DNA of 63,573 nucleotides, the filler included, from Ministeria vibrans ATCC 50519 (Eukaryota > Protista > Filasterea), in assembly GCA_943704425.1 (NCBI GenBank). It is 6 parts of 6 records of this genome, joined end to end, with 100 filler letters (N's around TTAATTAATTAA, not from the genome) between each part and the next. Parts side by side here need not be neighbours in the genome. Positions count along the whole stretch, not along the records: positions 40,317 to 46,617 come from CALSCP010001780.1; 5 more parts are not named here. The stretch is one strand, 5' to 3'. The position numbers were made by a program, and so were the translations under genes. Positions 1 through 63,573 of the stretch are shown piece by piece. Position 1 is the stretch's first letter; every line of letters starts with the position of its first letter. The notes under the pieces are model-generated. The model was not told where the DNA came from. It saw only the letters and a program-made list of their open reading frames with translations, and did not search any database.

Positions 1-12
1 AGAGAGAGAGAC

Positions 13-68
<56 letters not shown>

Positions 69-137
69 TAAGTCGTTGTTTTATGCATGTGTGTTTGTGT
101 TTGTGTTTGTGTTTGTGTTTGTGTTTGTGTTTGTTAC

Positions 138-240
138 AGTTCTTGTCCGAGAACTGTTGACCAGTCGGGAGTGTATGTCACATTGTCAAACTTGACCCAA
201 TTGGTGAATCGCCATCGATCAGAACTAAGAACAACACAAA

Positions 241-285
<45 letters not shown>

Positions 286-2254
286 TATTATTATTATTAT
301 TGTTATAATTTAAATGAGGGAGAGAGAAAAAAAGAAAGAATTGCAAATACCGAACGGAGAAGCCCATTGCGTGCGGATAGGACTGCGACTTGTGGGAACC
401 AGCTGAGTTTTGCCGAGGGTACTGCGAGAAGGAATACTCACTCCACTGGGCCTAATTCATGTGGGAACGGCAGAATGAGACACAGTGCCACAGTGACATA
501 GCGTGAGAGAGAATGCGAGTGAATGAGACACAATGCTTACTTTTGGATTGTCTAGAAGGGGCTTCAGACTCTTTCCCTGACAGTGAGCGGGAATCGGGAG
601 ACCGGCAAGATCGGCCAAAGTTGGGTATATATCGATGTGCCCCACAAGTTGATTCAGCTCAGTGCCACGAAGCGCAGGGAATTCGGGCGAACGCAGAATG
701 AGCGGCGCACGAGCAGCCACTTCAAAGTTGGTGTGTTTGCACCACTCTGCGTGTTCACCCACTGGGGTGCGTGAGTGTGCGTAGAAAAAAAATCAAGTGA
801 GTGAGTGAGATACACAGAGAATATAAGTGAGACAACTTGAGGGCGTGGGTGAGCAGCTGTGTGTGCTTTTGGGGTGTCTGTAGCTTACACTGCCAACCGT
901 GATCTCCCCAGAAGATCACTGTTGTATTCTGCGTCAGATTGAGTTCATCAAGCGCATCCAACAGGCGGCCCACCTGGTGGTCAGTGCTATAACATCATGA
1001 AGACACGAGTGAGACAGACAACAGTGAAGTGACACAAAAAATAGTACAAAGAAACCGCTGCAAAGTATGCACGACGAAGGTCTCGTGCTGTATGGTCAGG
1101 CATGTCGTTCTCAATGCCATTCTTGAGGTGCAGTGCTTTGATGTCAGCGTAGTTGCGCAGCTAAGTGAGTGAAGTGGCACACACGAGAAGAAGGAACAAT
1201 GATTAAGGTTAGGATTATCATTCGGGCTTAATACCTCGCCCCAATTGGACCAGGCAATGGAAGGCATTCCCACAGGAGGATTGGAGTCATTTGCAATGTG
1301 AATGTCGGCTTGAGGATAGTACTCAAAGTACTTCGAGGGGCTGATGAAGGGCAGATGGGGCTTGTGGAGACCCGCCGCAATGAAGAAGGGCCGGTCGGAC
1401 GCACCGTACTGGCGCAGCTGGTCAATCGCGTGCGTCACAATCTGCGCGTCTGGGAACTCGTGTTCGGGAGCGCCGTCGTAGGCCATCCACGAGCAGTTGT
1501 CTGCGACACTCCAAGGAGCCGTTTTAGCCGATGGTGCGTGAAAATATGGAACATTCCAGCTTGGTGGATCATCTCCTTCGCCATAGACGCCGGCACCCGA
1601 AGCATGGCCGGGGTGGAAAATCTGGAGATAGAAAAAAAGAAGATACAATTGTGAGAGGAGGGAGAGACAAATGTAAACAAACAAGATGTCAAACTACCTT
1701 TCCCTGACCCGCTACGGTGTATCCATGGTTCTTAAAGTGTTCTGGCAGCGTTGTTACGTTGGCACCAACCGAGCGGAAGTAGGTGTATCTGGCGGGGCGA
1801 GCACAGCGGTTTGGCGGTTACATTGGGGTTACATTGTGTTGATCTTCTGTTGATCTTACAAGTCGAAGACGTGTGACGAATCTGGGTAGAGGCCGCTGAG
1901 CAGCGAGGTCCGGGACGGTGAGCACACTGCTTGTTGGACGTAGTTACGCTTGAATAGGACGCCCTGGCGTTCATTGTTTGATTGAGTTGAGTGAGTTGAG
2001 TCTGAGTTGTTGTTTCCTGCGAAAACGACGCTACCTCCTTAGCGAGACGGTCAATGTTGGGCGTGTACATGTGCGTAAGGCCGTAGGCATTGATTTCCGG
2101 TCGAAGATCGTCCTGTTGAGCGACAGAGGGGAAAGTCCGAAAGTGTTTTGGTGAACTTGGAACAACTTACGACAGCAATGAAGAGCACATTAGGAGTCGA
2201 TCCATGCACAGCAACTAAAAATGCCAGACACACTGCAATAGATGCGAGATGCAT
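138..2254 (-). CDS. Iduronate-2-sulfatase-like sulfatase, multi-exon; 3' end runs off the window
   Basis: Signal peptide [18 protein letters not shown], then PNVLFIAV|[16 protein letters not shown], formylglycine motif [53 protein letters not shown] and [11 protein letters not shown]; exons joined by GT-AG introns. Confidence 0.9.
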
Positions 2255-3505
2255 AGCGAGTTTATTAGCGACAGGAGCTAGAAATTTTAATAAGAAAATT
2301 AATAATCGATTTTTAGTTACTTTGTTTGTAGTCAACTGGTTAATAGTGAATGAAAGTAGCGCCGTCAAACAAAGCTGGAGAGCCCCAAAACATGCGCACC
2401 CAACACTTCCTACCGATCAGCACTATGCTCACCCCAGTGGCGTACCAGAGAGAGACACGGTCGGCAAGACGGTATATTGCGCGCGACCAACGACGCTCAT
2501 AGCTCAATATGAGGCACTCCATTATCGCGGAGGAGGAAGAGAGGAAGTTGAACGGTGATTGTGACATGTAACATGTACTGTACCAAATAGTCACTACAGA
2601 ATATGTTTCATTTCATATCATATATTACTCAACTCCCGTTCGTTTGTTTGTTTCCCCTCCAATCTTTAGCAAACCAGCAACCCTACGACTGACCTGCCCC
2701 TCCAGGCTCCAGTGTGCCAAATAAACACACACAATCCACTCGGCCTTGTTACCGCCGCTGATCACTGACAGTGTTGTCTGACATGATCACTTCAAATTAA
2801 CGTCGCTAAACTTCAGTCTTTTTTCCTCGCGAGTAATACTAATCGTCTTTTTCGTCACCCGACCAACAATTACGCCTCCCAACAGTATACACTTAAAGTA
2901 CGCAGCTTACGTATTCTGGTTGTGTGTTTGAATGCGCAGGGTCGGAGAAAAAAAAAAGAAACAAACAAGAGTCGACTTCGTCTGCGGAAATAATTAACAA
3001 GGAAGTTGCAGGCGCATTACTTCATGCTATGATCATAGCACACGAGTGCCTTATAAGGGTTGTAAATGTACGTTTTCAGGGGTTTGATGTGGGGCCATGT
3101 GCAGGGGTTATGTTCTTGGAGAACGTCATAGGAACACTCGGGAGTTTTTTGCAGACGAGAGTCGACCATGCACGGGTTCGACCCAATTTTCTTTATTTCC
3201 GACCAATCTCCCCAAACAACCCTAGAGAAGAACATTTTTGCGTGCTTTATGATATATTACTATGCAGATCGTAGGGGCTGTATGTTTAGTGTGGAGACGG
3301 TTAAAGTTTCCCGTTGGAAAGTAGGGGGTGATTTGAGGGTGATTTTTCGTTTGTTAGTACTTCGACAAGTCGCATTTAAATAATAATACTACTACAACTA
3401 TTAATATTTTTTATTAATAATAATAATAATTTATTATTATTATTATACTGTTATCATAATGTTGGGAGAAAAGGAGTTTCACTTGGTTCACAAATTGTTT
3501 TTGTT

Positions 3506-4678
3506 TTGTTTTTACGGAGTATAGTGACGTTCTCATCCGCAACGACTGCAAAGCTCGTGTTTTCAGCCTTTGTCACGCTAAGCATCCTGGGCCAGACAGC
3601 ACAGAATCTGGCCTCGCCGCTTTGGTACGCCAGCCTCCCGGAAAGCTCTTGCGCAGATGCCTTCGTCCAGTTCCTCATCATGATCCTGTGGTACCCCGTC
3701 CTGTTTTTCCTCACCTCCGTTGCCGTGCGGGTATACAACGGACAGACTTGGTGGGGCTTTCTCACCCTGTACGACCGGCGAAAGCACTGGGTCATATTCA
3801 TGACAGGCCTGGTGGATGCCCTGAACGGTGCGTTGGTTATTCCCTCGAGCCCTTCGATGCGGACTCCAGCGATTGTTGCGGCCCTGATTGGCTCGACGAC
3901 TTTGCTGCCAATGATTATCGTCAAGCATTTCTACTTCCGTGTGAGCGACAAGAAGCCCTACAAGACTGGCCACTTTCTGTTGGTACTTTTTCTCTACCTT
4001 GCAACGGCGTATACAATTGTGTACGGGCCGGCAACGGACAAGCAGAACAAGGGCAACAACAAGGTCTATTGGTGGGTGATTTTCTTTATTGGCAGTGTGC
4101 TCGGCAATGCCTACAACATGATGCAGGAGCACAGCTTTCATTCGTGGGGTAAACATTCTACCTTTCCCGAATTTGTGCAGTACCTCTTCTGGCAGACGTT
4201 CTACCTGATGCTCTGGGGCTATGCGCTCATTTGGATGGACGTTATTCCGGGGTTCGGTGACGCTGCCAAGAGCGGACTTGAGTGTAGTCTTCACGACACA
4301 TTTTTAAACTCTTTCCGTGGCGATGCGCTGCTGTTCAACGTCATCTTCAACGTCGGCTACTACGTCACGTACATTGCAGCGTGCTTTGTGAACCATAGCG
4401 ACGCCCTCATCGGCACCATTTCGTCGGCAGCCGTCACAGCGCTCGTCACCGCCATTGCGTACAACAATGAGACGCTCACACCGGACAAGAGTGTTATTCA
4501 GATTGGCCTTGTCCCACTGACTATTATGCTGGCGGCAGTCAACATCTACCTGTACGAGCGATGGAGTGTCACCAACAACGTATACAGCCATCCAAAGGTT
4601 GATCCCGACGAGAGTACACACCTGCTTGGTGTTCAAGCTCAAAGTGAGCGCACAGAGCTGAGTGTTGTTGATCCATGA
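3506..4678 (+). CDS. CRT-like (chloroquine resistance transporter-like, DMT superfamily) multi-pass transporter; exact start uncertain
   Basis: 390-aa ORF with about 10 hydrophobic segments; motifs GLVDALNGALVI..S...RTP, NAYNMMQE and QYLFWQTFY....L.WMDVIPGFG match CRT-like proteins. Confidence 0.75.
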   Translation: MFLRSIVTFSSATTAKLVFSAFVTLSILGQTAQNLASPLWYASLPESSCADAFVQFLIMILWYPVLFFLTSVAVRVYNGQTWWGFLTLYDRRKHWVIFMTGLVDALNGALVIPSSPSMRTPAIVAALIGSTTLLPMIIVKHFYFRVSDKKPYKTGHFLLVLFLYLATAYTIVYGPATDKQNKGNNKVYWWVIFFIGSVLGNAYNMMQEHSFHSWGKHSTFPEFVQYLFWQTFYLMLWGYALIWMDVIPGFGDAAKSGLECSLHDTFLNSFRGDALLFNVIFNVGYYVTYIAACFVNHSDALIGTISSAAVTALVTAIAYNNETLTPDKSVIQIGLVPLTIMLAAVNIYLYERWSVTNNVYSHPKVDPDESTHLLGVQAQSERTELSVVDP

Positions 4679-5200
4679 TCATGATTGAGAGATATTGAAT
4701 AATAAAAATAAGACTAATAATAATTTATTATTACTATTAATAAGAATACTAATTTTAATAAAATAATAATAATATTAATGAATAATGAGTTGGAGGTTGG
4801 CGGCCTTGCAAAAATGAGAATATGAGAAGTCCGATTTTTTTTAAAAAGTAGTTTTTGTTTTATAATCAATAAAAATAATTATNNNNNNNNNNNNNNNNNN
4901 NNNNNNNNNNNNNNNNNNNNNNNNNNNNNNNNNNNNNNNNNNNNNNNNNNNNNNNNNNNNNNNNNNNNNNNNNNNNNNNNNNNNNNNNNNNNNNNNNNNN
5001 NNNNNNNNNNNNNNNNNNNNNNNNNNNNNNNNNNNNNNNNNNNNNNNNNNNNNNNNNNNNNNNNNNNNNNNNNNNNNNNNNTAAATAATTTTATTAATTA
5101 TAATCAATATTATTTGTTTATTGCCTCACGCTGTCTCTGACTTGTCTCACTTGTCTGGTTATTCTCAACAGCACAGTTAAGAGTGCCGCTATTTTTTTTC

Positions 5201-5331
5201 ATGTCAACACTGGTAAGTAAGACGAAGCGTCGTCGCTCAATAAAACGGTGTATTGACAGGAGGAATCGCCGATGACGCGTGTCGCGGAGGGCCAGGGGCC
5301 ACTGGACACGGCTGAGACTGCGGCTGCCGAG

Positions 5332-5362
<31 letters not shown>

Positions 5363-6879
5363 GCGTGCGCGAGAAGGCGCGTCTTGCAAACGAGGCCAAA
5401 GTGGCCGTTGAGCGGGCGCGTCACGAGCAACGCGCCCAGCGGTTTGGCGTGGCTGTTGTCGAGCCCCGACGCGGCCGGGTTTTGTCGCACACCGAGTATA
5501 GCATGGAGCGGTATGCAAACCGCGATCCGAACAGGTTTGTGGCGGGCATCGACATTCTTGCCGAGGACGAGCTCAAACGACGCAATGTGCGAATGGCTCG
5601 CTTTGGCGTCATCCGCGGCGTCGAAGATCCCATTGAGGATTTGGAAACGGTGCGTGCCCGCGAAGCACACGAGGCCGCGGAGCGTGAGCTACGACGACAG
5701 CGCTCAGAGCGCTTCAACATGGAGGAAGCTGAGGAGGAGACGACGATGGCGATGGAAGTCGACGCCTACGAGCCACAGCGCGAAGTCGAAGAGGGCGAAC
5801 AGCTGCGCGACAATGCCTTGCAAATATACGGCCTGGACACCATGTCGACCGGTGACATTCATCGGTACTTTCGTGACGCAGGGAACCCCGCGTCATTCAT
5901 CGAGTGGGTCAATGACTCGGCGGCTAACGTTGTCTTCGACGATGCGCCCAGTGCCGCGCGTGCTCTCGTCACCATCTGCCAACTGCCAAGTAACAAACAA
6001 ACAAACAAAAGAGCCAAAAAAAAGTCAAAAAGTCAAACCTCAAAAGAAAAAAAACGAGCAAAAAAAGTAACATTGTTGTTTGGTCAATGTTGTGTAGTTT
6101 GTCACGAGACTGGGGAGATGATTCGGATTGAGCCGTTTGCGTGGCGCAAGGCACTGCCACATCCACAGGCACCTGCGCTGGTTGTGCGGTATGCGACGGA
6201 CCGGGACACCAAGGTATTGGGTGCAGCTGCCAAGAGCCATTTCTATGCGACGTTTGGACGGAGACGGGGACGAGGCGGTGGAGCTAGAGGAGCAGGAGGA
6301 GGGCGCAGGGGGAGGCGACGTGTGCACAGCGAGGGAGAGGAGGAAGAAAGTGGAGGCGGACGAGGACGGAAGGAGAGGCGACGCACGCAGGAGGCTGATG
6401 AGGTGGAGGTGGAGGACGGTGCTGCAGATGGTGTTGATGGTAGGGAGCCGGTAGTGGATGAGGCTGGGAGAGTGGTGCGGGGACGCGGGCGGAAGCGACG
6501 GCTGAACGGCGACGGAGGAGCGCAGGATGCAGTGATGGGAAAGGGAAGCGACAATGGCGAGCATGGTGGTGAGAGTGTGGAGGACGAAGGGGAGGAAGGA
6601 GGCGAGGTGGGTGCGGAGGATGGGGATGGAGGGGTGCGCAAACGACGCAGACGCAGTGCAGGCAGAATACGCCCGGGTGACGCCTACATTTTGAACGATG
6701 TGCTTCCGAGCCAGATTCTTGACAGTCCCTCACCACCTGCGCCATCTTCGACATCCTCAACAGCAACAGCATCAGCAACAACAACAACAACAACCGAAAG
6801 TCTCTCTCGACTTCCTCCTGGCCTGTCGGCGCGACTGCAGATGCGTGTGGGTGCAAATGGTGGCGACAATGTTCAATAA
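5201..6879 (+). CDS. NCBP3: Nuclear cap-binding protein subunit 3-like (DUF2414 RRM)
   Basis: R..RF helices, ALQIYGLDTMSTGDIHRYF...FIEWVNDSAANVVF and VRYATDRDTK, then an RG/acidic tail; short first exon MSTL (intron about 5213-5259) and a probable intron about 5989-6097. Confidence 0.75.
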
Positions 6880-7080
6880 AAAATTAAAAATTTAATATTG
6901 TGTAGTGTTAAGTGTACTGAAGGATATAGGAGGAAGGAAGTGATGAGAAATGAGAGAGTGCGCCATGGCTTTTGTATGGTTAAGATTCAAGGAGTGTCGT
7001 TAATGTTAGTTGAAGTCTTCAGGACGACGCAAGAGGCAGTGCCAGTCTACAAGACGATGTGATGACAATAATAAAAATAA

Positions 7081-7767
7081 TTAATCATGATGATTGTTCA
7101 ACAAGTCGTATCTCTCTCGTACCACAGTGTCGCCAGCGCTCACCGCTTGACTTTGCGAGTTAAGAAAGGCGCAAGAGGCGCCACCATTCTCGACTCGGCT
7201 GACAATGACGGAGAGGACGACCTGTGGGCCGGACAGAGTGACTGTCTGCGTCTCGTCAATGTCGCCCGTCTGAATAACGGCCGACGCATCAATCGACACG
7301 AAGGCGAATTCCGAAGAAAGCTCAGTCACGCTCGACCGCTTGTAGTACGTCCCCGCCGCTGCGTTCGCCGTCACCGAGAGGCTGCCCGTACAGTACAGTT
7401 CGGCGCTGAACCGAAAACGCGAGACAAAAAATTAGAGAGTCATAATAATAATACTGATAAAAACAAAAAAAAGAAACGATTGCAAAAAATGGAGAGATAG
7501 GAGAGAGAAAAGGGAAGAAAAGGGTCATTGAGCAAGGTAGCATTCACTATTGGCGTCGGTCTGTCGCGCAGACGGTCGCAAAAGCAGGAAAAAAAAAAAA
7601 AGAAAAAAGTCACAATGTGATGTGAGTGACGTCAGCAGAGATAAGCGAAAGAAGGGACAACCCCTTAAGGCGTACCGGCAGCGGGTCACGCCAGGCACAG
7701 GGGTGCCACTGGAAAAGACACCGGCAACGAGAGCGAAGAGGGCAACGTAAGAGAGGACGTGCGGCAT
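7081..7767 (-). CDS. Small secreted hypothetical protein (probably 3 exons)
   Basis: Signal-peptide-like MPHVLSYVALFALVAGVFS; GC-rich coding-like exon 7081-7406; exon phasing not fully resolved. Confidence 0.4.
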
Positions 7768-8227
7768 TGCTGAGAAGGCGAAACAAAACTGTGTGAACAG
7801 TGAAACTGTCAAACTTTTTTTCTGATCAGTGTCTCAAAGTCTCAATCAGTCAAACTGAAAATTGAAAAAGTTAATACTTATCTAGGGAGATAAGGTTGAC
7901 TCACTTCAGTCAGTACAGTGTCAGGTCACTCGGGAACAACAACAAAAACACAAGTGTAGTCGCTATCCAGCGAGCTTATCGCAATAGTACGTCTTACCAG
8001 ACAGCCCAATGAGAGAGTTCAGCTCACACGTAGGCGAGAGAGCCAGAGAGGCGTTTCCCCGCGCGGTGTGATCAAAAACTGATCATGGGAGTTGGTATAT
8101 CAAGTCAGACGTTGTCCGTGGGGCGTTTTTAGTTTGATAGCAGCTACTTAGAAATTACGAGTTTATTATAATAATTATTTTTATAATTATCGGCTGAAAA
8201 TGAATAAACAAACCACATTAATTTTTC

Positions 8228-13940
<5,713 letters not shown>

Positions 13941-14804
13941 TCTTCAAAAATACGAAGTTGGGTTCGTTGTTGGCTTGACTGTGTGGCGTTTCTCTTTGTC
14001 TTATGGAGGAGTGAGAGCAGAGAGGAATAAAAATTAGTGAATGGAAATTAATTTTTAATCTTGGATCAAGTTGTGCTTTCCTTAAATTGGGCCCCCTACG
14101 CATTGTGATTAGGATCACATCCTGTAAGAACTCTCAATACAGGCCGTAGTCTTGTAGAAGGCGTCTGGACCCGCCCTCGACCACCGTTGGGGAATGGGGA
14201 GACAGCAACGCCGAAAGTAAGTCACTGATCAAAAAATGGATCCTTTCTTTATTCTTTCCAGACGATTGCAAGCCAAAAGTATATGGCGTGCAAAAGCTCC
14301 TATCCAGGGTCACCACATCGTCTTTTGGACGATTCTTACAAGAGACACAAAATGTTTTTGGACCTTACCAAATTTCTACCGGAACTAATGAACCTTACTC
14401 GAAACTGACCGATTCTCACTACGACGATCACTCGCTGACCAGCACGAGCAAGCAGAAAAGCACACGTGTTCTCATTGCTGTGCAGTCGGCGAATAGCGAC
14501 TGCGCATAAGGGGTTTAATTGCGTCGGTGCTTTTCGATGACACTCCGATGACAAGTCATCCAAATAATAATTAAAAAAAGTTCCTAGCGCGCCTGAGAAG
14601 CATTTCCAACGCAGACTACAAGGGATCAGACTATCAGAGGTGCAGCGCAACGGAGGAGGGGTGTGCGTGTACTTGTTTAACGGAATGAACTTGATCAAAG
14701 TAAATTATTATTCATTATTTTTCCCTCGCTCCCGTCTTCTTCTTTGCATCGTCAGGCTGTTTGAGTAGGCATCTCTCGGCTACCAAGAAGTTTTCCCAGC
14801 AGCA

Positions 14805-15023
14805 ATGGCCTCTTCGTGTATTGATCCTGGTGGGAAAACAAAAGCAGAAAGAAAGAGAAGAAGGTCCCACGATGCTTACGAGACTGACAATGCCCTTAGG
14901 AGACACGGCATGGGTGCTCTTGTCGACCATCCTGGTGCTGACTATGGTCCCTGCGTTGGCCTTTTTCGAGGCGGGCAGTACGTGAAGAAGTTATGAGGAG
15001 CAACCCAACGGACTCAATCACTT

Positions 15024-15116
<93 letters not shown>

Positions 15117-17383
15117 GTGCTCCGGTCGAAGAACACCGTCTCCATCCTGACGCAAGTCCTTGGCGGTCTGGCCATCCTAACGTGCCTCTGGTTTGTGATT
15201 GGCTTCTCTCTTGCCTTTGGCGAGTCGCTTGGTGGCTTCATTGGCTCGCCAACGACCTACCCCTTCTTTTTCAACGTCAAAACCAACGAGTGCTTTGACA
15301 AGCCTGGCGCCGCGTACGCCCCCTACATTCCTGCTATTGCCTTTGCCATGTTCGAAAACATGTTTGCCTCGATTGCGCCTCTGCTGCTCACAGGCGCCTT
15401 TGCAGAGCGTCTTAGGTGGAACTCCTTTGTCACCTTCATCATCGCCTGGGAGGTACTCCTCCTGCAACACTATCAATTGTTCTTTTTTTAATGTTTGTTT
15501 GTTTTTTTTGTTTGTTTGTTTTTTGTTTGTTTGCTTGTTTGTTTATTTGTTTGCTTGTTTTTTTCTTCTTTATTTGTGTGTGTGTGTGTGTATTTAGTTC
15601 CTTGTGTACATTCCCGTCTGCCACTGGATTTGGGGCCAAGGAGGATTCCTCAAGAACATGGGTGTGCTCGATTTTGCCGGAGGAATTGTCCTGCACACCT
15701 CTGCAGGATCGGCCGCCATCGTCTCAGCACTGTATCTGGGACGACGAAAAGACTTTTTAGAGAACCACGGGGAGTTTGCACCGAGCAATCTTCCGATTGC
15801 TGCAGTGGGTGGTGCACTACTGTGGATGGGATGGGTAAGAGCCAAAATAACCTTTGCAAAAGAGCAACGAAAAAAAAGAGCTCCCCTGATCCCAACCTAT
15901 TTCAGTTTGGGTTCAATGCGGGGAGTGCGTTCTCCTCAGGCGCAGTGAGTGCAAGTGCCGTCAGTGCAACGCAGTTTGGCTCGGCATCATGCTGTGCTGT
16001 TTGGATGATTCTCTCGCACTACCACCACAGGCCTAACATTGCAGATGTTCTCAACGGCGCAATCGCAGGTAACTCAAAACGCATTCCCATTGCACATTTC
16101 TTTTCTCAACTCAAAACTCCCCCCTGACACTCTTTGTTCTTTCGTCTATAGGTCTGGCAGGAATCACTCCCGCAAGTGGGTACGTGACCGTGCAGGCGTC
16201 CGTTGTGATTGGTCTGGTTTTGGGTGTTTCGTCGTACTACAGTGTGGAGCTTCTCAAACATCGTCTTCACATTGACGATGCCCTTGACGTCAGCTCGGTA
16301 ATGATCATCCTTTGTTGTAGTTTCTGTGTCACTCATTTTATAAAGAATAGATTCATGGTCTGACTGGAGTGGTGGGGAGCATTAGCATTGGCTTTGCTGC
16401 CACACTTGGAGAGAACCCCGCAGGAGCAGACGGACTCATTTACTCATCGTCACCAAGGTATCGCGAACCCAAAGTCATATTGCAAAATTTCAGATTGTCA
16501 CTCGAATTGTCACTTCAAATAGATTATTAGGAGTGCAGTGTCTTGCGATTCTGATTGTCGGCGTGTGGTCGTCTGGCATTACCTTTCTCATTCTCAAAGT
16601 GATCGATCGCGTTTTTATCTTGAAGGTAACCAACACTCACCATTAACTCACTCACATTGCAATTGCCTTATCCACGCTCACATTAATTGACTCATTTACG
16701 CTCACTCTTTCATATTGCGACTGACTCATTTTCTCACACTGACTGACTCATTCTCACTCTTTCATATTGCAACTGACTCATTCACTCACTCTCATGTCAG
16801 ATCTCATCGTCGGACGACAGTGGCCTGGATGCCCTAGAGCACGACTGTGAGGCGTATCGCATTAGCCACCACTCCCCCGAGCACACCCTGCACAAAAGTG
16901 ACAGCACTGCGTCCTTTATGGATGACAGTAGGATGACATCCCCACTGCTGGGACGCGCGCTTATCGACCCTATCACAGCAACACCACTGCATGCATCGGA
17001 TGCCCCGCACGAAGATGCTCTTGTGTATGCCAGTATGCGGCGTGCAAGTGCCGCCGACGCACTTCCCGACGACCCTTCCTCTGCAGCGGCCAGTGCCGTT
17101 GCTCACCTTTCAAAGGTGATCTCTCCCCCCTCTTCTTCATCAACCGCACTGCCACACACTGCTGTATGCAACACACACACATACCCACACACACACCCAC
17201 ACACATCCACACTTGCTAAACTAAAAAAAAATGATCTCTTCCCTTACTTAGAGTCCAAACATACTGCTCACTCGACGGCAAGCGAGTCGTCAGAATCTCG
17301 CGGAAAAGGCCCTTGCCAAACGAGAGAAGAAGACTCGCGAAAAATCAGCAGCGTCCGCGACAGGTCTCGTAGGCGACACTTAA
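14805..17383 (+). CDS. Ammonium transporter (Amt/MEP family) with a long cytoplasmic C-tail
   Basis: Spliced [47 protein letters not shown]|[14 protein letters not shown]|LAGITPASG and IDDALDVSS|IHG. Confidence 0.95.
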
Positions 17384-17422
17384 GCATACAAATGAACAGA
17401 ATAATACTTATCAACTTGTGGT

Positions 17423-17772
17423 TCATTTGGAATGGGGATCCCACGCTTCAATTTTGGGTTTGGTGGTGTTCCAGGGAACGTATTCGCGTGTTGACCCGGT
17501 GCGGTTGGGCTCGTAGGGAGTCTCAAACGAAGGCTTGTAGTGCATGTTGGGATCCTACCAAAAACATACAAACAAACAAAAGAAAGAAAGAATCAGGGGA
17601 CTCCGAAAGGCGTGTGTTGACGCGAGTGCACAAAAGGGCAAATTGTTCGTTAGTACGTCGTGCGGTGGGCTGTCTGCGATGTGGTGCATCCAACGATGCC
17701 ATCTTGCAGGGATGTAGGACGCGTCAAACTCGCGCGGACTGATCTTGGTGGGCTCAACCCATCGATTGTTGC
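17423..17772 (-). CDS. NDUFA12: Complex I subunit NDUFA12/B17.2, last two exons; 5' part lost at a contig break
   Basis: NRWVE...FDASYIPARWHRWMHH..DSPP|...EPNRTGSTREYVPWNTTKPKIEAWDP*. Confidence 0.85.
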
Positions 17773-17891
17773 CTGAGAGCAAGAGGAGAGAGAATGAGGA
17801 GGGAGAATGAGGAGAGAGTGAGAGAGAGAGAGACAGTTTTTGTTTTTNNNNNNNNNNNNNNNNNNNNNNNNNNNNNNNNNNNNNNNNNNNN

Positions 17892-17903
17892 TTAATTAAT
17901 TAA
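17892..17903. other. Artificial contig-joining linker TTAATTAATTAA (also at 40261, 46662, 58910 and 62299)
   Basis: Identical palindromic 12-mer with stops in all six frames, each flanked by N runs. Confidence 0.95.
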
Positions 17904-17947
17904 NNNNNNNNNNNNNNNNNNNNNNNNNNNNNNNNNNNNNNNNNNNN

Positions 17948-20228
17948 AGAGAGTCGGCTGTCAGTCCTTGGTGCCAGGCGGGCGTGTCGAGGACACAGCA
18001 ATTTCTTTCAAAAGGATGACGTTGCGAACGTTTCAGGCTTCGCTGCAGCACGAGCAAAAGACTATGGTACACGATATGGTCTGGCACCGACGTTACCGTC
18101 GACGCAGCGACGCTTCGTGGGCGAGTTTGAAGCAATGGTCAAAAGAAACTCACGCGATCCGCTCGGCATCAGCAAGATGCCCGCTGGACGCCATGAACCG
18201 CTCGAATTTGTACGCCTGTGCGCCGTCCAGTGTGCCGTCGTGTCGTCGCCAACGAGACATCCCGTCGAGTTCAGCGTGGACGACGAGCGCACCAGCGTGC
18301 GAGTTCTCCAGCGTGTCAAACTCACGGGACCCCCGCATGTCCTCAACTGCCGTGTCTTCTTCATGATCACCCAGGGGTCCACCGCCGTTTATTCAGGCCT
18401 CGCGTCGGTCGGTGGTATTCAGCCCTGGCCACAATTTATGACGTCCAAGCGCTTTGGCTCGCTCAACCTGCCCCTCTACGGCGATTACACCTTCAAATTG
18501 TACCACTTTCCCATGACAGTCGGCGCCGGCGTTCACCTTGCCTCCTTTTCTTTCCACACGGCCACGTTTGCCACCGCTTGCACCTCGAGCCACTCGTACG
18601 TTGTGTGTCGCGACGACATCTTCGCTGGCTCTCAACACGGCACCAGTCTCCCCGTCAACTTCACTGTGGACTTGCGCATCCAGCCCTACGACCCCGATGC
18701 TCATCTCTCCCCCAGTGCTACGCCGACCACCACCACCAACACCACTTCAACTCCACTTTCCCCCGCCGTACTCGCCACCAAATCGTCGCAGCAGCAACAA
18801 CAGCGCATCGGCATTAGCAGCTCCTCGTCCGACTCGTCGCTCGAGTCGGATATACCTCTCTCCGCCAACCTTATTTTCGACACGGACGACGTGGGCGCCC
18901 GTGTGGTTGCTTCCGACAGTCAAATCGCCGCACGTGAAAAGCAACTTAAGGAACGCAGACAGATGAAAATTTTGCGCGAACAGGGGCTCCAAAATGGCCC
19001 GCGCTCCTCTGGCCGACGCACTCTCCACATGAGCTCCGCCACTCCCTCGAGCAATTTCCACATGTCGCACAGTACTCCGTCCACCAAACTCACCACGCGT
19101 GATGGCAGAGGAGCAGTCACAGCGGCGGCAACTCCTTCCGCAGCAACATCAGTTCTATCACAAGAGGGTCTCGTCGCCGCTGCACCCTCAACAGTAGCAG
19201 CAGCGCCTGTCAATCCGTCGACAGTTGCAACCGCTGTCGCGGCCAGGGTGCCCGCCGACACTGCCGCGACCGATCTTGCGCTTGTACATCGTGTCGACGA
19301 GCATGGCGTGGTACCCTTGGCACTGGCGTCGCATCACTTGGCCGGCGAGGAAAGTGAGGACCGCCGCTTCGCGCGCGAACTTCAACGTCAGTTTGATCAA
19401 GAGTACCTCGAGGAACTGTCAAGGCAGCCACGGGACCAAGAGTCCATCGAGAAGGAGATCATGTCGCTGCAAAACCGTCTCAACCACCTTCAACAGTGTC
19501 ACGCGCGCATTCCAGGGGCAACCTCAACGCGCATGATGTCCCCGTACACGACGCCTATGCCCGCCACGCAAACCTTCCACATCAGCGGCCCTAACTCGCC
19601 TACTCCGGCCAACAGACCCCGCGCCTCCTCTTCCTCCACCAGCACACCCACCACCACCAGTTCCCCAACGCAAGCAGCCCTTTCGGGACCCATCTACCAG
19701 CACCTCAGACATAACACTGCCAGTACCACGCCGGCCATTCCGCCTAGCCGCTCGTTTGGCGCCTCGGTGCACTCGCGCCGTCCCGCCCCGCACAAGCTCA
19801 AACCGGCCATCCTCTCTCTGCTCCCTTCCCTGGTCTACTCGTCGTCGTCGTCCGCCTCTCTCAACATGTCCGACTGTCAGATCTGCCAGGACCCCTACCT
19901 TGAAGGCGATTCGTACCGCTTCCTTCCTTGCATGCACCCCTTTCACCTCGAGTGCATCGACCAATGGTATGACTGCCAACGAAACCAAAAAAATGATACG
20001 CATACCATTAATTTTTCTGTTTCTCCTCATAGGCTGCTCGTCAAAGAGACGTGCCCTATCTGCGTCGCGAGTGTCACCGAAATGCTCAAGACCAATGGCC
20101 AGTTGAGCACCTCCCAGTCCGGCTCGTCTGCCGCTCCCATTCCCATCCCCACCACCACCACTACTACTTCTACTTCTGCTCTTGCTATCAGTCCTGTCGA
20201 GGACGATTGCCTTGAAACTCTGTTGTGA
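17948..20228 (+). CDS. PTEN/tensin-type C2 + MIU-like ubiquitin-binding helix + RING-H2 protein (5' truncated)
   Basis: LPLYGDYTFKLYH..ASFSFHTA..DDI..LPVNFTVDLRI (PTEN-C2-like); EDRRFARELQRQF; CQICQDPYLEGDSYRFLPCMHPFHLECIDQW|LLVKETCPIC. Confidence 0.75.
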
Positions 20229-20334
20229 TCATTTTCAGGATTGGTTTTGATCGATCCGGAAAACTTCTTTTGTTTCTCGTGTGGTGATCATTATGTTTTC
20301 TTGTTGTTGAATCAAGTACACATCTTTTCATATT

Positions 20335-20500
20335 CTACTCGACGCGAGCGTCTTCGACTTTCTCCGCCAGAGTGTCCATGTCATCGTCTGGTTCTGTCGC
20401 TGTCGTTGTTGTCAGTGTGGTGTGTTCGTCGGCAAACTCATCATTGCCATATGCTGTGCCCGATATGATCGGCACGACAGGCATGCTTGTTAGGAAGGAT
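20335..20500 (-). CDS. Probable last exon of an unidentified gene lying mostly in the N gap
   Basis: Acidic open frame ...EFADEHTTLTTTTATEPDDDMDTLAEKVEDARVE* downstream of a microsatellite intron. Confidence 0.3.
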
Positions 20501-20571
20501 TGTAATAATTTCTGAGGGAGAGACGAGAAAAAAGTTGAGATGGACAGTGCGTTTTGCGTGTGTGTGTGTGG

Positions 20572-20639
<68 letters not shown>

Positions 20640-21561
20640 NNNNNNNNNNNNNNNNNNNNNNNNNNNNNNNNNNNNNNNNNNNNNNNNNNNNNNNNNNNNN
20701 NNNNNNNNNNNNNNNNNNNNNNNNNNNNNNNNNNNNNNNNNNNNNNNNNNNNNNNNNNNNNNNNNNNNNNNNNNNNNNNNNNNNNNNNNNNNNNNNNNNN
20801 NNNNNNNNNNNNNNNNNNNNNNNNNNNNNNNNNNNNNNNNNNNNNNNNNNNNNNNNNNNNNNNNNNNNNNNNNNNNNNNNNNNNNNNNNNNNNNNNNNNN
20901 NNNNNNNNNNNNNNNNNNNNNNNNNNNNNNNNNNNNNNNNNNNNNNNNNNNNNNNNNNNNNNNNNNNNNNNNNNNNNNNNNNNNNNNNNNNNNNNNNNNN
21001 NNNNNNNNNNNNNNNNNNNNNNNNNNNNNNNNNNNNNNNNNNNNNNNNNNNNNNNNNNNNNNNNNNNNNNNNNNNNNNNNNNNNNNNNNNNNNNNNNNNN
21101 NNNNNNNNNNNNNNNNNNNNNNNNNNNNNNNNNNNNNNNNNNNNNNNNNNNNNNNNNNNNNNNNNNNNNNNNNNNNNNNNNNNNNNNNNNNNNNNNNNNN
21201 NNNNNNNNNNNNNNNNNNNNNNNNNNNNNNNNNNNNNNNNNNNNNNNNNNNNNNNNNNNNNNNNNNNNNNNNNNNNNNNNNNNNNNNNNNNNNNNNNNNN
21301 NNNNNNNNNNNNNNNNNNNNNNNNNNNNNNNNNNNNNNNNNNNNNNNNNNNNNNNNNNNNNNNNNNNNNNNNNNNNNNNNNNNNNNNNNNNNNNNNNNNN
21401 NNNNNNNNNNNNNNNNNNNNNNNNNNNNNNNNNNNNNNNNNNNNNNNNNNNNNNNNNNNNNNNNNNNNNNNNNNNNNNNNNNNNNNNNNNNNNNNNNNNN
21501 NNNNNNNNNNNNNNNNNNNNNNNNNNNNNNNNNNNNNNNNNNNNNNNNNNNNNNNNNNNNN

Positions 21562-22171
<610 letters not shown>

Positions 22172-22319
22172 CGCACATGCACATACACACACACACACAC
22201 TCACACTCCCTCTCTGTCTATGTCTCATTATAGTAATCAGTGTTTGAATTTGTTTTGAATGTGGCTCTGTATTTATATATAATGTGTGTATGTGTCAATT
22301 AGCCGCGTCACAGTTGAGT

Positions 22320-22914
22320 TTAGTTGTCATGGAGCAACAATGGAGATTTGAGCTTGTAGTTTCTGTGGGCGACCTGAGACCAGTCTCCGTCAATATTGCA
22401 GCTGTACGACACACGGATGCCATCGCCGACTGTGGGCGCAACCTATGAGTGGGTGAGAGCGAGAAAGTGTGTGTGAGGAGGGTTATAAGAGTGTGGTATG
22501 TGAGTGGAAGCATGAGCGTGAGGAATAGGGAGTGGCATGAGTAAGAGTGAGAGTGTCCATTGACATGGGTATATCATTAGAGTGTGCGTGCATTGTGAGA
22601 GTGAGTGATTCACAGTGTGCGTGCCATAGTATGAGTAAAATTGAACCTGATGGGCGAGATAGGACGGAAAGAGAACCATCAGACCCGAGTACGGCGTAAC
22701 GCGGTACTGGCGCACAAAGGGTGGAATCGACTTGTATGGGTTGTAGCGAAACTCCTCAATGGGAGAGTACCCTCTACACAAAAAACGAGAGTGTCAGTCA
22801 GACACTTTTCTCTTTATTTTGTTTGGACTTGTTTCCTTCTCCATAGTCACTTTGTTTCGTCTTCTTAACTTCTTCTTCTTCTTCTCTCCCTCTATCACTT
22901 TGTTTCTTTCTCCC

Positions 22915-22950
<36 letters not shown>

Positions 22951-24293
22951 CCGTGGATCGTAGAAGATGATGTCGCCTGAGCCGGGAGGAACCTGCGGAT
23001 AGTATGCCAAGGAGACAGCCGCATCGTCATGTACATGCGCAAAGTGCGTTGACCCTACACACACATACATGCATGCACACACACAGTTAGATGCATTCTT
23101 TTGCGACACACGTTGTCTAATACCTGCGCGCTGATACGTGCCCCAGCAGCTAAGCTGTGCTGGCTCCCACACTGCCGACCCGTGCGTCCCCAGCAGACGA
23201 CGCGCCCCTTCCAATGCAAAATGTCGTAGCATCTTAAACGCATCCAAGTGCATTAGTTTCTCCCAACCCGTTCCTATAAATGACATGATGTCTTGTTTCA
23301 CTCGTTCCCTTTTTTGTACCACTCTCGAGAACAAATCGCTGAGAGAAGCCTCGCGAAAATGCCTCATTAAGCATGTTGATTTGCCAGCCAAAAAAGCCAC
23401 CGTTGCCATCGCTGATGCTCTCATGATCACTGTTCTCAAAGTACCGTAGAAACTCCGTCTCGACCAGTTGAGCCAGCGTCGCATGCATCTCCGCGCCCAC
23501 TGCCTTGCTCAAATTCACCTGATGGATCATCGACGCAAATAGAACGTGACGCTCGGGTTCCGGCATGGGCGCGTAGTCGATCGGGGTTTCCTTCGGCTCC
23601 TGGCCAGCGTTGCCCTGCTCGCAGGCAAAGGTCACGGCGACGGGCATCGCGAGTGACGCAAGAGCTTCGCATGCGCGCGCCGTCACATTCGCTCGAATTC
23701 CATCGAGTGAGGTACAGTTGAACGACGCGTCCGGGTGGTGCAGGTGCTCGGCAAAGTCAATGGCATCCACGCCAAAGGTCTTCTCAAAGTTGAAAATGCG
23801 TCGCAGGGAGGCCGCCACAACAGCGTCTGCCGTGCCAATGTCCGTCTCATGCGGATCCGCTATGCCGCTCAGCTGCAAGCTCGTGCACAGCGCACCCAGC
23901 GCCTGCGAATACCGTCCAATTAGGCTGTCGGCGTGCCCCTTCATGGCCCACAGCGTTGCGTTTTGCGGGGCAAATCGCACCGACGCCTCGATAAACCGCG
24001 CTCCAAGTCGCAACATCGCCTCGGGCGGGTTCGCCGCGGGCTGCCTTCGCGTCGCCTTGCGCGCATCACGCACCGACCTCAGTATCTTCTTGCCCACCAC
24101 AAAGAGGGAGTCTGAATAGCTACAGGAGTCGTCCAACACCAATACAGAAAGTTTCAAAAAAGGAGAGAAGCTCGCGGTTGCCGTACACGGCCGCTTCGCC
24201 CTTTGGAAGGTTTTTGAAGGGGTAGGGGTCTCTAAAACTGCACGATGCAAGCGTGACAAGCGACGCCACCACCAGTGCCAATGTAAATCTCAT
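22320..24293 (-). CDS. Secreted/luminal TPR + 2OG-Fe(II) oxygenase (TIGR02466/2OG-FeII_Oxy_5-like)
   Basis: Signal peptide MRFTLALVVASLVTLASC; TPR-like APQNATLWAMKGHA..LIGRYSQA; HVHDDAAVSLAYY..GDIIFYDPR, VLFPSYLAHQV and RVSYSCN. Confidence 0.75.
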
Positions 24294-24853
24294 TGAGGAA
24301 GACACAAAAATACATAAAAAAAATTACTCCTCGTAATAATAATAATAATAATAATAATTATTTTTATATAAATAAAAGTCAAAAGATAGATTCAAGAAAT
24401 TGTGAGTCATGCATGTGAGTCCTTTCACTCCTTTGCATAATCTTGGCTGTCCATTAATGGGTAGTTCGATGATCCTTTGTTTGTCACGAAAAGCATCCAA
24501 ATGATACAAAAAAATCGATTATTGTCCTTGTCACGTTCATATCGAACCTATAATTGTGATTGATTCATTCTGCCTTAATTCCAAGAGCATATGCACGCTG
24601 TTCTGTTAATAGCAACTTCTATTTATCTTTCCCCGTCAAAATCATTGGAGACTCTATCACAAATCGGACACATTTTGGGATTCTAACAAAGGAGACGTTC
24701 CTCCTTCGTCCTTACCATTGTTGATATGTTCTCCTAGCACGCGCTCAAAGTCTCATTCAACTCCACTAAACGCACAATCGTTGTACCTTGACGAACATGA
24801 CTTCATATACGTGTACGCATTAGAGTATGCATAATTGGTAACGTTTATTATGT

Positions 24854-27800
24854 TCAGACTTGAGACGCAGTGAGGTTCTCGAGGTGTTCGCCGAGAAAGC
24901 GACACTCGCAGCCATTGGCGCGCAGCTGGCGCACTTTGTCGGAAAAATCGTCTGAGGGAGAGTGTGAGTGGGTGAATGGGTGAGTGAGTGGGTGACAAAT
25001 CCACAACACACATAATACATAGACAGAGAGGGAGAGAAAGAGAGAGAGAAAGAGAGTGAGTGAGAGAGCATACCGCGCAACATGATGAAAGAGGGTCTCT
25101 TTGCGGCATCCAGCTCCCAACATTGCAACATAACGGCATACAACACATCGGCACAGCCGACGGGTTGCACCAAGCGGCGCCCATCCAAGAGCGTCGCCAC
25201 AATGTCACGCAGTGCAACGCCCTTGTAGGGTTGCACCGTGCCGTACGTGCACAGCTCCCACAGGAGCACGCCGAAGGACCACACGTCAGAGGCGGACGAG
25301 AACTGCGTGTTGGTGTCAGTGAGTGAAGATGGTAGAGGGTGGAAGTGGTAACATGGGTGCTGATGAGGGTCACTTGTAAAGACTCATTGTGCTGTTGAAT
25401 GAGTGACAGTGTGTGAAGATAGTGGAGGGTGGAGTGGTTGCGATTGTATGTCAATGAAAATGACACGTTGATCAATGTCAATCAGGGAGAGTGGTGTTGA
25501 TCCAGTATCAGCTGATACGTTGGGAGTCTTTAGATGGGTGTTGACAAGACAGTGTCAAGTACAGCAAAGCCATAATGGGTCAAGAATATGCAGTCATGAT
25601 ATTGATCAGTGACACTTCTGGACAACAAGTGCAATAAAACATAATAATTATTATTGTGATCACCTTGCGGAACTCGAGTGACTCGATGGCCATCCAGCGC
25701 ACAGGCATCTTGACGCCGCGCGAGGAGACGCGATAGTAGTCATGATTGACATCAAGTCGACGACTCATGCCAAAGTCAGCAACGGCTACTCGACCAGCGG
25801 CACCTAGGAGCACATTGCGGGCGGCCAGGTCGCGGTGGATGAACCCATGGCCTGATAGATACGCCATGCCCGCCGCAATCTGCCGTGCAATGTCAAACTG
25901 TTCAATGTCCATCATCTCCAGAAACTGACAGCTCGCACACATGCGCATGAAACTCCGCAGATCGCCAAAGGTGAAGTACTGCACATCAAGCAACACACGG
26001 GTCAATACATCCCTACCTATTCCCACCACAATTCGTGCTTTACCTCAACAACCAGAAAAAACGGTGAGGTTTCCAAGCACACGCCTATCAGACCAAGGAC
26101 ATTCTCGTGCTTGAAGCCACCTTGCAGTTTTGCTTCGGACAGAAAGTCTACAGGCAGGTGTGTGAATTCTTGAAATTTCCACTGGAAACTTGCGCGAGGC
26201 ATGAAAACAAACAAATCTCATTCTTATCCCACAACATACCGGCTTCATCTTTGCTCGTTGCGTTTGGTCGGAGTGTCTTGACGGCAACCATCTTCTGCAT
26301 TTCACTTGCAAACGCTTTGAAGACAACGCCAAACTCACCGCGGCCCAGCTCGCGGTCCATTTCTATCTGCTCCCGCGCCATGCCGTGCTCCCGCGCGAGT
26401 TTCTCCATCAGCGTCGTGCGCTCCGCGTTCATCGTTACAGCCCGTGTGTCGCTGGCGGGTCTTTTCGGCATTGACGTCACCACTGGCGGCGTGTCGCTGA
26501 CAGGCGCGAGTGAGGTGCGCGAGTGAGGGTTGGAGCGGAATGGGTTGTTAGTGAGCGGTGTACGCCGAGTCTGCCCAAACGGGGCGTAGAGTTCGCTGTT
26601 GGCGCCAGCCGCTCGCTCGGAGACGTTGCGCTCGTAGGCAATGTAGTCGTCGTGGACTTCGACTGTGGCTGCTTGTGGCAAAGCGTAGAGGCGGAGGTTC
26701 TGATAGAAGTCTTCTGCGTCAGCTTCGCGAGCAAGCGACGCCACACTCTGATAGAGCGCCCGGAACTCGGTTGTGCTCATGGCCTCGGCGCACACGGTCG
26801 ATCCCGATGCCTGGTAGTGTTCAGGTAAGGCACGCTCACACAAGGGTTCGAACGAGTCGACGGCGGCGCTGGCATCGTTATTGTCGGCCAGCTCGTCTGC
26901 TGCAGCGCCACGGTGAGTTTGCTGCAGGCAAAGAGGGTTCCCGACCAGCCGCTCGTCATGGTCAATCTTGAGATCTTCCATTCCAATATCGGTCGAGGTC
27001 CGAGGAAGCGTGGACATGGACCGCTTGGGCACGACCAGGTCCGATGGAGACGAGGGTATGTGTCGCAACCGCCGCCGACGCCGACGCATGACCACAATAC
27101 CCACGACAATGGCCACCAAACAGAGCACGGCACCAACGGCACCAGCAACGGCAGCGATAGAAAATACAGGTGAATCTCGTGCAACAAAACCCACGACGAT
27201 GCTGAAGTGATGAAGACGACCGTGAACCGTGAGCTTGCCTGTCGACAGCGTCGTCCACACGTCGTCGACTTCTTCCCAACCCAAAGCGGCAGATTTCACA
27301 AATAGGCGTATGCGCGACCACTCGGAAGCGGAGAGATGGGCCGTCGTGGTGAGAGCAATTTCCGGGTAGGGTGCCTGAAACGTCGTACCAGCGGGTTGCA
27401 GCTCGACAAAGTCAGTGACACGCTCCAACTCAGAAAGCAGTGCGGAAGACGTCGAGGGCGCATTCGCTTGGCTGACGCGGAACACTTGCACGGTGATCTC
27501 ATTGCCCGGTGCGATGGCGCCCGTGGGCACACTGAACGAGACACCGCCGTCGGGACAGTTGGCAGAGCTGCCAGCCACAGAGCCGCCCGAGGAGTCGACG
27601 TGGACCACGGCACAGTCGGGCCGAAGCATGATCGCACAGTGAGAGCCCGTGTAGTTTGGCAGACACGTACACGCGAAACTGTTCACTCCATCTGTACACG
27701 TACCGCCGTTCCCGCACGGATTCGAGGCACACTCATTGACATTGATAGAGCATGTGGCGCCGATAAAGCCGGGTGGGCAGGAACAGGCAAACGAACCGAT

Positions 27801-30800
27801 ACCATTTGTGCACGTACCACCGTTTCCACAGGGTGAGGAAGCACACTCCCCAAGGAAAGTCTCGCAACTCACGCCAGTGAACGACTGTGGACAATCGCAG
27901 GCGACGTTGACACCGGTCGGCGTCAGAGTGACGCTCGTGTATGTCGTGTGGGGGCATGTATCGTCGACACTGCTGGCGTAATATACCTTGAGTTCCATGG
28001 TGCCATCGGGGTTGCGCATGGCGGCGACCTGGGCTGTCGTCAGCGCCAAAGTCTGCGTACGGATAGTACAATCCACCACAGTTGCATAGTTCCAGAAGAG
28101 GAGCTCCAGATATGCTCCGCCACCCGTGACGTACGCATATTCACTTTCCAAACCGAGGTCAGCATTTGACACAAATTTCATCAAGTAGGTGCCCGGGAAG
28201 GTGTTGGCGAACGAGAAGACTTGCGTATTTGGGGCGAAGGAGTTGCCTAGTACCAAGTACAGCACTTCTGCCTGCCGACAACTACCAGAATTGCTGCACG
28301 GTGATGATGCGCATAAGTCAACGCGAGTCTGGCACGTGGGACCAGTGAGTCCGTTGGGACACTCACAAGTGAATGATGCGACGCCGTCGACACAAACAAA
28401 TGGCGGTTGACATGGACCGGACAAGCACTCGTCCACGTTGATTGAGCACGACGAGCCCGAAAAGCCTGGGTCACAGGAGCACGTGTACTCATTGGTACCA
28501 TCGGCACACGTTCCGCCATTTTGGCACGGGGTCGAGGCGCACTCATTGACGTTCGTTTGGCAATTAGTGCCAGCGTAGCCGGAAAAGCATGAGCAGGTGT
28601 AGCTGTTGACCCCATCCGAGCAGGTGCCGTGGTTCGAACACGCGTTGCTTGGACAGTCGTTGATGTTCGTTTGGCAAGTAGAGCCAGCGTAGCCGGAAAA
28701 GCATGAGCAAATGTAACCGTTGACTGCGTCTGCGCATGTAGCGCCGTTCTGGCACGGGGCGGAGGAGCACTCATTGATGTCGGTCTCGCAGTGGGTGTCG
28801 GTGTAACCAGGTGGGCAAAAGCAAATGTAACTGTTGACCCCATCCGAGCACGCGCCGCTGTTCTGGCACGGGGCGGAGGTGCAATCATTAATGTTGATCT
28901 CGCAGTGGGTGTCGGTGTAACCAGGTGGGCAAGAGCAAATGTAACCGTTGACTGCGTCTGCGCATGTAGCGCCGTTCTGGCACGGGGCGGAGGAGCACTC
29001 ATTGATGTCGGTCTCGCAGTGGGTGTCGGTGTAACCAGGTGGGCAAAAGCAAATGTAACTGTTGACCCCATCCGAGCACGCGCCGCTGTTCTGGCACGGG
29101 GCGGAGGTGCAATCATTAATGTTGATCTCGCAGTGGGTGTCGGTGTAACCAGGTGGGCAAGAGCAAATGTAACCGTTGACTGCGTCTGCGCATATAGCGC
29201 CGTTCTGGCACGGGATCGAGGCGCACTCATTGATGTTCGTTTGGCAAGTAGTGCCAGCGTAGCCGGAAAAGCATGAGCAGGTGTAACCGTTGACTGCGTC
29301 TGCGCATGAAGCACCGTTTTGGCACGGGGCGGAGGAGCACTCATTGATGTTGGTCTCGCACACTGACCCAGTAAACCCAGCTGGGCAAGAGCACGTTTGA
29401 AACCCCATGGCCAACGGCTGAGAAAACTCGAAATACAATGATGCAAGTTGGCACACACTACCTCCAACATCTCTGGAAACGAACATTGTCAACAGCCCAC
29501 CTTCTGCCTTGATTTGCGAGATTTCCCATGCAGAGACTGCAAAACTTGTCGATGCCTGAACGCAGTCCGTCATGGTCCAATCGAAGAGCGTGCGGGTAAA
29601 CGCACCTGAACCAGAACGAATACGAATGTACTCGCTCGAAAGAGAAAGGTCTGCTGTGGCGTATACCTTAATACGTCCGCCGAATTGAGACTCCGCAGAT
29701 GAAATGTCCAAGACGAAGTTCAAAGGACGGGAAAAGACACCAAAGCGTGATTCGAACTGTTTGAAGTATTCCTGACGCACACCTCCGTTGAGACAGTAGA
29801 ACGAGGAACTGCCAACACAAGTGAACGTGTCGATGCCATCTACGCAAGTACCGCCGTTGCTGCAAGGGCTCGAGGCACAGTCGTCAATGTTGGTCTCGCA
29901 GCTTCCACCAGTGATTCCGTTGGGACAGACACACGAGTATACATCGCCAGTTGCCACACAGGTGCCATATTTACACGGAAACGACCAGCATGGCGTATCG
30001 TGAAAGGTGTAGTGCAACGTCCAAGAGATGGAGTCGGATGAGTAGCCAATCAACGGCATGGTGGTCGTGTAAACCCCGGACATTGACGTGGAGGGAAACC
30101 TGCAAAAGTTAATAAAATAGAAATGTTAGAGCAGTTAGAGCAAGCACAAGCTGCAAGGAGTTCGCTAATATTGGATGAGTTATATGGATGCGCTCACCGG
30201 GAAAACGCTTTGATAAGCTGATCGTCAAGTGCAAAGCTGTCGTCCTCCCAGGCCTCAAATATGAACTCTACCCAGTTTTGCTCTCCCGAAAATGTGTAGC
30301 TGATCTCGGTACTTGGACCGAAGTAGAAAGCATTTGTGCTATAAGGAGATAACAAAATAATTACGTACAACATGTATGCATATGGATGTGACTAGCTGCT
30401 AATCCCTTGAGAGCGAGTTCAGAGCGAGGGCCACTATAACACTAAACACTTACTTAGCCGGAGCCTCCAATTCGTCGGTCGTGAGCGAAATGACTGTGAT
30501 CCCTGAGCTAGTAGTTGGAGTCCCGAAATCGCCATCGCCGATATAAAGGTAGACGTAGAAATCACACTTTCCGCCGGATGATACGCCTGTATCCTGGTCA
30601 CATTGATTGGGAGAAATGATTGTCACCTGACCCACATAAACAGAGACATGGAGCTGGAGAGAAAGTGTCAAGTCGTCATGATCAGTCTGTTTAATTTACG
30701 TAGGCATCTGTGGCAGCCAGCAGACACGCGAGAACCTACAGGTATGATGATGAGTGATCAGACTTCACAGAAGAGCGAGTGCAAGGAACGAGCTTTGCAA

Positions 30801-30962
30801 ACCCGGTATTGAACAGTTGTTTCCGCTCGTGTTGGTAATTGTTCGGAAAATTAACAGCAAAATCCTATCGTAATGTACCCTTACTGTACATCACATTACG
30901 TGTGTTCGACATGAGACAAAATGAGACAACCTTACCCCCAAGCAAAAGACAGGGAAACGCAT
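24854..30962 (-). CDS. Receptor tyrosine kinase: SP - C2-like - ~15 EGF (two with inserted domains) - ZU5-like - TM - TK
   Basis: Spliced signal peptide MRFPVFCLG|VLACLLAATDAY; cbEGF repeats; TM IAAVAGAVGAVLCLVAIVVGIVVM followed by RRRRRR; kinase LGRGEFGVV, VAVKTL, IHRDLAARNVLL, DFGMSR, KMPVRWMAIESL and SDVWSFGVLLWEL. Confidence 0.92.
28705..29193. repeat. Near-perfect 228-bp tandem duplication (about 2.1 copies) encoding a two-EGF unit
   Basis: gagcaaatgtaaccgttgactgcgtctgcgcat recurs at 28705, 28933 and 29161, with matching intervening sequence. Confidence 0.9.
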
Positions 30963-32109
30963 CGCGGGCCACTCAATGAACTCCCCGATTCCTACATAGA
31001 AACATAGCAAGCACGTCAATAGCAAATAATTATACTTTTTAGGAGGGAGGAAAGCTGCGGAGGAATCAAGAAACTCGACGAGCAAAAAAGAAAGAAGAAC
31101 GATACCACTGACGCACTCATGCAACAATCTGTACTAAAGTGGGACTCTTTAGATCTTATATACAAAAAGAAACTGCCAAAAAGTGCCAAGGAAAACTGAA
31201 ACGCACCGCCAAAACGAACCAAAACCCCGAAAAAGTGAAAAAAAAGGAACGAACACTGCCGCACTCACAACATACTGCCAAGAACGTGGCACAGGGTGTG
31301 CAGTGGCAAGCGTGGTGGGCATAAGATAATGAAGCATGTGTCAGATATGTTCCGCTAGAGAAACGTGGAGCGGAAGAGGTCGCTCTTGTTCGTGAAAAAA
31401 AGAGAACCCCCGAAGAAAATATTTCGAAGAAAACCCCCTTTCCAAAGAGAGAGATGCCAGCCAACGAGGCATTGTTCAAGTCGCTTGCTGGCAATCACAA
31501 GTTGTCATGGGAGCCTTGACGTCGCATCCCTGGGATTCATTAAAAAGCTCGCCAGAAGCGAAGCAAAAAAAAAAAAAAGACCGCCGTGCCACCTTCTTGG
31601 CTTCTTCTCTAACTGCTGATGAGTGCTGAGTGGCGAGTGCTGACTGCTAATTGCTAAACACGTCCCCTGCTCAAGCCAACACAGTACAGGGCACAAAAAA
31701 TCAACTTCCCTTCCCAAAAACGGGATAAGCCATCACGCGGTACACCAACACCATAATTATATACAACATAGTCCTATTTACCAAGCGTCGACAAGCAAAC
31801 TCTGGGGACTGTTGGTTTAAATTTCTTGCGAAAAAACCTGAAGACTTTTCAAAAACGGGTCAAAAACAATGATCAAACGGAGATCAAACCAAATAACCCA
31901 CAAGCAAGGAATATCCGATGCTTTCTGCGCAACAAAAATAGACATTTTCATAAATGAAGGCACCAAGTTTATCATCAGGTAGAACATTTCCCTTCTTCAT
32001 CAATTTATTTATGAGAGTTTGTCGGAGCGCTACAAAAATTACCACTTGGGAAATGTTGGAGGAAACTTGATCAAACAAGGTGATCCACGCCCTCTATTAA
32101 ATATCAGCA

Positions 32110-32570
32110 CATGCCCACGAGGCCATGTTGGAACACTACAAACAGCTGGGCGACATCGGGCGCGACCGGTTCTACTACTTCTTGGCTGACAAATAGCAGC
32201 AGGTGCAGCAGTTCCTCAACAACCAAGCAAGAGCTCCATCAGCCCGTCCTGCCTGTGCGAAAGCAGAAGGTCAGTAGTGCCATTGTCACCGAGGCGCCCA
32301 TGAAGCGGTGGCAGGCCGACCTGGTGGATGTGACCAAATAAGAGCCCACAGAATCGCCACGCGACGTTCCTCCTTACCATTGTCGACACGTTCTCCAAGC
32401 ACGCGTGGGTCATGCCCCTGACGAGCAAGCACAGTGCCACCGTGGCTGCTGCCTTCGCCAGGGTGTTCGTCGAGGCAGGTGTGCCCGAGGAGCTACAGAC
32501 GGACCGTGGCAGCGAGTTCTTCACATGGACGAGTTGCTCGACAGACACAACATCAAGCACCGCCGCCAAT
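32110..32570 (+). pseudogene. Degraded rve/c-integrase of Polinton(Maverick)/Ginger type
   Basis: Across stops and frameshifts: GRDRFYYFL, PMKRWQADLVDV, FLLTIVDTFSKHAWVMPLTSKHSATVAAAFARVF..GVPEELQTDRGSEF and LLDRHNIKH. Confidence 0.8.
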
Positions 32571-33652
32571 GCGCCTCCACAACCCCAGTGGCCAGTTGGT
32601 CGTATATACTGTTACTGCTAGAAAATCGTGGAATATGCAGCGGCGAGAGAAAATTAAGAGAAAAGGAAAAAAAAGGGAAAAAAAGTCTTCTTCACTCAGG
32701 CAGACAATCAGGTCAAGTGAAGTCACATTTCTTACTCTTTGGTAGAAGGTTTGGTTTGGCTGGCTTGAGATGCGTGCGATAATCGATTTATTTTTTGCAA
32801 AATTGTGAAATAAGTTTGACTGTATCAACTCCGTAATAAGTCCGTATCAACCAGGAAATCAACAGTTCAACACTCACTCTGCACAAAGTGGCAAAGATCA
32901 GCCTGGCTAGCGGCGGAGCGGTTTCAAGCTGAACTTCGCTGAGTTCGCTCTTCTTTACCGGCGGGCGTTGCGATGCGCGAGTCTAAGGCGGTCCTGGTGG
33001 CCGTACGGCGTTAATTGCTTTCTGTCGATCAAGCGGCCGGCATGTTATGGATTGGGCGGGCGTGGAAGCTCCTTGAAGTTTCTTTGTAGTTTGTATGACG
33101 ATCTTGTAAAGAGTTTTGGCTCTCTTCAACTGTCAAGAGAGTCAAGACAAAATCGATTTTCTTCGTAAGTGAAAACCGCCCGTCCACCTTGTCCACAGCG
33201 TCCAATGACCAATACTCCAACTCATTACCAGGTAGAATTGTAAACTGCCTGATCGACAAGGTGGACAGCTGAGAGCGTCAATATTTATTTATTACATCGT
33301 TGTGGCCTGCGTTGTATAGCGGTGGGTCACCTAGGGTTATGGAGTAAATCCGAAGTAAATAAACTTGAAATAAACAACGCTCCACCACAATGACCACATA
33401 AGAATTCTGTGCTGGGCTACGCATTGCTGTCTTCACAATTGGTAACATCGGACATGATGAATACGATGGTAGCTCAGCCTTGACGCAACGCAGCCGAACA
33501 GAGTAGGGTCATTGGAGAAAGGAAGAAGAAAGTTCGGAGAAAGTGATTGTGATTAATTAAGATTCAATAAAATATTAATTTAAAGATCTCAAAGAAAATC
33601 CAACCGCCGTCCACCAGAAGTCAATGACAAAATTTAAAAAAAAAAATACAGT

Positions 33653-36600
33653 TCAATCGCTCTCACAAACAAAATCTTCATCATCATCCTCCTCCTCCTC
33701 ATCGTCAGTGTCACTCTCGTAACGCTTGCGCCTCTTGGGCTTCTTCTTCGTCTCCTTCTTCTTCACAGCCTTTTCCTTCGTCTTTTTCTTCGCCGGTTGT
33801 CGCTTGGGCGTCACCCGTGCCCTCTTGACACTCTTCTTCTTCGCACTGTCGTCGCCGAGTCCCTTTCGCTTGAGCCCTCGTCCCTCCCCATCCAACTCAG
33901 CTTCGTCCTCTTGTCCGTCTTCCCCATCATTCTCCTCGCCCTCTCCCGCACCTTCCTCCTCCCCATCCTCTCCGCTCCATCCTTCCTCTTGGATCATCGA
34001 CATTCCCTCCGACATAATGAGTCCATTAATCTATAACAAACACAACAACAACAAAAAAAAAAAAATAGGCACCGTCAAGACGCGTGGGTGTCTCTCAAAA
34101 CAACGGGCATACCTGCTTGAAGAGAAGTGGAGCAAGCTTTGCTGTCGAACCCTTGGCCGACTGACGCAGCTCAATGGCCCGCGATGAGATACCCGCATTC
34201 TTCAGGCCAACACTCGCCATTGCGGCACTGCCCGCTACGGGTGTCGTGGGTGTACTGGGCGATGAGGGCGACGATGACAAACGTCGTCGTCGTCCCGTCG
34301 CAGTCAAACTGCCCGGTTGAAAAGCTCGACACCTGGACTCGTTGAGCCGATGGATGCGCTTCAGACACGCCTTGAGATCCAGGAGCATCGCCTGACCCAT
34401 GGCACGGTCACACCACTTGGCAACTTGTTGAGCGTCAACGGGACTCGATATCGAGTTCATTTTGCGCACAATCGTGTCCACGTCGTCCTCTTCGTAGCCA
34501 TCATCATCGTCTCCAAAGTCTCGTCGCGCACACCCAAACAGCTCACGGCAGTCACTCAGCACGTTGGTGGCATGAGTCGCCACCAGCTTGTCAATGGTAT
34601 ACACCACAAACAGCGGCTCATCCGCTTCGCCATACGCCAGCAACGCAACATTCTCGGCAACAAACGCCAGGAGCGCCACGTTCGTGGTCGTCGCCGTAAA
34701 CAAGTTGAGCAGAGCCCCAAGGAAACTGCGTCGAGTAGAGCGACTCGAAAGAAGCCCGTAGAGTCGTGAAAGCAATCGACCGGGCACAATGGGAGCCAGT
34801 TGAGAAACAGGTTGCGGGTGGTGCTGTTGGTGCTTGGTGAGTTGTTGATGGAATTGAAACATAACCTTGACACCCTGGACAGCCTGTTGCGCCACGAAGG
34901 ACGGATACTTTTCGTTGAGTCGTTGCAATTCGGTAAAAGCGCGCTTGCAATGGACACGATCCGTCTCGAGCGCAATCAACGTGGCAATGCACTAGCGAAT
35001 AGCACACAATCAATCTATCGTGTTTTTTTTTTCTCTTTTTTTCTTTTTTTTTTCTTTTGTTACCTCTCGAGGATTCACAAGTCCCTGATGCAAAACTTGT
35101 TCGACAACGGAATAGGCCTGACGACGAATGGCCTCGATAGGCGACACAACAAAACCCAAAATGCGATCAAGGTGCTCACGTGCCAACTGACCACCCACAC
35201 CCGAGTCACCTCGCGTGTCCATGTCATCGTCGTAACCACCAATGTCCAGGTCGAGTGCAGTCACTCCTGTGGCATTCACACTCGCCGCCAGTGCAGCTCC
35301 ATCTATTAAAAATTAAATTAGTTTATATTTTATAATTATATTAAAAGACAAGAAGAAGAAGTAATTCAAATATAAAAGGTTGATGATGAAAAATGTACCT
35401 TTGGCATCACGCATTCGCATTTGCTGCTCCTCGTCGCGCAAGAGCACGGTCAAGTTGCCAAGAATCTGCATTACCATGAGCTGGTCGCTGGAGGCAAGAC
35501 TGTTGTTGTATAGAGTGCGCATCTTGGAGGTGACCAGCAGGCTCGGGGTGCGTACAACAATAGAACCGAGCGCACCGAGCGCACGGCGTTTGATGGGCGC
35601 GTCACCAGCATGCTCGTATGCAAACAAAAGATCAATGAGTCGGGTGCGCAATGCGCCTCCGGTCGACGCATAGTCATAGTATTGACACAGCTTGCCACCG
35701 GTGAACATGGCACGCGAAATGAGACGCATTGCAGCGTCGGTGCGCGCCACACCTTGATGCGGATGGTGTTCTTCGAGACAACGCACATTGCGCTTCAGTA
35801 AGGACACCATTAGCGCCTCGTGTCGCTGCAAGGCGCCCACAATGGCAACGAGACACTTGATGGACGCCTCCACAATGCGCGGATCTTGTGACAGTAAATT
35901 GCGCACAAGATCGGCACGCAGCGTCTCCGTCGAGCGACTCAGTGTCGGCACAACCTCTTCCATGAGCGCCGTTACAGAGCACGCCATGGAAATATCAGCG
36001 TTACTCGGCGATTCTTTCATCGAGAGGTACGGCTGAAGTGTGGACACATGACGCGTGAGCAGCATGGGTCGACACTTCGCAAACGACTGGAGCACCTGAA
36101 GAGTGGCAAGGCGGCGGGACTCGAGACGACGAGCCTTCTCGCTGGCCGTTGCCGTCTGGCTGAGAGTGTCGTCGTACGAAGAGAGCGCATCGTGCAGCTC
36201 GTCGACAAGTGCCTGACAGACACCCTGAAGTGTGGTAAGCTCGGTACAGGTGCGTTTCGGAGCGGCAATCACAACGGAGCGCACCAGACTCTCGAGCGCT
36301 CCCAAGTGCATGCCGTCCCCAAGCAACGCCAGGCCCACCAGTTCGTCAGCACGCGCCACAACAAATCGCTGATTGTTCGGAGAGTGCATCACAGCGTGTG
36401 CGGCCTTGGTGACTGCCTCGACGTTCCACAAATCGTCGACGGCCTGGTCGACAAAGGCAAACTCATCGACAAATGCGGGCGCACCTTTGCTACTGCTGCT
36501 CCCACTCTTGCGGCGCGACGACGCCGACGACGACTGTGATACTTTTGACGAGTCGTCAGTGGCGCACGGCCCATCGGGAGTGCCAAAGAGAAGGTCGCGC

Positions 36601-39174
36601 AAGCTCTTGAGCGCAAGCTGTTGCACACTTTCCGTGTCGTCTTGCGCGCCACGTACCAGCAGGCAGGCATACAGCTCGGAAATCTTGCTGGAGGGGGGTA
36701 CAACGGCGACCGCTGCGGTCATTGTGGACGACGACGCAACGGCAAGGGACGCATGCTTGGTCACGTCCGTCTCGCCAAGGCGCTTACATGTCTCCTTGAG
36801 GGTGGCGACGACACGACGACGCACGCTGACACCTGAGTCGTCGGCACGGCTGATCAACAATGTGAGGTACTGACTGGCGACTTGAGGCGACGACGACAAC
36901 TGCGCAAATTTGCCAACAAGATCCACAGCCGCTTCACGTACCGATGTCGACGAGTCCTCGAGGCACAGTTGCAACGCGCGCTTGACATGCGCCTCGTCCA
37001 GGAGCGATGGGGACGACACGACAATCTTAGAGAGGGCGCGCATTGCTTTGGCGCGCAGCTTGGGACGATCCTTGAGCAACATGAAGACGTGACGAAGCAC
37101 CGCGTTCCGTTGCTCGTCGCATGACACTGGCATGAGTTGCTGGAGGAGTTGTGGCCAGGGCATGTTGCCAATGCGCTTCGCCTGCTGAGCCCGATCCGTG
37201 TTGGACGATCGCGTGTCCGGCTCAATAATGACCGATGGCGACAGCAGCTGTGCAACAAGGACACGTCGACGATCACGCAGAGCGTCCACCGTACCCTCGA
37301 TGCCCTTCATCAGACTGTCTTCGTCGTCGCTCAGACTTTTCTTGCCCTTGCCATCCAATGCTCCATGCTCCTCCCCTGCCACTTGGTCGTCGTCGTCGTC
37401 GTCATCATCGAATTTTTCAAAGTTGAGCTTGATAACTGGCGAACGGTCGGGTTGGTCCTGTTTTGGAGCCGAGGCACTAAGCCAACGACCCAAAAGGAAG
37501 CGACGAGCGGCGAGTGCCAGAGGCTCGACGTGACTGCGCTCCAGCAGTTCGTTGAGCAGACGGTTTTGCATGGCAATGAGGTCGAGCTCGGGGTCGGTCG
37601 ACTCGCACACTTCTCCTTGTCCCTGCTGCATGACTGTACCACGATGGGCGACCATATTACTCAGATAATCAATGGCGGTGGTGGTGAAGGCGTCGGCGGC
37701 CGTGGCCGCCGACGAGTCGTAGTGTCGCTTAAGCTGGAACATAAGCTGGAAGGCGAACACGTCGAGGAGCACTTCGGCGGCCGGCCACTCGGGTAGACCG
37801 CACAGTCGCAGGAGGTCTTCGACAAACAAATCGAGAAGCGAACGCATACGAGCAGCGTCTTCGGTGCGTGCCGACGATACCTTCGAGACAAAGTCGACAA
37901 GGAACGAGCGAGCAACCACGGCGGCGGCTGAGTAGCCCTGCAGCACAGATGTCTCCAAAGTGTCCCAGTCGTCGGTGGACGTGTCAGTGGCGCTAAATGA
38001 ATGCGCCTCAAAGGTCGCCATGGCCGATTGAATGAGCTGAGCGACAAGAGCCGTGGTCATTTGCACGCGATTTGAGTCGGGAGGTGTTGATGACGAGGAC
38101 GACAGCGACATGGACTGCTGAGGCGACAAGTGGAAGTGGCGTGGTGTTTTGGTGGTAGGCAATTTGGGGAGACCCTCGAGAATGTAGTCAAAGAGAAGGA
38201 CGCGATGAGACGCGTAGTGAGTGCTAATGGCCGAGGCGAGTGGAAGCGCGGCTTGCTGCAAATCTTCCAGGTCGGTCACGAAGAAAGGTTCAATGGCCAT
38301 GGTACACAGTTCGCGTACGTGCACCTCGGTGAGGCGACGTCCCGACGAGGCACTGATAAGAAGTGCAAACTGATCGTAGACACGGGCAATGCGACGGGAA
38401 AGGGTGGCAATGGAAATGTCGTTGACGGTCGAAAAGACACGCGTGAGATCGTAGTCGTCGGCGAGTGGCACGGCCGCCGAAGGGTTTTGCACGGGGAAGA
38501 TGGAGTGTTGCAAATGAAACTTGACAAAGTGCACCGCATGGTCAATAGTGTCCTCAATAAAGACACGGTCAGGCACATCGCGTGCGGAAAGCACATCGCA
38601 AATGATCGCGACAGCACGCAGACTGTTTGTGATAGGTAATTCCTCGTCGCCAAGGTAGGCGAGACGACCATCGTGCAGGGCGACGAGCGGACGGCGCATG
38701 GCGCGACACACCAACGTGTCTAAGGCATGCATTAGACGACACAAGTGGTCGGCATCGACGCGGCCCATGAGATTCTGGATACGCAGGCGCGCAACGACAC
38801 GCCCGACCTCGGCCAGCTTGTCGAGAAGGTGGGTGGACGGAGTATCGGTGGACGCCGTTGTGGCTGCAACAAGAGCACTTGTGTGTACAATGTGATCATC
38901 GAGGTCTTCCTTGAGTAGCTCAAAGAGCGCTTGGAAGGAGTCGAGAAGTGCCGTGGCGGCCGCCTCCGAGAGATCCTCGTACTCGGGAATGGACGACTCG
39001 CGTAGCGCCTCCTTCTTGGGCCGCTTCGGGTTTGCCTTCTTGGGCTTCTTCGTCTTGCGCTTTTGCTCCTGTCGCTGTTGTTGTTGTTGATGATGCTGCT
39101 GCTGAGCCTGCTTGTTTGGCGTGTATTCTTCGTCGTCGCCATGTTTGTCGACTTTGACATTGTCATTGTCGTCG

Positions 39175-39206
<32 letters not shown>

Positions 39207-39958
39207 GTCGTCGTGCTGTCGCTTTGTACCTGTCACTGAGACGCTGTTGGTGGCATCGTCTGCTTCAAAGGATACGCAAGGGGATTGTTGGCCTTGCCGC
39301 CGACGCTGGCTGGAAGTTGTCTTGGTCAGCGTCGATGGTGTGGGTGCGTTGGTCAGGGTCGACGCGGGCGAAACGGGGACGTTTTTGTCGCCAGGAGGAG
39401 GAGGAGAACTATGTGGTGTCGACGAGGAGAGTGGCGGTGCGACATAGGTAAAGATGGTTGGGTTGCTGGCGAGCGCCGCTTGAGCGAGGGGCGACGAGGA
39501 GAGCATGGTGGCGCTGTTGGCCGCGAGTGTTGTTGTGGCGGCAGACGCGGAGAGACGCAGACTGGAAAGGTCTACGCGTTTCAAGAGCGCAACAGCGGTT
39601 GTGAGATCTTCGGGGCTGTCCGATGGGACGGTGTCGAGGGCAAGCTGACTGTCGCTGACGACGCTATCGGCAGCCGGCAAAATGGCGCTCACTGACGAAA
39701 AAAGCAAAATCCAAGTGAGTCGACAGAGAACGCGGCTGTTTTCGCCGGTATCATTATGATGGGAGGCTGTACACATGCGATACATGCCAACTGGGCGCAT
39801 GGGCGGCGCAGCAGAGTGCGGTGGAGAGTGTTGCCGAAACGAAGACGAGACGTGTTTTGAAGCGTTTGGTTTTTCTTACCGTCTGCAAGCGACACAACGC
39901 CCATCAATGGCGCACATATACCGTCGACAAACGGGGTGCGCGTCGAGCCGGGGTTCAT
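33653..39958 (-). CDS. NIPBL: Cohesin loader Nipped-B-like / Scc2
   Basis: N-terminal LMGVVSLAD, LFVEDLL..LPEWPAAE, KLRAKAMRALSKIV, DSSTSVREAAVDLVGK, DSGVSVRRRV, LHQGLVNPRE and DEPLFVVYTID; charged C-tail. Confidence 0.93.
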
Positions 39959-40045
39959 CACAAATTTTTTGAGATTTTGATTTTTTTTCATTTTTTATTT
40001 TGTCATTTGCGCGCGCATTTTTTTTAATCATTTTTGGAGAGATCA

Positions 40046-40108
<63 letters not shown>

Positions 40109-40322
40109 TGAAAAGTTTACTTAACTTTTCTTGGAAACCCCAAAATCGTCGCAGGGGGGACCGCTCGAAAAACTCAAACAGTGAAAAATAGAAAAGGTCG
40201 CGTCACCATGGCTCACNNNNNNNNNNNNNNNNNNNNNNNNNNNNNNNNNNNNNNNNNNNNTTAATTAATTAANNNNNNNNNNNNNNNNNNNNNNNNNNNN
40301 NNNNNNNNNNNNNNNNGCGCAC

Positions 40323-40348
40323 AACCCTAACCCTAACCCTAACCCTAA
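40323..40348. repeat. Telomere-type repeat (CCCTAA)4
   Basis: aaccctaaccctaaccctaaccctaa, 6 nt from the contig start, C-rich strand at the left end. Confidence 0.8.
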
Positions 40349-40363
40349 GAAACCACTTTTCAC

Positions 40364-41450
40364 ATGTCTACTGGCGAACTACCTGCGTATTACGTGAAGA
40401 ATGGGCAATTGCATCTGGATCTAAACACTGACGTCAAAGGAGTACGGGTCGCTGTGTTTGAACAATCTTTGTGTGTTGGCATCGACATGGGGACAATTGC
40501 GTGCAACGCAAACGCCTTCACTCTTTCTGAGTGCGAATTCTCCAGCGCATCTTTTGACAATGGGCAGTCGTCTGGTGCGCGAATTCTGAATGGCGGGAAT
40601 AAGCTAACACACGCGGACTATGTTCACCATGTATGTTGCCGCATCGATGTGCAACGACGTCTCGTTTCTCTCGCTAGCGATCTCTCGGAACCCGGCGCCT
40701 CCTTCCTGCGCAACAATTTTGAAGGCATCACAGATCTATCGCCAAACGCCGCGCATTGAACCTTATCAGCGTGCTCGAGGAGATGATTTGTCGGCGTTTG
40801 TGAATCGTTTGCAGCGTGGCGCGTCTAAAACGGCTCATCACTAACATTACTGTGAACGATCTCGCGTTCCATATGGCGACTCAATCGTTTTCATAAAGTG
40901 ACTCGTTCAAATTGGCCTCAATGGCCTGCAAAGGGCACCACGAATTCCCGTGAATGAGACTGCGAAAGGCAAACACTCTAAAAACACCTTAAAAACAATA
41001 ATAATTATTATTATTATCAATAATATTATAATGACGTATTCATAATAATTAATAATATAATAAATATTATTAAATTTATTATTATTTTTTCTTCGACAAT
41101 TCTGTCATGATGACAATAACTGATTAACGACTCCGTGACTTGGTATGTTAGATTGGCCACCGTCAAAGGCTTTCAAGTCTTTCTCATTCATGAGTACCTC
41201 ACAAACCAGACGTCCTCGCGCTGTTACTCACAGCTCATTGATGTGACCGGCCGACATTCACATCGTCGCCGCTGTCGAGCAACGTTCAAAATGTGCACCA
41301 AAAAGAAGTGCACCAACGATGGCAAGCACACCCGTATCTTCGACAAGGACCTCAGTGCCCCCCGCCTGCCTCCTGGACATTAATCTCAGCGATCTCTGCC
41401 GCAATGGTCGTCCCGCTCGCTTCTGCTGCCGCTCAGGAATGCGAATGTGA
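40364..41450 (+). pseudogene. Decayed Fanzor (eukaryotic TnpB-like RuvC nuclease), C-terminal half
   Basis: In order: RuvC-I CVGIDMG; helix YQRAR..LSAFVNRL; VPYGD; CKGHHEFP*MRLRK; an AT-rich intron-like insert; LATVKGFQVFLIHEYLTNQTSSRC (RuvC-II E); KMCTKKKC; IFDKDLSA (RuvC-III D); then after a +1 frameshift ACLLDINLSDLCRNGRPARFC. Confidence 0.75.
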
Positions 41451-41790
41451 AAGAGAGAATGAAGAAAAAATGTCAAGCAGGGCGGAAAGCGAGTTTGAGT
41501 TTACAGCAATGCAGAAAACGGGGGTTAAACAAGCAAATTTCAAACTGCAATTGACAACAAAATGAAAAGTAATATCAAACCAATATACTCCTCTTATTCA
41601 TCTCTCGCAAAAAACTTGACATCTTAATCATTTTCTGTCTTCATTTCTCTGTTCAATCAACTCCAATCTTTCTGCTGTGAGCCGGTCAACGGATCTACCG
41701 TCAAATTCGTAAATCCCTTGTTACCGTTGGCAGGGTTAACGACAAGCGCCTCTGGACCCACGCAACCATATACTTTTAATAATGCAACGG

Positions 41791-42976
41791 TCACCTCACC
41801 CCATACAACGTGAAGCAGGGCAGCTCGGGCAAGCGCTCCTGAAGCACACGGGCAAACTCGGGGTCACCACACGACTCGATTGTGTCCACGAGCAGCCGAC
41901 GTTGCCAGCAAGCGACTCGGGTCGCACTCACATCATCTGCCGCCTCCATCACGTCCTCGAGCCGGGCAATATCATCCTCGTCACCCCGCTCCATGTCCTT
42001 GTCGTTCACGGTTTCCTCGCCACGACCACCACCCTGCTGCTGCCTCCGCTTTCTCTCTTCTCCACCGCCACCGCCACCCCCACCGCCGCCATCCTCGACC
42101 TCCAAAATGGTCCCGAACGGACCTCGCAGCAAAGACGGTCGCGACGGTGACGCCATCCAGTCGTAGAGGGCCTTCTGGAGCTGCTCGGCGCACTTAAACC
42201 GGACCTTTCGCAGCACAACGCCTTCTCTTCCCTCCATTCTCATCTTCACTTGAAAGAACAGTCGGGGCGTGTGCAAAAAGGCGGCGCAGTCGTAGTTGGA
42301 GACAAGGTTTGCGCAGACACACTCGCCCTGCACCAGCGGCAAAATATCGTTGTGATTGTTCGAGACAGCCGCCTTGAGTTCGACGACAGCAACGAGATGG
42401 GGCCGCGACGGCTCTATGAACCGCTCGCCGTGGAGTGTGCGGTTGAAGGCGACGTCGGTGGTGCCGGTCAGATGGAGGTGGGGCGCCGAGAGCAGACAGC
42501 GATTACCGGTAGCATCAAAGGGGCCGTTCCACGAAGGGTCGCGCGGGATGATCTACATACACACAGTATGAGACAGATAAGGAAAGAAAAAAGCTCACCT
42601 GAGCCTGCAAATGCTCGATAAACAGCGGCTGCACGTCCTTCTCGACGACATTGTTGAAACAATAGGGGATGCCGAGACCGCCCAGATCTGGATCGGCGTT
42701 CTCAAAGCGTGACCGCCCAATTCCGGCACTGAATAAGCGCGAGTCGAGCTTTTCATATGAGAGGTTCGACAGAGCGACTGTCTCGGCTGTGACAGTGGGA
42801 GGTAGTTGAGACGATGGCATTTTCGTCTGGGACTTACTCTTCTCTTGCAGGAGGGTTTTCATGTCTGCTTGAATTTCCTCAAGGCGGGTTTTCATGCCTG
42901 CCTCAAGTTCGCTCAGGGATTCGCTCAGGACGTCTGTGTTTGTTCTTAGGGTTGGACGCAACACAATAAAAAACAA
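41791..42976 (-). CDS. Crinkler-type (CR effector) PD-(D/E)xK restriction-endonuclease-fold protein; ends uncertain
   Basis: Removing a 46-nt GT-AG intron (42553-42598) gives EKDVQPLFIEHL..LTGTTDVAF..VAVVELK..LVQGECVCAN, preceded by a short coiled coil. Confidence 0.6.
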
Positions 42977-43639
42977 CTATCATTCAATTTAAAAAGCGCC
43001 AAAATTACACGACGTAACAAGCTTCGATCGGAAGAGCAAGGCGAACGCAACGGTACATACTGCAGTCAATGTAAAACGGGGTAGTATTAGACACAAAGGG
43101 CTCGAAAGGCGGGGGAGAAAAAGGAAGAGGAAACAAGTCCCCTCCCCCCTCAAAAAAAANNNNNNNNNNNNNNNNNNNNNNNNNNNNNNNNNNNNNNNNN
43201 NNNNNNNNNNNNNNNNNNNNNNNNNNNNNNNNNNNNNNNNNNNNNNNNNNNNNNNNNNNNNNNNNNNNNNNNNNNNNNNNNNNNNNNNNNNNNNNNNNNN
43301 NNNNNNNNNNNNNNNNNNNNNNNNNNNNNNNNNNNNNNNNNNNNNNNNNNNNNNNNNNNNNNNNNNNNNNNNNNNNNNNNNNNNNNNNNNNNNNNNNNNN
43401 NNNNNNNNNNNNNNNNNNNNNNNNNNNNNNNNNNNNNNNNNNNNNNNNNNNNNNNNNNNNNNNNNNNNNNNNNNNNNNNNNNNNNNNNNNNNNNNNNNNN
43501 NNNNNNNNNNNNNNNNNNNNNNNNNNNNNAAAAAAAACAAGCAGTGACGCGAACAAGGTGGGGATCAAAGAAAGGTAAGAAAAAAAAAAGAAGAAAAAAA
43601 AGGGACTCGGGAAACGTGATCTGGTGAACGTGAACTCAC

Positions 43640-44010
43640 CTTGTGACTGCTTGTTAGCCGCCTGCGCTTGCTCAGCCTTCGCTTCCTGAACATACGCGAT
43701 TTCTATCAAATCATCGAAAGCAATGAGCAACAGCTGTTTGAGGTCGCTGTTTAACTTACGAACTCCGATGAACAGGGCTTCGACGTGTTCGGCGTTGGGG
43801 GTCACGCCCTTGGTCTTGAGTGTGCAAGTGATGTCATCGGCAAGGACTTTGGACATGGTTTGCCCTGGGCGAGCGAGTTTTGGAAAAAGGACCAAATGGT
43901 TTTCCCAGAGATGCACCGAAAGTGCTCTGCCACCTTCGTTGAGCGTCGAAGGATCCTCTCGAGCTTGCTGACGAGGTCATTGTTCGTGCCAAAAGTGATT
44001 ACCATCATAT
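43640..44010 (-). other. Coding-like orphan exon (possibly frameshifted) ending in a GT donor; may be an upstream part of the adjacent nuclease gene
   Basis: HLWENHLVLFPKL...EQAQAANKQSQ|gtgag; helical composition; no recognisable motif. Confidence 0.3.
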
Positions 44011-46771
44011 CATGGGTGACAAGAAAGGATGATGGTTCGAGGTGTTCTGATGCGTACGGTCGGTGTAGGGCGTCTCAATCGATACCGCCATGATTATGGT
44101 GGACCTTCAAACGAAAACTGAAAAACTATAATTATGTGAGTAAAAATACAACCGTCAGAAACCCGTGTCGCAAGTACTCGCAACTAGCTAGCAAGACACA
44201 CTTCATTCACATGTAGAGTGTAGAATGAAGCGTACGGGCAAATGGTTGGTGCAAACCCCCCCCCCCCCCCCCCAAAAAAAAAAAAAAAACGTTGCGACTC
44301 CAGAAACATGAGCTGCTTACTCGGCAAGTGCCATGTAACTCAGGAGTTAGGAGTAGTGATGCCAGCCAATGGAGGCCAAATAAAAAATCGAGTTGATTGG
44401 CACAACATGATAGTTGCACAAAAGGAAAACAAAAACGAAGACGCGAGAAAAACTGTGTTGGGCGTGAACTGCAAGCAAGACACCGCCATGCACTGCACAT
44501 CACAATGCAATGCCATCGGGGAGGCAGATAAAAACAGCACAAAGAGGGACGCTGAGGGCGAGAGCAGAGAATGTCTTGGTTCGTTCTGTTGCAGTTGCGA
44601 GACATGGCTTCTACCGCACCACCGAGTCGTCAAACGCACATGGGAAACCGCAGATACAAAGCAACACCTCAGCATACGGCCATCGAAGGCGAGAAACGAG
44701 CCGCAATCGGCCCACAAATCGTCTCTGTGATGAGAAGCGCAATCTCAAAACAGAAAGACCCGATATTGACGGACGACAGAACGGTAACGAAGCAGCGAAA
44801 CATACGACACGATGCGTGTGGGTGCTCGGATTATTGTGTGACTTACGGAGTAGAGAAGAATATATTAAATAATGTCTTGAATCAGTTGTGACTTGTGAGT
44901 TGAGTCTTGAGAGTTGACTCTAAGTCTTGATCTTGAAGGCTTCCTCGTTTGAATGTCGTGGATATTCCAATTTCTCGTTGATTATATTGATGATTGTTGA
45001 AGTGTCAGCTTAATTCAGCTTCATCGTCTTCCCGCTTAAATCGGCAAAATACGTCAGAACTCAGAAGTCTGTTTCACAGTTTTTTTGAGCAACGATCATT
45101 CGTTTTCTTCTGTGACCGTAACTCTACGCAGGAGTATGCAGGTCAAGATATTGTGACTTATGAGTATTTTTCAATCTCAAGAACCATGGGCAGTCCAGCA
45201 TACCGACACGTGAGATTTGGAGGTTGTGGTGAGTGGCACGGATCAGATAGAAATCAGATATCATTCTCACGATAACCATGACTGAACCAGCTCCCCAACT
45301 GCTTCGCCCAATGGCCGATACACACACGCACTCCAAGCCCCAACGTTTGTCGTATTGGCCTTCTAGTGGCATCCTGGGCGGGAGCTCACACTTGCACTTC
45401 TCCCAATGGAATACCAAATTCGGTCTTTGTCGCTTGTGTGAAGACAGACAAGCAAGCTGGTCGCTGTTCATGCTTGGAGTGACTGTTGACACCGTCCATG
45501 AGACGTCGTCCAGTCGGATGTCACAACTGCTGTTTGTTTGTTCCGTATCAGCCCATCTATATAGGGGTTCCATTATCACTGCCGGCTCTCTTTTCTGCGC
45601 ACTTCGCACTTCGCTCTGCGTATTTCTCGTTTCTTTTCAATCTTTGCTTCTCGACTTGGACTATATTCGGCCTTATCACCAGCTTGGTATTGCATTCCTT
45701 TGCGCGCTGGTCAATGCATGCGTTTGGAAAACGTTTAACGATAGAAGAAAAAGAAAAATAATATTCTTCTCCCTGGAACTTGTGTTCGCTGCCCTCGTCC
45801 CAACCGTTTTAGACCCCAAACATTCAGCTATTTCAGCAAGCACGACGTACGGTTCTTTCTTAGCTGGCTGAGGAATGGGAGCAGCCCTCCAGTGCGCTTG
45901 CCCCCGAGGAATCACTTTCGAACACCAGGCCGCCCTGCCTGGTTGTAGAGGCTCTCAGCTCGAGTGAGTGCCAGAACAAGCCTTTAAACTCATTAATGAT
46001 TCAAGAGACGTGCAGTGATTTGTCGTGCACATGATGGGGTCATGTGAGCATTCAAGGCGTGAGGGATCAATTTGATATAAGAATTCGAAATTGGTGCCTC
46101 GACGACGTATAATTTCGACGAACTCATTCGATTTTTAATTTTCACGTCTACCATCGTCTAACAGGAGGACAGGCTACAGGCGGGCAACACCCAATTCCCC
46201 AGGACTTTCTGTTACCCTCCTGTTACCCACCAGGGGATATAAGGAGTTCATTAGGAGACGATAAAGAGTTTATCGAAATAATCCGAAAAGAATCCACCCC
46301 GAAATTACCTATGATTCATTTGATACCCATCGTCGCTTCGCTTGCCTTCTTGTTCTTCCCGACGGTTGCAGCTGTGTCGTGTCGTCCTAACACAAACGTA
46401 TTCGATGTTGTTGTTAGCCACGGCGAGGCCTGCGAATTCGGCATTTCTCACTCGTTCACGACGGTACGAAGGCAGTGGCGTCGACCGCAGAGTTATTATT
46501 CATTATGCTGTTGTTAATTGTTATTGCCTGCCCATTCACCGCATTCGGCATTATGGACTCTTATCTTCGAGTCCGGTGGTGCAAGACCCTGAGAAGGAAT
46601 CAGTGAAACCTTCGTGGNNNNNNNNNNNNNNNNNNNNNNNNNNNNNNNNNNNNNNNNNNNNTTAATTAATTAANNNNNNNNNNNNNNNNNNNNNNNNNNN
46701 NNNNNNNNNNNNNNNNNAAAAAAAAAAAAAAAAAACAAGTGTCAACGAACCATCGATGCGTCTGTTTTGTA

Positions 46772-48015
46772 TCATACCTTATCGGAAGCAGAATGGTCAT
46801 CTTCGTCGGAGAGCACGCTGGGCGAAGAGGGAGAGATGGCGTTGTCCTTGCGCCTGTTGCGGGAGGAGGAGCGAAAGCGCTCGAAGGTGAAGCGTGAGGA
46901 GGAGCTGCCACCTTCGCTAGTTGGTGTGGTGGGGGGTATGTTGTTCTCTTCGCTGCTGGTGCGCGACGAGCGGCGTAGGGGTACCGATGCAGCGGCAAGG
47001 GTGGGATCCAGAGTGGTGCGCGGATTGGTGCATGAGGAGGTGGAGGTGGAAGTGGAGAGTGGCGCAGGGGAGCTGGGAGCAGTTGCTGAGTAGGCTGTGG
47101 ACGTCGTGGTGGTGGTGGTGATGGTGCTGATATGAGGCGGGAGAGAGTGTGCATCACAGGCAGTGGTCGAGCGAGTCTCGTGGAGACGCTTGAGCGTGGT
47201 AGGAGAGAGAATGGTGGAGGGGATGCTGGGTACGGACTTGTTGCGCACCATGTTGCCTTCTACCATGTGATGAGTGTACACAATGTCGGAGGCAGACGGA
47301 GACGACGATTGAGGGCGCTCGGACATTCTCCTATGGGCAACGGCAACGACAGGGGCCTCCTCGGGCGCGGGCACAAGATCCACGCTACTGTGTCGTGACG
47401 AGAACAGTTCATCGCGCAACTGCGCCACGGTCGTCGTGACGGTGGCGGCATCGGTATTGACAACGCGTCTCAGCTTCTGCCGTCGGCTCTCTTGTCTCTC
47501 CAGTGGCATGTGCGAGGATGCATTTGAGGTGTGTCGCCTGAGGAATTTGAAACGATTTGACAGCTTGGCACTGAATGAAGATCGTGTGGGCAGATTGGCA
47601 TTATTCAATGAATCGAGATCGTCCGACTAATCAAAAAAGACAAAAAAGGAAAAAAAAGGAAGAAAAAAAAGGAGGGTTAGAAGAAGAAGAGTGTAAAAGA
47701 AGCGGTACCGATTGGAGTTCCTTGAACATTCGATTGCGGAGTTCTTCAGCCGTTGGCGGGTACATGGGCACGCCCATCTTCTTAACGGTGTCGAGAAAGA
47801 CGTGCGAGGATTGACCTTTGTTGTCGAGGGATGCCACGACGGCCTTGGCGTGCGTGTACAGGTGGTAGTGTAGCGCCACGAGCGAGTCGTTGACCACCGA
47901 CGTTGCAATGTCCCCGATTTCCATGTCAGCAACACACTCTTTGCTTGGCTTGCGCTGTGATAACACGCCAGAAACAAAGAGAGAGACGGTCAGAAGCAAA
48001 GCATTCGTGAAAAAA

Positions 48016-48057
<42 letters not shown>

Positions 48058-49032
48058 TAATAGAGAGAGTGAAAGTAATAGAGAGTGAAAGTAATAGAGA
48101 GAGAATGAAACAACGTGATAAATGAAACAAAGTGATAGAGAGAGATAATGAAACAGAGTGATAGAGAGAAACAAAGTGATAGAGAGAGGAAGACAGCAAC
48201 AAATGAGCGAGACGTACAGTTAAAATGCGAATGACAGTGTCAACGTCACTGCGATGCGACTCGAGCAGGCCATTGATCTGTGTTAGATACTCTTCCTTTG
48301 CACCAAAGACCGTTCCATTCGCAAGATTTTGTAGAATCTTTGAAATCAACACAAGATTGCGCTGGGCGTTCCCCGTCATTTTCGGGGTAGATACTGAAAA
48401 TTTGGCTAAAACAAGGAATAATGAGAAAAACGGGAGGACGGGGGGGGGGAGGGGGCGTGGTCGAACCTGGGGAGACAAGTGCAGGGCAGATAAAACGGAG
48501 AAAGAGAAAACCACTGACGGCAACACGCTGCTGTTCAGGCGCACCGACAGCAATCTCCGAGGCAATCAAATGGAACAGTTGGTTGAATTGTCTGCAGAGG
48601 GGAACAAAGTGTCAAAACGACAAAGCGAGAGATAAACCTGATAAAACCATTGATAAATACGTACTGAGGACAGTGGTGGATAGAGTCGAAGATGTGTCTG
48701 AGGATGTCAGTGGTGAAGCCAATGAGACGGTCAAAGTTCTTCTTAAGCATGGACGGAGTCAGCTCAGAGGACGCCTTGCTAGGATTCACCTGTATGTCGA
48801 GGGGACAATGACCGATGTGGTAGTCAGATGAGACGAGAAGTGTGCGTGCGCATGTGGCGTACCTCGAGAACGTGCTTGTACTCGATGATCTTGCGAAGTG
48901 GCTCAGTCAGAGTGTTGCGCAGGTACGTTGTGCCCACCGAGATAAGGTAGAAGGAGATGATTTTGACGCTGATGGTGGAGTTGCGGAAGAGTGCTTCAAT
49001 GTCGTGCTTGGAGGCTGGAGAAAAACGGTCAA

Positions 49033-49091
<59 letters not shown>

Positions 49092-50342
49092 AAGAAACAA
49101 AGTGATAGAGAGAGAGAGGAGAAAAAAACGAAGTGATAGAGAGAGAGAGAGTGAGAGAGAGTAAGTGAGTCAGTGATATGATAAGATTTCAAGCGAACTT
49201 TCGTTATCGTTTCCAAAATCACAATGGAGTGAGGGCATTTTTGCAGATTGATGCAGGAAATGTGTTGGCCAGAGGCCTATGGCGATGATGCGATGCAAAC
49301 AAGAGCGCGCTGTGCCCCTGGCGTGAGTGAATTTTCAAATCTGCCGAACAGGGACAAATATGACGTTGCTGATTTTTTTTTTCGCTCGCGACAAAAACCG
49401 ACTTGAGTACAGGCAGCAGGTGTGACGCAGATATATATGTGTGTGAGTGCCAGGGAGCATAGTTCGCCTTGAACGGGCCTCGGCAAAGAGCGATTGGGGC
49501 GGTACGACGCAAAAGAGTACGAAACCCCAAAAGGGCGTTTGGTGAGTCGCACGGTTGAGTGAAAGGCACGTCGGACGCCTGGCTGTGTCGACTGTGATCG
49601 ACTGGTGGATAAAATGGGGGCGACGCCATTGCAGTATTCGTAGAGAACGCCAGAAACAGAGAGCAAAGCAAAGCGAGATAGGAAAAAAAAAAAAAAAAAG
49701 CAGAAAAAAAAGCAAAAAAAAAAGGGCAAACGAATGTTCTGATTTCGGATTGGCAAATGGAGGTGGAAAGAGGGAGTGGCAAGCGACAGAGCGAGAGAGC
49801 GCGACGGGGAGGGAGAGACGGGGCCTACCTGCCCTAGCCATTTCGCGACGCACAGCCCAGCGCAGCAGCTGCGGGATGCGGGCAGTGACACTCGCCAGAA
49901 TGAGCAACGGCTGCGCGAAGTCGGCGCCCGAGTCGCGCGGAAGGGCGTCCGCAATGGAGTCCATCATGCCAAAGGTGGAGGCAAGCGACGCGAGGCCGTC
50001 TGAGTGTTTTCTTGAGTGTGTTTCGACAGTGTCGCTGCTCGCGACGGTGTTGGCGCTTTCGTCTGTTGCAGCGGCCACAATGGCCGTGTGCGTGGGCACT
50101 TGGAACTCGAGAAGCACCCGGCACATCTCGTCGTACTTGGCCGACAGCGAGCGCACGCGACGCATGCTGTCCTGCGACATGGGCGCTTGTTCGGTGCGGT
50201 CATCGTCGGCGCCTCCGAGATCTCTCTCGGATGCCACCGACCCGCCATCGTAAGCATTTAGATCGACAAAAGGCTCCCCATCACTCCCCGGCAGGGGGTG
50301 GGTCACCAGGGCGCTCTCAAGCTTCTCAATGGTGGCAAGCAC
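46772..50342 (-). CDS. Ras GTPase-activating protein (NF1/GAP1-type RasGAP domain) with a long low-complexity C-tail
   Basis: Arginine finger EALFRNST, YLRNTL, LE|VNPSK, AVSGFLFLRFICPALVSP and RNLVLISKILQNLANG..FGAKEEYL. Confidence 0.9.
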
Positions 50343-50520
50343 GAAAACTATTGACTATTGAAAAATGGATAAGAAAATAAAGATTGAAGGATTTGCTAAT
50401 TTTTTTTTCAAACGCCCGCTACTTAGATCACGAGACTACACAACGCAGGTTCAGTCTTTTTCTTGCATACCACCTGCAGTTCACTCAAATACGCACCCAC
50501 TAGTCCACTACTACTACACA

Positions 50521-52050
50521 ATGCCCGACAACGAAGGAGGTGAAGACGCCCCTCGCTGGCTGCCGCTCGAGTCGAATCCCGAAGTACGTTCAAGTCGTTC
50601 CTCAACCCATCTTCGCCCTTTCTCTGCACGCCCTTTGCCTCCTCCTTCTTCTTCGTAGTCTTGTTTAACTCACCTGTGTTCCCTTGTATCGCGCCCGGCG
50701 TGTCGTAGGTCATCACAAAGGTACGGCTGACGCCCATTGCAGCGAGTCTTGCACAATGTCGCTTGCCGCCGTGCTAGTGGGCGTCCGGCGCCACGTCGGC
50801 CGCCAAGAGACGGCTCGGATACACGGCGTTACTTGCCGGCGGTTTGTGCTGGACCGCGTCGCCAACCGTCGCCAACCGTTGCCAATGGTCGTTTGCAATG
50901 CGAGGTACTAATGTCACTTGCGTCTCTTGTGTCTCGTTTACAGTATATGCGATCGATGGGCGTACCTGCCCCCTGGTCCTTTTCCGATGTGTATGGTCTT
51001 GACGACGAACTGCTCATGATGATCCCGCAACCGTGTAAAGCCATTGTACTTTTGTTTCCCGTGACCGAACGAGTGAGACAAAGCGAGAGACTTTTGGCCT
51101 TGACCACTCATGTTCGCTTTGTGCGTTGTGCGTTGTGTTGTGCTGTGGTGTCGTAGTATGAAGAGTTCCGTGAGCAAGAGCAAGACCGAATCACCGCCAA
51201 CGGTCAAGGAGAGGTGCCAGCAAGCGCATACTTTATGATCCAGACGATCGGCAATGCGTGTGGCACAGTGGGGCTGTTGCACGCGCTTGGCAACAACCTC
51301 GACGCAATTCCCCTCGAAGATGGCTTTCTCAAAGACTTCTTTGCCTCGACCAAAGGTACCTTTTGTGAGCAAATTAGCAGTGAACAAATCTCTGGTGTGT
51401 AATGTAGACATGGATCCGCTTCAACGCGGACAGTATCTTGAGGGAGACGGCGGACGCGAAATCTCGACGGCGCACGAAGAGAGCTCACTTGAAGGGCAAA
51501 CAGAGGCAAACAAACAAAAAGCAACAAGTAGCGCATGTGATAATGTGTTTTTTTTCTCTGTTGATTTCAGGCGCCTCCGGTCGAGACGAGTGTGAATCTG
51601 CACTTTGTGTGTTTGGCACAGTGCGATGGGGCTCTCCTCGAGTTTGACGGACGCAAACCCTTTCCTATCCACCACGGAAAGAGCTCACCCGACGCGTTTG
51701 TCAAGGTAAGCTATATTTTGTTGTGAGTGAGTGAGTGAATGAAAATGCGTCGATTTCTACGATTTCTATGTGTGTGTGTGCGAATGTGTATTTCTCTCTC
51801 TCACTCTGTAGCCTTTGCTTTGTTCTCCTTTGTTTATTTTTTTTCTTATAATTATAATTAATTATTATTACTGTTATTATTATAAATACACCCGCGAGAG
51901 TGGCTATCGTGATTATTGTAAGTGCATGTGTGTGTCTCACACATTGTCTCTTGTGTGTAGGATGCTGCGGGAGTCGCACAGCAATTCATCAGCCGCGAGA
52001 CGGGTGCTCACGAATTCTCTATGCTTGCTTTGGTCGGCGACAACTCCTGA
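50521..52050 (+). CDS. Ubiquitin C-terminal hydrolase (peptidase C12, UCH-L3-like)
   Basis: RWLPLESNPE, FSDVYGLD, AIVLLFP, QTIGNACGTVGLLHA, EGQTE|AP...LHFV and EFDGRKPFPI. Confidence 0.93.
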
Positions 52051-52224
52051 ATCTTTGTTTTAGAATAAATTGATTATGCTTTATTAAAAAGTAGTACTTA
52101 TGGTAGAAATTATGTTGCTTGAAGCGTGCGAATGACGAGATACGAATGTTTCTCTCTCTCTGTCTCTCTTGTCTCTCTGTCTGTCTCTCTCTCTCCTATC
52201 ACTTTGTTTCCTTCCTCCTCTCTC

Positions 52225-55222
52225 TCACTCGGCAAATGTAACGACTGTTGGTAGGTGTTCTTCAATCTCGGGCGTAGAGCGGCCTTTGCCACTGTCGGGC
52301 GTGCCGCATCGGGGGGTGTGACTGGCAGACTTAAGACCTATTTTTCGGCCCAATGAGGGCGAGCGAGTGGGCGAGGGGACGGTTGTGGCAGACAGAGAAG
52401 ATGAGGGGGCAACGGCGCAAGGGTCAAATGTCGGCGATGAGACAGTATTGCTGCGTAAACGTCCACCCAGCTTACGACGCAATGTCGAGAAGACACTCTT
52501 GCTGTGGGTGGGTGTCGTCGGTGTGACGGGCGTCGGCGGCGACGTCGCCGCACTGTCCCTCTTCTTCTGCTTCTCTGCAGCCTTCTCTGCCGCCTTCTCA
52601 TTCTTCTCCATCTTCTTCTTGAGCGCTTCACTCACGGCCGCAGGCTGCGACATCGAGCGTGCACGACCACGTCGGCCTTCCTGCTGGCCAATCTCTTGCA
52701 CGCGCGTCGCTGTCGGGGACGCGCTGTTCTTCTTCTCCTGCTGCTGCAGAGCCTTGCGTGCACTCGCAGTCGACGAAGTCGCACCATTCGGCAGCGTAAG
52801 CATCCTTGACGGCGGTGGACTGCCCATAGAGACACGACGTACAGATACAGATATAGATGCACGCGGAGTCGAGGGCGAACTGCTGGGAGGAGACACGACA
52901 CGCTCCGTGGGCGACATGTACAGATCGGGTGCTATATCCAGGTTGGCATCGTTCAGCGACTCGCTCATGGCCTCCATTGGATCCTGCACTTCACGGTCCA
53001 GCACCACACTCTGTTCCTGCAACAGTGTCACCGTCGCCGATACCACGTCAAACTTGGGGTTCTGCATTGCCTCTTTTGTCTCCTGGGCAGTAAATCTAAA
53101 TCATGGTGTGTAAGTTTCAACATATCTCCCTTTCTCTCTACAATAGTAATAAATTCATTATTATATAATTATATTAATTCTCACCCCAGTTTCTTCATGC
53201 GCTCAACAATAGCGTCCGTCTCACACTGGCTCGGAATAATGTTCATGGAGCGCATGTTGACAAAGGGCCGTAGGGGAGCCCATCCAGCGGGCGTCAGCCA
53301 TGGGTGTGCCATCAACTTTTGCGCACTCACACGTTTCTTTGGATCCTTTTGGATCATCAAATCGACCAAGTGACGCACCTCTGTAAGTAAAGATAAAAGA
53401 GCGTATAAGCAAAGCAAACCGCAAACTGTCCGGTTGTGTACAGTCATTACCCGGTGAGAGTGTGTCGGGGAGGGTGTAGCTGCACGCGTTAACCTTGGCA
53501 GTTACCTCCTTGATGGAGGATCCATCAAATGGTCCAATGCCAGTCAGCAATCGTACAAGAACAATTCCAAGTGCCCAAATGTCAACCTACAAATTATGAT
53601 TATGATTATTTTAAATTAACAATGAAATAATATAATTATTATTATTATTTTATATTATTATTATTATTATTATGACTTACGCCTGGTCCCAGGTACTGAA
53701 TGCCGGCAAAGAGCTCGGGACACGCATGGGTCGGCGTGCCGCAGCTCGTGTTGAGCATCTCGCCTGCCTGGAAGGCTGTCGCATAGCCAAAGTCGGCCAG
53801 CTTGACATTGCCCTTGCTGTCAATCAGAATGTTTTCGGGCTGTGCAAACAAACGCATAACGAATTATTATTATTATTATTATTATTATTATCATTCAAAA
53901 GAGAAATGGACAAATGTACATCTTGTGTAGTTTTGCGTTGTTTTATATATAGTAGGCCAGTACCTTGATGTCGCGGTGCGCCATGTTTCGCGAGTGGAGA
54001 TACTCAACGGCACTGAGAATCTGTCGGAAGTAGTGACGTGCTTTGTCTTCGCTCATCACCTTTTCACCCAACAGATCCGCCAGCTCCTGGCCTCCCTCCA
54101 CCAGTTCCAGAATAAGATAAAGACGGCGCTCGGACTCGTACACTTGCAGAATGCTCACAATGTGCGGATGGCGAATTGTTTTCTATCGAGTGACGAAACG
54201 AGTCAATTCGAAATGTCTTTTCCCTTCACAAACAATAAACAACATGGGCAACCCAGGACGTTCGCCACAACACACCATCACAGTACACACACTGGATCCC
54301 CGCCCACCACCAAATCCTCAACGCAGCATCAGCATTAGGTGCTCGTTTTTTTTTTTTTTTCCTCGCCACTTCGTTTCAGCTGTGTCGCTTACCATAACGC
54401 GGATTTCTCGCGATGGATCAATGGCTTGGGACCTGGGAACCACTTTCATGGCAACCTATGCAGATGGAAACAGTCACCGCGGTGGGTAAGCATCGCAACG
54501 GAAGAGTGCGAGTTTTTGTAATGCACACAAAATCCAACATCAACACAGTTGACTTTAAGCGAACAAGTGGATGGATAGCCGAGATATGCTTTATTCCGGC
54601 ATACGATGCGTGGAATGCCTTGAATACAGCCTTGAGACTGTAGATGTAGTGATCGCAGGGCGCAGAGTGTCAAACGAAGGTTGCATTGGCGCGCGACAAT
54701 CTCGTTGCAGATTTGCAGATGACGTGGAAAGACGAGAATTCAGGTCATAAGCGAAACAAGATCAAAAGACGCCGGATGCGGGCGTAGTGCGTCGCCATAG
54801 ATACCACAACTGCACTAATGGCAGTTTGCGCGAATGGAAACTCGCGGAACAGACGGGAGTTGGAACTTTTTCAAACCAAAGTTGTGACGACCGCAGTTTT
54901 GTGGGTCGCCATTTCTTGCCATGTGGAACACGCACCAAGGCTGCGCGCGCCACAATAAGCACGCAACATGATTTACTTTGCACATGCCCCAGCGTACACC
55001 ACAACAGCGACACAATGGAACACAACGACTGTTCTCCCTTTTGTCATTCCGTTAACCGAGTAAGTGACGGAAGTAGAAAAATGCGACAGACAAAGAGAAC
55101 ATAGCGGCTGTCACTGCAATGATTACCTCCAGATTAGTGTGGACATGACGTGCGCGGAAGACTTGGGCGGTTGAGCCGCTGCCGAGCAAGCCCAGAAGAT
55201 TGTATTCTCCAATTTTTGACAT
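52225..55222 (-). CDS. CAMK-group (AMPK/MARK-like) Ser/Thr kinase with a UBA-like region and an S/P-rich tail
   Basis: IGEYNLLGLLGSGSTAQV, VAMKV, EDKARHYFRQILSAVEYLH..AHRDIK|PENILID, LADFG, TSCGTPTHACPEL and VDIWALG. Confidence 0.9.
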
Positions 55223-55757
55223 GGTCTCGTTTTGGTGCAAGGTACAAGTTGGTATGGTGTGTTGTACAACGCGCGGTGTGACAGCCTCAGCCCTGAGCGA
55301 GTATCTGGGAGTGGGGTTCGATTGAGGTTCAAAATATGAAAATAATGATGAAAATAAATTTTTTGTGTGGATGATCTACAAAAAAAAAAAAGAGGCGTGA
55401 TCGGTAGAAGAAAATTAAAAATATTAATAATAATAATAATCGGGGCAGAATACACCGAGAGAAGCCTTAATGAGATTCGTGTGTAGCGGCACTCACTGTA
55501 GCCTGTAGTGTTCGCACTTCAGAGTTCACAGCGACGTCTTTGAAGTGAGTTTGAACTGTCTTCAGTTCGTTTTCAGTCAGTATGAGTCTCTTATTGTACG
55601 ACATTGGGACTCAGGACGTCAATCGTTAATTCGTTAATAATTAGAGAAGGTTAGACAACCCATTTATTAATCATTAATGATAATATATTAATAAGAGAAA
55701 CCCTGCAACCTGGCAATATTATTGCTGCTACACGATTGAAAATTGACAATTTTGACA

Positions 55758-57093
55758 CTAGGCGGTGGAGGCGGAAGAGGCGCTGGCAAGAGACTCAAGG
55801 AGATGCAGAAGGGCCTCGTGGTGCGGGTCATCAAGCTGAGCGTAGTGCTTGAGGATGAACGAGGCGGCGGCGTGCCGCAGGCCGTTGGCTTCGTGGCTGA
55901 CGGCGTGGTAGTACAGGACTATGGCCGTGTCGTTGCTCAGGCGCTCCGACAAAATCTGTTCGCATTGTGCAAGCATGTCGCTTAAGAGGAATCGGCTGTG
56001 CACACAAAGACACTGTTAGCGTGTTCTCGCCTTTCTTTCTTTATCACCTACCTTGCAATTTCCATGATATCGATGCCAGTGGCAATGTCGTCGCGTGGAA
56101 AGAGACACTCGCCGGTGTACAGATAGCGCATGAGCACCTTGAATGGCGCCGTCTGGAGATCTTGCAGGTGAATTTCAGATGCTGAGGACTCGCCCCAGCC
56201 ACGCGAACGGTCGAGCATGGCGTCAAAGACGGGGCTCTGGGCGGCCAGGATGAGACGGTGGGCAGGAAACACCTCGTTGTTGTCGAGACGCAGTTGGACG
56301 TCGGAAAAGCGAGGGTCGAAACAGAAGGAGGAGAGATCCATGAAGCTGGTATGGTTGCCGCGAGCGTGCAGAGTCGGAAAGGGCCACGGAAGGTTGATGC
56401 TAAAGAGCTGGAGAGGAGATTGTTGGAATGCGTTGCGGATGGTAGGGTCGCCTCCGTTGCGGATGCAAATGGCAAGTGCGGCTGCATTGTGTCGACGGCC
56501 GAGCACGTGAAGCGGCGTTTGGAGGCTCTCGCCGGCCTGGTCATTGAGCGAGCATCCTTCGTAGTGGATCATGCGCAGGAGACAGTCCTCTTGCGGACTG
56601 GGTGAGACCATGGACACCGCTTGTACACACTCGGCAAGCCAGCGTGTCCGATGGATCGGCTCACTTACACGCAACATCGCCTCCATACAGTCGGGCGAAC
56701 CAAACTTGAAGACTTCGCGTGCGAGATGAACCATGACATTCTCGGGCAGACGGTCCTCGTTGCTCTCACGAAACTCCTCAACGACGGCGCTCAATGCTGT
56801 AGGATCGTTTCGCTGGAGTGCCTCCATAGCCGATTGTTTCAACTGCGCAATGGTAATAGCGACAGGCGCAGGAGCAGACGACGGTCCAGACATGCTAGCA
56901 GCGCGACGTGAGCCCGAAGGAGCACTTGTACCTCCCGTGTCGGTGGTACTAGCGCCTGTCGATGACATGGAGGCCGAACGCTGTTGTTGGTGTTGTGGTT
57001 TGAAAGCACTCTTAAGTTTAACAAGTTGTTCCATGTCCCATTCCCCCACACGCTCGCGCACAGTAATTTGTGCTGGGTACGATTCAATGACCT
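55758..57093 (-). CDS. Ankyrin-repeat + BTB/POZ (+BACK-like) protein; 5' structure unclear
   Basis: QTPLHVL...GGDPTIRNAFQQSPL; FSDVQLRLD..FPAHRLILAAQSPVFDAML..F..LMRYLYTG; RFLLSDMLAQCEQIL. Confidence 0.8.
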
Positions 57094-57119
57094 CTACAAG
57101 GCGGAGACACAAGACGAAT

Positions 57120-57360
<241 letters not shown>

Positions 57361-57398
57361 AAATAATCTGGTAATAATGAATCCTGTTGATCGCTTAC

Positions 57399-58475
57399 AA
57401 TCCACTGAAAACGAACGACACGATCCGTTATGTGTCGCTGCATAATTGTCGCCAAAGTGCTATCCGGGGACAATACAAGAAATTCATCCAGATCCACTGT
57501 CAAAATAAACTGCACTGGGGAGCGCACAACGCAGTCCGTCGTGACAAGAAATGATTTGCGCAGGTCGTGTGCTTGCACTGTGGAGAATCGTATTTGAATA
57601 TCCTTCAGAATGGAAAAGGCAGTTTCAATCTCAGCACCGTATTTGTAAGGCGGCTGGACCATATCAGGATAATGCTGTGCCAGGTGACTGAACACAGACT
57701 GAGTGGAGTCCCCGCTTCCAATGGATATCGCAGCAGAGAAGAAGGTGAACCCCAAGTGGCGATAATACTCAAACCATTCGGGAATGAACGGCGCCTCATT
57801 GCCCACACCCACACAGACTCCAAACGAATCTGCTGGTTTCGGATCGCACGCGTCCGGCGAACACATACAAAGGTCCTGCGCCACTTCAATTAGCCCGTCG
57901 AGGGTCACCTTCGTGCACACTGGCGCTCGTTTGGCACAGAGCGCTGCACGCACGCTTGGTGGCAGGTCAAAGTCAACCCGTTCAAAAGGAGCTGAGTGTC
58001 GTCTGTTGTCCAGCAGCAGCGGCAACACGGCCGGTGAGGTGATGTTGGTGAACTCGAGAAATCTCAACGAGACGTTTGCATGCAAAATAGAATGTTGGCT
58101 GAGACGCATTGACAAGAACGTCACGCGACGCGCACCCCGCTGCACAATAAGATCGAACAGGGTTCGGTAGCCATAGTCGAAACCTCGCAGAGTGGACGGG
58201 CGAGTGTCGGCGGGATTGCGCTCGCTGTACACGCGATAGTTGCGTTGGCAGACGGGCGTGTGCCGAGCGACCGTCTCCCGTCTCTTCTCCATTCGCTCCT
58301 CCGCAACGACGCGAGCCCCACCCCCGCCCCCCGCTTGTGGCTTCCCCAACACAGCCCCTTCGGCATCGGCATGGGCGTCAAGCGGATCGACAGAAGCAGG
58401 CGAGCGGGAGAGGAGAAAGACGACCGTCGCGAAAGCGACAAGAACCAGAATCCGCCCAGCGCGCCGGAGTCGCAT
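57399..58475 (-). CDS. Type II membrane GT-A glycosyltransferase (GT92/Glyco_tranf_2_4-like)
   Basis: N-terminal TM (RILVLVAFATVVFLL), NEAPFIPEWFEYYRHLGFTFF and DC...FILTVDLDEFL. Confidence 0.7.
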
Positions 58476-59181
58476 GTGTGACGAACGTTCGCTTGATTCA
58501 AGTAATGGATTGATGTACTATGATAGAGAATAAGAGTGCAGACTGCAGTCACTGCTATGCTGCAGATCTAATTTAATCATAATACTACATAACAATTAAA
58601 TAAAATTATTCTTAATAATATTATTATGAGTAAACTTTTCGACTTCATTTATTCCTATTAATTTATTATAATTATTTTTACCTCGACAAAACTTCCAGAA
58701 AGCCGCACTAATCGGATGTTGGGGAAAGAGAGTGTGGAAGCCACGCCAAATGCCAATGTGGTCTTTAGGCGTAAGACCATCACTTAACCATGTTTGGAGT
58801 GGCTTTGGACTTTGATGGCACCATTGATTCTGGGAAGTGGGGCGCAGGGGGGGGGGGGGGGGGGGNNNNNNNNNNNNNNNNNNNNNNNNNNNNNNNNNNN
58901 NNNNNNNNNTTAATTAATTAANNNNNNNNNNNNNNNNNNNNNNNNNNNNNNNNNNNNNNNNNNNNGGGGGAGAAAGAACGAGGGAGGAGGGAGAAAGAAC
59001 AAAGTGGAGAGAGTGTGTTTGAGTGAAAGTGAGTGTTATATATAATATTATAATTATCATTAATTATTATAATTATCATTAATTATTATAATTATTATAA
59101 TTATTATAATTATTATAATTACTATATATATTGTGTGAGTGAGAAAACAAAGCTGAATAGTATGTGTGTGTGTGTGTGTAG

Positions 59182-60992
59182 GTTGAGCCTCACATTGTGT
59201 CGAAGAAAGAGAAACGATTGATTTTGTCTCGGTTGGTGCGCGCTCATGAGTTTGAGGCGTTCCTTGCACGCAAGTGGAGCAGTGAGAAGCGTTTTGGGCT
59301 GGAGGGAGGAGAATCACTCATTCCCGTAAGAGCAAAAAAAAAAAAAAAAAACACCGAGAAAATAGCAGCACTATTTAAAATGCACATTTTTTTTGAGTAG
59401 GGACTGAAAGCAATGGTGGACACTGGATCGGAGCTGGGTGTAGACACCATCTTCCTGGGCATGCCGCACCGAGGCCGCCTTAACGTGCTCGGCAATGTCA
59501 TGCGCAAACCGCTTGAGGACATTTTCTTTGAGTTCACCCCATCGTAACGCGATTTGATCAAACTCTGACTGTGCCATTAGATGATTGTGTGTGTGTGTGT
59601 GTGTTTTTGTTTGTAGTCCTGTGGCGAAGACGGATGAGCTTGAAGGAATGGGAGACTGTGCCGGGGATGTCAAGTACCATTTGGGTGCGTCGCACACGCG
59701 TAAATTGCCTTCCACCGGCAATTCAATGCACATGTCACTTGCGTCCAACCCTTCTCATCTTGAAGTACGACATCATTATAAATATATAATTAATAATATG
59801 ATTCTTTGAGTGTGCAAGTGACCGTATGTGATGGAACGTGTCTGATTTGTGTATGTCTTTCTCTGTGTGTAGGCTGTGAACCCTCTTGTGATTGGCAAGG
59901 CACACGCCGAGCAAGTGATCAAACAGGATGAGGACGGCACCAAGGTGATGCCGCTGCTGCTGCACGGCGACGCTGCCTTTGCGGGTCAGGGTGTTGTTGC
60001 CGAGACCATTTCGTACGTGAAAGAGTAAAAGAGCTGAGCTCTTTTACTGTTCGTGTGTTTGTATGTACGTGTCTCATGTATATTTTCTTGTTTATGTTGT
60101 AGAATGACGCATTTGAAGCACTACAAGGTGGGTGGCACTGTGCACGTGGTGGTCAACAACCAGATTGGCTTTACGACCAACTCGTGGCAGGGCCGTTCGT
60201 CTGCCTACTGTACCGATGTCGCCAAGGTAACATTAGTCCTCTCACCATCCACGCACACATTACAATATTCTTGACCTTTCTTCTTCTCTCTCGATCTCTG
60301 TAGTTGGTGGGTGCGCCTATCTTCCATGTCAACGGTGACAACCCTGAGGCTGTTGTGCGTGCTTGTCAGCTTGCAGGTACAAAGCACACACTATCTCTCA
60401 TCTGTTTCTCTGTTGTCTTTTGTCTCTGACAATCTCTCTCTTCACCTTTCTAGTCGAGTTCCGTCAGAAATTCCACAACGACGTTGTTGTGGACATTGTG
60501 TGCTTCCGCAAGAACGGCCACAACGAAATTGACCAGCCCATGTTCACCCAACCTCGAGTAAGAGAAAGGCTCACTTTACAAAATAGTTCACAACTAATCT
60601 CGTGTGTCATTATGTTAGATGTACACTGCCATCAAGAAACACCCGGCGACAGCCGTAATGTACGCGAAGCAGCTCATCAGCGAAGGTACAAAAAATAAAA
60701 ATAAAAGAGATTCACCTAAAACAATGCACAACAACTATCTAATAATAATAATAATACAATTTATTAATTCTTTTCTACTTTTTTTTGTCTCTCTCTCTCT
60801 GTGAAGGTGTTGTGACACAAGCGGATGTAGATACAGAGGTGAACAAGTACGCGGCCATTCTGACCAAGTCGTATGAAGGCAGCAAGAAATGGGTGTACCA
60901 TCCGCAAACGTGGCTGGAACATCGCTGGAAGGGTATGTAGACACTGAGAGAGAGCGAGAGCGAGAGGGCAAGAGGAAGAAAGAAACAAAGTG

Positions 60993-61085
<93 letters not shown>

Positions 61086-61091
61086 GAAGAG

Positions 61092-61173
<82 letters not shown>

Positions 61174-62098
61174 GAAGAGGAGGGAGAAAGAGGAGGGAGA
61201 AAGAAACAAACGAAGTGGTAGATTAAGAGAGAGAAAGAAAGAACCAAAGTGATAGCGAGAGACGGGGAATTTACACTCGTGATTTGTATAGGACTTCACA
61301 AGTTTACGCGTTCCTCGACTGGCGTTGACCTGGAGCAACTGTGCCGTTTGGGACAGATCATTTCGTCGTATCCTGAAAAGTTTGTTCCTCATGTCAATCT
61401 GCTTCGCATCTTTGAGGCGCGAAAAGGTATTGTGTCTTTGTCTTTATGTCTGTGTCGTATAATGGATTGATGATTGTTTTGCACAGAATCACTCCAGTCG
61501 CCGGAGAGTCTGGTTGACTGGGCGACGGCAGAGAGTCTTGCGTTTGCGTCGCTGCTTAAGGACAAAATTCATGTGCGTCTGAGTGGTCAGGATGTCGAGC
61601 GCGGCACTTTCAGCCATCGCCATGCCATTATCCACGACCAGAAGACGGTACCCCTCCTCCCAAACACATTATATTCACTCGCTTAATCTCTCTCTTTCTC
61701 TCTTTCTCTCTCTCTCACGCACATATGTATATACACATAACAGTTTGAACAGTACTGTCAGCTGGACAATGTTGATGCCGATCAGGCGCGCTTTACGGTG
61801 GTCAACTCGCCGCTCAATGAGTTTGCTGTGCTTGGCTTTGAGTTGGGCTACTCTCTCGTTAGTCCCGACCGTCTGGTCATGTGGGAGGCTCAGTTTGGCG
61901 ACTTCTCGTATGCTTTATATATAATTATATATTGCACTTGTCGTGGCTCATCTTAAATTTTTTTTTTTCTGTTAGGAACACTGCTCAGTGCATGTTTGAC
62001 CAATTCCTGTCTGCGGGTGAGTCCAAGTGGATGCGCCAGTCTGGCCTGACAGTCCTTCTGCCGCATGGCTACGAGGGAATGGGCGCAGAGCACTCCAG
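59182..62098 (+). CDS. OGDH: 2-oxoglutarate dehydrogenase E1 (internal exons only)
   Basis: [90 protein letters not shown] and [14 protein letters not shown]. Confidence 0.97.
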
Positions 62099-62151
62099 GT
62101 AGCTCTATATAATATGTGCACTCATCTTTTGCGTTTCACCAATACTTATAC

Positions 62152-62254
<103 letters not shown>

Positions 62255-62409
62255 NNNNNNNNNNNNNNNNNNNNNNNNNNNNNNNNNNNNNNNNNNNNTT
62301 AATTAATTAANNNNNNNNNNNNNNNNNNNNNNNNNNNNNNNNNNNNNNNNNNNNAAAAAAAAGACAATAAGAAACGTTAAAAAAAAAATAGAAAAAAAAA
62401 AGATGTGAC

Positions 62410-63366
62410 CTTGTAGCGAGTATCATCGGGATTGACAGCAATGCCTGTGTCGCCGAGCATGGTCTCGAGACGGGTGGTGGCGACGATAATCTCCTTGGCG
62501 CCGTCGCTGGTGCTGGCAGCGTCACCGCAGAGGGTGTAGGCGAACGACTCGATGATGCCAAACTCGTACTCTGCATTGTCGTGTGTGGGCACTTTGCGCA
62601 TCGTCGGCTTCTCAATGTCGCTCGAGTCGACTTCCAGGTCGCTAATGGCCGAGCGCAGCTTGCAGTCCCAGTTGACCAGTCGTGTTGCGCGGTAGATGAG
62701 CTTCTTCTCGTGGAGGCGCACAAAAGCCTCGGTGACGGCACGCGTCCGTGGCTCGTCCATGGTGAACACTTCGCGACTCCAGTCGTACGAGCTACCAAGA
62801 CGACGCAACTGGTTGCAAATACGACCACCAAACTTCTCGCGCCACTTCCACACTTCCTCGACAAAAGCTTCACGTCCGAGATCGTGACGCGAGACGCCTC
62901 GTTCGCGCTGCAGCTTCTTCTCGACGACAACCTGCGTGGCAATACCGGCATGGTCTGTGCCCGGTAGCCACAGAGTGGTCTCGCCACGCATTCGATGCCA
63001 GCGAACAAGGGTGTCTTGGACGGCGTTGGTGAGGCCGTGTCCAATGTGCAGCGCGCCCGTGATGTTCGGCGGCGGAATGCACATCATGAATGTGCCCTTG
63101 GGGTTTTCCTTGGGGAGGACACCGCCAAACTTGAACTCGGGCTTGAAGTGACCCTCCTTCTCCCACCACTCGTACCACGACGACTCAACATACTGAGGAT
63201 GGTACTCGTTGGGAAAGGGAACGCTGTCGAGTTGCTTGCGATCCCCCTTGGTCGTTGGATCGGTCGGCTGGGCGGCAGCGGGCGCGCCACCAGCACCAGA
63301 CCCGCTCGCGCCATCTCCCTTGGGCGCCTTGGCGCTCTTCTTGTCCTTGGCTCCCGACGCTGGTGC
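62410..63366 (-). CDS. VARS: Valyl-tRNA synthetase (partial, one large exon)
   Basis: [60 protein letters not shown] and [13 protein letters not shown]. Confidence 0.96.
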
Positions 63367-63573
63367 CTAAGAGGAAATTGCATCAGCGCAACGCATGAGA
63401 AACACTGGAAGAGCCAGAAGAGACAGAGAGGAGAGACGCAGCGAGGGAAGGCAGGTGCAGAGGGGTGGAAGAAAGACATAATGAGACAGAGGGAGAGGGA
63501 GAGCCAGAGGGGGGACCAGAGCAAGAGAGAGAGAACGAAAGACCGAGAGAAAAGCATGTTTTGCCTTTTTTTT

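Follow-up and report, generated by a model that had tools for sequence, protein, structure and literature searches.

Fanzors are eukaryotic RNA-guided nucleases, relevant both to genome editing and to the history of TnpB and Cas12. They are widespread, multi-copy and intron-bearing cargo of eukaryotic transposons and giant viruses (PMC10530073; PMC10711439). A DPG motif at RuvC-I is near-exclusive in Fanzors, and a Glu six residues ahead of the zinc finger (E-x6-CxxC) is their hallmark (PMC10711439). Fanzor1 proteins of known structure include those of Spizellomyces punctatus (SpuFz1, PDB 8GKH), Parasitella parasitica and Guillardia theta (PDB 9CF0/9CER). Here we describe a locus at 40349-41450 (+) of the window, a 63,573-nucleotide stretch of DNA (filler included), which is very probably a dead, 5′-truncated copy of a eukaryotic Fanzor1 gene. 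It is the broken 3′ two-fifths of such a gene and ends 5′ at a telomere-like repeat; the gene type is known, this copy is dead, and the branch of the Fanzor1 family to which it belongs is poorly sampled.

The sequence-only reading of this DNA had picked out a hidden Fanzor from a series of motifs scattered over several short ORFs, and three-frame translation placed every one of these motifs where it had been read (Table 1). Across all six frames of the 6.3-kb piece we found a single instance each of G[IVL]D.G, E[YF].T[SNT]Q and [RK]D[ILVF][NS]A. The three are correctly ordered on the + strand, and shuffles give expectations of 0.24, 0.017 and 0.09 occurrences, respectively. The motif set exceeds chance.

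Table 1. Features of the Fanzor1-like locus and its surroundings, numbered along the window.
Feature	Position	Strand	Remarks
Analysed piece	40317-46617		6.3 kb; GC 0.46; N gap 43160-43529
(CCCTAA)4 telomere-type repeat	40325-40348		C-rich strand, as expected at a left chromosome end
Putative RuvC-I piece	40349-40756	+	136 aa; open in frame 2; CVGIDMG; possible TDG-like motif
CVGIDMG	40472-40492	+	Frame 2; Asp 40484-86
Frameshift, frame 2 to 1	about 40723-40756	+	
Frame-1 piece with AKRRALNLISVLEEM	40723-40800	+	Helical region between RuvC-I and YGD strand
Frame-0 stretch, DDLSAFVNRL to VPYGDSIVF	40782-40898	+	From L001 DNA alignment
Frameshift, frame 1 to 0	about 40785-40800	+	32 nt vs. 39 nt in L001
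In-frame TAA	40842-44	+	
YGD (within VPYGD)	40872-40880	+	Frame 0
Frameshift, frame 0 to 1	about 40895-40905	+	8-nt length difference vs. L001
Upstream-exon end, FKLASMACKGHHEFP, stop, MRLRK	40897-40968	+	Frame 1
In-frame TGA, between KGHHEFP and MRLRK	40951-53	+	Frame 1; TGT (Cys) in L001
AT-rich intron, 183 nt	40969-41151	+	From L001 exon-edge alignment; GC dips to 0.32
GC donor and acceptor phase defect	40969-70; 41150-51	+	
Frame-2 exon with RLATVKGFQVFLIHEY	41153-41360	+	Alternative Glu, degenerate zinc ribbon, RuvC-III
IHEYLTNQTSSRC	from 41186	+	Frame 2
First zinc-finger Cys to Ser		+	In the frame-2 exon
KMCTKKKC, then IFDKDLSA		+	Frame 2; final D 41348-50
Imperfect 15-nt tandem duplication (TGCACCAA twice)	41288-41316	+	Inside second zinc-finger knuckle
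C6 run with +1 frameshift, frame 2 to 0	41358-41363	+	L001 aligns on both sides; sole frameshift in a long homopolymer
C-terminal tail, ACLLDINLS to NGRPARFC	41364-41450	+	Frame 0, 3′ of the C6 run; stop TGA 41448-50

At the level of sequence, homology to Fanzor1-type proteins is established for the C-terminal part, comprising the alternative RuvC-II Glu, the zinc ribbon and RuvC-III, because, out of 248 stop-free six-frame pieces, two independent profiles matched a single one, the 87-aa piece 41120-41380 (E 4.9e-6 and 6.6e-6; next-best pieces 0.39 and 0.94). These profiles were made from metagenomic and giant-virus Fanzor1-like proteins, with the locus itself and its two relatives P0003 and P0004 (described below) excluded against circularity; with P0003 and P0004 added, the E-value became 1.2e-12 and the hhalign probability 97.6%. 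The Fanzor ancestry proposed in the sequence-only reading was thus upheld for the C-terminal half. All searches were run piece by piece and exon by exon.

A phmmer (HMMER) search of the C-terminal piece against 1.84 billion protein representatives (E<=1e-3) gave four matches, two of which are true relatives: P0003 (94 aa, E 2.6e-4, 47% identity by phmmer and 41% by BLASTP) and P0004 (214 aa, E 9.4e-4). Both exceed the gathering score of Pfam PF07282 (Cas12f1-like TNB). The other two, P0001 and P0002, were rejected as long repeat proteins (MG2, DUF3011 arrays) matched in 5 and 12 stretches. The nearest clusters to the 87-aa piece in the ESM Atlas were PF07282 fragment clusters of Nucleocytoviricota and Mucoromycota (0.94, recognition 3001). 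Pfam reported no family for any piece of the locus, and the individual pieces gave nothing significant against PDB (phmmer) and PHROGs. No homologue of the C-terminal piece was returned by a word-index protein search, nor did a viral-contig scan and a first metagenome scan, both confirmed against the short piece, give any match.

The Glu at 41192-94 stands six residues ahead of the zinc-finger position (E-YLTNQT-S-SR-C), with exact spacing, so that the Fanzor hallmark reads E-x6-SxxC here. An intact CxxC...CxxC ribbon is not present: the first Cys is replaced by Ser and the second pair is C-x4-C, the CTKKKC that takes the place of the CxxC of P0003 being due to the 15-nt duplication. The RuvC-III Asp (41348-50) is kept in DKDLSA, in which KD-L-S-A aligns with RD-x-N-A-A of Fanzor1. 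As to the earlier claim that all three catalytic acids are retained, it held for this Asp and for the Glu, while the RuvC-I Asp is a putative assignment.

P0003 is encoded on L001, a eukaryote-like 776-bp contig (JAOQFC010163442.1) of GCA_025491055.1, a highly fragmented NCBI assembly, and P0004 on two JGI metagenome contigs (L002:937-1581 and L003:161-805). A metagenome scan seeded with these two proteins recovered L004 (643-aa ORF), L011 (634 aa) and the partial L005-L008, together with the bacterial TnpBs L009, L010 and L012, and a viral scan yielded the giant-virus relatives L013-L027. The Fanzor1 signature of this series consists of TDG.., (I/V)DPG, (F/Y)G(N/D/S), (D/N)EY.T.Q.C..C, NRD.NAA.NI and RP..L. 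We combined nine metagenomic and viral relatives with P0004, P0003 and the piece of our locus into a 12-row family profile, A5. It matched the Fanzor1 structures of Parasitella parasitica (E 1.9e-45), Spizellomyces punctatus (E 2.1e-45) and Guillardia theta (E 4.5e-33), followed by Mimivirus L79 (E 8e-9) and by Cas12f and TnpB (E 1e-5 and weaker). For P0004 and for the L004 protein alike, the best PDB match is a Fanzor1.

P0004 is a compact 214-aa ORF with GIDPG, FGNG, DEY.TSQ.C..C and NRDINAA but without WED/REC; only about 55 aa lie between its RuvC-I and the FGNG strand, and its best PDB match is the Parasitella Fanzor1 at E 0.013. Truncation of the exon call could account for this, or the protein may be a miniature Fanzor-like one. 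L024, L025 and L026, all from the giant-virus MAG GVMAG-M-3300017792-3, are paralogous ORFs of about 980 aa each that combine a Fanzor1-like C terminus with a long insertion after the TDG motif; they are unusually large and multicopy in one viral genome.

Comparison with L001 accounts for the two interruptions of the 3′ part. P0003 aligns in frame 2 up to DKD(L/I)SA and in frame 0 from (A/V)C..I..LS to RPARFC, with 12 of 21 residues identical (E 5e-6), and tblastx against L001 gave four colinear HSPs (sum E 1.8e-13), in frame 2 to 41359 and in frame 0 from 41367. The frameshift at the C run is confirmed because the relative aligns across it in two frames; aligned lengths become equal if one base is removed, in agreement with the one extra C that had been read there. 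The tail that follows is the counterpart of the G.RP..l tail at the Fanzor1 C terminus.

The interruption upstream is of another kind. L001 carries a phase-0 intron (202-329), its upstream exon ending in PCAMIRK before GTAACG, a polypyrimidine tract and CAG, and the AT-rich stretch of our locus lies at the same codon boundary. Since both exon edges align with L001 (..FP*MRLRK|GC.. and ..TTAG|A-TTG-GCC..), 40969-41151 is a conserved-position spliceosomal intron and not a product of decay; introns are found in many Fanzors (PMC10530073). The splice donor is GC, not GT, and the sole AG puts the next exon one base out of phase. Decay had been held to hide the gene across short ORFs; this stands for the frameshifts and stops, but part of the hiddenness is due to a normal intron. 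The intron itself, the 5′ truncation and the DMG in place of DPG at RuvC-I had all been missed in the sequence-only reading. An intron at the L001 boundary and an adjoining CCCTAA repeat point to a eukaryotic or giant-virus host.

The 136-aa N-terminal piece found no match in Pfam, PDB or the word-index protein search, no significant match in the Atlas (recognition 1472), and nothing significant by BLASTP to L004, L011 and P0004. In its best local hhalign match to the family profile, which coincides exactly with the RuvC-I columns (E 0.21), ..CVGIDMGT is paired with ..LVGIDPGR, and a possible TDG-like motif, TDVKGV, lies 16 aa upstream of CVGIDMG. The RuvC-I motif is GIDMG, that is, with the Asp of DPG kept and its Pro replaced by Met. 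After removal of the intron, about 175 codons separate this Asp from the Glu, vs. 159 in L004. Judged by the uniqueness, order and spacing of its motifs only, the GIDMG-containing stretch is likely the RuvC-I region. The frame-1 piece that follows is colinear by eye with exon 1 of L001 and with P0004, though insignificant alone, as is the tblastn comparison of L001 exon 1 with the locus (E 0.73). YGD is the counterpart of the (F/Y)G(N/D/S) strand of Fanzor1 relatives, and hhalign places this middle piece best at profile columns 423-435 (E 0.3). The strongest local matches of the N-terminal, middle and C-terminal pieces are thus colinear along the profile (columns 313-322, 423-435 and 473-533).

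The open frame of the remnant begins directly after the CCCTAA units, ahead of which 8 unrelated bases (gcgcacaa) remain at the edge of the piece. About 43 residues precede GIDMG, compared with 330-390 aa before DPG in L004, L011, L014 and L017. A full-length Fanzor1 (WED/REC, about 600 aa) is not what we found: the N-terminal part of about 320 aa is absent, and the full-length profile detected no N-terminal part anywhere in the 6.3-kb piece. The gene appears to have been cut some 25 codons before the TDG motif, at the place where (CCCTAA)4 now stands. Chromosome breakage with telomere healing, or a subtelomeric rearrangement, would be the simplest explanation of such a truncation. For the CCCTAA tract, a trimmed telomere, an interstitial telomeric repeat and an assembly artefact are all conceivable, and it does not by itself prove a true chromosome end.

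As for the surroundings, no Rfam match, no convincing terminal repeats and no transposase among the ORFs were found in the piece, and its other ORFs gave no family or homologue. Three ORFs looked up as exact proteins matched no record, and there is no sign that the contig is human. The 3′ flank has no omegaRNA-like structure and folds worse than shuffles (z +1.75; a single decayed copy). A 253-codon open stretch at 41794-42552 (-) converges on the Fanzor remnant; it has a GC of about 0.6, a run of 10 Gly and a ..TTD..(30 aa)..VVELK.. pattern that by eye recalls PD-(D/E)xK nucleases. Pfam gave no match and the word search no homologue, so the stretch is an orphan or non-coding. The 370-N gap at 43160-43529 is flanked by long A/G-rich and poly-A/poly-C runs (e.g., 43139-43159 and 44261-44281), which makes its surroundings a low-complexity region in which the assembly is unreliable.

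The copy is a pseudogene, as had been read, because its frame is shifted at least four times and interrupted by two stops, its splice donor is GC, and zinc-finger cysteines have been lost; the splice defects include the acceptor phase as well. The opposite reading would be a live Fanzor gene that only looks broken, through errors of assembly, additional short introns or a variant code (e.g., TGA as Cys or Trp). We regard this as very unlikely. Some of the indels could indeed be assembly errors, as the piece contains an N gap and one frameshift falls in the C6 homopolymer; the TGA aligns with a Cys codon of L001, and one real intron is present. Yet the three other frameshifts lie outside long homopolymers, in sequence for which the base-by-base alignment to L001 exon 1 shows no intron-like gaps, and neither the TAA stop at 40842 nor the loss of the first zinc-finger Cys, the duplication that disrupts the second knuckle or the absence of about 320 N-terminal residues from the whole piece fits a live gene. 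Euplotes is the known lineage in which TGA encodes Cys, and the CCCTAA telomere type does not fit it. A variant genetic code or programmed frameshifting was rejected on the same grounds. The locus would be unable to yield a working nuclease.

Giant viruses carry many Fanzor1-like genes, and the remnant might be an endogenised segment of a virus of the Nucleocytoviricota in place of a cellular transposon. Many of the recovered relatives are on giant-virus MAG contigs and the top Atlas clusters are mostly Nucleocytoviricota; nevertheless, the nearest relative, P0003, comes from a highly fragmented NCBI assembly and its gene carries a canonical spliceosomal intron, the viral relatives are far more remote, none of the viral loci having passed tblastn with the piece of our locus, and no neighbouring ORF has a viral or other family match. 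We consider such an origin improbable, if somewhat less so than a live gene. There is next to no chance of a prokaryotic origin, in which a TnpB would derive from a contaminating bacterium or from recent transfer. The NCBIfam guided_TnpB profile does match the C-terminal piece weakly (E 0.051, positions 329-373 of 389), but the score for NF040570 is 12.8 bits vs. a cut-off of 100 and neither PF07282 nor PF01385 was returned by Pfam for any piece, which does not place it in the prokaryotic TnpB family. Moreover, a Glu six residues before the zinc finger is the Fanzor/pro-Fanzor arrangement (PMC10711439), the family profile favours Fanzor1 structures over TnpB by about 40 orders of magnitude, and both the spliceosomal intron and the telomere-type repeat speak against it. 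Equally negligible is the possibility that short motifs came together by chance in non-coding subtelomeric DNA without any TnpB/Fanzor ancestry. The N-terminal and middle pieces, having no significant match, would allow it; against it, the C-terminal piece is significant vs. independent profiles and among 1.84 billion proteins, and the alignment to the closest relative changes frame at the predicted frameshift and continues beyond it. For 41153-41447, chance assembly is already refuted by the protein, profile and tblastx matches.

With the locus taken as a dead Fanzor1 copy, family knowledge suggests what its intact ancestor would have been: a nuclease of about 600 aa, carried as transposon cargo, that would have bound a guide (omega) RNA and cut matching DNA beside a short motif. 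Its RuvC site would have been formed by the RuvC-I Asp, the repositioned Glu six residues before the zinc ribbon and the RuvC-III Asp. Together with P0003 the locus belongs to a sparsely sampled subfamily marked by DKD-(I/L)-SA and RPARFC. It is conceivable, though we offer this only tentatively, that the host and the organism of GCA_025491055.1 carry an almost unsampled and strongly divergent Fanzor1 clade (DKD-(I/L)-SA, RPARFC and possibly DMG) with intact, active, intron-bearing copies elsewhere. The dead copy has no activity of its own, but it marks a genome as having been host to a divergent Fanzor1 lineage of which very few relatives can be detected. Intact members with unusual active-site motifs may therefore exist in the full assembly. 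ORF-based annotation misses such genes once introns and decay have split them into short pieces.

Compared with known systems, the locus has the RuvC and zinc-ribbon (TNB, PF07282) core in common with prokaryotic TnpB (IS200/IS605, IS607) and Cas12f, but differs from these in the position of its Glu, which is that of Fanzors and not the canonical one, and in its eukaryotic context of intron and telomere-type repeat. With Fanzor1 it has in common the hydrophobic strand, (D/N/H)EY.T.Q, (R/K)D..A and the G.RP..(l/f) tail. Unlike Fanzor1, it is dead, without WED/REC, with DMG instead of DPG, with its zinc-finger cysteines partly lost and with no recognisable TAM, omegaRNA or element ends, and its RuvC-III reads DKD-L-S-A vs. 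NRD-x-N-A-A. The closest relative found is P0003 on L001, with 41% identity over the last exon (BLASTP) and 12 of 21 residues in the tail. L001 is a gene fragment on a tiny contig and P0003 a singleton cluster; in contrast to our locus, both exons are open, CxxC...CxxC is kept and the intron is GT..AG. The two agree in DKD-(I/L)-SA, in RPARFC and in an intron at the same codon boundary, and the DKD-(I/L)-SA variant, being common to both, is probably a trait of the subfamily.
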